From IMG/VR virus record IMGVR_UViG_3300033069_000746, positions 2,681-66,680 of that record: a stretch of DNA of 64,000 bases; one strand, given 5' to 3'. The notes below the pieces were generated by a model. It did no database searches. It saw only the letters and a list, made by a program, of their open reading frames with translations, and had not been told where the DNA came from. The DNA is from a virus. Its lineage: Duplodnaviria > Caudoviricetes. Below, one piece after another: positions 1-64,000 of this stretch. How positions within the stretch are numbered: position 1 is the first letter of the stretch; each line of letters opens with the position of its first letter. Made by a program: the position numbers and the translations under genes.

Positions 1-2
1 CT

Positions 3-479
3 GCCGATCTTGCGGCACGCATCGCAGCGAACGACATGCTCGCATTCCAACAGAAAGTGAACGAGATTCAGAACGAGGAACGAGCCAAAGCACTGGCGTC
101 GGCTGGAGTGATGGATTTTCTAGGTTACAAAGTCGCGGGGATGAAACCCGGCGATACGATGCCATACCGCAAAGGCTGTAAAGCACTGGAAAACGGTGTG
201 GCGGTTCAACCCGCAAGCCTGGGGAAAGACTCGAAGACCGGGGCAGACGTGTTGTACCCCCCGAAACTATGGGTTTTCGTGAAGGACCATAAACCGTCCT
301 ATGTCGGCCAATTGGACTGTGCAGGGCTTTTGAAGGCGTTCAAGGCTCTTGGAGCAGATCAGGCAATGCAGATCCTCGAATCGATTGGGTCAGACGACGC
401 GCTGAAATCCTACGCTGCCGAGAAAGAGCAGGCCGCGAAGGATGGCAAGATCACCACTCGCCAATCAGTTAAGGTCTGA
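3..479 (+). CDS. Hypothetical protein, 5'-truncated by window edge
   Basis: Frame is open upstream of ATG 36 to the window start; followed by an intrinsic terminator. Confidence 0.7.
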   Translation, partial: ADLAARIAANDMLAFQQKVNEIQNEERAKALASAGVMDFLGYKVAGMKPGDTMPYRKGCKALENGVAVQPASLGKDSKTGADVLYPPKLWVFVKDHKPSYVGQLDCAGLLKAFKALGADQAMQILESIGSDDALKSYAAEKEQAAKDGKITTRQSVKV

Positions 480-506
480 GACTGACAGACGATAGACTTC
501 AGCTTG

Positions 507-540
507 GAGCCTCGCAAGGTAATACTTGCGAGGCTCTTTT
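507..540 (+). terminator. Rho-independent terminator
   Basis: GAGCCTCGCAAG-gtaata-CTTGCGAGGCTC 12-bp stem followed by TTTT. Confidence 0.85.
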
Positions 541-1056
541 CATTGGTATACGTGACTGGCCAGATGGACCGCGTTTGGCCATTGGTCACACCCCGTGCAG
601 CCTTGCGAGTCAGGGCGTTGCGAGCTTCACAGGCATAGCCGGTACGCAAGCGACAAAAAGCAGGTTAAACACGGCAAAATAGAGCGTGACGGGTATCGCC
701 GTTCTCCAATATATTGCACGGAATTTCCACTATATTGGAATTTTTCAGGCGGCATCGCCAGGCCAATCCCGACATTCTTACACGACGGTAAATTTCCTGC
801 CATCCCGGCCCGATCGAACGGCAAGGTAGGGAAGTTATGCCGGAATTGGGAGGGGGAGTGGCTGGACCACGAAAGTGTCTATATGGTCTTTGCATGCCCA
901 GCCGGAATTTCCACGTTTTTCCAATTCCAGATATTTGCCATTCTGTAAGGTTTTGCCCTGTCAAACCTTGTAAGACTTTTCCCGCATACAGGTATTGCAG
1001 GTCTGGCTGGTCAAACCTTGCTCCACCAGCTAAGCTGGTCTCAGGAGGTACTACCC

Positions 1057-1536
1057 GTGAAACCCAGTGTGGCAGAAGAGATGGCTGAACTTCGCAGAGA
1101 CTACGATGCCCGGCCTCGCAAGCAGAAGCCAGCTAAGAAGAAAGTCAAGCCCAAGGCCAAGCACAGCAAACCGCCGTCCAATCCGAGGGATGGGCTGCTG
1201 ACAAGCCTCGGCTACGCTTCGTACTGGGACTATCTGGCCTCTTCGCTGTGGAAGGCCATCAGAACCCGGGCTTTTCGTCTAAAGGGCTCTGGCTGCGTCC
1301 TGTGCCCTTGCAGGGCTGAAGAGATGCACCACCGCAAGTACACCAAGGACACGCTGCTGAGCATCACTCTCGAATGGCTGGAGCCTGTCTGCAAAGGCTG
1401 TCATCAAACCATCGAGTTCTATCCGGACGGCCGTAAGAGGCCGTTCCGTCTCGTCGACAAGCTGTTTCGTCGGCTGAAACGAAAAAGGCTCGATGAAGCC
1501 AACGCTAGCCTCATCGAGCCCTCATGCAGAGAGTAG
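1057..1536 (+). CDS. HNH endonuclease
   Basis: YWDYLASSLWKAIR...CVLC...EMHHRKY...LEPVCKGCHQTIE HNH/zinc pattern; AGGAGG before GTG 1057. Confidence 0.8.
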   Translation: MKPSVAEEMAELRRDYDARPRKQKPAKKKVKPKAKHSKPPSNPRDGLLTSLGYASYWDYLASSLWKAIRTRAFRLKGSGCVLCPCRAEEMHHRKYTKDTLLSITLEWLEPVCKGCHQTIEFYPDGRKRPFRLVDKLFRRLKRKRLDEANASLIEPSCRE

Positions 1537-1625
1537 GACTGAACTACCCCCGTTGCATATGAAGTCCTTCATTCGCTTGCGTCGGACGAGGTACTCCCGT
1601 CCGAGGATATTGATTGAACGTGGGG

Positions 1626-1970
1626 TCATAGGTACCTCACTTTACTAAGAATTCTCAGTAGCAGGTCTTCCACGGCCAGACGAGCGTTGAAGTACGGATC
1701 GTTACGCTTCCACACGTCAGCCGTATTCACCTCGTCGAGTGCCTCGCCCAGGATCTCCACGACCGGGCCGTACAGTTTGGCCATGATGTTGTTGACCATC
1801 TCGTCTTTGGCTCGGTTTACGACGATGTCTCTATCACCGGCGTATACCATCGCCATCTGACTGATGGACGCCCTGGCCCGAAACGAGAGGTCGGCCTCGA
1901 CAACCAACGACTGGGTGTCCTCGTCGAAGGCTTCTCTGAACTGTATGTTCTGCCGTACTGAACTGGTCAT
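1626..1970 (-). CDS. Hypothetical protein
   Basis: ATGA-coupled to the upstream gene at 1967-1970. Confidence 0.7.
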   Translation of the reverse strand: MTSSVRQNIQFREAFDEDTQSLVVEADLSFRARASISQMAMVYAGDRDIVVNRAKDEMVNNIMAKLYGPVVEILGEALDEVNTADVWKRNDPYFNARLAVEDLLLRILSKVRYL

Positions 1971-2500
1971 ACGCCCTGCCCTCTCACAATCTCCTCTACA
2001 TACCTGACCTTGTCCCCGACATACACGCTGTTCCACGGCTGGGGAAACACAACCATACTGCAGAAGTGGTCATCGAACTTCCGGCAGTTGTCAGGGCTAT
2101 CATCGATCAGCCAAGTATCCCCCTTCGCCAGCCGCCACTTGTCTTTACACAGCACGTAGTTCGTACCGCCCGGGGCGAGGAACCCGTGCCGTTTCAAAGC
2201 CTTGAGCTTACCCGTGGCAGACTCATCATCGTGCGATGGGTCAGTGCAGAACACCACGTCGCCGTACTTCTCAAGCATGTCAATCAAGTCACCAGCCCAA
2301 GGATAGACCGGCAGGTCTTCCCAGAAGTACTGCTGCTCATGAATGCGTTTCCAGAACTCCTGGGCAGACATATACGGCTCGAAGTAGTTCCACGTCTTGA
2401 CATCATCGTGCGTGATCGGCAGATCGCACGTCTCGATCGACGCTGACACGAAGTCGAACAGGACCCCGTCGAGGTCCAGATAGAATGTTGGTTTGGTCAC
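1967..2500 (-). CDS. 5'(3')-deoxyribonucleotidase, HAD superfamily (NT5C-like)
   Basis: FYLDLDGVLFDF (DxDxV), LIDDSPDN, FPQPWN motifs; GGAGG before GTG 2500. Confidence 0.85.
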   Translation of the reverse strand: MTKPTFYLDLDGVLFDFVSASIETCDLPITHDDVKTWNYFEPYMSAQEFWKRIHEQQYFWEDLPVYPWAGDLIDMLEKYGDVVFCTDPSHDDESATGKLKALKRHGFLAPGGTNYVLCKDKWRLAKGDTWLIDDSPDNCRKFDDHFCSMVVFPQPWNSVYVGDKVRYVEEIVRGQGV

Positions 2501-2673
2501 AGAATCACCTCCTGCCACGATCATCTCGCAGAATCAGCCGGGTGGCAAGCCCGGCTGAATTGATTCTCAGGACTGGAACACCAGCGGCGATGGGTCAAAC
2601 ACTACTTGAGGTAGAGTGTAAAACGGGGACAAGACCCAGTCCGACCACGCGAAAGAATACCTGCGGCAGATCG

Positions 2674-3306
2674 TCACTCTCCCTTTAAAAATTCCCTGAT
2701 CGTCACCGGGCTAACGCAATGACTCACCCCGTCATCCGCACCGCCCAGCAGAATCCCGCAAACGCTTCCCTCAATCAGCAGCGGTGAGCCGGACATGCCG
2801 GACTCAGTCACCGCCAGTACCTCCACCATCGGCCTGCCGCCGAAGGTAATCCCTTCCCGGCCGCGGACGGCCCGGCTGACCACCGCAGAGCCCCGTAGAT
2901 AGCCTCGGATCTCTCCGTTGGCTTTGATGTCGTCTATCCCATAGAAACGCACTGAGGCCCAGCCAGGGGCCTCGTACGATATTAGAGACAGGTCCATCGA
3001 GTCGTTGACCTTGATGATCCGGCCGGGCACGCTGACCCGGGCTTTACCATCGGCAGCGAACTCGATCCGTACGTCGCCAGTCTTGTCGTGGTGCTCACAG
3101 GTCAGTACCCGGTCTTCCGAGATGGCCACGCCGGACCACTCGACAGACTCTTTCCCGTCGGTCCAGGTGAGTCTGGCCACACCATCGAGGTTGACTTCCT
3201 AGCCGAAGCATGAGCCTACCCCAATACCAAGGACCAATGCTGTTGCCAGAGCGATCAGTATGACTTTGGCGATACGTACGACCAATGCCCAAACATCACT
3301 GTCCAT
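2674..3306 (-). CDS. Trypsin-like serine protease with signal/TM leader, interrupted by one in-frame TAG at 3199-3201
   Basis: VLTCEHH, DLSLI and GMSGSP triad motifs; GGAGG and ATG at 3306 encode a 35-aa hydrophobic leader in the same frame. Confidence 0.75.
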
Positions 3307-3329
3307 GACTACCTCCTACGTTGTTTGTA

Positions 3330-3359
3330 AACCCGCGCGCAGAATAAACCTTGTTCGTC
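3330..3359 (+). mobile_element. attC right half-site (left end of cassette array)
   Basis: GTTCGTC at 3353-3359 is the exact reverse complement of GACGAAC at 3705-3711; left arm missing. Confidence 0.6.
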
Positions 3360-3363
3360 GTAC

Positions 3364-3687
3364 CTAGTCGCCAAGAATTTCCTCTTCCAACTCTTCATGG
3401 CTGACCCAATCCAACGCCTCTGACATGGCATCGTCGATCGTTTCGCCGTCCTCGTGCCCATCGCGGTAGAATGCGTCCGTGCAACGCTTGACCAATGCCC
3501 GAGATTCGTCGTACCGTTTTCGCCGTTCCGCATTGCTTGCCGCGACTCGCGACCAGAACCCGCGAAGATTGCCGATCACGTATCCTCGGATTTCATCTGG
3601 CGTTGATTCGTCCCACTGCATTTCGGCGATGTACTTCTCGATGAACTCGTTTCTTGCAATCTCTGCGTCTGTTTCTGCCTGACTCAT
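3364..3687 (-). CDS. Cassette-borne hypothetical protein (paralog of 4914..5237)
   Basis: Bounded by matching cores GTTCGTC/GACGAAC; GNLRGFWSRV vs GNLRAFWSRV. Confidence 0.85.
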   Translation of the reverse strand: MSQAETDAEIARNEFIEKYIAEMQWDESTPDEIRGYVIGNLRGFWSRVAASNAERRKRYDESRALVKRCTDAFYRDGHEDGETIDDAMSEALDWVSHEELEEEILGD

Positions 3688-3704
3688 AATTAACTCCAAA
3701 GGAC

Positions 3705-3760
3705 GACGAACAAAGAATTGAAAACGACGGCGGTCGACATCAATCGCAGTGGAGGCCGTC
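3705..3760 (+). mobile_element. attC left half-site, right arm lost or degenerate
   Basis: GACGAAC-N5-ATTgAAAACGaCGGC; the expected partner core GTTCGCT is not found downstream. Confidence 0.55.
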
Positions 3761-3888
3761 AACTCCGCATCCTTGTACTTGACCTTACCGATCCATTTGC
3801 AAAACAAATTGCTGCTGCAAAATCCAGCATGACACAAGTTGACAGCCAGATTGCCCTAAGCAATTCAAAAGGTGTCGATCCATGTGTC

Positions 3889-4092
3889 TTACTTGATACC
3901 ACTTACCACGATGCTGGTGTGTTCTTTGAAAACACATCGTCATGGCCCAAAATGCGTGGGCTCGTCAATCCAGAGGGCACCTTCGTCGTCGCTATCGTCG
4001 GTGATTCTGGTGTCAGTTTCTGTACTCACTCTGTCCCAAAATAAGAACACAACAGCCCCGCGAGTGTCTGTCAGTTTCAGCTCGTCAAACAT
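3889..4092 (-). pseudogene. Cassette-borne short or degraded ORF (TGA at 3940-3942, frame continues to TAA 3889-3891)
   Basis: GGGGG RBS-like run before ATG 4092, just after attC 4121-4211; competing plus-strand ORF 3718..4044 exists. Confidence 0.35.
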
Positions 4093-4120
4093 CGCCACCC
4101 CCTGAAAGTCGAATCGCAAA

Positions 4121-4211
4121 AGCGAACCAAGCGTTGAACCGGAGTTGGCGTCCTCCGGTTTTGAAATTAGAAGCCGGGCATTCGCCAACCCGGTTAACGC
4201 GGTCGTTACGC
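4121..4211 (+). mobile_element. attC site (91 bp)
   Basis: AGCGAAC-N5-GTTgAACCGGaGTTGGCG...CGCCAACCCGGTTAAC-N6-GTTACGC, two extrahelical bases. Confidence 0.9.
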
Positions 4212-4466
4212 AGAGAACCGTGAGTTCCACGCATCCACCGCACTGATTGCCGCCTTGACGTGCCGCGAACGATCATACGCTTGGTCGTTCGTTTTCCAGT
4301 TTGCCGCCTGCCCCGGCTTCGTTGCTCCGCAGCAATTGCACTCCACCCAATAAGAGGGCGTCCATGTGTTTGCAAGCTCCAATTCTGTCGATCCACAGAA
4401 CGGGCATGGCCGCAACTCTCTACCGATTTCTTCGAGCGTAATGTATACCGATTCAACCGTTGACAT
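4206..4466 (-). CDS. Lar-family (restriction alleviation-like) zinc-ribbon protein in a cassette
   Basis: LRPCPFCG...YWVECNCCGA; TAA stop lies inside the attC GTTA core. Confidence 0.65.
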   Translation of the reverse strand: MSTVESVYITLEEIGRELRPCPFCGSTELELANTWTPSYWVECNCCGATKPGQAANWKTNDQAYDRSRHVKAAISAVDAWNSRFSA

Positions 4467-4476
4467 GTGATCTCCT

Positions 4477-4570
4477 GCGTAACAACAAAATGCACCCGAC
4501 TGCGGCGCTCGGACGCGAATTTGGAATCCATAATCAATCCGCCGCAGACGGGTGATTTTGAGCGTTACTT
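4477..4570 (+). mobile_element. attC site (94 bp)
   Basis: GCGTAAC-N5-AATgCACCCG...CGGGTGATT-N6-GTTACTT. Confidence 0.9.
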
Positions 4571-4861
4571 TGACGCGGCTTTTCGAGCAATCACCATCGC
4601 CCATTCTTGGCTGGTGAGAAAACTGTCATCCATTTCCTTCGCGGAGATGCAATATTCTAGCGACACTCGCTTCCCGTGATCGTTCGTGTAAGCCCTGAAT
4701 GTGAACCCCTCCTGGAGATACTCTAGGCTTACTTTCCAGTCAGTCATATTGGAAAACCACCACATGATTTCCGCCGCAGTGCGATATCGCTTCAGCCATG
4801 CCTCGTCCAAACGCAAAGTAACAATGGCATCAAGCCGAGGCTCGGAAGTCTGTTGGTTCAT
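4565..4861 (-). CDS. Cassette-borne hypothetical protein (start uncertain; ATG 4861 lies inside the attC, alternative ATG 4765)
   Basis: TAA stop inside attC core; bounded by matching cores GTTACTT/AAGTAAC. Confidence 0.7.
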   Translation of the reverse strand: MNQQTSEPRLDAIVTLRLDEAWLKRYRTAAEIMWWFSNMTDWKVSLEYLQEGFTFRAYTNDHGKRVSLEYCISAKEMDDSFLTSQEWAMVIARKAASK

Positions 4862-4919
4862 GTGAAAGTCTTTCGTTTGTAAAGGTGATTTGTCGCCCGG
4901 CTTATGCCAAGCGTTAGGT
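4816..4919 (+). mobile_element. attC site (104 bp)
   Basis: AAGTAAC-N5-CATcAAGCCG...CGGCTTATG-N6-GTTAGGT. Confidence 0.9.
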
Positions 4920-5237
4920 GGACATGATCTCATCTTCCAGTTCTTCCTGGCTGACCCAATGCAGCGCCTCGACCATCGCTTCCTCTGCGGTCGGGCCTTC
5001 CTCGAGTTCGTCGCGATACCACGCATCGGTGGCTCGCTTCATCAACGCTCTGGCTTCGTTGTACCGTTTCCGCAGTTCGCTGTTACTGCCCTGCACTCGG
5101 CTCCAAAACGCACGGAGGTTGCCGGCAACGATCGTCACCATGTAGTCATCCACTGGTTCGGACCATTGCAGAGACTTGATGTAGTCTTCCACAAACTTTT
5201 GGCGCTCAATCTCTTCGTTGGTCTCTGCTGTGCTCAT
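4914..5237 (-). CDS. Cassette-borne hypothetical protein (paralog of 3364..3687)
   Basis: TAA stop inside attC core; bounded by matching cores GTTAGGT/ACCTAAC. Confidence 0.85.
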   Translation of the reverse strand: MSTAETNEEIERQKFVEDYIKSLQWSEPVDDYMVTIVAGNLRAFWSRVQGSNSELRKRYNEARALMKRATDAWYRDELEEGPTAEEAMVEALHWVSQEELEDEIMST

Positions 5238-5243
5238 AAAGCC

Positions 5244-5333
5244 ACCTAACAACAAAATCCACCGGAGTTGCCGTCCGGCCTGTTTCTGAAATCCACGTCA
5301 CCAGCGGCAACCCGGTGATTTTGAGCGTTACTT
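5244..5333 (+). mobile_element. attC site (90 bp)
   Basis: ACCTAAC-N5-AATcCACCGGaGTTGCCG...CGGCAACCCGGTGATT-N6-GTTACTT. Confidence 0.9.
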
Positions 5334-5426
5334 TGACTCAGAGGGACTCGAACCCTCACGCATGTCTGCACCGGTTTAGGGCCATCGCCTTTAGGCCAGC
5401 GTGTCTGCCAGTTCCACCATGAGTCA
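5333..5426 (-). ncRNA. tRNA-Leu-like RNA with aberrant expanded anticodon arm, no encoded CCA
   Basis: TGACTCA/TGAGTCA acceptor stem, GTG-GAACTGGCAGA-CAC D arm, GCA-GACA-TGC variable arm, GAGGG-TTCGAGT-CCCTC T arm, A discriminator. Confidence 0.7.
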
Positions 5427-5522
5427 ACCCAACTCAGCTTTAGTTGGCATGGGATCGTTTCTGAGGAAAAGGGTATCAACCGCCCTTCAAAATCAATCTT
5501 TTTCGCGCCGCCTGTGCTTGCC

Positions 5523-6401
5523 TCACGTTGTTGGGGTAATCTCAATAATCGGCTTGAACGTGGTCTTACCGTTCTTTGTTGTCCGAGAGACCGTCAGCCT
5601 GGCCCACCACCCACCGAGCGGTTTAGGTGGTTTACCAGTACCAACGTGCCACCCACCTTTGCCTGTACCGAAATCGTCTTTGTATGATCCGGTCTTCACA
5701 TACCAGACCTGACGGTTCTTGACCTCGCCAAGGTCCGTCAGTCCTGTCTTTGTGTGTTCCTGCACCCATCGCTCATGGACGTGCCCTGAGACCATGATAT
5801 CAGCCCCGTCGACATACGCCTGCTGACGCTGGGACTGAATCGTATCTTTCGTCACGGGACCACCACCACCGTATCCGTGGTGGTGCCAGAGAACGACAGA
5901 GGTACGGTTACCTTTGTAGTCGATAACGATCCGTATCCACCCGGTGTACCCGGTCACAGGAACAGCCGCCCCGGTACGGTCCCGGAGCGTCTGAGCGAGC
6001 CTTGTAGTTAGACAACTTTCATGCCTGTCTTTAATTGAGACCTCATGATTGCCGATACCCAAGGCAAGAATGTTACCAGCGTACGGTTCGTAGAAGTCTG
6101 CCGCTGTGCGAACAAGGGCGTCAAGGTAGTCTCCGGACTGGTGCTCAGGTCGGATATCACTCTTGCTTGACCGATGGTCAAATTTTCCTTGCATTGCACA
6201 AAACAGGTCACCCACGTCTATAATTCCAGCCCCACATGCCTTGGCCTCGTCAAGGTGCTTTTTCTCAAGGTCTCTGTCCGATTTCGGATGGTCGTGGTGA
6301 CAGTCCCCCCTGAGCAGAAGCCACTGCTCGTCGTTGATGCTATCGAAGTCAATCTTCACCTGGACGACGTTGGGGCTGACTGTCTCCTGGAACTTGAACA
6401 T
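5523..6401 (-). CDS. Calcineurin-like metallophosphoesterase
   Basis: GDCHHDH, GDLF, GNHE, HHG, SGHVH motifs. Confidence 0.85.
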   Translation of the reverse strand: MFKFQETVSPNVVQVKIDFDSINDEQWLLLRGDCHHDHPKSDRDLEKKHLDEAKACGAGIIDVGDLFCAMQGKFDHRSSKSDIRPEHQSGDYLDALVRTAADFYEPYAGNILALGIGNHEVSIKDRHESCLTTRLAQTLRDRTGAAVPVTGYTGWIRIVIDYKGNRTSVVLWHHHGYGGGGPVTKDTIQSQRQQAYVDGADIMVSGHVHERWVQEHTKTGLTDLGEVKNRQVWYVKTGSYKDDFGTGKGGWHVGTGKPPKPLGGWWARLTVSRTTKNGKTTFKPIIEITPTT

Positions 6402-6567
6402 GGTCTTCTCCGGCTTGTGATAAAGCATAAACCGCCAAAACCATAGCTGAGGCGTTGATGAAACACAAGCCGAAATTGCCTTCCCGAAGGTCTACCAGCA
6501 GCAAAACTGTGTTGACCCCGAGCATGAACCACATCGAGTTTTTGATGTACGGCATAGGGCTTTTCAC
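6349..6567 (-). CDS. Small membrane protein
   Basis: Two hydrophobic stretches; ATGA/GTGA-type coupling to the upstream gene. Confidence 0.5.
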   Translation of the reverse strand: MKSPMPYIKNSMWFMLGVNTVLLLVDLREGNFGLCFINASAMVLAVYALSQAGEDHVQVPGDSQPQRRPGED

Positions 6568-7190
6568 AGTTTCTTCTCCGTAAAAGGTTCAACCGGGTTT
6601 GGGTACTTCTGCAGGATCGACGTGACAAGCTCCTGCACAGCTTGTGAAGGGTTACCCACGACAGGTGGGCGGTTGTCTGTCAGCTTACCTGCAGCCTCTG
6701 CGTCAAGCAGTATGATACAGCATGCAGCGACGTGGGCCAGATGTGGTGCCCCACTCTCAGGATCGAGAGTCTCACCTTCCCACCAGGACATGATGTGCCT
6801 CTGCATCGCGTCGTAGTACACGTCAGAGCGTACGCCGATGGATCGCCAGTTGTGACTGCCGTACTTGCAAGCACCACTGAGCATCGCAGCACCGATCTGG
6901 TAGAGAGGGCCGCACGGGACGTTGTGAAGCGTTGGTTTGGTTGAGCCGATCACGTCCTTGGGGTTTGAGGGTTTGACTGCCGGGGGGCCTTGAGGCGGTA
7001 CGCCCCAGGCTACGTCATACGTACGGATTGACCCCACGTCAGTACGGATGTCGACGGTGTAGTTGAGACCGTTAAACTCGACTCCAAGGACTCTGTACAT
7101 CTTACCTGCGGTCGCGTTCCACGACTTGAGATAGTTCGCAGCTTTGTCATTGAACACGAAGTCGTCACCAACCTTAAACGGGTTACTCAT
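6564..7190 (-). CDS. dATP/dGTP diphosphohydrolase-like protein (DUF5664)
   Basis: K..L..VP...GACKYGSHNWR...DAMQRH...DPESG..HLAH..CC..IL signature. Confidence 0.8.
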   Translation of the reverse strand: MSNPFKVGDDFVFNDKAANYLKSWNATAGKMYRVLGVEFNGLNYTVDIRTDVGSIRTYDVAWGVPPQGPPAVKPSNPKDVIGSTKPTLHNVPCGPLYQIGAAMLSGACKYGSHNWRSIGVRSDVYYDAMQRHIMSWWEGETLDPESGAPHLAHVAACCIILLDAEAAGKLTDNRPPVVGNPSQAVQELVTSILQKYPNPVEPFTEKKL

Positions 7191-7423
7191 CCCAACACCT
7201 CCAGCGAAGCTCGTACTGATCGTACGGCAAGATTAAGAAGATACGCCTTGTCCGGACAGTCGTCTTTCTGGATCTGCTTCAGTTCGTCAAGCAGAGCCCC
7301 GAACGCCCAATCATGTCCAAACTGTTTGGCCTCGTGGGTCGACATGCCTCGGGGCAAAGCCCCCTCGTGCAGGACGAGCACAATACGCCCGTCTGGCAGT
7401 ACATCGATCTGGTCAAGTCTCAT
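7187..7423 (-). CDS. Hypothetical protein
   Basis: Translationally coupled to neighbours. Confidence 0.65.
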   Translation of the reverse strand: MRLDQIDVLPDGRIVLVLHEGALPRGMSTHEAKQFGHDWAFGALLDELKQIQKDDCPDKAYLLNLAVRSVRASLEVLG

Positions 7424-7761
7424 GTGCTCTCCTTCACAAACACACCGTCAGGCCGCAGATAGCCTTTACGGTCTTTGATTTCCAAATACGCCTGGGCGAT
7501 ACACGCATGGATGTCCAGCCCGGCACAACCAGCGACCATGACCAGCGTGACAAAGACATCACCGATGGCATCAGCGAGTTCGCCTTCCGCGTGGGCTTGG
7601 TACGTGTAGTTCACATATTGATGTACTCTGATTTCAGCACAAGCCGTGATCAACTCATGTACCTCCTCGATCGTCTTCCGGCTCTGGGCCAGCGGGGTGC
7701 TGTTCTTGATAATGCCACGATCATGGCCCCACTGTTTAATCTTCTCGATTAGGTCTTCCAC
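7420..7761 (-). CDS. MazG-like nucleotide pyrophosphohydrolase
   Basis: KTIEEVHEL...DAIGDVFVTL...AYLEIKDRKG. Confidence 0.85.
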   Translation of the reverse strand: MEDLIEKIKQWGHDRGIIKNSTPLAQSRKTIEEVHELITACAEIRVHQYVNYTYQAHAEGELADAIGDVFVTLVMVAGCAGLDIHACIAQAYLEIKDRKGYLRPDGVFVKEST

Positions 7762-7941
7762 TTAACGTCTCCTTGTAAACATCGTCATTAACAAAAACAG
7801 AGTCCCAACAGGCCACGCCAGAGCCAGCATGAGCACAGGCCAGTCTTTTGCGAGAGCCCGGCTGTCCTTGAGCACTGCAGCGATGGCTACTCCTGTAACC
7901 ATCGTCCCACCGAAGTAGATCCACAAAAGCGGTTCGATCAT
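7762..7941 (-). CDS. Small membrane protein (59 aa, not in ORF track)
   Basis: GGAGGTG before ATG 7941; two hydrophobic helices; abuts next gene. Confidence 0.6.
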   Translation of the reverse strand: MIEPLLWIYFGGTMVTGVAIAAVLKDSRALAKDWPVLMLALAWPVGTLFLLMTMFTRRR

Positions 7942-8037
7942 AAGTCACCTCCTGCCCCGATGATCTCACCCGTGGACTACCTCGTCAATCCCTGCCGAAA
8001 AACATTCTCACCGCTGGGATGTAAATTTCCTTACATA

Positions 8038-8117
8038 CCGCTGAAGGATTTTCAGCAGTTGACACCGGTACAGTGCTGAAGTGCTGAATGGCTGTCAGCA
8101 CCACCTGTTTTCAGCAC
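8038..8117. repeat. Cluster of GTGCTGAA-like 8-mers in both orientations
   Basis: Exact copies at 8073, 8081 and 8110 (reverse); variants at 8038, 8051, 8094. Confidence 0.55.
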
Positions 8118-8486
8118 TGAACGAATGTCCATGCGGCAAATACTACATGTATAGCATGCCTTACACGAATGACATGTTAGACCTTGGCTTCACGTCTATC
8201 TCTTCGCCAGCCAGGCGTGTATCGCCTGGCCGATATTTTTAATTTATCTGGATTGATACCCTGCCTGACTCTTGACAGTGCCCCTATCCTAGTCTTACTC
8301 TGCGATGCAGAGTTAGACATAGGATAGGTCAATGGCCGGATTCATGTCGGGAACTCAACCAATAAAATAAACCTTCGGGCCGACGAGACCGGCCCGGATA
8401 GAGAAGGGCCTGACAGGAAGTAAAGCCTAGCAGGCCATACCAGCAAGACCAGTAATACATGTACGCAAACAGGACGGGTGTACACT

Positions 8487-8867
8487 ATGGCAGACCAAAT
8501 CGATTTCCGCATGTCGTTGAAATTCACCAAGGGTCAATTGGTGCATCCATACGACAAACCAATCAAGAACATCACCACCCTTGGTAAGCGTGTGTACGAC
8601 AACACGATCTCGGTTGGCACGACGGAAGAATCCATCGGCCCCAACTTCGGGGATATCAACACCGAGGGCATCTGCGTGGTTGAGAATCTGGACGCAACCA
8701 ACTATGTTCAGATGGGCTACTCAACCGGCGTGTACGGCAAGCGGCTGTACCCGACAGACACAGGCATTCCAGACGTTGGGTACCTGGAGCCCGGGGCCAC
8801 GATCTATCTGAAGGCCAACACGGCCGCATGCGAAGTGAGGGTTATTGTCTATGAGCGAGCAAGCTGA
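8487..8867 (+). CDS. Hypothetical beta-rich protein
   Basis: First gene of the rightward unit. Confidence 0.7.
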   Translation: MADQIDFRMSLKFTKGQLVHPYDKPIKNITTLGKRVYDNTISVGTTEESIGPNFGDINTEGICVVENLDATNYVQMGYSTGVYGKRLYPTDTGIPDVGYLEPGATIYLKANTAACEVRVIVYERAS

Positions 8868-9906
8868 TTTTTGGAACGAACCAGACTTTGACTGGAAGAA
8901 CCCGTCAAACGATAGCTGGGGGCTAGCATGCGAGTTCATAGAGCTTGGCAACCCTGAAGGTTGGCAGGGCAAAGACAAGACCGACAAACAGAAGGAGGAA
9001 CTCGTCAGGAGGGCAAAGGCGAGAGAGGCCGGAATGCGATGCCCGCTCCACCAGAAGATGGACTTTACGATTCGGTGCATAGAGAGGGCTTTGAAGAGGC
9101 TACCCGTGGAGAAGTGGTGCCTGTCGTGGTCGGCGGGTGACGACAGCACCGCCCTATCGGCTCTGATGCGAAAGTTCATGGGTATCAAGATCCACCACGT
9201 CATGTCGAACACACGACTGGAGTACCCCGAGACCATTCGTAACATGCACCGGTATAAAGCGGTACTCGAAGCCGAGGGCGTCCCAGTTACGATCGCCTAC
9301 CCGGACAAGCGGCCGATGGAGGTTTGGAGAGAGGACGGCATTCCACTATACTCGAAAGAGATTGCCAGCAAGTTCAGGCAGTGGGTCGCCACAGGGAACG
9401 ACAATCATCTGAAGCGGGTGCCGGACTATCTGCACGAACCTTTTCGGAGGCTCAAAGCAGCAGGCATCATGCTCACCGACAAGTGTTGCGACGAACTGAA
9501 GAAGAAGCCAATGCGGAAAGTCCACAAGCAGTTTGGATTCGATGGCAGCTTCACGGGAGTTCGGGCCTCCGAATCCCGAGCCCGTAAACTGGCTTACCTC
9601 CAGAGAGGAGCTTTGTACAACAGCGTTCGCAACCGGCAGTGGATATGCAACCCTATCGTCCACTGGTCGGAGGATGACGTTAAGGCTACACTGGCGAGGT
9701 ATGGGATCGTCCAGGAGAAGCCGGGGAACGGTACCGGCCGGTCGGGGTGTGTCAACTGCGGGTTCGGTTGCCATATTGCTCAGCGAGAGGGTAGTCGGAA
9801 CAGCCTCCAGCTTTTGCACGACACCAACATAACCATGTGGAATCGTACGATGAAGGACTGGGGTTTCGAAGAGGCTTGTGTGATTGCCGGGGTGGACACG
9901 AAGTGA
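8851..9906 (+). CDS. PAPS reductase-family protein
   Basis: LSWSAGDDSTAL PP-loop variant, NTRLEYPET, CCDELKKKP, GVRASES..R, RSGCVNC. Confidence 0.85.
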   Translation: MSEQADFWNEPDFDWKNPSNDSWGLACEFIELGNPEGWQGKDKTDKQKEELVRRAKAREAGMRCPLHQKMDFTIRCIERALKRLPVEKWCLSWSAGDDSTALSALMRKFMGIKIHHVMSNTRLEYPETIRNMHRYKAVLEAEGVPVTIAYPDKRPMEVWREDGIPLYSKEIASKFRQWVATGNDNHLKRVPDYLHEPFRRLKAAGIMLTDKCCDELKKKPMRKVHKQFGFDGSFTGVRASESRARKLAYLQRGALYNSVRNRQWICNPIVHWSEDDVKATLARYGIVQEKPGNGTGRSGCVNCGFGCHIAQREGSRNSLQLLHDTNITMWNRTMKDWGFEEACVIAGVDTK

Positions 9907-9985
9907 GAATCGCCTAACCAACCATTGACACGCTCACCCATCGACGCGAGACTTCGGGAGTCCGACTTCCCCCGGAGACTCAAAC

Positions 9986-12223
9986 ATGTCCTTTGATGAG
10001 CAGCAGTACCGCAAAGCCGCGGTACTGACGGCGGCGTATCTGTGCCGCCACGGAATTAAGATCTTCGTAGCCGAATACGGCTCGAAGAAGCCAGTGGGCT
10101 ACTGGACAGAGAACGCCACGAACGACATCAACGAGTTCGTGAAGAAAGTCCCTGCAGGCCCGTTCAACGTAGCCATGACCTTCGGCCCCACATCGGGCAT
10201 CTGCGACGTAGAGCCAGACACCGACGAGGGCACAGCCATTATCGAAGGGCTCATGGCCGAGGCCAACTGCCGAACCCTCGCGTACAAATCCCGCCGCGGT
10301 GTCCACCGCATCTTCCAGTGGACAGACCGCCTTGCCCCGCTCAACAAGAACAATCCGAAAGCCAAGGGTCTTGAATGCCGTCTCGCTTCATCGGACAAAG
10401 ACTTCTACTCGATATGCCCACCGTCGCTTCATCCGGACACAGGTGAGCATTACGAATGGTTGCCCGGCTGTGCTCCGTGGGAAGTCGGCCCGGCGCCGAT
10501 GCCAGAAGTTATCATCCAGTGGTTCCTGGCAAACGTCAGGCCCAAAGGACAAGACGCCAAAGAGGTTGAGGTAGGGCTCGAAGAAGACGGGTACCTGCCA
10601 CAGGTTGGTAACCGCCATGAGTTCCTGCTGGCGTGGAGCAAGAGTCTCTACTGCGACTGGCAGTTGCCGACAGAAGACTGCGTTGAGCTTAGTCGGTACA
10701 TGGCCCAGCGGATCGGCACGTACGCCGACCACGATCGCGGCGAGACTGAAGTCAAGAACCTGTTCAACAATCTCCGTCGGCCTGTCAACCACGGGCGAGA
10801 ACTCATCGCCGCTGTTGATATGCAGGTCGTGGCTGAGGCAGCCCACGAGGCCGTCGGCAAACTCCAGTACGTGGCCGCCACAGGCGACTGCCCGGAGATA
10901 CCGAGCCACATCTTCCCACCGCTGATCGAAGAAGCGAGTCAACAGGCAAAGCTGGCCGGGTACCCACGCAACCTTTGGCTGATGACGATCCTGACAACAG
11001 CGATGTTCCAGATGGGACAAGCGGTGCGAGTACGAGCCAGCGTGAATCACGATACGCTCGGCGGGCAGCTATACACGTTTGGAGTGGGAGGTTCTGGATC
11101 GGGGAAGAGTAAGACCATGAAGGTCTTGCTTGGTCCGACCTCCCACTCCGACGCTATGGCCACGGACAGCAGCCCCGAGGCGTTGGTGTCGCTGCTGGCC
11201 AAATACCCACGAGGAGTCCTGCTGCAGTTCACAGAGGGCAAAGACTTCTTTAAGATGTTCAACAAGTACAACACGACAGGGCAGAGCGACAACAGTCTCT
11301 ACCACAAGTGCTTCTCAGGGGACACTGTCGTGCGAGTCCTGCAAAAAGGCAGAACCGTTGTACGGAATCCACACCTTGTGGTCAGTGCAGCGATCCAGCA
11401 GGTCAACCTGAATCAGATGCCGATGAACGACTGTCTGGACGGACTGCTCCAGCGAATGTTCATTTACCCTATCGGTGAAGTACCCAGACGCGAGAGCGAG
11501 GAGGCCCTCGCCGCTCACAACGAGTTCCTGAAGACGTGGTACGAGATCTGCCAAAGACTCGGTGAGATAAAGCCTACGATCGGGTCACCGAGTCTGTCTC
11601 AATTGATTAGTGCCACTGGTCAGGTCGAGCTACCTTTGACGCTCACGCTGGACGACCAGGCAAGACACCTGTGGAAAGGATACGCCGAGACGAAGAAGTC
11701 ACCGATCGTCATGGCTCAATGGCCGGAGGACCACCCACACCGGGCGGATGTCGTGCGTCACGCTGAGATCGCTTTGAAGTTCGCCCAGGGCTTGAACATG
11801 CTGTGGTGTGCCTGCGACCCGGCGTTCTGGATGGCCAATAGCATACCGACTCAGCAGCACGGCTGGATACCGCCGCACATCACGCAGGGCTCGATCGACC
11901 TGATGGAGTGGGGCTGGCTGAAGAAGCAGAAGTACGTTGACCACATCGTCGAGGCAGCGTTTGCGTCGGTCAGCGGAGACATGTTGAAGCGTGAAGAGTC
12001 TGTCACGAAGAAGATGGACGATTACTTGAAGGAACGTCGCCGTCGCGTCGAGCGTGTGACTGACGAATGGACGTTGCGTGACTACTACACTATTCTCAGG
12101 CTGAAGAAAGTCGAGGCCCGGCAGGAGGTCGACCTGTTCCTCCGGGAAGGACATATCGTACAATTACCACCGAGCGAGACGCAGAAAGTCGAGCGGTACA
12201 AATTTTTGGGAGATGTAGAATGA
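9986..12223 (+). CDS. Bifunctional primase/polymerase fused to DUF3987-type P-loop domain
   Basis: N-terminal CDVEPD, GVHRIF, PPSLHPDTG; C-terminal GGSGSGKS, SPEAL, GLLQRM. Confidence 0.8.
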   Translation: MSFDEQQYRKAAVLTAAYLCRHGIKIFVAEYGSKKPVGYWTENATNDINEFVKKVPAGPFNVAMTFGPTSGICDVEPDTDEGTAIIEGLMAEANCRTLAYKSRRGVHRIFQWTDRLAPLNKNNPKAKGLECRLASSDKDFYSICPPSLHPDTGEHYEWLPGCAPWEVGPAPMPEVIIQWFLANVRPKGQDAKEVEVGLEEDGYLPQVGNRHEFLLAWSKSLYCDWQLPTEDCVELSRYMAQRIGTYADHDRGETEVKNLFNNLRRPVNHGRELIAAVDMQVVAEAAHEAVGKLQYVAATGDCPEIPSHIFPPLIEEASQQAKLAGYPRNLWLMTILTTAMFQMGQAVRVRASVNHDTLGGQLYTFGVGGSGSGKSKTMKVLLGPTSHSDAMATDSSPEALVSLLAKYPRGVLLQFTEGKDFFKMFNKYNTTGQSDNSLYHKCFSGDTVVRVLQKGRTVVRNPHLVVSAAIQQVNLNQMPMNDCLDGLLQRMFIYPIGEVPRRESEEALAAHNEFLKTWYEICQRLGEIKPTIGSPSLSQLISATGQVELPLTLTLDDQARHLWKGYAETKKSPIVMAQWPEDHPHRADVVRHAEIALKFAQGLNMLWCACDPAFWMANSIPTQQHGWIPPHITQGSIDLMEWGWLKKQKYVDHIVEAAFASVSGDMLKREESVTKKMDDYLKERRRRVERVTDEWTLRDYYTILRLKKVEARQEVDLFLREGHIVQLPPSETQKVERYKFLGDVE

Positions 12224-12260
12224 TCAACAACACGATCTTTCCAGACAGAAGATCAAAAAC

Positions 12261-12446
12261 ATGATCACCTTCTGCTTCGTCTACAATAAGCCAGCGAACG
12301 TCAGGTTCGTATGGGATGATGTTGGCCCCGGCCTGCACGTAACGTGGTGCGAGGACAGCAGCCTGATCGACTTTGTCGTGCGTGACGACTCTGGCCTGAA
12401 AGTACGTGGGATGTTTCAAACCCTTTGTGAAAGTTTGGTACGATGA
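12261..12446 (+). CDS. Hypothetical protein
   Basis: Coupled to the next gene. Confidence 0.5.
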   Translation: MITFCFVYNKPANVRFVWDDVGPGLHVTWCEDSSLIDFVVRDDSGLKVRGMFQTLCESLVR

Positions 12447-12637
12447 ACGAAGAACGAGCGTTTCCGGTTCCTAACGGTGCAGACGTAAACGGCCAACGAG
12501 GCATGACCCTTCGGGACTACTTCGCCGCGAAGGCGTTATCCAGCCTGAACTGGGTTGCCCGGGATTCAGACTTCGAAGATGACGCCAGGATGTGCTACAA
12601 GATGGCCGACGCGATGTTGAAAGCGAGAGAAGAATGA
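12443..12637 (+). CDS. Conserved small phage protein
   Basis: GMTLRDYFAAKA...YKMADAMLKAR motif common in phages. Confidence 0.75.
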   Translation: MNEERAFPVPNGADVNGQRGMTLRDYFAAKALSSLNWVARDSDFEDDARMCYKMADAMLKAREE

Positions 12638-14181
12638 GCACCTTCGTCTATGCCCGTGTATCCACGCTCGACCAGTACGTCACAGGTTACTCCGTCGACG
12701 CTCAGGTCAAAGCCTGTCTTGAGTACTGCCAGCGGTACCAGCTACCGCTTGGCCGTGAGACGAACTGCGACCTGCCGGGCGTGTTCATCGACGGTGGTAA
12801 GTCAGCGTATAAAAAGACGCTGAGCAACAGACCGGGTGGAGCGGCTATGCTCGGGGCTCTCAAGCCCGGAGACACTGTCGTAGCCACAGCCACGCACCGA
12901 CTGTTCCGTCGCATGAAGGACATCGTCACAACGCTTGAGACGTGGGTCGAGCACGGCATCTCTGTAGTCTTCACGGACTACCCGGCTCTGAACACCAACA
13001 CGGCCAACGGTAAAGCTATGCTCTATATGTTGGGCATTATGGCCCAGCTAAAGAGCGAACTGATGGGGGCCCGTATCAAAGAGGCCAAGACGATCAGCAA
13101 GTCGAAGGCCTCGAACGAGAAGCCACGGCCTGTGATTCCACGACCGGTCATGGAGTGCAGCACGAAAGACATGGCAGAGATCATCCGCCAGATCGCTGCT
13201 GGTCGAGAGCAGAAACAGCTTGACGCAATCAAGACAATCCGGGCGTACGTGCGAGTCAGTACGAACGACCAGACTGTCGAGAACCAAGTTGCCGCGATCG
13301 AGCGTATGATGCCGCCAGAGTTTTCCGGCAAGCCAGTGGTGTGGTATCGTGACGAAGGGGCATCGGCCTTTACCACACCACTGGCCAAACGCAAAGCCGG
13401 GTCAAAGCTGATGGCAGACCTGCAGCCGGGCGACCTGATCGTCACACTGCGTCCAGACCGTATGTTCCGATCGTTGCATGACTCTGCTCGGGTCGTACGA
13501 CAGATCGACGATGTCGGTGCTGCGATCATGGCTATCGAAGGTGGGTTCAGAACGGACACCCCGTTCGGCAAGACCTTAGTCCAGATGATGACTATGTTTG
13601 CCGAGCTTGAGTCGGCCGAGATCGGCCGGTCAACTAAGCATGGGAAGATGCAAGCGTGTGCTGTCAGCGAGAAGGCCAGGGCTGAGTTCATGCCGAAGTT
13701 CCTGCGTCCACCGGGAAGCAACGGGCTCAAACATTATGCTTTCCACGCGATCTTCAACGCGGAGGAGCGGATGCACATGTACCTTGAGTTGTACATGACT
13801 GGCAAGAACTACCGCGACCAGCGAACGGCTGTGCGGGTCATCTCGAACAAGTGGCTCAAGCTGAAGGGTCTGCCACCTGTGACAGGCGAGTTCGGCATGC
13901 CAGCGAAAATGTACGCGGCCAAGCTGAAGAAGATGCAGGAAGACGAGTTCAGCGAACGACGATTCAGGTTGATTACCATGCTGAAGACCTTTAAGCATGA
14001 CGTGATCTACCCGATGAACATTCTGACCATCGTGCGTACGATGCGTCGTATGGAAGCATTCCTTGCCGTGGCTAAGACACTGCCCGGCAGGCTGCGTGAC
14101 AAGTCAACCCTGACAACGATTGCATCGCAGTGTGCGGTGCCACAGGGCATGACAGATCTTGTGAGGAGGGTAAGTACGTGA
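12634..14181 (+). CDS. Serine recombinase with two tandem resolvase-type catalytic domains
   Basis: YARVST...Q...GDTVV..THRLFR and YVRVST...Q...GDLIV..PDRMFR, each followed by a T.T..G...helix E. Confidence 0.9.
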   Translation: MSTFVYARVSTLDQYVTGYSVDAQVKACLEYCQRYQLPLGRETNCDLPGVFIDGGKSAYKKTLSNRPGGAAMLGALKPGDTVVATATHRLFRRMKDIVTTLETWVEHGISVVFTDYPALNTNTANGKAMLYMLGIMAQLKSELMGARIKEAKTISKSKASNEKPRPVIPRPVMECSTKDMAEIIRQIAAGREQKQLDAIKTIRAYVRVSTNDQTVENQVAAIERMMPPEFSGKPVVWYRDEGASAFTTPLAKRKAGSKLMADLQPGDLIVTLRPDRMFRSLHDSARVVRQIDDVGAAIMAIEGGFRTDTPFGKTLVQMMTMFAELESAEIGRSTKHGKMQACAVSEKARAEFMPKFLRPPGSNGLKHYAFHAIFNAEERMHMYLELYMTGKNYRDQRTAVRVISNKWLKLKGLPPVTGEFGMPAKMYAAKLKKMQEDEFSERRFRLITMLKTFKHDVIYPMNILTIVRTMRRMEAFLAVAKTLPGRLRDKSTLTTIASQCAVPQGMTDLVRRVST

Positions 14182-14378
14182 ACGAAGAGAGAATGTTGAA
14201 ATGGTTTGCTTTTGAGCACCTGCCGATGCCGTTGAAAGACACGTCAAGAATGTTCCACGCTCTCGCGTTGGACATCGTCGAAAGCATAGAGTCAGGCCCA
14301 GAGCGGACGGTGGCTCTGCGGAAACTGCTTGAAGCAAAAGACGCGGCTGTACGTGCCAAACTGAACCCGGGTCAGTGA
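14178..14378 (+). CDS. Small helical-hairpin phage protein (possibly Acb2/Tad1-like)
   Basis: LKWFAFEHLP...GPERTVALRKLLEAKDAAVRA; family link recalled, not verified. Confidence 0.55.
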   Translation: MNEERMLKWFAFEHLPMPLKDTSRMFHALALDIVESIESGPERTVALRKLLEAKDAAVRAKLNPGQ

Positions 14379-14596
14379 TCTGATAGAAGCGGAACCCACC
14401 TGACAAGGTCCGCCCGTTCGACATGGATACGCCCGCCAATACGGATAGCCCTGAGCCGATAACGAAGCCCAGGGCTTTTCTTGTTTTGCAGCCCCAGCGT
14501 CGTCCAGTTACGCACAGTGTCATCCGTCACTTCGATGCCCTGCCTGAGTAAAGCCGCGACGACCTCCTTCGGCGTCATGTAAGGCTTCTCACTCAT
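14372..14596 (-). CDS. MerR/Xis-like HTH DNA-binding protein (start approximate)
   Basis: MTPKEV...VTDDTVRNW...LRAIRIGGRIHV winged-helix pattern. Confidence 0.7.
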   Translation of the reverse strand: MSEKPYMTPKEVVAALLRQGIEVTDDTVRNWTTLGLQNKKSPGLRYRLRAIRIGGRIHVERADLVRWVPLLSDH

Positions 14597-14831
14597 CGTC
14601 TTCGTCACCCTCGATCTCGCAGTCCATGAACTTCGCTTCAAGCCTCAGCGAAGCGATGCGAGCCAGTCCGATGCAGGTCCCGATAGACCCGCGGTACTCC
14701 ACGTTGTAGATGTTTGTTCCTTCAACGTGGTCACCCATCGAAGCGATGAGTAGTCCTGTCGTACGCCGCTCCAACTCGTCAATCATCTGGGCGGTTGTGA
14801 TGAACTCCAGTGGGTTCTCTTCTGAATCCAT
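14589..14831 (-). CDS. Hypothetical protein
   Basis: GGAGG RBS; acidic tail; resembles 28464..28691. Confidence 0.65.
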   Translation of the reverse strand: MDSEENPLEFITTAQMIDELERRTTGLLIASMGDHVEGTNIYNVEYRGSIGTCIGLARIASLRLEAKFMDCEIEGDEDDE

Positions 14832-14953
14832 GACTGCCTCCTAAAACCGAAGAATCCGAAACTGGCGTATTTGTACATTCATTGGTCTTGCAAGTCCAGC
14901 TTTCAAATGCTGTAACGCCTTCGGCTCAACCCCCAACACATCAGGAGAACACA

Positions 14954-15424
14954 ATGATCGTCACTATTCAGGGCGTTACGTACAACAGCGAAACCGGTAT
15001 CGTCACCAAGGCAAACGGAACACAGGCAGGGTGGGACTACAAGACTCATGCTGGCAAGACGTACCGTAAGATATACTTCGGTGGGAAGATCTGCCGGGTC
15101 CACCGACTAGCCGTGTTCTTCATGACGGGTGCTTGGCCCGAGGGCGACATAGACCACGAAGACGGCAACGGCCTCAACAACGCTTGGTCGAACATCCGAG
15201 TGGTGTCAAACGCAGAGAACCATCGCAACTGCAAGATGCTATCGGTCAACAAGTCCGGAGTGAACGGGGTCCACTGGGATAAGAGGTACAACAAGTGGAG
15301 AGCCAAGATAGGCCCCACTTTCCTCGGAAGGTTCGACAGTTTGGAAGAAGCAACCCGCGTTCGCCGAGAAGCTGAGATTGAGTACGGGTACCATCCTAAC
15401 CACGGCACCAATCGAAGCCTGTGA
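14954..15424 (+). CDS. HNH-AP2 homing endonuclease
   Basis: VHRLA...DIDHEDGNGLNNAWSNIR and SGVNGVHWDK...KWRA...LGRF..LEEA. Confidence 0.9.
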   Translation: MIVTIQGVTYNSETGIVTKANGTQAGWDYKTHAGKTYRKIYFGGKICRVHRLAVFFMTGAWPEGDIDHEDGNGLNNAWSNIRVVSNAENHRNCKMLSVNKSGVNGVHWDKRYNKWRAKIGPTFLGRFDSLEEATRVRREAEIEYGYHPNHGTNRSL

Positions 15425-15536
15425 AACCGAAGAAACCGAAACTGAGAAGAAAATCTGTAACTTAGTGTTGCAGTCCTGTCGCTGGTGTGTTCTCATTTGT
15501 GAGAAGTGTTCCCCCAGTATTTGACAGGAGTGATAC

Positions 15537-16616
15537 ATGTCGATCCCAGTACTACCGTCGTTTGCGGATTTGCAAGCGGCACAGGCACCCCCGGTAACCC
15601 CTGATCCAAATTTGACGCTCCGTTCTGGGGGAGCCAATAGCCCACCCACCCCGGTGTCACAACCGGGTGGGTTGGGTTTTAATACTCCTCCCGCGACACC
15701 TGTACCAACCGTACAACCTCCGGCTCAACCAACACAACAGCAGTTCAGCATCGCCGAGCTTGAACGGATGGGACGAATCCCAGTCGGCCAGTTCAAGTCA
15801 GAGCGAGAACTCTTTGACGCCATGTATGGTGCCCTGGAGCAGACTGCAACAGAACTCGAACAGTACCGCCAGCGACCACCTGTCGCACCAGCGGCACCTG
15901 TTCAACCGGCAACGCCAGCAACACCGGCTGTGCCTGCGGATGACCTGACCAAGATGGCTACGGTCTTCCAGCAGAACAACTGGCTGGCTTTGCAGAACGG
16001 ACAGTGGGTAGCGACCAACCCGCTGGCAACACAAGTTGCACAGCAGTTGAACAACCAGGCTTTGGAAGCACAAGCTCGCCAGGCTGAACTCGCAGACCCA
16101 AGAGCGTTCATCTCGAAGTACGGCAAGGATGTGTTTGAGCAGGCATTGAGTCCTCTGCAGGAGCAGATGAAGCAGGTGCTTGAGCGAAACCAGCGTCTTG
16201 AGCAACAACTCTCGGCGATGACTCCGAAGCCACACGAAACATGGATCAAAGAACACGAGGCCAAACTGTGGACGACAGATCCTGCTGGGACACGAGTACC
16301 TACCCAAGCCGGAGCCGCCTATCGCGATGCGTGGGACCTAGCAGCGAACTCGGGAGTGACCGACCCAACAGCAGCCCATCAGATCGCCAGCATGGCAGCC
16401 TCGGCCTATCTTCAGAGCACACAGCCTGCAGCACCACCTCAGCCTCCACAGCCGTGGCTACAGCAGGCCCTTCAACGCCCTCCTGTGTCTGACCCGAGCT
16501 TTAACGCCGCGGGTACAGTTCTCAATAACTCAGTACCTCCGCAGCAGCGGGGAGTGCCACTGGACAACCAGGGGTTCCCAACTTTTGCGGGACTGCAAGC
16601 CATCGGCCTGCAGTGA
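15537..16616 (+). CDS. Probable capsid scaffolding protein
   Basis: P/Q/A-rich with coiled coil, directly upstream of the capsid gene. Confidence 0.6.
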   Translation: MSIPVLPSFADLQAAQAPPVTPDPNLTLRSGGANSPPTPVSQPGGLGFNTPPATPVPTVQPPAQPTQQQFSIAELERMGRIPVGQFKSERELFDAMYGALEQTATELEQYRQRPPVAPAAPVQPATPATPAVPADDLTKMATVFQQNNWLALQNGQWVATNPLATQVAQQLNNQALEAQARQAELADPRAFISKYGKDVFEQALSPLQEQMKQVLERNQRLEQQLSAMTPKPHETWIKEHEAKLWTTDPAGTRVPTQAGAAYRDAWDLAANSGVTDPTAAHQIASMAASAYLQSTQPAAPPQPPQPWLQQALQRPPVSDPSFNAAGTVLNNSVPPQQRGVPLDNQGFPTFAGLQAIGLQ

Positions 16617-16636
16617 CAACCAAATCGGAGTAAATC

Positions 16637-17782
16637 ATGGCTCACAGTCTCGTCCCGCCATCAGTCACAGGGCATATCAACTCTGTCCGCGACTTGGCAC
16701 CACGTTACTGGAAAGAAGTATCGGACCTCACTGTCCGAAACTATCTGACCTTCTACAACCTGCGTAAGTACGGCTCAATGACGTTCAACGCCCGGTCTCA
16801 CAGCCAGGTCTGGAACGCTCGCGTTAAGCAACCGCAGGTGCTGCCAAGCGTCGACAATCAGCCGATCGAGTTCGCGAACACCGACACGGACATTCAGTTC
16901 TACATCGGTATCAAAGGCTACCGCGGGTCGGACTTCCTGCCAGAGCAGGAGTTCCTGCAGGCTCAGGGTGCTCCTGAGCAGATCAGTGACCGCTACTCTC
17001 GCAAGAGCAAAGAACTCGCTCAGGCGATGCAGGAACGCCTCTGCAACGCTTACTGGAAAGACGGCAACGTATCGGCCAACGCCTACGACTTCGCGGGTAT
17101 CAAGACCCCACTGTCGTACGCTGCAAGTACTTGCGGTGCTGCGGACTTGATCGCCCAGCCGGACGGTACTTACGCTGGTCAGTCCTGTGTGCTGGGTAAC
17201 CTTGGTGGAACCTGGTCGAGCGGCATGGCCACAAAGCCGAACGCTAACCTTGCGAAGGACTGGCCTTTCGGTCAGGGCTCAAGCGAGTACGATGGCACCT
17301 CACCAGTGATCGTCAACTACGCTGCAACTGGTTGGGGCACTGGTGCAACCGACTGGGCAACAAACGCCATCGCTGCAACCAGCTATGCTCAGACAGCAAT
17401 GCTGCACCGCGGTGGTCAATCAATGGTCGGTGCTCAGCCGAACGTCTGCATGGCGTCCGAAATGTTCACGGACTTCAAGGACAGCTTCCGCCAGAACAAC
17501 CGACAGATCATGCCGTTCCGCGACGGCGATCTCGGTTTCCCAGGTGAGACTCTTCAGGTCGACGGTATGGTCTACATGATGGACTACGCCATCCCTGTCG
17601 GTGAAGCCTACATGTACCTGCCACAGTACGTGGAAGCGTTCTTCCTGCACAACGACATCTACGGTGTCATGGGTCCTGAGTACAGCATCCCACACGTTGG
17701 ATACCTGTACTACATCAGCACCTACGGCAACTTCAAATTCCTGCCAAAGTACCTCTGCCGCTTCGTGTCAGAGACTGCCTGA
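16637..17782 (+). CDS. Major capsid protein
   Basis: 381 aa, strongly C-ending codon usage, follows scaffold, followed by hairpin and decoration-like gene. Confidence 0.75.
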   Translation: MAHSLVPPSVTGHINSVRDLAPRYWKEVSDLTVRNYLTFYNLRKYGSMTFNARSHSQVWNARVKQPQVLPSVDNQPIEFANTDTDIQFYIGIKGYRGSDFLPEQEFLQAQGAPEQISDRYSRKSKELAQAMQERLCNAYWKDGNVSANAYDFAGIKTPLSYAASTCGAADLIAQPDGTYAGQSCVLGNLGGTWSSGMATKPNANLAKDWPFGQGSSEYDGTSPVIVNYAATGWGTGATDWATNAIAATSYAQTAMLHRGGQSMVGAQPNVCMASEMFTDFKDSFRQNNRQIMPFRDGDLGFPGETLQVDGMVYMMDYAIPVGEAYMYLPQYVEAFFLHNDIYGVMGPEYSIPHVGYLYYISTYGNFKFLPKYLCRFVSETA

Positions 17783-17793
17783 TCATAAGTGAC

Positions 17794-17820
17794 GCCCGGC
17801 TTCGGCCGGGCCTCCTTTCT
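17794..17820 (+). terminator. UUCG hairpin after capsid gene (weak terminator or stabiliser)
   Basis: GCCCGGC-TTCG-GCCGGGC then CTCCTTTCT. Confidence 0.55.
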
Positions 17821-17848
17821 TTCGAATTCAATCTCTACGGAGTTTCAG

Positions 17849-18373
17849 ATGACTATTACCATCCAACAGCCTCTGGGCGAGTACAACGTAATCTCCGACG
17901 ATCGGGCACTGGGGCAGATTGCTTGCTTCCAGGACCAGGATCGAACGGACCCGAACGCACCGTATGTTTTGTCCGGTACGCCAGTCTACGCAGTGCTGTG
18001 CAAAAACAGCAAAGGCGGGACGCTGACACCGGGCCTTGGGTATACATACAAGTCCGGGAAAATCGGCAAAGAAGTCGATGCACTATCGGGTGCTAACGCG
18101 ATCTGTGACGGCGTCGCAGACCCGTTCGTCTCTGGTACGATCCCTGACGGTGCATACTTCTGGCTGGTTATCCAGGGACCTATCAAGGTCAAGGCAGCCG
18201 CTGGCGGTATCACTGCCAACGCAGAAGTCCAGACCGCAGCCAACGGACTCTTCGTCGACGGTACCGCGGGTACGAACCCAATCGGTCACTGTGGCAAAGC
18301 CAATGAAGCAGCCACTTCCGGCAACTTTGCACGAATCTACTTCCGGTCAGCATTCGCAGCCGTGAAGCCCTGA
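17849..18373 (+). CDS. Capsid decoration/cement-like protein
   Basis: G/A-rich beta protein after MCP with YFWLVIQGP motif. Confidence 0.6.
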   Translation: MTITIQQPLGEYNVISDDRALGQIACFQDQDRTDPNAPYVLSGTPVYAVLCKNSKGGTLTPGLGYTYKSGKIGKEVDALSGANAICDGVADPFVSGTIPDGAYFWLVIQGPIKVKAAAGGITANAEVQTAANGLFVDGTAGTNPIGHCGKANEAATSGNFARIYFRSAFAAVKP

Positions 18374-18418
18374 TAGCTCTTTGCCCGGCGACGGGCTGTG
18401 AAAGGCGGTGATCCTAAA

Positions 18419-18532
18419 ATGGTTCAGCAGCCAGCATCTCCTCCCGCCGGTATCCACTCCGGCTCGACGGTCCAAACGGTACACAGCGGTAACCCTATCG
18501 CCGTACCACTCAAACCCATCACGCAGAAGTGA
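18419..18532 (+). CDS. Small ORF (37 aa)
   Basis: GGCGGTG RBS-like; GTGA coupling to next gene. Confidence 0.4.
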   Translation: MVQQPASPPAGIHSGSTVQTVHSGNPIAVPLKPITQK

Positions 18533-19218
18533 TTCTCGTGACGACCAGTGACGACACTAAGGCAGGCAGCCAACACTGCCTGCCTTTTTCTTTGGTATTC
18601 CCAGGCAAGGTCATCTGTGCCGTGTGTGGCCTGCCTGCGAGCCCGCAGAACGTATCCCCCAGAGGTTTCTGTATGAGTTGCGAAGATGAAGTCATAACCG
18701 CTGCGACGATTGCTACCGTCGCGTCTAAGGTGCCACAGCGAGGCTTTAAGGAGGCACTGGCCGAGGTACGCAAAGCCGGTCGGCCACTAACGCTGGATAT
18801 CGCCGAGGCTGCGATGGAACAGCTTGGCGGGGCAGACCAGCTTGGCAAGATGATGGTCGACGATCTGAAACGAATTCGGGGCGACCATCTCAACGAAGAA
18901 CAGCGGGCGTTCCATGATGTGGACTACAAAGTCCTGCGTGGCTTGTATGACACGTTGGTCAAGCTCGCCAAGGACCGAGACAGCTTGGTCGGCGAGACAG
19001 GCGATCCACTTGACGGGATATCTGACAGTGACCTGTCTGCCATCGCAGCACAGGCTGCCATAATTCAAATCGAGGTCGACAAAGAGTTCCGTAGCAAGAT
19101 CCTCGACATCATCTTACAATTCGATCCGCAGGCCGTAGTAGAAGCGGCCGGTAAGGCATTGGACATTCTTGATAGCCAGCCAAAGGTAGAGGTGCTGATC
19201 GATGGTAAACCCGCTTGA
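18529..19218 (+). CDS. Candidate terminase small subunit with N-terminal CxxC/CxxC
   Basis: Helical protein upstream of terL; positional inference only. Confidence 0.4.
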   Translation: MILVTTSDDTKAGSQHCLPFSLVFPGKVICAVCGLPASPQNVSPRGFCMSCEDEVITAATIATVASKVPQRGFKEALAEVRKAGRPLTLDIAEAAMEQLGGADQLGKMMVDDLKRIRGDHLNEEQRAFHDVDYKVLRGLYDTLVKLAKDRDSLVGETGDPLDGISDSDLSAIAAQAAIIQIEVDKEFRSKILDIILQFDPQAVVEAAGKALDILDSQPKVEVLIDGKPA

Positions 19219-21229
19219 ACTCCTTGGCTACGCTGGCAACCTACTCGATCTGCCAGGCTCGTCTGTACGAGACCTGTTGACCGGGCAGAACCCTTTTGAC
19301 CAGTGGATGACACCGTTCTCTGGGGACAACCGTGCGTCCGGCCGCGACGTACTACGGCCACTACTCGGTGCGAACAAAGAGACCGGTATGTCCGGCTGGC
19401 TGTCCGACCCGACGGAGGGTGTCAAGGACGTACTTGGCTTCGGTGCCGAGGTAGCACTGGACCCGATGAACTTCGTCAGCGGCGGGGCTGTGCTGCGTGC
19501 CATCAAAGGCGGTAAGGCAGCACGACAGGCGAACGCTGTGAATGCGTTACGCGAGGCCGGGAAGTACAGCTACGTCAACCCGCGAGTGTTGGCACGGCAG
19601 GCGGATGAGATGGTGAACCCACTCGATGACATGGTACGGTCCACGCTGGACGCCAAACTATCCGGCCCGTTACCAGAGGACCTCATCGGGGGCAGAACCT
19701 CATTTGATGTACCAGAGAACGACATGTTTGACCGTCTCTACATGAGACGCGGTGCCCGGCAATTGGGTAAAGAGAAGATCGATGATGCGATAACTGTGGC
19801 GAGTATCGAAGCGAGACAGCCAGGTAGCGGTGCGTACCGATCTTTGCACAACTATCTCAGAGGGTTCGGGAAGCCTATCGTAGCGGAGGAAGTGATCAGC
19901 CCGGACTTTGCGGCGAAGCTGCAGCACATGGGCTACGAGCAGGTAGACAGTAACTGGGTGTACCGTCCGACGGTAGACGATGTTGCCCCGGCCGCGGCCA
20001 GTGTTGCCGAGCAGAACCCGATGAAGCTGTTGGGGTACACGCCAGAGCGTGAGACGGTGTTCCACGGCGGGCGTGACTGGTCAGCCTCGGCGACACCGGA
20101 GCATCCATACGGAGTGTTTGACACGAGCAGACTGAAGACCGGGGAGGGTAACAACGCCTATGGCCCGGGCATGTATGTGGCGGATGAGGCCGTTACCAGC
20201 GGTAAGTACCGCAACATGGCCCAGGAGCGTATGAACCAAGAGTATTTTAGTTCGCCGGAAGCGATGGAGAAGTACTTCGAGCCCGGGTCTTTGGTAGACG
20301 GCTTCGGCGTGTTGGACAGGGTTGAGGCGTTCAACAGGGCCGACAGTGGCTTAGGGTGGAGCGTTGACGTACGCAGCGTAGACCCATCCAACCCCGACGT
20401 GTCTGTGGGTGGCGTGCGGAGACACACGGTGCCCCCTTCGCCACGTAAGATAGCCAAGAAGCTCGGCGACAATCCGTACTCAGCAAAACTATACCAGCTT
20501 GACATGCCGACCGGGTCGAAGGACCGGTTCATGCAGTGGGAGGCCCGGATGGCTGACCAGCCTCAGAACGTACAGTCGGCTATCGCCTCCATGCCGGGAA
20601 TGGACATGGCGGATAGGGTGACAGAACTGGAGGCCCAGTCGTTGGCCATTAACAATCAGATGCGGGAGGCTCGCGTACGTGCGGGGGCAAGACCCAGCGA
20701 TTGGGGCTTCACCAATGATGAACTCAAAAATCTGAGGGAGCAGTACCGAAAGGTTAATGACGAGGCCGAACGGCTGACGGTCGAGATGCGGGATCGATTC
20801 GGGTTCCGAACGGGCATGCTTCGGGACGGTAATGCGACAGGCAGCATGGTTGCAGATCTTCTCATGGGTAACACCCCGTCATACGCAACACTCGCCGAGA
20901 CGGCTGGCCTCCGCGAGGCCGGTGTGCCCGGCATGAAGAACCTGTCCAACGCTACACCGGGGTCGTACAACTACGCCATCTGGGATCAAGACTTGATCAA
21001 CCAGATGCGTATCCGTGCCATCGACGGCGAGCGGGTGCCGATCAACCCAACCACACTGGTACAGCAGGTCGAGCAGCCGACGTTTCGTGCAGCGGCGGGT
21101 GACTCACCACTCGTGTCAACGATGAACCCGATGCGTCCACAGGCTGTACCGAGTGTTCTCAGGCCACTCGCAGCCGGTGCGGCCTACAACGCCTTGGCTC
21201 GACAGAATCAGTACGGAGGTATTTTGTGA
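19202..21229 (+). CDS. Polyvalent protein: shared N-terminal module, GNAT-like domain, ART-PolyVal-like domain
   Basis: VFHGG...FD...TGEGNNAYGPGMYVAD and GVPGMK...YNYAIWD; GSGAYRSL...LQHMGY GNAT-like segment. Confidence 0.65.
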   Translation: MVNPLELLGYAGNLLDLPGSSVRDLLTGQNPFDQWMTPFSGDNRASGRDVLRPLLGANKETGMSGWLSDPTEGVKDVLGFGAEVALDPMNFVSGGAVLRAIKGGKAARQANAVNALREAGKYSYVNPRVLARQADEMVNPLDDMVRSTLDAKLSGPLPEDLIGGRTSFDVPENDMFDRLYMRRGARQLGKEKIDDAITVASIEARQPGSGAYRSLHNYLRGFGKPIVAEEVISPDFAAKLQHMGYEQVDSNWVYRPTVDDVAPAAASVAEQNPMKLLGYTPERETVFHGGRDWSASATPEHPYGVFDTSRLKTGEGNNAYGPGMYVADEAVTSGKYRNMAQERMNQEYFSSPEAMEKYFEPGSLVDGFGVLDRVEAFNRADSGLGWSVDVRSVDPSNPDVSVGGVRRHTVPPSPRKIAKKLGDNPYSAKLYQLDMPTGSKDRFMQWEARMADQPQNVQSAIASMPGMDMADRVTELEAQSLAINNQMREARVRAGARPSDWGFTNDELKNLREQYRKVNDEAERLTVEMRDRFGFRTGMLRDGNATGSMVADLLMGNTPSYATLAETAGLREAGVPGMKNLSNATPGSYNYAIWDQDLINQMRIRAIDGERVPINPTTLVQQVEQPTFRAAAGDSPLVSTMNPMRPQAVPSVLRPLAAGAAYNALARQNQYGGIL

Positions 21230-22086
21230 ATACCGGCGTATACGTCATACTCTGCTCCGCAAACGGAAAGCGGTACGTAGGCAGTGCGGCGGTGAGTCTC
21301 ACCAAACGATGGACCCAGCACCTGCGAAAACTACGGAGAGGTTGTCACCCGAACCAGCACATCCAAGCCGCTTGGAACCTGTACGGAGAAGAAGCGTTCT
21401 CTTTCTCAGTAGCCGAAGTCTGTCTGCCCGAGCATTGTGTTGCTCAAGAGCAGGTGTACCTCGACTACTACAAGTCTTTCGACCCCAACAAGGGGTTCAA
21501 TGTACGAAGCATCGCGGAGTCTAACCGTGGCATGAAATTGAGCGAGTCCGCAAAGCGTAAACTGGCAGAAGCAAACCGTGGGAAGAAAGCGTCTGAAGAG
21601 ACACGGCGTAAGATGTCTCAGACTCGCACCGGCAAGAAAGCCAAGCCTGAGACGATCGCTAAGCTGAGAGCCAAGACGAACAGCGAGGAAACAAGGCAGA
21701 AGATGCGGGAAGCATCATCGCGTAGAGGACCCATATCGGAGGAGACTCGTCAGAAGATGTCCGCAGGCCAACGTGGTCGGAAGCACAGCGACGAAACGAA
21801 GGCTAGGATTTCTAAAGCAAGCAAGGGGTTCAAGCACTCTGAAGAAACAAAAAGACACTTGTCCGAAATGAAGAAGGGCAACATGTCCGCCGAGCACAAG
21901 GCTGCGATATCCGCAAGGCATACCGGGGCTGTCAGATCGCCGGAAACGATAGCTAAGCTGAAAGAAGCCGCGGCACGCAGGGACTACAAAGCTGAGGCTA
22001 AAGCCCGTTGGGCCGACCCGGTATACAGGGCGAAACAACACGCGAGCAGACTCGCCCGGGAGGAGAGAAAATGTCAGAAGAACTAG
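21226..22086 (+). CDS. GIY-YIG homing endonuclease with NUMOD3 repeats
   Basis: GVY...YVGSA...RW..H...H.N..IQ.AW..YG; repeated SEETR/KxK(M/L)S motifs. Confidence 0.92.
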   Translation: MNTGVYVILCSANGKRYVGSAAVSLTKRWTQHLRKLRRGCHPNQHIQAAWNLYGEEAFSFSVAEVCLPEHCVAQEQVYLDYYKSFDPNKGFNVRSIAESNRGMKLSESAKRKLAEANRGKKASEETRRKMSQTRTGKKAKPETIAKLRAKTNSEETRQKMREASSRRGPISEETRQKMSAGQRGRKHSDETKARISKASKGFKHSEETKRHLSEMKKGNMSAEHKAAISARHTGAVRSPETIAKLKEAAARRDYKAEAKARWADPVYRAKQHASRLAREERKCQKN

Positions 22087-23840
22087 CGAACAAGATCCGT
22101 CAATCGCTCATGTCTCGTCGGGACCTCCAACAAGGGGTAGCCGCCGCGGCAAAGGTGGCTAAGGCCAAGCTCGACGCCCTGGAGATATTCCGCCCGACCA
22201 TATACCAGGAAGCAGTTGTTACCAGCAGGGCATCCGAGGTACTTGTTCAAGGGGCTCCACGATCGGGCAAGTCCGTAATCGTTGCCGCGATGGTAGCTTC
22301 ATACCTACGTAACAAACCGGTCACTTTCGCCGATGGGTCCAAGCACGACATGCGAGAACCGGGTTGGCAGAAGCGGCCGATCACGGCTTGGTTGATCGGG
22401 ATGAACCTAGCCCATATCGGCCAAACGCTATACCGATTGCTGTGTCGTCCGGGTGCGTTCGACATGGTACGTGACAAGCAGACCGGTCTGTGGCGGGCAT
22501 GGCAACCCGGCCGTATCGAGGGCGACGATAAAATTCCGGTTGACGAGAGGTTTCCGGCACCGCCTTTGATCCCGCCATCCGAGATAACGCTTGAGGTGTG
22601 GCAGAACAAAGCCGCCCACGAGTTCACAAGTATCGAGATGAAAGACGGATCTAAGTGCTACGGCTTTGCGTCCAGTGGCGACGTGAAAAGGGGCGATCCC
22701 GTAAATCTCATATGGCTGGACGAGGATATCAAGTACTCCAGTCACTTGGCGGAATGGCAGAGTCGACTGTCAGACAGAAAGGGCCGGTTGTATTGGACAG
22801 CGTGGCCAGACATGACATGTGCGGCCCTCGTGCAGATGTGGAAGCGAGCGGTCAACCAAAGGGATGAAGTGTCCCGCGGCGTACGCACGCACCAAGACGT
22901 GGAGAACTTCGTATTCAACGCCATGAAGAACCCGTTCATGGATGACGAAGAACGACGTAAGCGATTCGAGGGATGGAGCGAGGATGAAATCAAAGCCCGA
23001 TACTACGGGGAGTTTGCAACCGGCTCGGTCGTGGCGTACCCAGAGTTCGACAAGAACTTTCACGTTGTCAACTACGGAGATAACAGCCCGCTAAATGACA
23101 AGGTCACGGAGGCGATGCGGAAGCTGAACTGGAATGTACCGAGCGATTGGTGTGTCGATCTCATCCTTGACCCAGGCACTACGCGCCCAGCAATGCTTTG
23201 GGTAGCGATACCGCCAAAGGAGTTTTGGGACGAGGACGAGCCATACCATATCGTGTTTCGCGAGATGGCTGTGCCGCGGCTCAACGCTTTAGAGATGGCG
23301 AAGCGTGTCGTAGCCGCAGACCCAGGCCGACGGTATGCTCGCTTCATCGGCGACTCGAAGGCTGGCAACCAGACGAGCATGGGGGCGGGACACACAGTGT
23401 TTGAAGAATACTCAAAGCCCTTCCGGACGTATGGCTTGCGATGCCAAGTCACCGGGGACCTATTCCTTCGCGGTGAGACAGTTTGGATAACACGATCATT
23501 GAAGTTGAGGGCTCTGCTTCGGGGTCGAAACTGTGGCAGGCCGCGACTTCGGATAGTTCCCCACATGTGCCCGGCGTTGGTCAAAGAGTTCGAAGAGACG
23601 CTCAAGGAAGTTTCACGAGACGCTATCCAGGACAAGATCGCCAAAGGGCAGGCCCATGACGTGCTCGATTGCATGGAATATTATGCAGGGTTCGAGCCGA
23701 CATTCCTCGCCCCACCGCCCGGGCCTGCCGCCCTAGACCCCGGCCAGGCAATGTGGGACGCTGACCGCAAGTTCCTGGACGGAATTTTCAAGCAGAACAA
23801 GAAAACCGACAAAGGCCCTATCGTACTGGGCTTACCGTAG
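22071..23840 (+). CDS. terL: Terminase large subunit
   Basis: Walker A GAPRSGKS, Walker B LIWLDE, nuclease LILDPG and HDVLDCMEY. Confidence 0.9.
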   Translation: MSEELANKIRQSLMSRRDLQQGVAAAAKVAKAKLDALEIFRPTIYQEAVVTSRASEVLVQGAPRSGKSVIVAAMVASYLRNKPVTFADGSKHDMREPGWQKRPITAWLIGMNLAHIGQTLYRLLCRPGAFDMVRDKQTGLWRAWQPGRIEGDDKIPVDERFPAPPLIPPSEITLEVWQNKAAHEFTSIEMKDGSKCYGFASSGDVKRGDPVNLIWLDEDIKYSSHLAEWQSRLSDRKGRLYWTAWPDMTCAALVQMWKRAVNQRDEVSRGVRTHQDVENFVFNAMKNPFMDDEERRKRFEGWSEDEIKARYYGEFATGSVVAYPEFDKNFHVVNYGDNSPLNDKVTEAMRKLNWNVPSDWCVDLILDPGTTRPAMLWVAIPPKEFWDEDEPYHIVFREMAVPRLNALEMAKRVVAADPGRRYARFIGDSKAGNQTSMGAGHTVFEEYSKPFRTYGLRCQVTGDLFLRGETVWITRSLKLRALLRGRNCGRPRLRIVPHMCPALVKEFEETLKEVSRDAIQDKIAKGQAHDVLDCMEYYAGFEPTFLAPPPGPAALDPGQAMWDADRKFLDGIFKQNKKTDKGPIVLGLP

Positions 23841-23856
23841 TCAAGAAAATCTGGCT

Positions 23857-23884
23857 TTGACTTGACAACGCCGGATGTTACACT
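23857..23884 (+). promoter_or_regulatory. Sigma70-like promoter
   Basis: TTGACT-N16-TACACT upstream of the portal operon. Confidence 0.5.
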
Positions 23885-23921
23885 GCCGTTTTCCGGCTCA
23901 TAACCCCCAGAGGAGTTCCCA

Positions 23922-24224
23922 GTGGATGCTAAACAACTCATGCGAACCGTCAAGATAGACGGTGTCGACGTGACGGTCGCTATCGGCGATCCAGTGTGGT
24001 GGTTCAGCCAGGCCCAGATGGATGTACCCGCCCCGGCGGTGATCGTCAGCTTTGCCGAAGACAACATGGCCAACCTGGCATACATCAACCACATCGGTGC
24101 GAAGTTCACTAACCTGACCGGCGTGTGCATGATCGGTGATCCGAAGCTGGACAATAAGAACTACCGCGAGAAAGGGTGCTGGTCACCACGAGGTCTTTGG
24201 ACCGCCCTGAATCTTAAAGGCTGA
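23922..24224 (+). CDS. Hypothetical protein
   Basis: GAGGAG before GTG 23922. Confidence 0.7.
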   Translation: MDAKQLMRTVKIDGVDVTVAIGDPVWWFSQAQMDVPAPAVIVSFAEDNMANLAYINHIGAKFTNLTGVCMIGDPKLDNKNYREKGCWSPRGLWTALNLKG

Positions 24225-24226
24225 TC

Positions 24227-26407
24227 ATGGAACCAACGACAGAGCAATTACAGCAATACCTTCTCGGACCTATGGTGTCCCAATGGTATGCACGCATTGC
24301 CGCCGCAGAGAAAAGCAAAGAGCGATTCTCTGTCATGGCCAAGCTCTGTCGTCAGTTCCTTGGTTCATCTGCGAAGGCTATGTGGGAGGACGCATTCCGC
24401 AAGGAGTTCTACCCACAGGTCACGCAGCCACAGTTCATGGTATCGCTCAACAAAGCGTTTGAACTTGTGGCTATCATCGGGCCGTCGCTGTACTGGCAAA
24501 ACCCGTCACGCGAGGTACGATCGTCCGACATGCCAGACCAGACAGGCATCGCCCAGATGCTTGGCGTGATGGACGAGCAGATGCTGCAGCAGATCGACCA
24601 AGCCCAACAGGCAAAACAGGGCGAGCGCCAGCTACGCAACAGTCTCGCTACGGTCGTGTTGGAATCGCTGGCCAAGAACCACCCAGGAGGAATCAAGACC
24701 GACAATGAACTCATCATCCAGGACGCACTTGTTACTGGGCGGGGCTGCGGTTGGACTGAGACGTACAGTGACCGATCTACTGGAGAGCCTCAAATCGGCA
24801 CGTTCTATGACCCGGTCGACAACCTCCTCGTCGATCCAGACGCTAAGGACCCCGCATGGCGAGATGTACGATGGATCAGCCGACGCCACGTCGAGCCAGC
24901 GTGGGTAGTTGAACGCCGCTTTGGGTATCCACCCGGGTATCTGCAGGGCCGAGGCACACACATCTCCAGCGAGTTTGTTGCCCGGTACAACACGGCCGAG
25001 CCCGAAGGCAAGACCATGTACCTCGATCAGATCGAGTGGTACGAGGTCTGGTCTATCGGCGGGGTAGGAGCCCGTGTCACTGGCGTACAGGCACAGCTTG
25101 GTCAAGCCCTCGACCAACTGACTGGGGACTACTGCTATCTCGCGATCACGCGGAACCTGCCGCACCCGTTGAACCTATCACCCGGCCTCGTCAACATGGG
25201 CGGCGCCGAGCAGATCCTCGAAGCCATGAAATGGCGTACGTCCAAGTTCGGATCTGTGTTCGAACTGTGGCGTGACCGCAAGTGGCCGGTCGAGGTGCTG
25301 GACTTCTACCCGGTTGTTGGCACATGCTGGCCTATGGCTGTCCTCGGCCCAGGCATCGGCTCTTTGCTCGCGATGAACATCCTGCTCGTCAGCCATCTGC
25401 AGATGTCGTGGGACCGACGACGCGATATCATCGCAGTCAACGGAGCGTACGCCGAAGAGGTTGAGTCTGCTGTCAAAGGAGAGAACAACCCCGCCATCAT
25501 CAAGATCAATTCCGCGTCCAGCATGGGCATTACTGACATCGTAGCCTTCGTGCAACGGCCGGAGGTCCAAGGTAACCTGCTGGAATGGATTCAATACCTT
25601 GACAACCAGTTCCAGATGGCAACAGGGCTCGACGACATCCACTACGGCATCAGCCAGAAGCAGGCTCGTGTTACGTCGGACGTGACCGCCCGTCAGACCG
25701 CGGCTAACGTACGTCCTGACAAGATGGCTACCGACGTTCATCAGTTCGTTGTCAACACCAGCACGAAAGAATTGTGGCTGTGTGCGTTGTACAAGCGAGG
25801 CGAACAACTGCGTAGCCTGCTCGGCGACTGGGGCAGCATGGCTTGGGACACACTGCTTGGCACGATGGACTTCGTCACGCTGACCAAAGAGGTCGAGGTG
25901 TGGATCGAGGCTACGGACATGCGTCGTCCCAATCGTGAGAAAGACATGGCTGACCTTGAACGGTTGGCCCCGTTCTGGCTACCCTACTTGCAGGAATACG
26001 GAAAGATGTCCGGCAACTCCGAACCAGCAAACGCCTTCGTGGCGAAGTTTGCCAAGGCGATGGAGATGCGAAACGTCGAGGATCTGTTTGTTGGCGAGTG
26101 GACTCCACCTGTCGATCCAGCCATGCAGCAAATGCAACAGCAGTTGCAGTCGATCGAGACGGCGAAGACTCAGGCCGAGACAGAAGAGATCAAGGCTAAG
26201 ACGGTTGCAAGACTCGTCGATGCCCAGTACAAACAGCAGGGTGCTGCCCCCGCAGCCGCCCAGAAGCTGCAGTGGAACGAAGTATTCAATCAGCAGAAGC
26301 TGATGCTGCAGGAACAAGCTCACCTGCAGAACATGATTCATCTCCAGGAGCAGGAGACAATCAAGGCTGAAGCGGCGAAGAAGAAAGCCGCCAGTGGAGG
26401 TAAGTGA
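24227..26407 (+). CDS. Portal protein
   Basis: 726 aa after terL; VDNLLVDPDA..WI.RR motif; long C-terminal coiled coil. Confidence 0.8.
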   Translation: MEPTTEQLQQYLLGPMVSQWYARIAAAEKSKERFSVMAKLCRQFLGSSAKAMWEDAFRKEFYPQVTQPQFMVSLNKAFELVAIIGPSLYWQNPSREVRSSDMPDQTGIAQMLGVMDEQMLQQIDQAQQAKQGERQLRNSLATVVLESLAKNHPGGIKTDNELIIQDALVTGRGCGWTETYSDRSTGEPQIGTFYDPVDNLLVDPDAKDPAWRDVRWISRRHVEPAWVVERRFGYPPGYLQGRGTHISSEFVARYNTAEPEGKTMYLDQIEWYEVWSIGGVGARVTGVQAQLGQALDQLTGDYCYLAITRNLPHPLNLSPGLVNMGGAEQILEAMKWRTSKFGSVFELWRDRKWPVEVLDFYPVVGTCWPMAVLGPGIGSLLAMNILLVSHLQMSWDRRRDIIAVNGAYAEEVESAVKGENNPAIIKINSASSMGITDIVAFVQRPEVQGNLLEWIQYLDNQFQMATGLDDIHYGISQKQARVTSDVTARQTAANVRPDKMATDVHQFVVNTSTKELWLCALYKRGEQLRSLLGDWGSMAWDTLLGTMDFVTLTKEVEVWIEATDMRRPNREKDMADLERLAPFWLPYLQEYGKMSGNSEPANAFVAKFAKAMEMRNVEDLFVGEWTPPVDPAMQQMQQQLQSIETAKTQAETEEIKAKTVARLVDAQYKQQGAAPAAAQKLQWNEVFNQQKLMLQEQAHLQNMIHLQEQETIKAEAAKKKAASGGK

Positions 26408-26703
26408 TGTTGACATTGGATCTAACGAGTGATGGATCGCCCGGCGACGTGGCTCAAGCCATGAGTCTTGAGTTCAACCTCGGTGTGCGTGTAACGCTGA
26501 ACGGACAGCCTTGGAAGGTCGCAGACATCCCTGGTGCGGTTCCGGTAACTGCGGCAGAAGCTGGAGCACCCGTCGTTGCTGGTGAGCTACACCCGGTGCT
26601 TGAGAAGGACGTGGTACAAACTCCAGCCACACCGATTCCGTCCTTCCAGGACCTGCTCAACCAGCAGGTACCATCTGCGGAAGTTACGGAATCCTCACCA
26701 TGA
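26404..26703 (+). CDS. Hypothetical protein
   Basis: Coupled ORF. Confidence 0.6.
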   Translation: MMLTLDLTSDGSPGDVAQAMSLEFNLGVRVTLNGQPWKVADIPGAVPVTAAEAGAPVVAGELHPVLEKDVVQTPATPIPSFQDLLNQQVPSAEVTESSP

Positions 26704-27338
26704 GCCGGTTTCCGACCATGCGGGAGAACCTCGAATGGGCTGCAGTTCAGGAGTCAGGACCTGACGCTGTGGCCTGGTTCGAGAAGATGCTTGCGGAAGG
26801 ACAGTCTGTGTCTATGGCAGCAATGCTCGCGACACAGAGTCCTCCTCGCACAGGCATCGACGATCGTACCGTGCAGGCCAACAGCAAAAGTGTGACTGAG
26901 CAGTTCCGCGGGTGCGAGCCCATGCTGAACCTGTACCGCCAGAACTACAAGGCCAAGACAGGTGAGAACCTACCAGAAGACGCGGTAGTCTACCGTGGCC
27001 TGGCCAAGTATCCGGGTGACCCGGACTGCATCGTAACGCACAAGCACACACTGTCCGATGTGAAGAAGGCAATGCGTGCCCGTAACGAGCAGGTCGAGGG
27101 CGATTGGGAAGTGCATCCGGTACAGGCACCGCCTAAACCACAGGAGGTCCTGATCAATGATAACGTCATGGCTCGATACAAGGCAGAGTACCGCCAACTG
27201 CCGGGGTACGAGAAGGCGACAGACAAAGACCTTGAGGAAGAGATCACGCACAAGCACACCAAGGTGGTGACCGCTGACGACGTGATGTCTACGGCTACAA
27301 GTATCGAAGAGGCTTCAAAGAAAGTGTTTGGCGAATGA
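26700..27338 (+). CDS. Hypothetical protein
   Basis: Coupled ORF in head/neck block. Confidence 0.75.
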   Translation: MSRFPTMRENLEWAAVQESGPDAVAWFEKMLAEGQSVSMAAMLATQSPPRTGIDDRTVQANSKSVTEQFRGCEPMLNLYRQNYKAKTGENLPEDAVVYRGLAKYPGDPDCIVTHKHTLSDVKKAMRARNEQVEGDWEVHPVQAPPKPQEVLINDNVMARYKAEYRQLPGYEKATDKDLEEEITHKHTKVVTADDVMSTATSIEEASKKVFGE

Positions 27339-28495
27339 TCACTGTCTCCGACATGATGAGCCACATTGCCGTTATGATTGACTCGCCGCTCGGGGGGTTT
27401 CTCGAAGGCAAGGTACGCACCGCGGTGTTGTCTGCCTGGTCACGCCTGCTCGGCATGCACGACTGGGCGTACTTCCACCGCATGGGCACACTCGTCACGT
27501 TTGCCGGACAGAAGACAGGCACGGTCGACTTTGACTACGACACCCGTCGAGTCACACTGACAGATGCAACGTGGCCGACAGATGCAACGATCCAGCACAT
27601 TCGTATCGACCACAACTGGTACCCGATCTATCGGCGTATCAGCGATACGATCATCGAACTGTTCGAAGGCAAGCATCCCGAGGACGATCTCGACGATGAA
27701 GCCTATCTGATCCAACAGGTCTTGTACCCTCTCCCGCAGGACGTGGGAGATGTGGTACAGGTCCTGGAGGGCACACAGAACATGCAGCTTCAGCGGCTCA
27801 ACCTGCTTGAGGCGTTCCAGATTCAGGAGGGCTTTGCCTGGTCACCAGCACTGCCTACCTGCTACGCTCTCGTGGCTGATAGCTCGAACCCCCAGCGGTG
27901 GAACATGTGGCTGCCGACGGAGCAGACCAGCCGTACCTCGCTTCAGTACATGTACGTGGCCCGGAGACCGACCAACGTCCTTGTTAGAGAATCTCGTGGA
28001 ACAGTTACACTCAGCGGAGGCGTGGCGACGTTTTCGGATGAAGTGGTTACGCCCCTATTCGTCGGGGCTGTACTTCGCGTAGCTTCAACGGGCACGTACC
28101 AACCGACAGGCGACTTCGGCGACGTACCGGGTACCACTCTGGAGTTTAACCGGGACTGTCAGGAAGTGCGGGTGCTCGAACGCCTTACCTCGACAACGTG
28201 TCGGGTGAGTGATTCGACGATTACCGTGACCGACGTGGCGTACGTAGCTTCGTCGCACATCGACGTGGCTGACGGGCCAATGGCTGTGCTTCTACAAAGG
28301 TTGTGTGAAGATGAGTACGGAACTCGTTTGGTTGGCGGGCATACTGAGCGTCTCGTGTCTAATAGTCGTCTGGCTCAAGCGTTCAATGACGCGAAAGCAT
28401 CAGACGGCCGGTTTGTACGAAATAAAGGCCCTGCCGCTCAATGGTACGGCCTACGACTCCGAGATGTCGGATACGTCACAGCCTCGGGAACTTGA
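27335..28495 (+). CDS. Probable head-tail adaptor/neck protein
   Basis: Position after portal; W...HDWAYF and YPLPQD motifs. Confidence 0.55.
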   Translation: MITVSDMMSHIAVMIDSPLGGFLEGKVRTAVLSAWSRLLGMHDWAYFHRMGTLVTFAGQKTGTVDFDYDTRRVTLTDATWPTDATIQHIRIDHNWYPIYRRISDTIIELFEGKHPEDDLDDEAYLIQQVLYPLPQDVGDVVQVLEGTQNMQLQRLNLLEAFQIQEGFAWSPALPTCYALVADSSNPQRWNMWLPTEQTSRTSLQYMYVARRPTNVLVRESRGTVTLSGGVATFSDEVVTPLFVGAVLRVASTGTYQPTGDFGDVPGTTLEFNRDCQEVRVLERLTSTTCRVSDSTITVTDVAYVASSHIDVADGPMAVLLQRLCEDEYGTRLVGGHTERLVSNSRLAQAFNDAKASDGRFVRNKGPAAQWYGLRLRDVGYVTASGT

Positions 28496-28691
28496 GGTCT
28501 ACGCCACAGACCAGCTAGTCGACGAGCTTGTCCGTCGATATGACATGTTTGTCTTCAGTGGTGAACGGTACATGACGACAAAAAAATCCAACTATGAGTT
28601 TTACTGGAAGGGTGCTTTACCCGACCGGTTGCGGCTCGCCGAGACCGCCAAGAACGTCATGATTCAAAGGGCCGTCGAAAATGCTGACTAG
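28464..28691 (+). CDS. Hypothetical protein
   Basis: Resembles 14589..14831. Confidence 0.6.
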   Translation: MSDTSQPRELEVYATDQLVDELVRRYDMFVFSGERYMTTKKSNYEFYWKGALPDRLRLAETAKNVMIQRAVENAD

Positions 28692-28839
28692 AATGGAAGC
28701 TGTAGTCATCTCCCAGAAGTGGGTGAATGAAGACAAGAATCTGATCACCATCGTGCGGCTGAAACGCACCGGTGAAGAGGTCACGGTCAGATTCCCACAC
28801 CGCATGGAAGCAGGCGATAAGTGCTGGGTGATGAACTGA
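28681..28839 (+). CDS. Small ORF (52 aa)
   Basis: Overlaps both neighbours; TGATG coupling at 28837-28841. Confidence 0.5.
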   Translation: MLTRMEAVVISQKWVNEDKNLITIVRLKRTGEEVTVRFPHRMEAGDKCWVMN

Positions 28840-29369
28840 TGGCAAGCCCCGAGTTCAACATCGCTAACCGAACGCTGACCATCCTCAAAACGATGGCTGC
28901 TAACAATACGTTCGTGGCAAGCGAAGGCGAACGAGTCCGACCAGTAAAGCCCGAGGCAATTCGGCTCTGGAAAGTCGTAGACGGCGGTAACCAACTCCGG
29001 GCGTCGAACGGCCTGCAGAACCTGATCCTACCCGGTATTCGTGTCTCGATCCTCCCCGTCGAGTCCACGATCGGTGCCGGGCTGAACTGTGCGGACGACG
29101 AAGTTCATCGTATCGCCATTCAGTTTCTGGACAGCAGCCCGTACCAGACAGACGGGCCGATCCGTACATACACAGACTGGATGGTTGCCACCCGGCTGGC
29201 TTTTACCACAGTGCCGAATCCTTTCTTGCAGGACGCGGACCCCGCAGTGTATGATCCATACGTAGTCCACCCGTTAAAGCGTGTGCCAGCAGAGGCCCAG
29301 AGTCTGATCAGGCATGAACAGCAAGTCGCAATGTTCACATTCCAAGTCATGGTCAGGAACCACAGATGA
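28839..29369 (+). CDS. Probable tail completion/terminator protein
   Basis: Position before tube-like gene; beta-rich C-terminus. Confidence 0.5.
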   Translation: MASPEFNIANRTLTILKTMAANNTFVASEGERVRPVKPEAIRLWKVVDGGNQLRASNGLQNLILPGIRVSILPVESTIGAGLNCADDEVHRIAIQFLDSSPYQTDGPIRTYTDWMVATRLAFTTVPNPFLQDADPAVYDPYVVHPLKRVPAEAQSLIRHEQQVAMFTFQVMVRNHR

Positions 29370-30229
29370 CAATCTCAGTTGCAATCAATGCTCGTATGAT
29401 GCTCGGCGGGTCGAAGTACTGCTTCGCCAAGTTCCTTGATCAGTCCACGTTTGAACGTGTGCAGAACCCAGACGCGATCTGCGGTAATCGGGACCCGCTG
29501 GATAAGCGAACTGCTGCAGGCCGACGTAAGATCCAGTTCACCACGTTCCACGACGTGACCCGTCCGATCCTGGAGTACCTGTTGCCACTGGCCGGTACGA
29601 CACTCGCCACGAACACGTACACAGCCAACCAGACGGTGGCTACGTCCGAGATCATCATCGACAAAGTCGCAGCCGTTCACAAGTACACGAACGCTCGCAT
29701 GGCCCGGATGATCCTCCGCGGCCAAGTCGGTACCCTGCCGATCTCTGCAGAGTGTACGTGGATTGCTGAAGACGAAATTGAAGACAGCGGTACGTCATGG
29801 GTCGATGGGACTGTCGATAACATCTTCCCGTTCCCCGGCACGACATATGAGATTGCTACGACCGCTGTAGATCTCGACAGGTTTGCCTTTGTCATCGACA
29901 ACAAGCTCGTGCAGTCCTGGAACTCCAGCAACACCGTCACCGACGTAGGCCCTGGTCCGCGTCAGACACTGCTCGCCGTGTCGTCCCCGTACATCAGTGG
30001 GACAAAGGACTACTTCTGGGACAACCGCGATACGGCAACCGGAGTTCAGCAGGAACTGGTCATCACGAACGGTGGAGACAGTTTCACGATCAACATTCCG
30101 AAGGGCATTCTCAACCCCGAGTCACCGTCGATCGAAGGTGCTCTTGAGGAAGTTCGTCTCCCTATGACATGGGAAGCACATCGTCAGGAAAGCACTGCGG
30201 CGTTCAACATCGTGAAGGTCAGCGGATGA
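29366..30229 (+). CDS. Tail tube-like protein
   Basis: 287 aa, T/S-rich beta, biased codons, F.IDNKL and ITNGG.SFTINIP motifs. Confidence 0.7.
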   Translation: MTISVAINARMMLGGSKYCFAKFLDQSTFERVQNPDAICGNRDPLDKRTAAGRRKIQFTTFHDVTRPILEYLLPLAGTTLATNTYTANQTVATSEIIIDKVAAVHKYTNARMARMILRGQVGTLPISAECTWIAEDEIEDSGTSWVDGTVDNIFPFPGTTYEIATTAVDLDRFAFVIDNKLVQSWNSSNTVTDVGPGPRQTLLAVSSPYISGTKDYFWDNRDTATGVQQELVITNGGDSFTINIPKGILNPESPSIEGALEEVRLPMTWEAHRQESTAAFNIVKVSG

Positions 30230-30969
30230 TACCAGAGCATCTCGACGATGGGTTCACAACTGAGGTCACGGACGGGCTTTACGCTCGTCCCATGCTCTGG
30301 CGTGACAAGCAGATGTGGAAGACGTACAACCTCGACGAGCAGGTGTCGTACATCAGAGAACATCTGGTCGAGGGCGATGACGGGCTGTTCGAACAGCACA
30401 AGTCCGAAGCTATTCAAGTTGTGCTGGGCTACACGTCCAAACTAGAAGAACAGGACTTCCAGGATCTACACGACTCTGTGTACCTACACGTCGTGTTGAA
30501 CCCGGGGCTGAGTGAACTGCCGTGCTCGACATGCCGTCAATGGTGTGTCGATCATGAGAGGGGTACGATCTACATCGGGCCGAGCGGGCAACCCACGCCT
30601 CTACCTCGTGGGACACGGCTCCCTTGCGAGACGCAGTCAGGCTGCGTCAAGCGTCACTGGGCCGACCCGCTCGGCCTGTCTGAAGACAGGTGGGCCAGAT
30701 GCTGGAGGCACTACTGGACGTACCGTGACAACCCGGGTACGATGTCGTTTGACCCTATCTTCCTGAGAAACAAAAAGCTGTTGGATTGGATTGTCGACTA
30801 TGGACGAGATCGCCGATTTGATCCGTTTGCTGGCGGAAGCTCCGGCCGAAGAACCACCAATGACCCGGCCACGGGAACTGCTCGACCGGATAGCGATCGA
30901 GCGTGTTGCACAGGAGGGGGTTGTTCCAGCGGGGCCTGCAGTCCCGGATGCCCGTCCAGCCCAGCGTGA
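30226..30969 (+). CDS. Tail assembly chaperone-like protein with CxxC
   Basis: Directly after tube-like gene. Confidence 0.5.
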   Translation: MIPEHLDDGFTTEVTDGLYARPMLWRDKQMWKTYNLDEQVSYIREHLVEGDDGLFEQHKSEAIQVVLGYTSKLEEQDFQDLHDSVYLHVVLNPGLSELPCSTCRQWCVDHERGTIYIGPSGQPTPLPRGTRLPCETQSGCVKRHWADPLGLSEDRWARCWRHYWTYRDNPGTMSFDPIFLRNKKLLDWIVDYGRDRRFDPFAGGSSGRRTTNDPATGTARPDSDRACCTGGGCSSGACSPGCPSSPA

Positions 30970-31738
30970 CACAGCGAGTGGTACTCCGTCTCAGTGGAAG
31001 TTCAAGCCGGTAGATACCGGAGCGTCAGCCAGTCCATTGCCTACAGACGCAGTAGTCGGTGCCTCGGCTAATCCCCGCACAGGCATACCCACGGTTGGTA
31101 TGCCGGTCAACATCACAACGCCCGGCCACGACACCAGTGCCGCCGCTTCGCCTGTAGCACCGGCCAAAGAGTTTGGCAAGCCAGCCGAGGTCGCACCATC
31201 AGAAGCCACAGAAGGGCCTCCCGCAGCCGTCCGCCCCGGCGAGACTGTAGTTCAACGACCAGCGGCACCGAGGCCAGTAGAGCCGCAGCAGGGAGTCCCA
31301 GCAGGGCTCAGACCTGCCGAGCGTCAGCCCGGCCGAGAAGCCGTACCATCCTCAACGCAACCATTCGCTGTCGGTGACGCCAAGGTCATGGCACCTGAAA
31401 CTTTCATGGCCCGGGTAGCCACGCCGAGAATGCTCGACACTATCGCAGGACTGCCAGCGAGCGTACGAAACAAAGACACTGTCGTGGCTGTGGCCAGCCC
31501 ATCTCCCCGGTCGAACGTGACGATCACAGTACCGCCAGCTTTTCAAGAGTCGTACAGAGATCTATTCACAGCGGTCGACGAGCAGTTAGAATTACCACCT
31601 CGAAAGCGGAGAGTACCCACACGGGAAATCAAAGCTGACCTTGCGGACCTGCAACTGGAATCGTCGGAGGCGTTTGTCGCCCGGTCGTACCAGCAGTTCG
31701 AAGGAAACTCGTCAGACCTCGATAGGTGGTCATTATGA
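30800..31738 (+). CDS. P/A-rich low-complexity protein at the tape-measure position
   Basis: Overlaps the previous gene by 170 nt. Confidence 0.65.
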   Translation: MDEIADLIRLLAEAPAEEPPMTRPRELLDRIAIERVAQEGVVPAGPAVPDARPAQRDTASGTPSQWKFKPVDTGASASPLPTDAVVGASANPRTGIPTVGMPVNITTPGHDTSAAASPVAPAKEFGKPAEVAPSEATEGPPAAVRPGETVVQRPAAPRPVEPQQGVPAGLRPAERQPGREAVPSSTQPFAVGDAKVMAPETFMARVATPRMLDTIAGLPASVRNKDTVVAVASPSPRSNVTITVPPAFQESYRDLFTAVDEQLELPPRKRRVPTREIKADLADLQLESSEAFVARSYQQFEGNSSDLDRWSL

Positions 31739-32499
31739 TATTCAAGTACGGCAGCTACTCTCACGACCAGGACGAGGTGATGGTACGCACCTCAGTCCAG
31801 GGGATCTTCGACAAGTTCAACCGTCGCATGGGCGACATGATTGAGTACACGATCATCGGCGTGAAGATAGTCCCGTTCGATACCGACGATGAGACGACCA
31901 AGGCCAACCTGACCACGGCTTTGCAGGCACTGACCGATGCGTACAACGTGGACTACCAGGACTTCGGCCTGTACCACGATGACGGTACGACACCTACCCG
32001 GCACATCGTCACCAACGCAGAGACATTCGGCGGCACCAAGGTAGAAGTCCCGCCGTCATTCATGAACGGGCCTTGGACTGGCCGAGTCGAGTACGTCGAC
32101 CGACGAACGTACTACATCGTACTTCGAGCGGAGATTCGTGTAGGCGACGGGCTGTACGACTGGAGTGAGCGGGTAACGATCCGTGGTACCGGTGGTCCGA
32201 AGTGGCGATACAGCCCACGCGAAGTCGGGACCCCCGAACTGCAAATTCTTCAGACAGCTACGAGCTTCTGGTACGTGCAGGAAGGTGAGAACATTGGACG
32301 ACAGGACTGGTACCCACCAGCGGAGCCATTGTTCCCGGGTATTGAGCACGGCGAGATGCGAGTCCGTACGTTCGAGACAGCACGAGACAAAGTCGTGGGC
32401 GGCAACGAGATGTTTGCTACGTCGTGGAAGTACTTCATGGAGGCAACAACTGACTTTGGATTTTCAGCCTTCGATCTACCTAGTGTATCGGAGTTCTGA
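31735..32499 (+). CDS. Tail/baseplate protein
   Basis: Position and composition. Confidence 0.6.
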   Translation: MIFKYGSYSHDQDEVMVRTSVQGIFDKFNRRMGDMIEYTIIGVKIVPFDTDDETTKANLTTALQALTDAYNVDYQDFGLYHDDGTTPTRHIVTNAETFGGTKVEVPPSFMNGPWTGRVEYVDRRTYYIVLRAEIRVGDGLYDWSERVTIRGTGGPKWRYSPREVGTPELQILQTATSFWYVQEGENIGRQDWYPPAEPLFPGIEHGEMRVRTFETARDKVVGGNEMFATSWKYFMEATTDFGFSAFDLPSVSEF

Positions 32500-32501
32500 C
32501 A

Positions 32502-34154
32502 ATGACCTGGTCGTTCAGCAGCATATCCAGCCCGGTCGAACTGACATACACGCAGAGCGTGGGTTGGACTCCGGACGTAGCGATGCTGCGGTTCAATCCC
32601 CAGTCTGCAAGCATCGCTACGTCAGGCACGATCACAATGTATTGGGACGGTGTGACCATCACGCTTCCCAACTGCGTTGTTGACCTCGGTACGCTACGTC
32701 TAACGGACGACGGGCGGTACATGCTCCTGAAGGTGTTCGACCGCCGCAAGTTGTGGGAGTACGCACCTGGTATCAGCGGTGAGTACAATGTGATCCGCAC
32801 GAACGAGTATGTCACCGCCAAGCAGAAGAACCTTCGCCAGCTTGCGACGATCCTGCTGGACGCCCTTGGCGAGACTTCGGCTGATGTGTCCGTGCTGCCG
32901 ACAGACATCTACCCGCCCGTATCATGGGAGTGCGAGGACGTAGTCAAGGCAGCAGAAGTGCTTCTCTCAGAACATGGGTTCTCGATCGCTCTCGGGTATG
33001 GTACCGAGGCTGTCACGATTGTCCGGCTCGGCTCCGGAGCGACCCTTTCTACAACAGACCGCTTCGTGGGGTCTGACACGTACGACGTGAATCTCGTACC
33101 ACGGTACGTCCGGAATTGCTTCGCACCATCAGTAGCACAGGTGCGGCTCAAGCTCGAAGCGATCGGGCTGGATACGGACGGGACGTGGCAGCCGATAGAC
33201 GACCTGTCGTTCGCACCGGTCGGTGGTTGGGGCAAGGTGCCTCCGCACACGCTCAACGGAGCGATCGTCGCCTTGACTGACCCGCAGAGGCTCGCGGCCC
33301 AGGCGTACGTCTTCCGGGCGTACCGCGTTAAGGGTTTTGCGGACGGTACGTGGGACATACCGGATGGGTCCGGTACGCTCAACGACCTGACGGACATTTT
33401 GCCGATCAGTAACAGACTGCTGCAGACAGAAGATGTTCGTCCGGATATGTCGTACTCCCCGGCAGTTGTGTACGGGAAATACCTGCGTGAATCGGACGAA
33501 CTCGCAAACCCGGTTATCCCGGGAAGTGAAACGACAGTTATCGCGGACCAAGTGTCCGGCCGAGGGATAGAGTTCTACGGTGATGTTGGCATGATCGTGT
33601 TCCACCAGCCGATCTACTACATAGACACGGACGAGTTCAAACCGGCCGATCTCTGGCTAGAGGCGGTCATTCGTATTCGTGACACAACCACCTTCGCATG
33701 GCGTCACTACGAGTACGACGTAGAGGTTGACGCGACAGGGTACGGCTACCACACCGTGAAGCATGATCTGCGAGCAGAGACGGTTGTCGAATACAACACA
33801 TCCCACGTCGTGACTGGCTTTACCACAAACGAGACAAGTATCGAAGCTGTCGGTGACGCTATGGCCGTAGCAGTTGCTGGCACGTACACTGCGACTGCGG
33901 GACAGTTCGTCGCGTACAACAAGCCGAAGTTGAATCTCAGATGCGACGGTGCTATCCTGCAGGTACAGCACGTCCTGACCTGCGGCGAGCACGGTCACGC
34001 GGTGAATCGTACTCAGGCCAGCAGCAACTTCGAGTTTGACAAGGGTCTGCCGAAGAGGGCACAACGTGTAGCACACCTCCGGGCCTTGCAGGCCGGGGTT
34101 GAACTGCGGCACATGAGTACGGCGACGAGGAGGAGACAGGACCTTGACGACTGA
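32502..34154 (+). CDS. Tail hub/baseplate protein
   Basis: 550 aa; YNV...KNLRQLA..LLDALGE hub-like segment. Confidence 0.6.
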   Translation: MTWSFSSISSPVELTYTQSVGWTPDVAMLRFNPQSASIATSGTITMYWDGVTITLPNCVVDLGTLRLTDDGRYMLLKVFDRRKLWEYAPGISGEYNVIRTNEYVTAKQKNLRQLATILLDALGETSADVSVLPTDIYPPVSWECEDVVKAAEVLLSEHGFSIALGYGTEAVTIVRLGSGATLSTTDRFVGSDTYDVNLVPRYVRNCFAPSVAQVRLKLEAIGLDTDGTWQPIDDLSFAPVGGWGKVPPHTLNGAIVALTDPQRLAAQAYVFRAYRVKGFADGTWDIPDGSGTLNDLTDILPISNRLLQTEDVRPDMSYSPAVVYGKYLRESDELANPVIPGSETTVIADQVSGRGIEFYGDVGMIVFHQPIYYIDTDEFKPADLWLEAVIRIRDTTTFAWRHYEYDVEVDATGYGYHTVKHDLRAETVVEYNTSHVVTGFTTNETSIEAVGDAMAVAVAGTYTATAGQFVAYNKPKLNLRCDGAILQVQHVLTCGEHGHAVNRTQASSNFEFDKGLPKRAQRVAHLRALQAGVELRHMSTATRRRQDLDD

Positions 34155-34866
34155 CAAATACGGGAGGGGTAATCGCCAACAGCTTGATCTGTCTGCGGCT
34201 ATCCCGTGGGAAAACACCTCAGACGAAACAGTACCGGCCTACGGTGTAGTGCAACTTCGTGACGACTTCGACACGGTCAGTAAAGCCAGCAAACCAAACG
34301 CGGGTGAGGGACTATTCTTTGTCAACGGCCCTGTCACTGTTGCCGCGTCGGCATTCGGCGAGTCTCTACTGTGGAACCGGCCGCGTAAGGTCCTGATCGA
34401 CGGGAGTGTAACAGTCGGTGACATGGTGGGTCCTGTGGACGGTCAATGGTACATGTCAGCAGGTGGCACCGGCTGGAGGGTTCTCCACCAACCTGCCGAC
34501 GGTGTGGCCGTCGTCGTGAAAGACGGTGGCGGGGGCTCTGGCACTAAAATCATATCGTTCGCGATTGTCTCATCCGACCCAACAACACGGTCGGCTCAAG
34601 TTGAGATACGTCAGAGGTCGTTCGACGGAACGGTGTACGGGTCTACTCTCAACGACGAGGTTGTCGAGGTGTTCGACACGGACGGCTGCTATCTTAACGA
34701 GCCCAACGTCGAACTCACCGGCCGGGCCGGGAAAGCGGTACTCATGAAGGTGGACGACGAAGCGGCCGAAACGCATTTTGCCGATGAGTACGATCCGCCA
34801 GTGTGGTACTGGAACGTCCTGACGGTCTGTTGCCCAAGCACGATATGTGAGACCGACAATGGGTAA
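34144..34866 (+). CDS. Tail tip protein
   Basis: ENTSDETVPAYGVV motif; position. Confidence 0.6.
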   Translation: MTTDKYGRGNRQQLDLSAAIPWENTSDETVPAYGVVQLRDDFDTVSKASKPNAGEGLFFVNGPVTVAASAFGESLLWNRPRKVLIDGSVTVGDMVGPVDGQWYMSAGGTGWRVLHQPADGVAVVVKDGGGGSGTKIISFAIVSSDPTTRSAQVEIRQRSFDGTVYGSTLNDEVVEVFDTDGCYLNEPNVELTGRAGKAVLMKVDDEAAETHFADEYDPPVWYWNVLTVCCPSTICETDNG

Positions 34867-36745
34867 AGCCAAAGGGGTTGGTGGGGCAGGTTGCTGCTGC
34901 GGCGGGTGCTGGGCGCCACCTACAGACGCTCGTGCAGCAAGTACGGCTGACGTGATTCAAGTCCAACAATACTGCTGTCGTTGCATTCCGAAGTACCTGT
35001 GCGTAACACTGTCTGCTACCGGGTCGTACGATTCGAGCAGCGTATTGCTAAGTCGTTTCTGCGGCAGCGCGATTCCCGGTGAGTCACCATACATAGGTGA
35101 CGCGATCCAATTCCGGGGGACGGTCTACTGGGACAACGAGGCAGTCGCGATCAATGTCCGACTTGCTGTGGTTTACGAACAGTGTTTCATCTTCTGGGAG
35201 ATTCCAGAGAAGGACGAATCCGGCTATCGACCGATCGATCCGAACGAGGCGTCATCCAGCTACGAATGCGGGGCTGGTCAGAGGACTGAAGCGTGTAAGA
35301 ACTTCGGAGGAACTTGGGAGCTTGATGGGCGGACACTAACGATCGCCCCGCCACAGATGCTGGACATATCCGGCAACATCAAGTGTGGTGGCTGCAAGTG
35401 CATGTGCAAATGCCTGTGTGTGTCCATCTACAGCCGATCATCGACAGGGGACTTCACACTCACAGGGTCCAACGAGATTGTTTGTGCAGAACTGTCTGAT
35501 ACAGAGTTCCTGAATTGCGACGAGTCAGCCACCGAAGCAATCCGGTCTGCGTCTTGGGAGTACGACGGTTGGACAGTACAACTCGCGGGCGGTGATGGCG
35601 GGCCGTTTTCCAATCGTACGGTCAATGCTGGAAACGAACGGACGCTGACGTGCGACTTGGAAAAGATGCTCCGGTTCGGCGATGGTGACGAACACATTAT
35701 CGACTCCGGCAGCGGTTGCGGCGGAACCTCAACTTGGCAGGTTCAGGAAGTCGAAGCCGCTCTCGCCTGGGTCATGATCAGCGACGATTGCAGCGGTGAA
35801 GGCGTACCAGTCATGCCAGCATCAGAGCCGACGGAGGCCGGTGTCGAAGAGACAACGGACTGCGACTGTTCCGGGGCTTCAGATGGCATTGATGTTCAAT
35901 ACGAATCTGATGTGTCATCACTCGGTGTTCCATTGTCGTTTCAGTGGGTTGGACGTTCAACCGGGGTTGACTCACAGATCGAGTTCAAGTTGTGGAACTG
36001 GTCAACGTCCGACTGGGAAACAATCGGATTCGTTGACGGGAGACCATCAGACTCCGGAGTGAATCGTCAGTACGGACGAGACATTGAGGCAAAGTTTATC
36101 GGCACGGGGGCGGACCTGAATAAGGTGAAGATTCGCCTTGTCGTGTTGTATGGCGAAACGCTCTACACCGATCTGCTGCGTCTACGCACTACGCGATGTT
36201 GCCGCCTGAAACTGCTGCCGAAAGCTGGCATCGTTCCGGCTTCGACGCTTTCCGAGTTCGACATGAGCGTGGAGGGTAACTGCCCTTCCGTGTTTCAGTT
36301 CTGGAACTTCTTTGACCAAGACGACACTGAGTGGTTCGTATCGATCGACTGTTCGTGGTGCGGAGGAACATGCGGCGGTTCGGCAGTGACGGGGTGCTGC
36401 CCCCGCCCACTATCCAGAACACTTTTCGCCGAAGTGGAGATTGACTGCCCGACCTGTCCGAACCCTTTTTTGGTTGTCCTCACGAACACGACAACGGGGG
36501 TGTGGGATGGTGAGGGCGTTCACTGCGATCAGCCATTTGAAATGACACTCGGGTGTTCTGGTCCAGGTGCGTGGTCTTTATCTGCATCCGGTGCTGGCGG
36601 CTGTAGCTTCGCCGGTAGTTTGGTTTCAGCCGATTGTGAACCGCTCAACATAATCTTCGAGGGCGACTTCCAGGGCGGTATCGGCTGCTGCGGAGTCGGC
36701 TCAATGACAACCTCGACATCAATGCGAATCACGATTTTCGAGTAG
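34859..36745 (+). CDS. Cysteine-rich tail-associated protein
   Basis: CCCGGC, CCRC, CGGCKCMCKCLC, CCPRPL, GCC clusters. Confidence 0.7.
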   Translation: MGKAKGVGGAGCCCGGCWAPPTDARAASTADVIQVQQYCCRCIPKYLCVTLSATGSYDSSSVLLSRFCGSAIPGESPYIGDAIQFRGTVYWDNEAVAINVRLAVVYEQCFIFWEIPEKDESGYRPIDPNEASSSYECGAGQRTEACKNFGGTWELDGRTLTIAPPQMLDISGNIKCGGCKCMCKCLCVSIYSRSSTGDFTLTGSNEIVCAELSDTEFLNCDESATEAIRSASWEYDGWTVQLAGGDGGPFSNRTVNAGNERTLTCDLEKMLRFGDGDEHIIDSGSGCGGTSTWQVQEVEAALAWVMISDDCSGEGVPVMPASEPTEAGVEETTDCDCSGASDGIDVQYESDVSSLGVPLSFQWVGRSTGVDSQIEFKLWNWSTSDWETIGFVDGRPSDSGVNRQYGRDIEAKFIGTGADLNKVKIRLVVLYGETLYTDLLRLRTTRCCRLKLLPKAGIVPASTLSEFDMSVEGNCPSVFQFWNFFDQDDTEWFVSIDCSWCGGTCGGSAVTGCCPRPLSRTLFAEVEIDCPTCPNPFLVVLTNTTTGVWDGEGVHCDQPFEMTLGCSGPGAWSLSASGAGGCSFAGSLVSADCEPLNIIFEGDFQGGIGCCGVGSMTTSTSMRITIFE

Positions 36746-36748
36746 TAT

Positions 36749-38623
36749 ATGAATCCACATTGTGAATGTCCGATCGCTGGGTACTGCAAACGGCACCAGA
36801 TGCTGAAAGGCGTCGAACGGCACAAGCGGTGCCGTGGTGAGACTGACAAAGGCCTGGCGTATTGGAACGCATGGGAGCAGGGGCGGTTGGGTGCTACGGC
36901 ACCGCCAGAGCCGAAACTGAATCCACCAGAGTTCAGTGAACGGCCGAGAGCCAAGATTGCTGTGTCTCAGATTGGCACAAAGCTGTCCGAGATCATCAAG
37001 CGTGAGGTAGGAATTGAAGTACCATGCGAGACGTGCCGTGAGATGATCGCCTCGCTTGACGAGATGACCGTCGAGCAGGCACAGACAGCAAAGGCATCGA
37101 TCGTCAGCAATATCGTAGAGCGAGCCCCCGAGCAAGCACAGACGATTTGGCAGCGGCTACAGATCGCGGCTGACGCGGTTCTCCACACAGGGATTCTTCG
37201 ATCCAAAGTCGAGGCGTGGTTCGACGAGGCGGTTGCCACGGGTGCGGAACCGCCACCAAAAAAAGCGTTGTCCGCATACCGCAGCGGACGTGTGGCAGTT
37301 GCGGCTAGTCGTCCATTCATTCCAAGGGACAAGCCAACAAGTGAGCAGAACAAACTGTTCGCGGAGTCACAGAGACGAAAGCCCGAGCCGAACCCGTTCG
37401 CGTCCCGACCAGTGACTAATCTTGTCTACCACATCTGGCCTGTCGGGGGCACTTGGCATTGGCATGTCGAGCGACTGAGAGACCTGATCCCGCTCTGCGA
37501 CGGCAAGGTCATCATCGGAATTGCTACCGACAATACGACCGGCGATCCTGAGGTTGTCATGGACGCAATCGGCTGCGGTCCTGACTACTTCGTCCACCAG
37601 AACATTCCCGGCACTGGCGACATCAGCGTCGTTGGCAAGCCGTTTGGGGAGGTGTCAACAGCAGAGTATGCCTTTCCGAAACTCCGGGACACTGGCGACT
37701 CAATCACTCTGTATGCTCACGCAAAAGGCATTCGCTCACATACTCGGTCCAGTCTGGCAGTGCGACTCTGGACCGAGATGATGTACGAGACAGTCACGTT
37801 CAACCACACGGAAACAGTTCGCAGGATGGAAGAAGGCTACGACATTGTCGGTAGTTTTCGGACGTTTGGCTTCAGACCCCTCGTTCCACGTCATCAATGG
37901 CACTACTCGGGCACATTCTGGAATGTCCGAACACAGTCGCTTTTCAACCCGGACGGTAGTCTGAAGCCGTTCCAGCAGCGATACGGGGGTACCGAGGCTT
38001 GGCCCGGCGATCACATACCTGCGTGGAAATCCTACTGCGTGTTCGAGGATAACGCACCTTGGTTACGCCAGTACGACGACAAGATGATGCTGAACTTAAT
38101 ACCGAAGCACCTGTTGTGGCAATCGTCACAGTGGGAAGACGTTCAGATGGAGCAGCATCATCGTGAGTTCCAGTGGCTGCTGGACCAGCTTAGCGGGGTT
38201 GAGTCATTGCTCGTCATCGGCTCCCGGCACGGAGGTCTTGAGCACCACGTTCGGAAGCAATACCCAGCTATGCGGATTGTCTCGGTAGATATTGATCCAC
38301 TTCCGACGAATCGCCAGGAATGCTTGATCCGCGGGTCGTCACATGACGTTGCGGTGCAGGAGACGATCAAACGGACAGGCTCGTTCGACGCGGTCTTCAT
38401 CGACGGTGATCACACGTATGAAGGAGCCCGTAGAGACTGGGAGTTCTCCCTAACGCTTGGCCCGAAAAGGGTGTTTTTCCATGACTTCACGGACGCTCCG
38501 TATCACCAGTTGTGCGGGTGCGAGGTAGACAAACTATGGCAGGAAATTTTAGAACAGGGTTACGACACCTCTTCGATATCCGCTGGCTGCGGCTGGGGTG
38601 GCATCTCTCAAGTGATGCTGTAG
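36749..38623 (+). CDS. Multidomain protein: Cys/His N-terminus, glycosyltransferase-like middle, class I SAM methyltransferase (Methyltransf_24-like) C-terminus
   Basis: LLVIGSRHGG, VSVDIDP, FDAVFIDGDHTYEGARRDW, VFFHD; YAHAKG and HYSGTFW in middle domain. Confidence 0.7.
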   Translation: MNPHCECPIAGYCKRHQMLKGVERHKRCRGETDKGLAYWNAWEQGRLGATAPPEPKLNPPEFSERPRAKIAVSQIGTKLSEIIKREVGIEVPCETCREMIASLDEMTVEQAQTAKASIVSNIVERAPEQAQTIWQRLQIAADAVLHTGILRSKVEAWFDEAVATGAEPPPKKALSAYRSGRVAVAASRPFIPRDKPTSEQNKLFAESQRRKPEPNPFASRPVTNLVYHIWPVGGTWHWHVERLRDLIPLCDGKVIIGIATDNTTGDPEVVMDAIGCGPDYFVHQNIPGTGDISVVGKPFGEVSTAEYAFPKLRDTGDSITLYAHAKGIRSHTRSSLAVRLWTEMMYETVTFNHTETVRRMEEGYDIVGSFRTFGFRPLVPRHQWHYSGTFWNVRTQSLFNPDGSLKPFQQRYGGTEAWPGDHIPAWKSYCVFEDNAPWLRQYDDKMMLNLIPKHLLWQSSQWEDVQMEQHHREFQWLLDQLSGVESLLVIGSRHGGLEHHVRKQYPAMRIVSVDIDPLPTNRQECLIRGSSHDVAVQETIKRTGSFDAVFIDGDHTYEGARRDWEFSLTLGPKRVFFHDFTDAPYHQLCGCEVDKLWQEILEQGYDTSSISAGCGWGGISQVML

Positions 38624-38813
38624 CCACGTCTGTGTCGCTGCGTTAGCCGTTACCATCTCACACCTCGCACTGTCTGTTAAAACGGACCCCGTGTGGGAGA
38701 TGCGACGGCAACACGAGGAGGAGTTGAGACGCCTTGGAGAAGCCACGTTTGGAAGCATAGTTACGGCCGACCCCTGATGGATAAATAATCAGGGCTGCAA
38801 CGCAGCTTTGGGA

Positions 38814-38840
38814 GAGCCCGGCCTTTACTGGCCGGGCTCG
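38814..38840. other. GC-rich hairpin
   Basis: GAGCCCGGCC-tttact-GGCCGGGCTC. Confidence 0.6.
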
Positions 38841-38852
38841 CTGCGTTTGTAC

Positions 38853-38881
38853 TGGACAGGGTTTGTCAAGGCTGGTATCCT
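38853..38881 (+). promoter_or_regulatory. Sigma70-like promoter with extended -10
   Basis: TGGACA-N17-TATCCT preceded by TGn. Confidence 0.45.
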
Positions 38882-38912
38882 GTAAAGCTCGAATTTCCTA
38901 CAGGAGAGAACC

Positions 38913-40463
38913 GTGATCCAAGGCAACATGTTCAACCCTCGCCAGTCGTACCGCAAGCCATCAAGCCGGGGTGCAAACCCGATGAGTACACCAGTCCCGT
39001 TCATGGGTGGTTACGGTCGCCCTGCCGCGGCTATGATGGGCTTGGCCGAGTCGATGGCCCCAAGGGGTGCGTTTGGTGGCGGAGCCCCCACCCCGTACAA
39101 CGGACCAGCCTCGGACGACCGGTTGCTCCCAGAGCAAGCGTACTACATGCGTCAGCAGAACCCGTTCACTCCGGGACGTATGCAGGGGACCTTCGCAGGT
39201 AATGTACCCTTGGCGGCAGCACCTACGTTTCAGCAACGCAGTAACGCGGCTATGGCCGGGTCCGACCAAGCCCTACAGACGAACCGGGATTTCTTGGCAA
39301 GAACACCAATACCGTCCGGCTCCCTCGGCTCGGCAGCCGCCGCACGAGGTATGACCTCGTACAACCCGATACAAGCCGGGGCCGTGAATGGATACATCGG
39401 GCAGTACGGTCAAGCTGCAGCACCCGGTAGACCCGGGGCACAAGGTCCTACCGTGTTCGACCCTACGAACCTCGCAGCACGTTTTGGCGGGGCTCCGGCT
39501 GTATCGCAGGCAACGCTCGATGCAAACGCTCGTATGGCCCGTACGCAAGCGTCTGATGCTTTGCTGGCTGGCAAGCTCGCCAGTGGGCAGACGATCGACT
39601 CTGCGGCTCAAGGCGGTGTCTATGCGAAGCGGACAGCGGACGGCGGCATGGCGTACACGAACAAGGCCGGTGCTGTCGAAGGGATATACCCAGACCTGCG
39701 TAACCCAATGAAACGGTCACAGGCTTTGGAGAAGCTGCAGGCTGAGAACCCGAACCTGTACCAAGCGTATCAAGCGGACCAAGGTCAGCGTGCAGACAAG
39801 GCCGCGATGACAAAAGCCCGGGCACAGAAGTTCAAGGACGAGCACGGTGGTATGAGTGCCCGTCAGTTCGGTATCCAGTCCCGGCAGGACAAGCGGGAGC
39901 AGGCCCGGTTCAAGCGTGACGTGATGCGTGGGCTCAACCCGATGTCGCCGGATGCGATGGCTCTGCATCCAAACGCAGCCAAGGCGTTTCAACAGGGTGG
40001 TGCCAAGCCAACAATGCAGAACCCGATCGCCCCCGGTAAGACCCGCACGACACAGTCTATGGCAGACGCGGACACCGTGATGACATCATTAGCAACGGCC
40101 GACCCCTTCATATCCTCCCTCGGAGCCCGCGGTAAGGACGACACTTCCATTGCTTCTGTCAACGCGGGTCTACAAGGCTTGAAGGACAGCGGGGTACAAC
40201 CCTCTCCAGAACATCTCCGATCCCTTCGGGCCTACGCTCAAGCCGTCAAGCACCGGGCCGCACCCGGGCAAGATCCCTGGGACGTGTATGCCCCGCAGGT
40301 CTACGATGAACTCGTGAGCATGCCGGATGACGCGACAGATGAAGACCTCACTAATTGGTGGGAGAAGTACAAGCAGCGGCCCAACATGGGTAACGCCGCT
40401 GCAGCCGGACCACCGGCCGGAAACATGCCGTACTTCCCGCCCGGCACACCAATCGGACGATAA
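38913..40463 (+). CDS. Probable internal virion (ejection) protein
   Basis: A/G/Q/M-rich low-complexity protein before the very large gene. Confidence 0.6.
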   Translation: MIQGNMFNPRQSYRKPSSRGANPMSTPVPFMGGYGRPAAAMMGLAESMAPRGAFGGGAPTPYNGPASDDRLLPEQAYYMRQQNPFTPGRMQGTFAGNVPLAAAPTFQQRSNAAMAGSDQALQTNRDFLARTPIPSGSLGSAAAARGMTSYNPIQAGAVNGYIGQYGQAAAPGRPGAQGPTVFDPTNLAARFGGAPAVSQATLDANARMARTQASDALLAGKLASGQTIDSAAQGGVYAKRTADGGMAYTNKAGAVEGIYPDLRNPMKRSQALEKLQAENPNLYQAYQADQGQRADKAAMTKARAQKFKDEHGGMSARQFGIQSRQDKREQARFKRDVMRGLNPMSPDAMALHPNAAKAFQQGGAKPTMQNPIAPGKTRTTQSMADADTVMTSLATADPFISSLGARGKDDTSIASVNAGLQGLKDSGVQPSPEHLRSLRAYAQAVKHRAAPGQDPWDVYAPQVYDELVSMPDDATDEDLTNWWEKYKQRPNMGNAAAAGPPAGNMPYFPPGTPIGR

Positions 40464-40466
40464 TAC

Positions 40467-43400
40467 ATGCCAAGCGTAGCCGAACTTCTATCCGCACGGG
40501 CCGCAATTCCAGCGGCTCGTGGCTTTACCAATGAACCTGAATCAACAGACCTGATGGATACACTGTCCAGCGTCGGCGGTGCTGGTCTCGGGGCCGTTGC
40601 GTCTGTCGGGAACTTCCTCGATCTTCCGGGCTCATCCGTGCGTGACCTATTGGCCGGACGTAACCCGCTCGACCAGTGGATGACGCCACTGTCCAGCGAG
40701 AACCGCACATCGGGGCGTGACCTGCTTGAGATGTACGGCATGCGTAAGAACCGTGAGACCGGCATGACGGGCTGGCTGTCCGACCCCGGTGAAGGGCTAA
40801 GAGACCTCGCAGGTTTCGGTGCTGAGGTTGTGCTCGACCCGTTCGGCCCGGCGACAAAGGCACTCATGGCTGGCAGTGCTGCAGGCCGAGCGTTGACGAC
40901 CGCTGCCGGGCGTGCCCACCCCCTCGTGCGGAAGATCGGCGGTGCTGCGAAGTACGCATTCGATACGCTGCCGGAGAACATCACCCGAGGTATCTTGACG
41001 CAAGCGGGCAAGGTCACACGAGGTGTGAAGTCCCTGTTCAACGCACCGTCGGCTGGTATCACCGACCCGTTCGTAATGCCTATGGCTGAGCAGGCACGTA
41101 CTGCAGCAAAGGCGTACCGTGAGACGGCAAATTTGCACGTCACAGAACTGGCCAACAGTGCTCGGATCAACAAGTTCAACTTGATCGAGAACCCAGACCT
41201 CGACATGACTGACCCGGCGAACATCATGCGTGACGACTCGCCTGTTCGAGTACGTGCTCGTATGGACGCTGAGCGTCGTGCCTTCGAGGGTATCTATAAC
41301 CCAGAGGAAGGCGGGTTACTGCCAAACGATGTAGTGTCCATGAACAACAAGACGTACCAGATTGAACGTATCGACCGTTCGCCGAACGGTACGAAGGTCA
41401 AGCTGGTTGGGGATGACAACCTGTACGACGACATGCAGCTTGAGCCGTTGTACCAGCAGATGCGAGAGACGATCCCTGAGCCGCACTTAGCTTTGATCCA
41501 ACAGATGCGGTCCCTAAAGGACTCGTGGAACCAGAAGCTGAAGTCATTCGGTGCTGGCGAAAGCGACATGGTCGACCCGTACATCGACTACTTCCACCGA
41601 CGCAAGTCTGACGAGCTTCGTCGGCTCGAACAGATCGGCGGGCTCAACACACCATCGTGGGCACGTAGCAATCACCAGAGTCTCATCCGTACGCTCAACA
41701 CAAGCGGTGGCCGAGACATGGTGTACCGTGCGTTCAAAGAAGGCACGCCCGCTGTCAATGAACTGTTGAACAACCCGACGTGGAAATCTGTCATCGATCG
41801 TATCGATGCCGACGCGGTGCCAGATGTCAACGGCTTGAAGATTCTGCCTGGGTATGTTGGTAAGAGCCACATCGACGACATCGCTCAAGTGTTCGACCGT
41901 ACGCCGGACCAACTGTGGGAGGAGATGTGGCTGGCACAGCCTGTCAGCAAGACCGGCACGTTCGCCTACGCTCCGCAGGAAGGACTGTACCACGTTGTTG
42001 GGCAGGGTATGACCCAGAAGGGCACAGTCAACGTCGTCACGGCTAACGATACCGCAGATCTGCTGCCGAACGTAGATCCAGCGGCTATCGCAGACGGGTC
42101 GTTCGATGACGCCCTGCACTTCATCGAGCGGGACCTCGCTGGAAAAGGCGCAGCGTCTATCCGCATGACGGCTACGCCCGAGATCGGGGACGTGTTGAAG
42201 AATCGCGGGTACCAAGGCACTGGCGGGCCGAACGGTGTTGAGACCTGGACGAAGAAGATCAACGCGATGCAGCCGAGCACAGACCCGAAGTACTCCATGC
42301 CTACGCACGTAACGAAAGAGCAGTTTAAGAATCGCCTGCAGGAGATCATCGCTGCCGAGCAGAACGATATCGCGACTGGAGCCAAGCAGGGCTACCAGCC
42401 GGGCCGGGGGTGGTGGAAGTCGTGGACCGAACTGCGGCCTAACGCGGACGGCTCCGAGCGTGTACTGAACCTTGACCTGAGCAAGACTCAACTAGCCAAG
42501 GTCGACCTGCCTACGATTGACGCACTGCGGCAGACAGGCGGCTTTAGGAATATCACGGACTACGACGTTGCACGAGCGGCTCTGGAATCTGGCAAAGAGG
42601 TACACCTTGGCTGGAGGCCCGCTACGAAGGGCCGACCTGCCGAGTTCGTGATGGTAACACCGACGCAGAGAAGCAAGGTTGTTGAGCAGGCTACGAAGAA
42701 GCTCAGCACGGTCGACCAGATGATAGATGACAACCCGCTCACAGCGAAGGAAGTCATTCACGACGAGTTGCACCAGGGTATCACCCGGAACTACAAAGAC
42801 AAGGTTGATCAGTGGATGCCCACGCTGGACGATCGGGGCAACGCTGTCGCCGTAGGGCAGGTCGCCGATGACGTGCATGCAGAAACCGTTCAAGGTTGGC
42901 ACAAGGTTGTCCTTGACGGCGACATCGAGTCGAGAATCTCCGAAGGTAAGAACCTCACCAAGCCACAACGATCGCTGCTACGCCTGTCAGATGAAAGTCT
43001 GGAGGCGTTACTGCTACCACCAACGGTACGTGAGCAGATCGCTGAGATGCGTACCAAAGCTGGTATCACACAGGACATGTCAATCGGTATCGAAGACCGG
43101 CACCGAGCCTTAGCTATCGAGACGGCGGACCACGTTGAGAAGCGATACTCAAAGCTGTATGAGTCGTGGGCTCCGAAGTCCGGCCATGACTACCTCGCTA
43201 AGGCCGGGTCGAAGGTCGCATACTTCGAGGCTCTGCGGGACAACCTGACTAACCTGCGGTCCCGCCGTGACATGTTCCCTGACACGTTTGGTACAGGCGT
43301 GTCACCGAACAATGTTCAGACCACGCTTGACCTCAAAGCCAAGATGGGCATGTCGTTCGAGGAAGCACTCGACGCCGGGTTCTTCAGCGGGGCTGTGAAC

Positions 43401-45185
43401 AAGAACACATTCCTTGAAAACATGCGACAGCACTGGATCGGGCAAGGCTTCTTCAAAGAAGTAGATGATCCGAAAGAGGTGGCCAAGCAACTCAAGGAGA
43501 TCCTGTCTCTGCGGGCACCGGCTGATACCTGGTCACAGATGAAGACCCTGAACGAGGGCGTGACCATGTTCGACCTGCCCGAACTTGACACCCCGTATAA
43601 GATGGCGTCTTCCCTGATGTCGCTCACGAAGTCAGGCTACCTGTCGTACAGCCCGGCTACTGCGATCCGCGACGGTCTGTCGTCCGCAGTCAACGCTGTT
43701 GTCATGGGCGACATGAGCCCGCTCGCGTACATGAAGAAAGCCAAGTCGGCCTGGTCATTCAGTAACGGGGCAGTACCGTTAGACATCCCCGAGGGTGTGG
43801 CCGAGATCGAGCAGTACCTCGCGTCACGCAGCATCCCGAGCACACCACGATCCCGCGGTGAAGCCTTCCAGAACTTCTGGAACGCACATCACATGTCCGG
43901 GTCGATCCACCCGAACGTCGTGACTGCTGACGCGATGCGTATGGCTGAGAGCGATTCGCCGCTATCGGTGCTTGGCAACCAGCCAGGCAACACGTCAATC
44001 AAGCAAGAGTTCCTCGGTGGGCTGCAACGTACAGTGCAAGCACCGGGCGTACTTGGCAAGGCTAAGGAAGCGATCCTGCCAGCGGGTACGTACGTCAAGG
44101 ATGATCTCGGCCGGTGGGTCCAAAAATCTACGTCCGGCCCGATCGTAGCTGCGATGAACGGCCTGCGAAGCAAGATCGACAATCTCAACCGAGCCGTGTT
44201 TGTGATGGACCGGCTGGACAAGACGAAGTCTTTAGCCGATGCGTTCGAAGCATCTGACAAGTTCTTGCTGAATGCTGATCCGCAGAACTTCACGCGGTTC
44301 GAGCATCAGTACATGAAGACGTTCTTCCCGTTCTACTCGTTCATGCGTCAGACGATCCCGATGTACATGACCGAGTTGATGGTCAACCCGGGCGGCAAAC
44401 TCGGGAACCTGATTCGGGCAACACGCCTTGGCCAAGGCGATGAGAAGGGCTACGTGCCGTACCAGTACCAGGACAGTGCCGCTATCCCGCTCGGCAAGAC
44501 AGACGATGGTAATATCAAGTACCTCACATCCTTCGGGCTCATGCACGAAGACGCGGTGAAGTACGCCGGTAATGCTTTGCAGATGGACCTGCGTGGTTTG
44601 ATGCAACAGGCAGCAGCCTCGTCTAACCCAGCCATGAAGTGGTTCATCGAGCACAGCACGAACACCAGCTTGTTCAGCCAGGGTCCGATGGGCGGTAGAC
44701 GATTGGACGACCTCGACCCGAGCATTGGCCGGTTGTTGACCAACCTCGGCCTGCAGGACGCAGAAGCATCTGGCCGGGCGACACCATTCGGTAGCCCAAC
44801 GCTGGAGTCACTGGCTGCGGCAGGTCCGGCATCTCGTATCCTGAGCATGGCCAAGATCGCGTCCGACACTCGAACCGGTGCGGGCGAGAAAGTGCTACGT
44901 TTGCTGTCCGGCGTACGTATCGAGAACGTCACGCCTGAACAGATCACGCGAGACCTGCGTGACCGACTGAACGCGATCCAGATTGCCAGCGGTGCCCGAC
45001 CGCTAACGATCGTGTCTGGTTCAGAAAAGCTGGTAGAACACCTGAAAGCCGCAGGTCAGCCAGAAACAGCAGCGGTGCTGGAACGTATCAACAAAGCCCT
45101 CGCAGCACAGCGTCGAGCCGTGGCCGCAGAGGATAAGCCAGCGAATTCTCGTACTGTCGTTGACATGCTGAGACAAGCTCAGTAA
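40467..45185 (+). CDS. Large internal virion/DNA-ejection protein (1572 aa)
   Basis: Size, A/G-rich N-terminus, FFPFYSFMRQTIP C-terminal motif typical of such proteins. Confidence 0.65.
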   Translation: MPSVAELLSARAAIPAARGFTNEPESTDLMDTLSSVGGAGLGAVASVGNFLDLPGSSVRDLLAGRNPLDQWMTPLSSENRTSGRDLLEMYGMRKNRETGMTGWLSDPGEGLRDLAGFGAEVVLDPFGPATKALMAGSAAGRALTTAAGRAHPLVRKIGGAAKYAFDTLPENITRGILTQAGKVTRGVKSLFNAPSAGITDPFVMPMAEQARTAAKAYRETANLHVTELANSARINKFNLIENPDLDMTDPANIMRDDSPVRVRARMDAERRAFEGIYNPEEGGLLPNDVVSMNNKTYQIERIDRSPNGTKVKLVGDDNLYDDMQLEPLYQQMRETIPEPHLALIQQMRSLKDSWNQKLKSFGAGESDMVDPYIDYFHRRKSDELRRLEQIGGLNTPSWARSNHQSLIRTLNTSGGRDMVYRAFKEGTPAVNELLNNPTWKSVIDRIDADAVPDVNGLKILPGYVGKSHIDDIAQVFDRTPDQLWEEMWLAQPVSKTGTFAYAPQEGLYHVVGQGMTQKGTVNVVTANDTADLLPNVDPAAIADGSFDDALHFIERDLAGKGAASIRMTATPEIGDVLKNRGYQGTGGPNGVETWTKKINAMQPSTDPKYSMPTHVTKEQFKNRLQEIIAAEQNDIATGAKQGYQPGRGWWKSWTELRPNADGSERVLNLDLSKTQLAKVDLPTIDALRQTGGFRNITDYDVARAALESGKEVHLGWRPATKGRPAEFVMVTPTQRSKVVEQATKKLSTVDQMIDDNPLTAKEVIHDELHQGITRNYKDKVDQWMPTLDDRGNAVAVGQVADDVHAETVQGWHKVVLDGDIESRISEGKNLTKPQRSLLRLSDESLEALLLPPTVREQIAEMRTKAGITQDMSIGIEDRHRALAIETADHVEKRYSKLYESWAPKSGHDYLAKAGSKVAYFEALRDNLTNLRSRRDMFPDTFGTGVSPNNVQTTLDLKAKMGMSFEEALDAGFFSGAVNKNTFLENMRQHWIGQGFFKEVDDPKEVAKQLKEILSLRAPADTWSQMKTLNEGVTMFDLPELDTPYKMASSLMSLTKSGYLSYSPATAIRDGLSSAVNAVVMGDMSPLAYMKKAKSAWSFSNGAVPLDIPEGVAEIEQYLASRSIPSTPRSRGEAFQNFWNAHHMSGSIHPNVVTADAMRMAESDSPLSVLGNQPGNTSIKQEFLGGLQRTVQAPGVLGKAKEAILPAGTYVKDDLGRWVQKSTSGPIVAAMNGLRSKIDNLNRAVFVMDRLDKTKSLADAFEASDKFLLNADPQNFTRFEHQYMKTFFPFYSFMRQTIPMYMTELMVNPGGKLGNLIRATRLGQGDEKGYVPYQYQDSAAIPLGKTDDGNIKYLTSFGLMHEDAVKYAGNALQMDLRGLMQQAAASSNPAMKWFIEHSTNTSLFSQGPMGGRRLDDLDPSIGRLLTNLGLQDAEASGRATPFGSPTLESLAAAGPASRILSMAKIASDTRTGAGEKVLRLLSGVRIENVTPEQITRDLRDRLNAIQIASGARPLTIVSGSEKLVEHLKAAGQPETAAVLERINKALAAQRRAVAAEDKPANSRTVVDMLRQAQ

Positions 45186-45223
45186 CATTTTCCCGTTTTC
45201 AAGAATTCAAACTGGAGGTTGAC

Positions 45224-45571
45224 ATGTTAAGCACAGCCGTAACCGCAGATCTCGTCAAGAAACTGAATGAGCAGACCGACATCCCCTTCCTGAATGAAGC
45301 CCGAGAAGGTGCTGCCATTCAGTGGTTGGTCGACAAGGTGACTCCGGCTATCCCCGCTTGGGTCGTGGCCTTCATGGCCAGTGCCGTGGATGGTCTGACT
45401 GCGGAGGAACTGAAAGTTCACAAGGACATCGCTGTCGCCGAGATCAACAAGTTTGTTGATCTGCCAGGCACACCCGAGTTCGTCGAAGAACGTCTGATCC
45501 GGTTTGTGATCGATGGCGTGTTCGACTGGGCTCTCAAGGGTAACGCCGCTCCGAAGGGCATCTTGTCATGA
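45224..45571 (+). CDS. Hypothetical protein with internal LNEQTDIPF/INKFVDLP repeat
   Basis: GGAGG RBS. Confidence 0.75.
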   Translation: MLSTAVTADLVKKLNEQTDIPFLNEAREGAAIQWLVDKVTPAIPAWVVAFMASAVDGLTAEELKVHKDIAVAEINKFVDLPGTPEFVEERLIRFVIDGVFDWALKGNAAPKGILS

Positions 45572-45879
45572 ACCCAGCAGTCTTCACAACCCTCGTCGTA
45601 GCCACGGTCGTACTGCTCGGGGGCGGCGTTGCCATCCTCGCGGTGCCTCCACTGTGGCGGTTCGTACGACAGTTTCGACGTACGTCAATCACGTCGCCTG
45701 TTACGGACGGAGTTGTGTCGAGCGACAAGCCCGCACCTGAAGGTATCGAGGCGTACCTCCAGACCGTCGAATCGGCAAGTCCGTCTGCGACCCCAGACCA
45801 ACGGTGGACCTACGCCAAGCAGGGCATGACTGAGGCCCAGGTTCTCCGGGCCGAGGTCAAGCGGGGAGTCAAGCCATGA
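45568..45879 (+). CDS. Membrane-anchored protein
   Basis: N-terminal TM helix. Confidence 0.7.
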   Translation: MNPAVFTTLVVATVVLLGGGVAILAVPPLWRFVRQFRRTSITSPVTDGVVSSDKPAPEGIEAYLQTVESASPSATPDQRWTYAKQGMTEAQVLRAEVKRGVKP

Positions 45880-46193
45880 GATACATCGCTGCGACAATGA
45901 TGCTGCTCGGTGGGTGTTGCCTTGGCACAATCCTTCTGTTCTCGAACGGTAGTAGTCCCGCCCCGGCTGGCCTGTTGGACAAGACGTACGCGGCTGACAA
46001 GGCCGACCGTATATCCAACTTGCGGCAGGTTGGTGGTATGGTTGGTAAGTCTGTTGGAGAGAAGTCCAAGGCGTGGACTGAACTAGACAAGGCAGCGTTC
46101 GCCAAGAACTACGACGAAGTTGGTAACGCTGTCAGTACGGCCATCTTCAACGGCAAGGAACTCGACCTCGCCAGTCAGTGGGAGAAAGAGTGA
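45876..46193 (+). CDS. Exported or membrane-anchored protein
   Basis: Hydrophobic N-terminus with LGGC. Confidence 0.7.
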   Translation: MRYIAATMMLLGGCCLGTILLFSNGSSPAPAGLLDKTYAADKADRISNLRQVGGMVGKSVGEKSKAWTELDKAAFAKNYDEVGNAVSTAIFNGKELDLASQWEKE

Positions 46194-47035
46194 TGCCTTT
46201 GCAACACGTAGGTGGTTGGCGAATCGACAAGGAAGACTTTGACTTCCTGTATTCACTACCGGGTGAGAGCGACGTACTAGCAATGCGTGGCTCGTACACC
46301 GAGGTAGCGTTCGACCCACGTAAAGTACTCCGCGTTGAGAACCAGGGTTCGGTGGGAAGCTGTCAGGGGCATAGCATCTCATCCTGTGCCGAGTGGTGCT
46401 ATATCCTTGCGACGGGCGATACGAAGCTGCAGCTTAGCCGAGCGTACGGGTACTACGAGTCCCAGCGTCTTGACGGGCTGCTTGGTCAGGACAGAGGGTC
46501 AACCGTTGCGTCCGGCGTTAAGCTCGCCATGACCAAGGGTATCTGCCCTGAAGAACTGTGGAGGTACTCGGGCAAGTACGATCCGAAGCCACCCCATCCG
46601 ATACAAGAGATTTACGAGGCAGCAGCCAAGTACAAGATCGGTCGGCAGAATCGGTTGACGACGTACGAAGGTATTCGAACACACCTCGGGTCTGGTCAAG
46701 GGCCGGTACATATCGGCATCGAGTGGAACAGCAGTGTCAACAGAGCGTTGGTCAACAGCTACTCCACGGAAGACGGCGGTGGTCATTCGATCGGGCTCTA
46801 CACCTTGTCCGAACGTAAGGACAGCCAAGGCCGTCCGTACATCTGGATGATGAACTCGTGGGACAAGACCTGGGGTAACGACGGCTGGGCTGAGTGGGCA
46901 CCTGTCGCTGTTGAGGCAATGCTCCGACAGCGGTGGACTGTCATGATCGGCCTGTCCGAAATGCCAACCGTAAAGCCACGCGAGTGGACTTTGGAAGACG
47001 TTAAGAAACAAGTGAAATGGTGGGTGGCTCCATGA
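46193..47035 (+). CDS. Papain-like (C1) cysteine peptidase
   Basis: ENQGSVGSC, GGHSI, MNSWDKTWGNDG catalytic motifs. Confidence 0.9.
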   Translation: MPLQHVGGWRIDKEDFDFLYSLPGESDVLAMRGSYTEVAFDPRKVLRVENQGSVGSCQGHSISSCAEWCYILATGDTKLQLSRAYGYYESQRLDGLLGQDRGSTVASGVKLAMTKGICPEELWRYSGKYDPKPPHPIQEIYEAAAKYKIGRQNRLTTYEGIRTHLGSGQGPVHIGIEWNSSVNRALVNSYSTEDGGGHSIGLYTLSERKDSQGRPYIWMMNSWDKTWGNDGWAEWAPVAVEAMLRQRWTVMIGLSEMPTVKPREWTLEDVKKQVKWWVAP

Positions 47036-47712
47036 AATACTTACCCCTGATCGTACTAATGCTCGGATGTGCTCAGCCGGTGCCCGTTGAAGTACCGCAG
47101 GTCGAGGTGCAGTACGTCGACCTGGTGAAGACCGTCACGACTAGCTCGGATGAGATCAAGTCGAAGACCGACGAGATCAGTACCAAGCTGGGTGAGCAGA
47201 CGGCCGTGCTGTTACAGATCAAGGCGTTGGTCGAGAACCCTCCCGCTGGCGGGACTGAGTCTCCGGAGCCGCCCTCCTCTCCGTCGCAGCCGGTCCCGCC
47301 AGCACCTCCCAGCCAGGACGAGACGGTCAAGCCAACTCTGTATGTCAGTACCATCAAATACTGTGAACCTTGTAAGAGACTCAAGAAGGACATTGAGGCT
47401 GGAAAGTTCAGCGACTTCGACATCGTATACCTTGATGACGATACGTGGACACAAGGCTTTCCCGTCATCCGCTGGAAGGAAGACGGTAAGTGGATGTACT
47501 TCACGAATGGCAAGGGTAAGAACCGTGGGTACGACAAGAACATCCTGAAAGACCTGAAGCAGCGGTTCGGCATTAACCAGACCACATCGGCCCAGACGTA
47601 CCAACACTCAGACCTTGTCCAGTTGCATAACGATTTGCACGGCGGTGGTAGTTGGACTTGGCCGGGTGACCTGACTACACATCTTCGACGAGATCACGGA
47701 GTCGAACTGTGA
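47032..47712 (+). CDS. Lipoprotein with Pro-rich linker and thioredoxin-like CxxC domain
   Basis: MKYLPLIVLMLGC lipobox; YCEPCKRLKKD; WTWPG..HL..DH tail. Confidence 0.75.
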   Translation: MKYLPLIVLMLGCAQPVPVEVPQVEVQYVDLVKTVTTSSDEIKSKTDEISTKLGEQTAVLLQIKALVENPPAGGTESPEPPSSPSQPVPPAPPSQDETVKPTLYVSTIKYCEPCKRLKKDIEAGKFSDFDIVYLDDDTWTQGFPVIRWKEDGKWMYFTNGKGKNRGYDKNILKDLKQRFGINQTTSAQTYQHSDLVQLHNDLHGGGSWTWPGDLTTHLRRDHGVEL

Positions 47713-47984
47713 GTGTCCAGGAAGAGTTGTACAGAGAGTTCGGCGTGCATCCCGAGCTTTGCTCCGGCAGACCGGCTGACGCCAAGCGAAAGAAGATCGA
47801 CAGGATTCACCAGTACTTCATAGCAAACCTCGGTCGAGCCAAAAGCCCGTCCGACATGCGGAAGTTAATCGAAGATGAATGGACCGCCGGTCTCGGACCA
47901 ATCGCAACGTGGTTGATGTGGGCAGCCATCCGGTTACTCATCAAACAAGTCGTGGTCTGGCTCTGGAATCGGTACAGCAAGTAG
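47709..47984 (+). CDS. Hypothetical protein with amphipathic C-terminus
   Basis: GTGA coupling. Confidence 0.65.
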   Translation: MSVQEELYREFGVHPELCSGRPADAKRKKIDRIHQYFIANLGRAKSPSDMRKLIEDEWTAGLGPIATWLMWAAIRLLIKQVVVWLWNRYSK

Positions 47985-48040
47985 ACAAACCCCCAGACGG
48001 ATAGCCTTACGCCCTTTGGTTCTCGATAGGAAAGACTATC

Positions 48041-48508
48041 ATGGCTCAACAGACCCTCGTATCAGGTTCCCGGCAGATGTTCGGGACCCAGTCAAAGATC
48101 AGGTCAGCACTGGACAAGTGCGACGACAACTTCACGGAACTGTACGCGGGGAACATGGCGTCCCTGACGGTCCCGGCCCACGCCAGCAAGGTCAACTACT
48201 GTGTGTTCATCGCACCGGAAGCGTTGACGATCACTGGCCTACAGTATGTGCCAGACGTAGCAGCAGGTACCACACTGACAGCCACAGTCAGCAAGGCTAC
48301 GGGTACGGCCACGCCCGCCGCGGGTACGACCCCGCTGCACAGCGGCACTATCAACCTCAACGGCACGGCCTACACCGTGCAGACCCTCACTCTCACGTCG
48401 ACAGCGGCTGACCTCACATTGGCTGCTGGTGACCGGGTGGCGATTATCCTGTCCGGTGCGATGACGACTGGTTCTGGAAATATCACCATTCGGTACACAC
48501 TTGTCTGA
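48041..48508 (+). CDS. Hypothetical T/A-rich beta protein, possible virion appendage
   Basis: AGGA RBS, biased codons. Confidence 0.7.
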   Translation: MAQQTLVSGSRQMFGTQSKIRSALDKCDDNFTELYAGNMASLTVPAHASKVNYCVFIAPEALTITGLQYVPDVAAGTTLTATVSKATGTATPAAGTTPLHSGTINLNGTAYTVQTLTLTSTAADLTLAAGDRVAIILSGAMTTGSGNITIRYTLV

Positions 48509-48557
48509 TAGTACGACCTGCCTGGCCGGGTAACACCGGCCAGTCTCTTCGAAAGGG

Positions 48558-48815
48558 TTGGACATGACATCTGAGGATGCCAAAGGATACCTCCGTATTT
48601 TCGCAGAGTGGTTGGCGAGTCAGTCGTTTAACAACGTACTGCTGCTGGCCATACTGGTCGCAATCGGTGCGGGTGTGAAGTACACGATTGACGTGGCCAT
48701 ACCAGCCCATCTGAAGATGATACAGTCGGGGTACGAGAAGCAAGAGGCCAGTCACGAGCGTGAGCTTGACCGCGTGGTCGACTTGATTCTGTCGAACAAG
48801 GTGGTTAACAACTAA
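48558..48815 (+). CDS. Small membrane protein, holin candidate
   Basis: One TM helix plus charged coiled C-terminus. Confidence 0.5.
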   Translation: MDMTSEDAKGYLRIFAEWLASQSFNNVLLLAILVAIGAGVKYTIDVAIPAHLKMIQSGYEKQEASHERELDRVVDLILSNKVVNN

Positions 48816-48847
48816 CACCGGTTACTCAGACCGGAGGAATCTCGACC

Positions 48848-50449
48848 ATGAAACTCTTTTTGTCTCTCCTGACGGTGACCACTATGTCCATTCAATTCGT
48901 CAGCGCTCAACAGACTCCATTCACTGCGAGGGTTTACGAGATCGTCGAACCGACTGCGTTTCCGACAATCGCATCTATTTCGCCAGCGGTTGGAAATGTC
49001 GAAATGCCGGTAGGGATAACCATCCTTGGGACTGGATTCACTGCAAATACAGCTGTGCTTGTGTCTGACTGCACCGTGCTGGAAGTTGAGCGGATTTCCT
49101 CGACGGAACTGTGGGTGGAGGTTGTGCCGGAATCCGTCGGGCTGAAAACCGTGACGGTGATTTCCGGCGAACAGTCTGCCGTGGCGTCGGTCGGAGCAAT
49201 CACAATCTCTGCGAAAGCCCTGTTCGACGAGACCTTTTCGATCAACAGATCGGCACCGATTGGAAACGCGGTGACGCAATATTCTACCGACTCTGGTTTT
49301 GGTCGATGGAAATGCAAATTTCTGGTCAATTCGACGGTGTCCGGCGGAGTGTGGAATCTGCTCTCGACAGATGCGAGCGGCCGTCTCTGGGATATTGAAA
49401 CGCGACAACCATCTGGCGGTCGAATTCATTTTGCTCGCGTCACGACGCGCACTGGAGGAGGCCATGATTCACGGCCGCTCACACTGTGCAATGAGATCTT
49501 ATCCAGCCCGGGGCACATTGAGACGGGAACTGGCGGCATCTATGGATTTCAGAGCAAGACAGGCTCAGGCTCGGCGGAGGATGGTCGATACCTGATCAAC
49601 GGGACCTCTCGCAGAACGTTCTTTCGCAAGTCATTTTGGACTGAATCGACAGCGTTTGAAATTGCCATTCTGGAACGCGATCAAGCAGGGGCGGTATTGC
49701 TGTGGAAGAACGGTTCGACGTGGCAAATTCTGCACGTCACAGATATTGATCTGGGGCCAGTCAAGCTCGGTGTTCTGAATGGCACGGCTCAGTTTGGTGC
49801 CTACGATCGACTCGCCACGTATGAAACTGGATGGCGGCTAGATCCGCTGGTATCAGATTCGTTTTCGCGAGCGAACGAGACCACCATCAGCGACAGCGAC
49901 GGAAACGGAGTGACGGAAAAAGGTGGCTCCGGAATCAGCCCAATCACAACGGGCAGTCCTGCCGTGGCGTCGAACCTGCTAACGTCCACCAGTGGCGCTT
50001 CGATTGTTGTGTGGGAGTCTGGACAAGCTGACGTTTGGGCATTGGCGAAAGTGACACCTGTTGACGGTGCACCTGCAGGCGTGATTCTGCGATACGTCGA
50101 CGCGAGCAACTACTGGCTGGCGGAAATTGATTCATCGGCGGATTCGATCTATCTCATCGAAGTTACTAACGGCACACGCACGACGCGCGCGACCGGAAAC
50201 CTGTCAACAGACGCGACACCCGGAACGATCAACTCCGGCACTGAGTACGACGTTCAAATCTGCTCCATCGGCACAGAGATTCGTGCGTGGATCGACGGAT
50301 CCGCGGTGACCTCAACGCATGCCCCTTTCGTGACATTTACATCATCGCAGCATCAGGCTGGAACTAAGGTCGGTCTGCGAGTCAATGCGGGCGCAAGTGC
50401 TCGCAAGTTCGCGGCTTTTCAATCGCTCCAGTCTTTACCGTCATTCTGA
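48848..50449 (+). CDS. Signal-peptide protein with IPT/TIG-like and jelly-roll lectin-like domains
   Basis: MKLFLSLL...VSA/QQ leader; PTIASISP..G...ITILGTGF; DSFSRAN...GVILRY.DASNYW..Y.VQI....IRAWIDG. Confidence 0.65.
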   Translation: MKLFLSLLTVTTMSIQFVSAQQTPFTARVYEIVEPTAFPTIASISPAVGNVEMPVGITILGTGFTANTAVLVSDCTVLEVERISSTELWVEVVPESVGLKTVTVISGEQSAVASVGAITISAKALFDETFSINRSAPIGNAVTQYSTDSGFGRWKCKFLVNSTVSGGVWNLLSTDASGRLWDIETRQPSGGRIHFARVTTRTGGGHDSRPLTLCNEILSSPGHIETGTGGIYGFQSKTGSGSAEDGRYLINGTSRRTFFRKSFWTESTAFEIAILERDQAGAVLLWKNGSTWQILHVTDIDLGPVKLGVLNGTAQFGAYDRLATYETGWRLDPLVSDSFSRANETTISDSDGNGVTEKGGSGISPITTGSPAVASNLLTSTSGASIVVWESGQADVWALAKVTPVDGAPAGVILRYVDASNYWLAEIDSSADSIYLIEVTNGTRTTRATGNLSTDATPGTINSGTEYDVQICSIGTEIRAWIDGSAVTSTHAPFVTFTSSQHQAGTKVGLRVNAGASARKFAAFQSLQSLPSF

Positions 50450-50458
50450 GGTCCGGCC

Positions 50459-51376
50459 ATGCTCGTCCGTGGAATTACCTATAAGTGGCCGGTCTATCGG
50501 CGGAACGCCAGCTACGTGCTGGAATCAGCGGCGTCCGTTTCGATCTCCGTGCGGCGAAACAACGTCGTGGATGGATCGGTCACGGCATCACTGACAGAGA
50601 CTTCAGAGGGCGAATACGAGGCATCGGTGACGATTCCTTCCGGCTGGTCGCTTTCGGATCTCGTCACTGTTGTCGGCGTTTTCGACGGCGAGCCTGAGCC
50701 GTTGTTGGTCGCTCCGATTTCGGAGTTGTCAGCATCAAGACTTTCGCGAATCGATCGACTTCCTGACGTCGCAGCCGGAACAACCGGCGGGCTTGCTTTG
50801 CACGGTGCGACAGGCGGAGGATCTGGAGACGCGGAGCAGGAGACGCTGCTGAAAGTGCAGGAGGCTGTCGAATCGATCGCCGTTGCGCTTGCTGGGAGTT
50901 CACCGGTGGAGCCCACCGGTACGACCGTGTTTGAGCATCTCGAAGGTATTGAGGACTTAGTCACGAACTACATCTCGTCCATCTCCGCAGCTACCGACGC
51001 CTCGGCCACAACCATCGTCGGGTTCCCGTCCACGCTCAACATCGGCGACAGCTACACGGACGATATGTCGGCAGATATCCACATTTTCCTACGCGACAGC
51101 AATGACGATCCGATCACGACCGTCGGTACTCACGACGTGACGGACCCGGATTTCGCCTCAGAACTGACTATCGCCCAGGACGGACAGGTCGGGCGTGTCA
51201 AGGCCACTGTGACTTGGGTCACTGCATCGCCAGAGGGATATCTGAAAGTCGAGATCCCGTCGTCTCAGTCTCGCCGGGCAGCACCCGGTGTGGCCCAGAT
51301 GCAGCTTGTGTTGAAGTGGGACGGTGCTGAAAAGGCCCTGACAAAGCAGGCCGTGACCTGGGTTGCTCGCGTGTGA
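50459..51376 (+). CDS. Hypothetical tail-fibre-associated protein
   Basis: Long ORF, beta-rich termini. Confidence 0.65.
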   Translation: MLVRGITYKWPVYRRNASYVLESAASVSISVRRNNVVDGSVTASLTETSEGEYEASVTIPSGWSLSDLVTVVGVFDGEPEPLLVAPISELSASRLSRIDRLPDVAAGTTGGLALHGATGGGSGDAEQETLLKVQEAVESIAVALAGSSPVEPTGTTVFEHLEGIEDLVTNYISSISAATDASATTIVGFPSTLNIGDSYTDDMSADIHIFLRDSNDDPITTVGTHDVTDPDFASELTIAQDGQVGRVKATVTWVTASPEGYLKVEIPSSQSRRAAPGVAQMQLVLKWDGAEKALTKQAVTWVARV

Positions 51377-51395
51377 GAAAACTTACAGAGCCCTG

Positions 51396-51423
51396 TTGAC
51401 TGGATTTACACGCCGGTTAAAGT
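51396..51423 (+). promoter_or_regulatory. Sigma70-like promoter of the replication module
   Basis: TTGACT-N16-TAAAGT; spacer shares ACGCCGG with the 23857 promoter. Confidence 0.5.
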
Positions 51424-51452
51424 ACCTCCGTCCCTTTAAGCAGGAGGTGCTT

Positions 51453-52103
51453 ATGCAGATCACTATCTCTCTGGGACTGGAAGAGCTTGGCTCACTGCCG
51501 CTTGAGACGCGGCAGAAGATTCAATCGGCATTGAATCTACCAGTCAGTACGCCTACGCAGGTTGTGCAGCAGCCCCCGGTTACCGTTGTGCCGGGACCGT
51601 ACTCCGTACCGCAACAACTACCAACCGGGTCGTTCACGACAACTGCGGCAGATGGCACGGTAACAACACAGGCTGTACCCGTAACTGCTCAACCCGCCCC
51701 ACCAGTTCAAACGAAGCAGCCCCAGATCGTCGGTAACACGCAATTGTTCCGGCCTGACATGGGCCATCCAACACAGATGAACTCTGCTGTTGACGTAACG
51801 ACCGGCCGACCAGTACCAATCGCACCGCCGTCGGACGTGCCGAACATTCCCCAGTTCAGCAACACGCCGGTGAATGTCACACCCGTCGTGACGCAAGGCC
51901 CGATCGTTCAGCAGATCGTACCTGACGCGAATAAGGCAGTGGCCCAGGCTGCAGCCATTCGTGCGTACAACCGTCCGGACGGGCAGGGCCAGGCGATCGT
52001 CAATGCGGCCTTGGCTAAGTCAGGCGTAGGCTCTATGCCGAACCTGTCAGACGCCAATGCCGGTACGTTCTACCAGGCATTGCGAGAACTGGGAGGTGCG
52101 TGA
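51453..52103 (+). CDS. P/Q/T-rich protein with short C-terminal helical domain
   Basis: AGGAGGTG RBS; usual position before DUF2800. Confidence 0.75.
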   Translation: MQITISLGLEELGSLPLETRQKIQSALNLPVSTPTQVVQQPPVTVVPGPYSVPQQLPTGSFTTTAADGTVTTQAVPVTAQPAPPVQTKQPQIVGNTQLFRPDMGHPTQMNSAVDVTTGRPVPIAPPSDVPNIPQFSNTPVNVTPVVTQGPIVQQIVPDANKAVAQAAAIRAYNRPDGQGQAIVNAALAKSGVGSMPNLSDANAGTFYQALRELGGA

Positions 52104-53323
52104 TGGGTAAACACCACATCATCTCACCATCGTCTCTCAACCGTATCTCCAACTGCGTGGGCTCGCTCTACGGGCCGTACGTTCCGGACGAAGGATCAGC
52201 CGCCGCAGCAGAAGGCACGACGTGCCACGCCCTACTGGAGTGGTGCCTGAAGTTCGGAGATGACCCGCGAAACCACCTTGGAAGTACCGCGTTCAGCGAG
52301 CAGTTCCCTATCACGATCGAGATGGTCGAGGGTGTGGAACTGTTTATGGACACGACTCGTCAACTGTGTGCTGAGTTCAACATACCTGCAACGGCAGTCC
52401 AATCTGAACAGTACCTTGTTCATAACAGTTTCCCAGATGAACTGTTTGGTGGCACCTCGGACTGCATCATCGCCGGGGAAGACACGCTCATTGTCATGGA
52501 CCTCAAGTTCGGACATCGGGCTGTCTATGCGAACTCGCCACAATTGACGGCGTACTCTTTGCTGGCCCTTGGCATGCTCATGCGGAACTTCAAACGCATT
52601 GTGCAGGTCATTGTTCAGCCTCGGTGTAACCCGAGCGTGGACCGGCACGAGCCCGGTAGTGAAGAACTGAACAAGGTTTGGAACGACGTGTGTACTGTCG
52701 CCGAGTTCATCAAGCAGAACCCGGACATGACTGTACCAAAGCCAGACGCCCTGAGAGCGGGTGAGTGGTGCAAGTACTGCCGCCGTCGTGAAGGGTGTAC
52801 TGCTCGTCTCGCGATGGTGTCAGAGTTCGCCGAGGTTGCTACGTTTACAGGGCCGGACAAGCAGGTCATCGCCAGTCCTGTCACAGACATCCCAACGGAC
52901 CAACTGGTCTACTGGGTTGAACGGTTCGACGTGATCAGCGAGTTCATGAAGGACGTGACCAAAGCCCTGTCAACACGGGCGATGAACGGGGAGAAGATCC
53001 CCGGTCGTAAGCTGGTCGCCAAGTTCGGGCACCGCAAGTTCATTGAGACTGACGAGGAGAAACTCGCCAAGAAGTTGCCTCGGGCTAAGCTGGGCCTGAC
53101 AGCCAAGGACATCTACGTCAAGAAGTTGGTCTCGCCTGCTCAGGTCGAAGCGATCCTGAAAGAGCGGGGCAACTACAACGATGTGAAGGACCAGTTCGAC
53201 AAGCTCGTTACCAGCGTGGTGACAGGTGTTAAGCTGGTGAGTGAGAGGGCACGCGGACAGGAGATCCTGCCTGACGCAGCAGCGGAATTTATCAAGACTT
53301 TGGAGGACCATTCAGATGAGTAA
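52103..53323 (+). CDS. DUF2800 PD-(D/E)XK (Cas4-like) nuclease
   Basis: SPSSL.R...C, AAEGT..H, GGTSDC..., DLKFG, PQL..Y, CKYC. Confidence 0.88.
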   Translation: MGKHHIISPSSLNRISNCVGSLYGPYVPDEGSAAAAEGTTCHALLEWCLKFGDDPRNHLGSTAFSEQFPITIEMVEGVELFMDTTRQLCAEFNIPATAVQSEQYLVHNSFPDELFGGTSDCIIAGEDTLIVMDLKFGHRAVYANSPQLTAYSLLALGMLMRNFKRIVQVIVQPRCNPSVDRHEPGSEELNKVWNDVCTVAEFIKQNPDMTVPKPDALRAGEWCKYCRRREGCTARLAMVSEFAEVATFTGPDKQVIASPVTDIPTDQLVYWVERFDVISEFMKDVTKALSTRAMNGEKIPGRKLVAKFGHRKFIETDEEKLAKKLPRAKLGLTAKDIYVKKLVSPAQVEAILKERGNYNDVKDQFDKLVTSVVTGVKLVSERARGQEILPDAAAEFIKTLEDHSDE

Positions 53324-54122
53324 TTTTGGACCGCCCCCCGGCGTTACCGGAGCATTGCCAGTGCAGAGTCATTCTCCAGCACCGGCACCACAGGACACAC
53401 CGCAGCAAGACACCCGAGTGGTTGTCGGGCCGTGCGTGCTGTCATACCCGAAGCTGTTCACACCTGAACCGAAGATGGGTGTCAAGGACGCACCGCTGGA
53501 GTACAGTTGCGAACTGCTGGTGTATCAGTCGAACCCGCAGATGCAGGCTATCTACCAGAAGCTGCACGAAGTGGCTAACCGCGTGTCGATGGCCACGTTC
53601 CGTGTACCTGTCGAGCGTCTGAGCAAGCAGCCGTTTCGTAACCTAGCAGAACGCGAGGGGTCGAAGGAGCCCGGCTTCTTCTTCACCGCGAGGACCGGGG
53701 CGAAGTACGCCCCGCAGATCTTCGTGAGCAACCCACCGCAGCCCTGCACGGACCCAGCGGCGTTCTACGCCGGGGCCATTGTGTATGTGAACCTGAACTG
53801 CGGGTCGTACGACAACAGCGGTAACAAGGGCGTCAAGTTCTTCTTGAACTCGGTGCTCAAAGTGGCAGACGGAGAACGTCTGGCCCCGATGCGTAACGCT
53901 GCTGACGACTTTGCTGAGGTACTGGCGTCACTACCTCAAACCCCGGCTGTGTTCGCACCACCGGTTCAGCAGGGCTTTGCCATGCCACCACAGTACGCAC
54001 CGCCCGCCCAGCCGGGGTATGCTGCCCCAGTGATGCAGCAGTACGTTCAGCCGCCGCAACAGTACGCCGCACCGCCCCAGGGCTACGCAATGCCTCCGAT
54101 GCCGGGATATCCTCAGCAATAA
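53316..54122 (+). CDS. DUF2815 ssDNA-binding protein with P/Q/Y-rich tail
   Basis: LSYPKLF, YS.ELL, YAGA, GNKGV.F.LN.V.KV.DGE.L. Confidence 0.88.
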   Translation: MSNFGPPPGVTGALPVQSHSPAPAPQDTPQQDTRVVVGPCVLSYPKLFTPEPKMGVKDAPLEYSCELLVYQSNPQMQAIYQKLHEVANRVSMATFRVPVERLSKQPFRNLAEREGSKEPGFFFTARTGAKYAPQIFVSNPPQPCTDPAAFYAGAIVYVNLNCGSYDNSGNKGVKFFLNSVLKVADGERLAPMRNAADDFAEVLASLPQTPAVFAPPVQQGFAMPPQYAPPAQPGYAAPVMQQYVQPPQQYAAPPQGYAMPPMPGYPQQ

Positions 54123-54126
54123 GTGT

Positions 54127-54221
54127 GTCGTGCCGAGTGTGGAAGGAAGACACCTATTCTCCCGCAAGGGTACGCTTTGGTCGGGTCATGCCGACACCGG
54201 GTTCGAATCCCGGGCACAACA
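54127..54221 (+). ncRNA. tRNA-like RNA lacking a canonical anticodon arm
   Basis: GTCGTGC/GCACAAC acceptor (one mismatch), GTGT-GGAAGGAAG-ACAC D-like arm, CCC-GCAA-GGG and GTCGG-GTCATG-CCGAC hairpins, CCGGG-TTCGAAT-CCCGG T arm. Confidence 0.6.
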
Positions 54222-54224
54222 CAC

Positions 54225-54255
54225 GGCCGGGGCCGAACAGCCCCGGCCATTTTTA
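54225..54255 (+). terminator. Rho-independent terminator
   Basis: GGCCGGGGC-cgaaca-GCCCCGGCC then ATTTTT. Confidence 0.75.
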
Positions 54256-54266
54256 TGGGATAAGAC

Positions 54267-56348
54267 ATGCCTAAGTTCCTTACCCTCGACCTGGAATCTC
54301 GAAGCGAAGTCTGCCTGAAGACGTACAGCACGACGCACTACGCTTCACACCCATCGACCGGCATACTCTGCATCGGCCTGAAGTTCGACGATGGTCCAGC
54401 CGTCACAGCCCGGCCGCTGAAGGGCAGACCTACGCTCGACGGGTCAGTCCGACCGATCGAACTCATGCACGCCATCGAGGCCAAGCTACCGATCGTGGTC
54501 CACAACCTGTCGTTCGAGAAGCGGATGTACAAGCACATCTGCGTAGAGCGATGGAACTGGCCGGAGATACCAGAGAACCAGTGGATCGACACGGCAGCGA
54601 TCTGTCGGTACTACGCCATACCTGCACGGTTGGTCGAAGCGGCTAAGGCGTTGGGCCTTGACGCACAGAAGGACATGGCCGGTAACCGGGTCATGCTGCA
54701 GTGCAGCAAGCCTCGTAAGCCACGCAAAGCCGAGATTGCCAAGTGGGTCAAGGACGGGAAAGACCCAGCCGATATGCCAGCCCTGTGGTACGAGGACGAA
54801 GAACGTCTGGCCCGGGTGTATGTCTACTGCGAGCAGGACTTGACCGTACAGGAGCAGGTGTTCCTGAAGCTAGGTCCGTTGCCACCAGAGCGTGACGCTG
54901 AATGGCGGTTCGACGAGATGGTCAACGATCGGGGCGTACCCGTCGACTGGCCCGCCCTGTTCACCGCCAACCAAGTTGTCGAGCAGAGCCTCGCTGAGTT
55001 CAACCAGCGACTTCGTGATATCACCAAGACCCCCGCTTTCCCGGGAGGCATGGTCACTGCGGTCAGCCAACGTAAGAAGATCCTCGACTGGTGTGAACTG
55101 GCTGGCTGGACGATGGCCAGCACGAACAAGGAGTCAGTAGCTGACGCACTGGGATCGACAAGTCTTCCCGGTCCTGTCCGTGAGGTACTCACCATCGTGC
55201 AGGAAGCAGGTAAGTCCAGCCTCGGTAAGCTCGACACAATGCTGTGCCTGACCGACGCTGACGGTCGTATCCGGGACAGCTTGGCCTGGCATGGTGCGGC
55301 GACAGGTCGTAAAGCTGGGCGTGGCATGCAGCCCCAGAACTTCCCGCGGGACTGCATGGACGCTGAAGAGGCAGACGCTTTCCATGAGATGCTCAGGCAG
55401 CCTGACCCGTTCGAAGCCGTGTCGTTCAGGTATCAGTCAACGCTGATGGTCACGGACCCAGTGTCCATCCCCGACGTGGTGAGTTCTGCCCTACGTTCCT
55501 TCATCGTGGCCGACCCCGGGCACGAACTCTACATCTCCGACTTCTCGAACATCGAGACTCGTATCCTTGCATGGGTAGCGAACTGCCGCCTGCTGAACGA
55601 GGCGTTCAGTACTGGGTCCTGCCCGTACCGTCAGTTCGCCAGTCGTGTGTACAACGTACGACCGGACACTATTGCTAAGGGATCACAGGAAAGACAGCTA
55701 GGCAAGGTGGCCGTGCTCGGGCTGGGCTACGGCATGGGCCATGCGAAGTTTACCGACACAGCGGGAGCACCACCGTACAACATCACGTTGGACCCAGACC
55801 GTTCGAAAGAGATTGTCAAGCTGTACCGCGAGACGTACCCCGAGGTACCAAAATTCTGGTCCGAGTGTGAGAAGGCGTTCAACGATGCTATCCAGGGCAA
55901 AACCCAGATCAGCGTGGGCAAAGTAGCTTTCGGGTGCAACGGTGAGTGGGGCTGGATCATACTGCCCAGCGGTCGGCCGATCTGGATGCGTGAGCCAAAG
56001 GTTGGACGAGTGGCTGACCGCTGGCGTGAGGGTAAGACCCGGCTTGAAATCTCATACATGGGAATCGATAGTAAGACCAAGCAGTGGTGTAGGCGTTCGA
56101 CGTATGGTGGGTCTCTCGTAGAATCTATCTGCCAAGGCGTAGCAGCCTGCCTTCTACAGGCAGCCCTTCACAGACTCGAAGCAGCAGGCTATCCTGTGAT
56201 ACTATCAGTGCATGACGAAGCACTCGTCATGGCACCAGAGGGCAGTTCGTTGGACCGGTTCCATGAACTGATGAAGGCAAGACCAGCGTGGGCATCGGAC
56301 CTACCGGTCGAGTGTGAGAGTGGCAAGTCGAGGAGGTACGGGAAGTGA
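54267..56348 (+). CDS. polA: Family A DNA polymerase (APSE-like, Leu762 type)
   Basis: DLESRS exonuclease I, SDFSNIE motif A, RQLGKVAVLGLGYG motif B, VHDE motif C. Confidence 0.95.
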   Translation: MPKFLTLDLESRSEVCLKTYSTTHYASHPSTGILCIGLKFDDGPAVTARPLKGRPTLDGSVRPIELMHAIEAKLPIVVHNLSFEKRMYKHICVERWNWPEIPENQWIDTAAICRYYAIPARLVEAAKALGLDAQKDMAGNRVMLQCSKPRKPRKAEIAKWVKDGKDPADMPALWYEDEERLARVYVYCEQDLTVQEQVFLKLGPLPPERDAEWRFDEMVNDRGVPVDWPALFTANQVVEQSLAEFNQRLRDITKTPAFPGGMVTAVSQRKKILDWCELAGWTMASTNKESVADALGSTSLPGPVREVLTIVQEAGKSSLGKLDTMLCLTDADGRIRDSLAWHGAATGRKAGRGMQPQNFPRDCMDAEEADAFHEMLRQPDPFEAVSFRYQSTLMVTDPVSIPDVVSSALRSFIVADPGHELYISDFSNIETRILAWVANCRLLNEAFSTGSCPYRQFASRVYNVRPDTIAKGSQERQLGKVAVLGLGYGMGHAKFTDTAGAPPYNITLDPDRSKEIVKLYRETYPEVPKFWSECEKAFNDAIQGKTQISVGKVAFGCNGEWGWIILPSGRPIWMREPKVGRVADRWREGKTRLEISYMGIDSKTKQWCRRSTYGGSLVESICQGVAACLLQAALHRLEAAGYPVILSVHDEALVMAPEGSSLDRFHELMKARPAWASDLPVECESGKSRRYGK

Positions 56349-56521
56349 TACGTTACCGGTACATAGGTCTTGAAGAATTTTTGAAGGGTGAGACTGCTCT
56401 CGGAAAGTGGGGCAGGGGGCTGAAGTTCTATGTGCAGGTAGACCGGTTCGACCATGAATGGTCTCATGGCTGGTGGCTGACTGACGCAGATGACTGGGAG
56501 GAGATCAATGGCCAGACCTGA
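56345..56521 (+). CDS. Small ORF (58 aa)
   Basis: GTGA-coupled to polA, overlaps VRR-NUC start. Confidence 0.5.
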   Translation: MIRYRYIGLEEFLKGETALGKWGRGLKFYVQVDRFDHEWSHGWWLTDADDWEEINGQT

Positions 56522-56795
56522 AACCCGAGTAGAAAATAACTTCGCCAAGTGGTGCCGGGAGAGTGGGCTGTTCTGCCTGAAGCTGTCAGCCATTGCTGTG
56601 GCTGGTTTCCCGGACAGGACTGTTATCCTACCCGGTGGGAGGCTGGCATGCGTGGAGTTCAAGTCCGACAAGGGCAAGACATCCCCCGTGCAGGACCAGC
56701 GTATCGCCGCACTGCGAAGGCTTGACGTGCCGGTCCTTGTGACAAGCGATGCGAACGAGGCGAAAGAGTTTATCAAGGGGTTGATAAATGTTTAA
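56508..56795 (+). CDS. VRR-NUC domain nuclease
   Basis: E...GFPDR......VEFK...G..SP.Q......L. Confidence 0.9.
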   Translation: MARPETRVENNFAKWCRESGLFCLKLSAIAVAGFPDRTVILPGGRLACVEFKSDKGKTSPVQDQRIAALRRLDVPVLVTSDANEAKEFIKGLINV

Positions 56796-57027
56796 CTTCT
56801 ACCTCACAGAAGACAGACTGAAGGAGCAGGTGAAGTGGCTGCAACAGTTGGTGGATAAGCACGAGGCAACGATCGAGCATCTGCGGGAACGGCTGGACGC
56901 CTGCGAGATTACAAAGGCCGACGAGTTGGTGCTGGATACCAACCGAGATCCTGACCCATACGGGTATCACAACATGTCAACACGCGACCGTATCGAAGCG
57001 ATGGTCGTTAGAGGGCGGGTACACTAA
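56788..57027 (+). CDS. Coiled-coil hypothetical protein
   Basis: Coupled ORF. Confidence 0.65.
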   Translation: MFNFYLTEDRLKEQVKWLQQLVDKHEATIEHLRERLDACEITKADELVLDTNRDPDPYGYHNMSTRDRIEAMVVRGRVH

Positions 57028-58475
57028 TGCGGTACGGGGCTGACGCACGCGAGCCGAAGATCTGGGAACCACACCGGTACCAGCAGACGGCAGTACAATT
57101 CCTGCATGAGCGGACTAGCTTGAACCCAGACGGCAAAGGTGGTGGGGCTCTGCTGCTATCGCCGGGGCTAGGCAAGTCGTCTATCACGCTTGAGTGGGTC
57201 AAGCAGATGAAAGACTTCGGCCTCGCCAACCGCTTTCTGGTCGTGGCCCCGCTGCGTGTGGTCTACCAGGTATGGCCGTACGAAATCGCTGGCTGGCAGA
57301 ACTTCCGTGGCATCAGCTACAGCATCGCTCACGGCTCGCCAGAGAAGCGGCGTAAAGCCCTGGCCATGCAGACCAACCTGCACATCATTAACCGTGATGC
57401 AATGGTCTGGCTGGCTAAGCAGTGCGAAGGTCGGAAGCACCTGCCTTGGCAGGGCATCATCATCGACGAGAGTACCAGCTTCAAGACGTGGTCCAGTGCT
57501 CGGTCAAAGGCAGTACGGAAGCTGATCTCCCGCATTCCTTACCGTGTGATCCTGACGGGTACGCCAGCCCCGAAGAACCTGGCTGACCTGTTCCCGCAGG
57601 TATGGCTGCTCGACGAAGGCAAGGCCCTCGGCGACAACATCACCCGGTTCAGAGAGAAGTACTGCATACAGGTCGGACAGCGGGAGCAGAACAACTTCGT
57701 GGTCAGGTCAGAGATGTCTGACACGGTACACAATGACATCGCCCATCTGGCTCTGCGTCTTGACGCCAAAGACTACTTATCCATACCAGAGGTGACGCAC
57801 AACCGTGTCTACTGCGAACTGCCTTCTAAGGCACGAGCAGAGTATGAGGATATGGAGAAGCAGATGTTCGTGGCCTTGGCCAACGGCGATGGTCGCGAGG
57901 CCGTCAATGCCGGTGCCAAGTACAACTACTGCCGACAGATCAGCAACGGCGGTATCTATGACCAGCAGCACCAGTCGCATGAACTGCACGAAGCGAAGAC
58001 CGATGCCATTCAGGAACTTATCGAGAGTCTGCAGGGCAAGCCGCTGCTGATTGCCTACCAGTTCGGGCATGACCTTGAGCGGTTGAGGAAGGCTATACCC
58101 GGCCTGCAGTTCATCAAGGGTGGGATGAAAGAATCAGACGTTAGCCGTATCGTTGACCAGTGGAATGACGGGACGCTGAAGGGCACGCACCTGGCAGTGC
58201 AGCCGCAGGCCCTGAGCTATGGTATCAACATGCAGCACGGCCCGGGACGTGACATTGCCTGGTATGGCCCGACGGATTCACTGGACATCTTCATCCAGTT
58301 TAACGCCCGTATTCACAGGCAGGGCGTTGGCTCCGCTGTCACGATCCACGAACTGTGCTGCCGTGATACGATCGACGAGATTGTCTGGGCACGGCTCGAT
58401 GACATGGACGACGTGCAGACTAAACTTCTGGATGTTCTGCGGGACTATGCCCGGCAGAAGCTGGGGAAGAAGTAG
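57027..58475 (+). CDS. SNF2-family helicase
   Basis: PGLGKS, IIDEST, LTGTP, GINMQ, QFNARIHRQG. Confidence 0.92.
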   Translation: MRYGADAREPKIWEPHRYQQTAVQFLHERTSLNPDGKGGGALLLSPGLGKSSITLEWVKQMKDFGLANRFLVVAPLRVVYQVWPYEIAGWQNFRGISYSIAHGSPEKRRKALAMQTNLHIINRDAMVWLAKQCEGRKHLPWQGIIIDESTSFKTWSSARSKAVRKLISRIPYRVILTGTPAPKNLADLFPQVWLLDEGKALGDNITRFREKYCIQVGQREQNNFVVRSEMSDTVHNDIAHLALRLDAKDYLSIPEVTHNRVYCELPSKARAEYEDMEKQMFVALANGDGREAVNAGAKYNYCRQISNGGIYDQQHQSHELHEAKTDAIQELIESLQGKPLLIAYQFGHDLERLRKAIPGLQFIKGGMKESDVSRIVDQWNDGTLKGTHLAVQPQALSYGINMQHGPGRDIAWYGPTDSLDIFIQFNARIHRQGVGSAVTIHELCCRDTIDEIVWARLDDMDDVQTKLLDVLRDYARQKLGKK

Positions 58476-58641
58476 GCTTGCCATTCTTCAGGATGAACAA
58501 CGCCTCGCGGGCGTGACCCAGGGCAATGTGCATACGTTCGGCATCTGTACCTGGACAGTCCCTCCAGTACTGAGTCTCGTGTTTGTGCAGACAGTAGCAG
58601 ATGTCTTCAAGTAACTGCTGTAGTTCGTCTTTACCGGTCAT
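58420..58641 (-). CDS. Hypothetical protein
   Basis: GGAGGTG RBS; converges on helicase. Confidence 0.6.
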   Translation of the reverse strand: MTGKDELQQLLEDICYCLHKHETQYWRDCPGTDAERMHIALGHAREALFILKNGKPTSSPASAGHSPAEHPEV

Positions 58642-58652
58642 CTCACACCTCC

Positions 58653-58688
58653 AAAAGAAAAACCCGCCCGGCTTTCTGACCGGGCGGG
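58653..58688 (-). terminator. Rho-independent terminator (minus strand)
   Basis: CCCGCCCGG stem followed on minus strand by TTTTTCTTTT. Confidence 0.8.
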
Positions 58689-58697
58689 GCTTGTGTT

Positions 58698-58967
58698 CTA
58701 CGGCACCACCACGATGCCGTGTTTCTTGATGGACCGGATCTCGTACGCCTCGACCCGGTCAAACGTCCGCATCGCGTTGAGGATTAGCTGGACCACGTCC
58801 TCCACGTCAAGCTCGGCATCACCCTGCCATGTATCATCGATCTCTGCCAGCCTGTGTAGGATCTCCGAGTCAGGCAGCAGGTCTAACGCTGGCGATTCAC
58901 ACTTGGTCCAGACCTCGACGGAGCAAGGCCCGACGTTGGCCACGGTCACGCGGGAAACTGTCTTCAC
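58698..58967 (-). CDS. Hypothetical protein
   Basis: GGAGG RBS. Confidence 0.7.
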   Translation of the reverse strand: MKTVSRVTVANVGPCSVEVWTKCESPALDLLPDSEILHRLAEIDDTWQGDAELDVEDVVQLILNAMRTFDRVEAYEIRSIKKHGIVVVP

Positions 58968-59206
58968 GGCGATACCTCCTCAAGATCTGTAGCGAACACG
59001 TCCTTGTGGTCATGGACAGGCGACACAGTCAGCCGTGTCTTGCCGTTCCAACACTGGATGCCGATCACCTCGACAGGCAGATCGTCACGCATGACTGGCT
59101 CCTGCACCAGTCGTTCGAATTGACGCATGACCGAAGCCATACGGGTCCGCCACGATCGAGCCGGGCAGAAGTCTGTGTCGTCAAGGGGTGGTTGTTCACT
59201 CGGCAT
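58964..59206 (-). CDS. Hypothetical protein
   Basis: Coupled ORF. Confidence 0.6.
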   Translation of the reverse strand: MPSEQPPLDDTDFCPARSWRTRMASVMRQFERLVQEPVMRDDLPVEVIGIQCWNGKTRLTVSPVHDHKDVFATDLEEVSP

Positions 59207-59513
59207 GCTCAGGTCCTTTCAGGTTGAGAAAGCCCGACTCGTAGCCGGGCGGGTACATAGGTCCGTCTTCTGGGTCCACGTTGGTCCAGGTCTGACGGAG
59301 GTTGAACAAGTGCTTGCCGTGCTCGTCCGGGACTTGTACGTCGCGGGTGTAGTACGGCTTATCTTCACCATCCGGCCATACCTCGGTGCGGATCTCCCAC
59401 ACCTGCAACCGACGGTGGAGTTTAGCCTGGTGGCGGTAGCGTGTCCCGTCCTTAGCGATGCAGGACCAGAAGTTGGTCCATTTGCGGGGGTCAGCCGCCA
59501 GTCGACTTGCCAT
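59196..59513 (-). CDS. Hypothetical protein
   Basis: GGAGA RBS; overlaps next gene. Confidence 0.7.
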   Translation of the reverse strand: MASRLAADPRKWTNFWSCIAKDGTRYRHQAKLHRRLQVWEIRTEVWPDGEDKPYYTRDVQVPDEHGKHLFNLRQTWTNVDPEDGPMYPPGYESGFLNLKGPEHAE

Positions 59514-59739
59514 TCTTCATCTCCTCTCGGGCATGTTTGAGTTCGATAGCGATGTAGTCCCTGTCGTTCTTGTCAAGCCGGATGAGCCACCGATCTACGA
59601 TGGCCCAAACGCCGATGCCAATCAGGCAGAACAGGGCGAACCCGACCACGATCGGTCGGGCTGCTGGGTCAGTCAGTAGAAGCACTACCGCACCACCTTT
59701 CCGTCCTGTGGTCTGAACACAGTCCCACATGGGATGCAC
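59491..59739 (-). CDS. Small membrane protein (start uncertain)
   Basis: One TM helix. Confidence 0.5.
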   Translation of the reverse strand: MHPMWDCVQTTGRKGGAVVLLLTDPAARPIVVGFALFCLIGIGVWAIVDRWLIRLDKNDRDYIAIELKHAREEMKNGKSTGG

Positions 59740-59927
59740 TTCAGCCGGGAAAATCCTTCACACCAGTGGACCATGTCCGACATACAGATCGGGCACGGCC
59801 GTTTCTCGCCGGGCTTGACAAGGTTGGTCGAGGCTTCGGCTACGTCCATCGCACAGCCGTGGCACTGACCCGTCTCTTCATGGACAGGCCGCACACCACC
59901 GCAGTAGCGGCAGTTCAGGGTTTTCAT
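59685..59927 (-). CDS. Double zinc-ribbon protein (start approximate)
   Basis: Four CxxC pairs; AAGGAG RBS before MKTLNC. Confidence 0.65.
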   Translation of the reverse strand: MKTLNCRYCGGVRPVHEETGQCHGCAMDVAEASTNLVKPGEKRPCPICMSDMVHWCEGFSRLKCIPCGTVFRPQDGKVVR

Positions 59928-60070
59928 TGTTGGTCTCCTTTGCAAAACGAGTAAAGACAACGCTACCCCTCCGCAGAGAGGCAGACTTGTATTTACTCAG
60001 TCTCGGCTGGTACTGGGGCCTCGACCCACAGTAGTTTGACACGGTCAGGGCACATCGCTGGGCCGGTCCA

Positions 60071-60463
60071 TCACATCTTCGAATCGATGCAGTACAGGTC
60101 GACAAGCTGTTGGGCCTGCTCCAGTGGCACGTCACGCCGTGCCCCGTCGAACCAGTCTTTGTACCAGTACTTACATGAGTCAAGCTCACCATCGCTGTCG
60201 AACGTGAAGTCAAAGCCGTCGGATGGCCCGCCGAATGATAGCAGGACAGTGATCAGCGTCTTCTTCTCGATGGATAGTACGCCTTCCATCTCGGCGTCGA
60301 TCAGTTCGGATCGTAGGTCATGAACGTCCTTGTCCTCTGTGTCGATACCGAGATCCTCCGCGGCGGCACGGGCCTCATCCTCGGTCATGTGGTGGATACG
60401 CAGGCATTCGAGTCTGCCTTCCAGCCGGGCGTCAATCAGGTCTTCGCATTTCGGGTCAGTCAT
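60071..60463 (-). CDS. Acidic early protein
   Basis: LLSFGGPSD...YWYKDWFD motif; GGAGG RBS. Confidence 0.8.
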   Translation of the reverse strand: MTDPKCEDLIDARLEGRLECLRIHHMTEDEARAAAEDLGIDTEDKDVHDLRSELIDAEMEGVLSIEKKTLITVLLSFGGPSDGFDFTFDSDGELDSCKYWYKDWFDGARRDVPLEQAQQLVDLYCIDSKM

Positions 60464-60627
60464 TGGTCAATCCTCCAACTAAGTCTATCAGTTTTCCAAC
60501 AAAAGCCGCCAACCTCAATCTCGATAACCATACCATACCGTAGGTTGTTCATTGGGCTAGACGATTGTCTCTGGCGAATGCCGGGCCGCACTTCGACCCA
60601 ATCTGTAAATTCGCTGTGCGTTTGCAC
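60460..60627 (-). CDS. Small ORF (55 aa)
   Basis: AAGGAG before GTG 60627; ATGA coupling. Confidence 0.55.
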   Translation of the reverse strand: MQTHSEFTDWVEVRPGIRQRQSSSPMNNLRYGMVIEIEVGGFCWKTDRLSWRIDQ

Positions 60628-60656
60628 GGTATGTCTCCTTGGTCCTGATTAGTGAA

Positions 60657-60718
60657 GCACACGAGTGACGACCACCGCAGTGATCGTCGGTCACATTCTT
60701 CACGGGCCAGACCTGCTA
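60657..60718 (-). repeat. Early-region intergenic motif copy A (UGCG hairpin)
   Basis: TAGCAGGTCTGGCCCG...GACC-GACGATCAC-TGCG-GTGGTCGTC-ACTCGTGTG. Confidence 0.85.
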
Positions 60719-61432
60719 GAACTGGTACGCTTCTGCCTCAGCACGGGTGATAAAGAAGTGGATACCACCCCCGCATTCCACCCAGCGATCCTCGCACCAA
60801 TCGTGGCAGCGGACAGTTTCCCCTGCCCGGTATTTAACGGCATTGTCGTGCCAAGAAACACCTTCGTCACCACCGATAACCTCCACCACATTGACGTACT
60901 CTGCTCGGCATTTACGACCCGTAGCGTTTGATCGTCTGGCGTCTGCTGGGATTCGCACCCGAACAATAATGCCGTAGAGGCATCGTTTGAAACCGTCGAA
61001 CGCACCGACTTCTGGAACGATGGTGGTTTGTGGTATATTGGCCCCGGACAGATCGGCCCCGGACAGATCGGCCCCGGACAGATCGGCCCCGGACAGATCG
61101 GCCCCGGACAGATCGGCCCTGAACAGATTGGCCTCGGACAGATCGGCCCCGGACAGATTGGCCCCGGACAGATTGGCCCCGGACAGATTGGCCCCGGACA
61201 GATTGGCCCCATACAGATCGGCCCCGGACAGACTGGCCCCGGACAGATTGGCCCTGGACAGATCGGCCCTGAACAGATTGGCCCCGGACAGATTGGCCCT
61301 GGACAGATTGGCCCTGAACAGATTGGCCCCGGACAGATTGGCCCTGGACAGATCGGCCCCGGACAGATCGGCCTTGGACAATGTGTCACCTTCCCACAAC
61401 ACCGCTCCGGTGTACCTGTGCAATACTTTCAT
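60716..61432 (-). CDS. Pentapeptide-repeat protein with DUF5758-like C-terminus
   Basis: About 22 A(D/N)L(S/F)x repeats; [12 protein letters not shown]...[11 protein letters not shown]. Confidence 0.92.
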
Positions 61433-61460
61433 GCTTCTACCTCCAACGGCGGAATTGCCT

Positions 61461-61515
61461 GAGTGAAGCCCACCGCAGTGGGCCTCTGTCGGACAATCAC
61501 GGGCCAGACCTGCTA
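61461..61515 (-). repeat. Early-region intergenic motif copy B
   Basis: TAGCAGGTCTGGCCCG...GACA-GAGGCCCAC-TGCG-GTGGGCTTC-ACTC. Confidence 0.85.
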
Positions 61516-61992
61516 GAACTGGTATGTCTTGCAGGCTTCGATACGTTCGGTCAGACGGTCGATCTCGTCACTCACCTCAGCGAGTCGTGTGTAGTGGTTC
61601 TGCTCGTCAAAGGTCAAGTCGCCGGTATCAGCAGGCCCCTCATCTTCGAGTTCGCTAAGATGGTCTTCCAAGTCAGACAACTCTGACTCAAGTCCGTCGA
61701 TGTACTCCTCTTGGGCTTTGGTCACGTCATGGATGTAGTATGTATCGCCTTCAACCTCGTACGTCTCCAGCGAGTCCATGTAGTCATTTATGCCACAGCG
61801 GTACGCGGTCGGGTCGATCTCCCGCAGCACACGGCTCGGTAGCATGTACTCGAAAGGTCCTCCGACCGCTTTGAAGTCGTAGATCTCGTCAAGCATGCTG
61901 TCGAAGACTTCTTCACAGTCAATGGCTGTACAATCTTCGACGATGTGGTCAAGCATTGGCTGGACCAGTGCTGTTTGTTCGGATCGGTTCAT
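61513..61992 (-). CDS. Acidic early protein with coiled coil
   Basis: PS.VL...DP.AYR motif. Confidence 0.8.
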
Positions 61993-62010
61993 TCTGAGTC
62001 TCCTTCTGGG

Positions 62011-62211
62011 TTACATCAAGTTCTGTAAGTTTTCGTAGTCCTTGTCACGCTGTTCCAAGTCAACCTGCAGTTGAGCAGTCATCTGCTGGGCAGCGTTCAA
62101 CTCACGCTCAAGCTGCCGGGCGAACTCGGCAGATACGTGAAAAACGGGGTCGAGCATTCCCGGACAATCCACAGCAAACTGTGCCGCGTCCGTCCTCGGT
62201 GTATCACCCAT
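62011..62211 (-). CDS. Small coiled-coil protein
   Basis: TPRTDA...FARQLERELNAA motif common in phages. Confidence 0.75.
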   Translation of the reverse strand: MGDTPRTDAAQFAVDCPGMLDPVFHVSAEFARQLERELNAAQQMTAQLQVDLEQRDKDYENLQNLM

Positions 62212-62295
62212 ACAAGTCTCCTTCTGAAAGAAGGACCCGGTCATGCCAGCAGGGGAAAGGATTGAAAGTCCTGCTGACATGCCGGGCCGTACGTG

Positions 62296-62493
62296 TTAGC
62301 GGTTGATCTCTGACATGATCTGCTGGTAGCGGGCCATGCCGCCGTCTTTCAGCGTGTCCTTCAACAGCTTGTTGATCGCCTTCTTGTTCCGCCGAAGAAC
62401 CCGGTTGGTTACCACATACTCGTGGAACGATGGGTGCAGCGGCTTCGGGCTGTTCTGGTCACGTAGTGCCTTGCGGCGTTGTTGTCGTTTCAT
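62296..62493 (-). CDS. Basic hypothetical protein
   Basis: AAGGAG RBS. Confidence 0.7.
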   Translation of the reverse strand: MKRQQRRKALRDQNSPKPLHPSFHEYVVTNRVLRRNKKAINKLLKDTLKDGGMARYQQIMSEINR

Positions 62494-62523
62494 TCTGAAT
62501 CTCCTTTGGTCCTAGGTAGTAAA

Positions 62524-62575
62524 GCACACGATCGAGAGGCTCCGCAGAGCCTCTCTGTCACACGCTCTACCTGCT
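62524..62575 (-). repeat. Early-region intergenic motif copy C
   Basis: CAGCAGGT...GACA-GAGAGGCTC-TGCG-GAGCCTCTC-GATCGTGTG. Confidence 0.8.
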
Positions 62576-62605
62576 GAAAGAGCAGTACAGTTTACCGTCT
62601 GACTA

Positions 62606-63038
62606 TCATTGAAACCTCGTCTGTCTGTAGCGTTGCACAGCTTCGTCTTCTGTCAACGTCAGTGGGTACTGGTCAAACTCGTAAGCACCGAAGTACGACA
62701 CCAAGTCCATGTATGCCTGAGCACGCAGGACCGGGTCATCTCCGCACAAGGCGTCGATCAGGTTGTCATGGTCCACGTCAACATAGCGTGAGACGTGGTC
62801 CAGCTTGTCAGCGAACCACGCAGGGTGATCCTTGTGGTACTTGTTGTCCGACAGAACACCGTCGGTCCAGAAACACTTCTCGCACACAATGCGGTAAGCC
62901 TCTCCGGTTTCTGGATAGTAGATCTCCAGTTCAGGATCGTAGTTCCCGTCCTGATCTACGAACACCCATGCCCCGCCATGCACGACGGGGGTCGGCATCA
63001 CCGAGTTGGGCGATGCACTTCCAGTTTGGTTGGGTCAT
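62606..63038 (-). pseudogene. Early protein with +1 frameshift in a C5 run (62987-62991)
   Basis: AAGGAG-ATG 63038 MTQPNWKCIAQLGDADP continues as VVHGGAWVFVD in the shifted frame. Confidence 0.75.
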
Positions 63039-63060
63039 ACCGTTTCTCCTTTCTGTTTGA

Positions 63061-63123
63061 GAACACGAGTGACGACCACCGCAGTGATCGTCGGTCGCAG
63101 TCTCTAACGGGTCGGACCTGCTA
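63061..63123 (-). repeat. Early-region intergenic motif copy D
   Basis: TAGCAGGTCCGACCCG...GACC-GACGATCAC-TGCG-GTGGTCGTC-ACTCGTGT; hairpin identical to copy A. Confidence 0.85.
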
Positions 63124-63750
63124 TCTCTCAACTACAACGTCACACTCAGACGGCGACAGGTGTTCCTTGATGCCGTTGGTCTTCCAATCCGAACCGTAGA
63201 AGCCCCAGCAGGAATTAATCTCTTCCCATGAATCCTCATCATCGAGGTCGGCATCTTCGTCTGCATGCTCAATGATGAACCCATACGTCTGGCCGGTCAG
63301 GTAGACATCGTACACGTCAACCTCTGACCGCAGGCACTGTTCGGCCTTCTCTCGGATCTCTTCGTCGGTGCCGGTGAATTCACGTCGGGCCGTCTTCATA
63401 GACACGTAGATGAACCCGACTTGGCCTGAGTCCCAGGGACAACTGAACGACGAGCAGCTCATGGAAATGCCGCTGTGGTCGTACAGGTACAACGGCAGTC
63501 TGATGTAGTGCTTCTCAAGACAAGCCGCAAGATGCTCAGCCGGAATGTCGTCAGGAGCATTCGGGTGGATCTCCTGCATCATGCCGATGTAAAACTCACT
63601 TGGTGAGCACCTCGGTTGATCGTCACCGAGGTTGTACCGGCGATGCCAGCAAACCATAGTGCCAAGGTTGTCATGCTCTCGTGGGTTTTCTGCGTCCGGA
63701 TCATGAACAATCCGGACACGTTTTACCATGCCTTCAACGTCTACAGCCAT
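63121..63750 (-). CDS. Acidic early protein
   Basis: LPLYLYDHSGISMS...WDSGQVGFI motif seen in phage/plasmid early proteins. Confidence 0.85.
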   Translation of the reverse strand: MAVDVEGMVKRVRIVHDPDAENPREHDNLGTMVCWHRRYNLGDDQPRCSPSEFYIGMMQEIHPNAPDDIPAEHLAACLEKHYIRLPLYLYDHSGISMSCSSFSCPWDSGQVGFIYVSMKTARREFTGTDEEIREKAEQCLRSEVDVYDVYLTGQTYGFIIEHADEDADLDDEDSWEEINSCWGFYGSDWKTNGIKEHLSPSECDVVVER

Positions 63751-63776
63751 AGGTCATCCCTCCAAAAACAAACAGA

Positions 63777-63839
63777 GTACACGAGTGAGAGGCTTCGCAA
63801 AGCCCCTCGGTCGAACACTCTATCGGGCCGGACCTGCTA
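63777..63839 (-). repeat. Early-region intergenic motif copy E
   Basis: TAGCAGGTCCGGCCCG...GACC-GAGGGGCTT-TGCG-AAGCCTCTC-ACTCGTGT. Confidence 0.85.
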
Positions 63840-63998
63840 TCGTTTCAGCAACTCAGCAAACTCTTCAACAGTACCTACGAAGATTCGGTTCGTGCAGTTC
63901 TCACCACCGAGTCCAAACGCAGTAATAGGTCCGCCGAACACCTCAATCGTGATTTGCCGGTCGTGGCCCACAGACACGACGTACTCATACTCCTGACC
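63837..63998 (-). CDS. Partial CDS entering from the right edge
   Basis: Open frame ...EYEYVV...IFVGTVEEFAELLKR ending in the TAG of motif copy E. Confidence 0.6.
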   Translation of the reverse strand, partial: GQEYEYVVSVGHDRQITIEVFGGPITAFGLGGENCTNRIFVGTVEEFAELLKR

Positions 63999-64000
63999 AC

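Follow-up and report, generated by a model that had tools for sequence, protein, structure and literature searches.

Positions 3353-5333 of the window (i.e., the whole stretch of phage DNA analysed here, 64,000 nucleotides long) in all likelihood hold a CALIN of five cassettes, which are likely to be traded via the integron integrase (IntI) of the infected cell. The DNA is part of IMG/VR record IMGVR_UViG_3300033069_000746 (66,680 nt), from an uncultured tailed phage whose genome is 100% complete according to CheckV. The array is placed in the early region, which is transcribed leftward, between an exonuclease-like gene and a protease gene. Its four intact attC sites (4121-4211, 4477-4570, 4816-4919 and 5244-5333) all lie on the + strand within 1.2 kb and have no integron integrase nearby, which is the arrangement that defines a CALIN (at least two close attC sites without such an enzyme). 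It is not a complete integron, since intI is missing and nothing but a GTT marks the left junction, in otherwise ordinary phage DNA. The features, including a cassette shared with a second phage, G001, are as follows.

3353-3359, + strand: core GTTCGTC at the left edge of the array; the crossover, between G and TT (G/TT), falls between 3353 and 3354; abuts non-attC phage DNA.
3354-3768, + strand: cassette A, i.e., c5 plus an attC (3705-3768) lacking its 3' arm; 416 nt 100% identical to G001 3654-4069.
3364-3687, minus strand: c5, 107 aa, the gene of cassette A.
3705-3768, + strand: truncated attC, first 64 nt only; in the intact G001 copy a 3' arm follows, with GTTATGA at its end.
3769-4205, + strand: cassette B, its 5' end missing, with attC S3; content from the ORF list, no family match.
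3940-4092 and 3785-3943, minus strand: small ORFs of cassette B, coding doubtful.
4121-4211, + strand: attC S3, R'' AGCGAAC, R' GTTACGC; strict rule with 0 mismatches; model R2 27.9 bits, E 1.7e-4; fold z -4.0/-4.5.
4206-4564, + strand: cassette C, i.e., c3 plus attC S2.
4206-4466, minus strand: c3, 86 aa, Lar-like restriction-alleviation zinc-ribbon protein (PF14354, E 1.4e-11, above cut-off; phrog_599).
4477-4570, + strand: attC S2, R'' GCGTAAC, R' GTTACTT; found by the strict rule; R2 37.4 bits, E 8.6e-7; fold z -6.3/-5.7.
4565-4913, + strand: cassette D, i.e., c2 plus attC S1.
4565-4861, minus strand: c2, at most 98 aa, no family; its ATG, at 4861, lies inside the S1 loop.
4816-4919, + strand: attC S1, R'' AAGTAAC, R' GTTAGGT; found by the strict rule; R2 26.6 bits, E 3.4e-4; fold z -2.5.
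4914-5327, + strand: cassette E, i.e., c1 plus attC S0.
4914-5237, minus strand: c1, 107 aa, paralogous to c5 (58% aa identity).
5244-5333, + strand: attC S0, R'' ACCTAAC, R' GTTACTT, Pirellulaceae type; R2 60.3 bits, E 2.8e-12.
5332-5427, minus strand: tRNA-like gene directly adjoining the array on its right side (ARAGORN: tRNA-???).

Integron integrases recognise the folded, single-stranded bottom strand of attC, a bulged hairpin, and the strand polarity of a site is set by extrahelical bases that are confined to the R''-L'' arm. All four intact sites have the same layout on the + strand, i.e., xxxxAAC, a 5-nt spacer, 3 bp, a bulge, 6 bp, a second bulge, an inner stem and a loop, followed by a 3' arm that has zero extra bases and is completed by a 6-nt spacer and GTTxxxx. 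The bulges lie 9 and 16 nt past AAC, on the R''-L'' arm of the + strand, in every case; the first unpaired base is G, G, C and C in the four sites, and the second is an A, which in 4477-4570 forms an A.A mismatch. AAC and GTT are the same in every site, and the outer core bases vary, as they do in real arrays. When a script that required this geometry with 0 mismatches was run on the 66,680-nt genome, it returned four sites, all on the + strand, compared with a mean of 0.025 in 200 Markov shuffles; these are the sites that the first-pass annotation had picked out, with the same coordinates and geometry. Both strands of the sites fold into long, imperfect hairpins (z scores from -2.5 to -6.3) that have the R/L-box geometry. 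Covariation counts on the site alignment (A7) are inflated, because the sites were selected by a pairing rule.

Each cassette brings its own R'' together with the TTxxxx that completes R', and this is why the R' of one attC complements the R'' of the attC that follows. The exact chaining that had been claimed for this array was borne out over 7 nt at all four junctions (GTTACGC/GCGTAAC, GTTACTT/AAGTAAC, GTTAGGT/ACCTAAC and GTTCGTC/GACGAAC). The annotation had also listed two half-sites: that at 3705 is indeed the start of an attC minus its 3' arm, but 3353 is the boundary of the array rather than half of a hairpin. Weak terminator-like sub-hairpins occur within some sites, as might be expected if these were terminator-like or regulatory hairpins between phage genes. 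However, terminators do not have the features seen here, i.e., loops of about 30-46 nt lacking T-tracts, bulges whose positions are fixed, and cores that chain, and we regard this explanation, together with the assembly artefact considered below, as very improbable.

For an independent measure we used a covariance model, R2, constructed from two Pirellulaceae, nine G001 and one L023 attC sites and containing zero window sequences. This home-built surrogate for the IntegronFinder attc_4 and HattCI models, on which the annotation had wanted the region checked, matched only the four sites in the window, all on the + strand, at 60.3, 37.4, 27.9 and 26.6 bits (E-values from 3e-12 to 3e-4), with the next match at 12 bits. 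R2 also recovered the class-1 attCs aadA1, cmlA1, aadA2 and dfrA. As a positive control, the strict rule found the attCs psp, aadA2, cmlA1, aadA1 and qacH of a class-1 array, on the coding strand, and it picked out two attCs in the intI-linked array of a Pirellulaceae genome, L080; the polarity of attC relative to gene strand was calibrated on L054 and L080. A narrow model, R1, built from four aadA-type class-1 sites, scored at best 9.1 bits in the window, with nothing significant, a miss that is uninformative because R1 also misses Vibrio and Shewanella chromosomal attCs. An exact 17-mer search gave 68 matches in bacterial genomes, about the chance number, at four of which the 17-mer was the 3' arm of a strict-geometry attC; in viral contigs there was no match.

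The annotation had seen no integrase in its window, and this now extends to the entire 66.7-kb record, where searches with PF00589 and TIGR02249 found neither an integron integrase nor any tyrosine recombinase. PurZ (PF00709) is absent. The sole recombinase found in the genome is a double-domain serine recombinase (12592-14181), and one could imagine that it, or another phage-encoded enzyme that is not IntI, serves the sites. We consider this highly unlikely: the closest relative of the phage, L003, has a copy of the serine recombinase that is 96.8% identical in amino acids yet no array; the 33 kb of G001 carry nine attC sites with no resolvase and no tyrosine recombinase; and in design and in their GTT crossover the sites correspond to IntI substrates, the same site type being found beside bacterial intI. 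In L003 the two flanking genes are 12 nt apart, within flanks 87-98% identical at the nucleotide level; the insert missing from it is the whole 2.2 kb, to which the tRNA-like gene also belongs. Identical, colinear genes in relatives, which would have counted against a cassette array, were thus not seen in this comparison. An Rfam search of 3000-6000 gave no match at E<=0.1, the tRNA-like gene included.

Every cassette ORF lies on the strand opposite to the attC top strand and runs in the same direction as the leftward genes of the phage; none of the window cassettes follows the usual, although not strictly defining, cassette design, in which the attC top strand carries the ORF and the attC comes after it. 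The strand assignment is based on the Lar-like Pfam match, on ribosome-binding sites (RBS) with ATG codons, and on a conserved family (A1); codon-position counts from c1 versus c5 cannot by themselves assign the coding strand. In c3, the RBS AGGAG and the ATG are 10 nt from R''. The three TAA stops previously noticed within the cores are there, all on the minus strand (c3, 4206-4208; c2, 4565-4567; c1, 4914-4916), and the estimate of about one short ORF per unit holds except in 3769-4205, with its two doubtful small ORFs. We found one homologue of c2 (P0010, 89% identical), and homologues of c1 (P0003 and P0004) in which the ORF is preceded by attC read-through. A search of viral contigs for close relatives of c1 gave nothing, and a profile search found L057 among viral contigs and L055 and L056 in metagenomes. 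The family to which c1 and c5 belong is a phage-only one, with members in phage contigs L055 and L057 and no visible attC beside the homologue in L055. Structure prediction for c1 gave a helical model with low confidence (pLDDT 67.7, pTM 0.35).

Evidence of movement comes from cassette A. Window positions 3353-3768 correspond to one cassette of the nine-site array of G001, with 100% identity over 416 nt. G001 is unrelated to the window phage: its terminase, portal and head family differ, and the two phages are not similar anywhere else. Identity begins exactly at G/TT (G 3353), the sequences upstream being unrelated. The junctions of G001 are complementary over 7 nt in nine of nine cases, and its cassette genes likewise run backward. 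Because the identity to the cassette of another phage is complete over this length, the transfer of the c5 cassette must be very recent.

In public sequencing data, the c5 block was found in all four runs examined, at a depth 4 to 50 times that of the phage backbone. Identity blocks in the contigs end at 3353, 4207, 5246 and 5329/5330, the sequence beyond them being of at least four kinds, and contigs diverge directly after GTT at 4207 and 5329/5330. In run X23 the 3' arm of S3 is followed, after GTT, by another sequence, and in X1 bases 3769-3944 are present with a different left neighbour. Taken with the G001 match, these breakpoints indicate that the cassettes behave as modular units exchanged at the G/TT crossover and, as far as sequence comparison can speak, are direct evidence of cassette exchange between phages.

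The c5 block is a repeat common to a far more abundant element in the same samples, which would fit a rival reading in which a fragment of a bacterial integron was joined to the phage contig during assembly. There is also a coverage hole, i.e., the 3768/3769 junction and bases 3769-4177 are without a contig in X23 and X24, the two runs that hold the phage. However, independent Logan contigs at backbone depth cover 3000-3382, 4178-5275 and 5301-5800, one contig in X24 crossing the left junction (3353) by 30 nt; phage genes flank the array on both sides, and the cargo is of phage type (Lar and the c1/c5 family). As stated above, we consider such an artefact very improbable.

The array may instead be a fossil: a single acquisition, through IntI or through illegitimate recombination with another element, would have left what are now ordinary phage genes with dead sites between them, and exchange in the window phage would be at an end. 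Several features fit this account: the attC at 3705-3768 is truncated, cassette B has no 5' end, at the right end the tRNA-like gene looks to be joined to a 10-nt stub left from a c2-type cassette, just 1 of 47 related loci has any attC site, and among the four runs there was no contig with an excision joint, i.e., a precise cassette deletion within the window phage. On the other hand, four sites have kept perfect geometry and chaining, the 416-nt match to G001 implies a very recent transfer, and the same blocks occupy several contexts in present-day samples. We therefore judge a fossil to be unlikely, while the truncated attC and the right-end stub suggest that the array is partly decaying and that not all of its junctions were made by IntI.

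Which cells might supply the integrase is suggested by S0, which is 87% identical over 86 nt (75/90 ungapped) to attC1 of L080, a canonical Pirellulaceae integron with a divergent intI lying beside this site. Together with the geometry, the chaining and the R2 scores, this likeness upholds the IntI-type signature that had been proposed for the array. Sites resembling S0 were found in 25 of 151 Pirellulaceae genomes, compared with 0/88 and 0/17 in two other families, and IntI is present in the Pirellulaceae genomes tested. We infer that the Pirellulaceae (Planctomycetota) are the source of this attC type and the probable host. A search of the same 151 genomes found no member of the c1/c5 family, so that what ties the array to host integrons is the likeness of the sites and not of the genes. 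TerL was considered as a host clue and rejected, its one Pirellulaceae match (32% identical) being too weak for a host call.

Each cassette, read on the + strand, runs from the TT of one GTT core to the G of its own attC, and the bottom strand of each attC, when single-stranded, can fold into a bulged hairpin of the type used by the integrase. In the mechanism we propose, the gain, loss and swapping of cassettes would most likely be the work, in trans, of IntI supplied by the infected cell; we suggest this because identity blocks end at the G/TT crossover and because the phage encodes no such enzyme. Since each cassette gene has its own RBS, expression would be from phage transcripts reading through the attC sites.

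A bolder extension, which we put forward tentatively and think possible rather than probable, is that phages of integron-bearing hosts keep their own pool of "reverse" cassettes, in which phage genes are set antisense to an attC of host type, and which move between unrelated phages via host IntI. If so, the antisense design would not be accidental, and the recombinogenic bottom strand would be the non-template strand of early transcription. Capture of such genes by a host integron would leave them silent from Pc, and the arrays would represent a distinct, phage-adapted form of integron for accessory and anti-defence genes.

Integrons are mostly viewed as bacterial gene-capture devices, and recent work indicates that many integron cassettes encode anti-phage defences. 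A phage with functional-looking cassettes of host type, including an anti-restriction gene, would be the counterpart of these. The locus offers a concrete, testable case for phages trading accessory genes through host integrases; its attC type may serve as a culture-free clue to the host (Pirellulaceae), and the backward orientation may reveal how phage cassettes are made or expressed.

The first-pass annotation had placed CALINs mainly in bacterial chromosomes and plasmids. This needs correction, since CALINs in phage genomes, including those of virulent phages, have already been published with recombination assays, in which recombination by IntI1 was seen for five of six phage attCs (Qi, Rajabal, Ghaly, Tetu, Gillings 2023, PMC9892861), and the idea of a CALIN in a phage is thus not new. 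Like those, the present array has at least two attC sites with cassettes and no intI in the phage genome; anti-restriction cargo is also common to both, i.e., methyltransferases in the published cases and a Lar-like protein here. Going beyond that study (Qi et al. 2023), we find a cassette carried with 100% identity by two uncultured phages that are unrelated to each other, and attC of a type that can be traced to the Pirellulaceae; a consistent backward orientation of cassettes is not described there. In Tetrasphaera phage TJE1, by contrast, two weak model matches follow sense-strand ORFs, whereas the window genes are antisense.

The chromosomal integron of L080 has the same spacers, bulges and core chaining as the window array, and the likeness of its attC1 to S0 includes the loop. 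Unlike the window array, it possesses its own intI, and the attC top strand carries its cassette genes; the cassette genes of the window were not found in it. Read by eye, the L080 genes are glyoxalase-like and acetyltransferase-like. Class 1 cassettes, exemplified by those of phage-plasmid P1 (MH445380), have identical 5/6-nt spacers and bulges 9 and 16 nt past AAC. Their attCs, however, have short loops and are 60-70 nt long, compared with 90-104 nt in the window, and their genes are sense and expressed from Pc next to intI1, whereas those of the window are antisense. Two things are unusual here in relation to the systems already known: the cassette genes are all antisense, and there is direct evidence of cassette exchange between phages.

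The phage record containing the array (66,680 nt, of which bases 2681-66680 form the window; CheckV completeness 100%) is annotated with genes for large terminase, portal, helicase, exonuclease, PolA and PrimPol of a tailed phage. Genes left of ~8.5 kb form a leftward block that encloses the attC array and encodes nucleotide-metabolism proteins (MazG-like, dATP/dGTP diphosphohydrolase-like and 5' nucleotidase), a trypsin-like protease and an exonuclease-like protein. A PF18909 domain (dATP/dGTP diphosphohydrolase, N-terminal) and a MazG-like gene lie at 6564-7190 and 7420-7761 (minus strand). No PurZ/PurA homologue (PF00709) was found in the record, and thus nothing points to a 2-aminoadenine genome.

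Four intact attC sites, at 4121-4211 (S3), 4477-4570 (S2), 4816-4919 (S1) and 5244-5333 (S0), were confirmed at the positions proposed in the first-pass annotation. On the plus strand, the 5' arm of each consists of four variable bases, AAC, a 5-nt spacer, three paired bases, one unpaired base, six paired bases, an unpaired A (an A.A mismatch in S2) and an inner stem. The loops span ~30-46 nt, and the 3' arm has no extra bases, with a 6-nt spacer, GTT and four variable bases. A script requiring this exact layout with no mismatches recovered these four sites and no others from the genome, each on the plus strand, against a mean of 0.025 in shuffled genomes. Folding of both strands gave the expected bulged hairpins (z -2.5 to -6.3), with R/L-box geometry in all four sites, and the exact chaining of cores also held, every right core being fully complementary, across 7 nt, to the left core that follows it.

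The layout rule was also applied unchanged to known integrons whose records are cited by Qi et al. (2023). For the class-1 array carried by the P1 phage-plasmid MH445380 it matched five attCs and no others (psp, aadA2, cmlA1, aadA1 and qacH), every one of them on the coding strand and immediately 3' of its gene, showing that the strand of the rule is the canonical attC top strand. Chromosomal attCs of Vibrio and Shewanella were not picked up; two Vibrio attCs inspected by eye had three bulges, at positions differing from the rule. We also built a covariance model (R2) only from sites outside the window: two from a Pirellulaceae integron, nine from another phage (G001, described below) and one from L023, a distant relative. 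Its matches in the window were exactly the four sites, on the plus strand (60.3, 37.4, 27.9 and 26.6 bits); the next were noise at 12 bits, a truncated site at 3705 among them. On P1, R2 recovered the aadA1, cmlA1, aadA2 and dfrA attCs on the coding strand. A narrow model based on four aadA-type sites failed to recover those of the window; as this model missed other chromosomal attCs as well, its failure is uninformative. The feature is real, and its interpretation as integron-type attCs is supported by the geometry, the R2 matches and the similarity of S0 to an integrase-linked Pirellulaceae attC. The L023 site (12218-12309, minus strand) stands alone downstream of the same exonuclease-like gene, with full attC geometry, a 16 bp stem, bulges G and A, and the start codon of a gene inside its loop.

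Over 86 nt that include the loop, S0 has 87% identity to the first attC in the integron of a Pirellulaceae genome (L080), where the start of the array adjoins the N-terminus of the integron integrase gene on the opposite strand. An array beside a divergent integrase gene is the textbook integron layout. Full-length S0-like sites occurred in 25 of 151 sampled Pirellulaceae genomes, against 0 of 88 and 0 of 17 in the families to which two other genomes with integrons belong. All five S0-positive genomes tested for an integron integrase gave a match, three of them above the family cut-off. On these sequence comparisons, the uncultured phage appears to be tied by attC type to the Pirellulaceae.

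Cassette limits were set by treating the plus strand as top and placing the crossover after the G and before the TT of the core.

Cassettes of the array
3354-3768, cassette A: gene c5 (minus strand) and a truncated attC
3769-4205, cassette B: 5'-truncated; two doubtful small ORFs (minus strand) and S3
4206-4564, cassette C: Lar-like gene c3 (minus strand) and S2
4565-4913, cassette D: gene c2 (minus strand) and S1
4914-5327, cassette E: gene c1 (minus strand) and S0

The c3 product matched Lar_restr_allev above the Pfam cut-off, and c1 and c5 are paralogues (58% at the amino acid level) in a family with nine further members. Each cassette gene has a ribosome-binding site and an ATG a few bases from the left core (R'') of its own attC. 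TAA stops had been noted within the cores, and those of c1, c2 and c3 are indeed the reverse complement of the first three cassette bases. Plus-strand reading frames do not stay open in both c1 and c5. In its longest ATG-started reading, c2 starts in the S1 loop and its first 15 codons are attC arm (4816-4861); a homologue (P0010) retains the stretch encoded by this arm. In L057, a viral contig matched in the c1/c5 family search, a DUF551 (PF04448) gene at 3187-3621 (plus strand) lies just past the low-coordinate end of the G001 array. Another homologue, P0009, combines a DUF551 N-terminus with the C-terminal portion of the c1/c5 family. The c1/c5 family was not found in the 151 Pirellulaceae genomes, and no adjoining attC was seen at its homologue in a phage-like contig (L055); on these grounds the cassette genes look phage-born and the attC sites host-type.

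The c1/c5 family search also yielded G001, a 33 kb viral contig (IMGVR_UViG_3300020576_002948) from a phage whose terminase, portal and head family all differ from those of the window phage. Its array comprises nine consecutive strict-rule sites, and their cores chain perfectly. Positions 3353-3768 of the window are 100% identical to G001 over 416 nt, and no other similarity was found between the two phages apart from that of the c1/c5 paralogues. The left limit of identity is the G of GTTCGTC, upstream of which the sequences are unrelated. The block spans c5 into its attC, which ends after 64 nt in the window, and G001 continues with the missing 3' arm. The sharing of c5 and its own attC shows that a gene moves together with the attC preceding its start codon, in agreement with the prediction from the top-strand assignment. 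We interpret this block as a direct footprint left when unrelated phages exchanged a cassette at the crossover point.

Comparison with relatives, proposed in the first-pass annotation, showed that the closest one, L003, lacks the whole 2.2 kb (tRNA-like gene plus array): its flanks are 87-98% identical in nucleotide sequence on both sides, and 12 nt separate the end of its exonuclease-like gene from the start of the protease gene. Only 1 of 47 relatives' loci had an attC, the lone site in L023. The exonuclease-like gene beside the array (5523-6428, minus strand) has 62% amino acid (72% nucleotide) identity to its L003 counterpart, with flanking genes 85-98% identical, and is a mosaic hot spot. 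The protease gene (2674-3306, minus strand) has an in-frame TAG at 3199-3201, between the signal-peptide part and the trypsin-like domain; L003 has CAG at this codon in an otherwise 97% identical protease.

Four public runs were searched, drawn from a riverine study, a freshwater study and a third, unlabelled one in which the phage is present. The c5 block was present in all four and, in the two phage-holding runs, had 4 to 50 times the depth of the phage backbone and extended into G001-type neighbours. Other identity blocks ended at cores (4207, 5246 and 5329/5330), with at least four different continuations. Contigs at backbone depth covered 3000-3382, 4178-5275 and 5301-5800, which shows that array and phage are joined. 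No run contig covered 3769-4177 or the junction 3768/3769, and that part therefore rests solely on the IMG/VR assembly.

The array bears signs of decay: one attC is truncated and cassette B lacks its start. The left end is a clean G/TT junction. At the right end, GTTACTT plus TGAC duplicates the beginning of cassette D, and an exact 24-nt repeat (4551-4574 and 5314-5337), comprising the S2 3' arm, core and first bases of cassette D, has its second copy at S0, next to a tRNA-like gene. The right end looks like a c2-type cassette stub fused to the 3' end of that gene. The latter (5332-5427, minus strand; tRNA-??? according to ARAGORN) abuts the last attC, is absent from four relatives (L001-L004) and had no Rfam match at E<=0.1.

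As annotated, no integron integrase was in view: the phage record contains no tyrosine recombinase of any kind, and neither does G001. The sole recombinase of the record is a 529-aa serine recombinase with two resolvase catalytic domains (12592-14181, plus strand). Since this enzyme is kept (96.8% identity) in the array-free L003 and absent from G001, and neither phage has a tyrosine recombinase, a host integrase is favoured. The best-supported mechanism of cassette recombination would be host integron integrase acting in trans. In published assays, IntI1 can recombine attCs of virulent phages (PMC9892861), and recombination uses the attC bottom strand about a thousandfold better than the top one (PMC13108822).

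The array is a CALIN, i.e., a cluster of attC sites without an integron integrase. The first-pass annotation had found such an array in a phage surprising; the lack of intI stands, but the kind is already known from Qi et al. (2023; PMC9892861), who described CALINs in 17 phage genomes out of 10,705. What is added is an uncultured phage with Pirellulaceae-type sites, the cassette-exchange footprint and the reversed genes in two arrays. Every cassette gene in the window is antisense to the attC top strand, as are all ORFs of the G001 array, and this uniform reversal is an addition to the phage CALIN picture. By contrast, genes lie on the attC top strand in the L080 integron, which has the same site type, and in class-1 arrays, and gene orientation in the published phage TJE1 is apparently also opposite to that in the window array.
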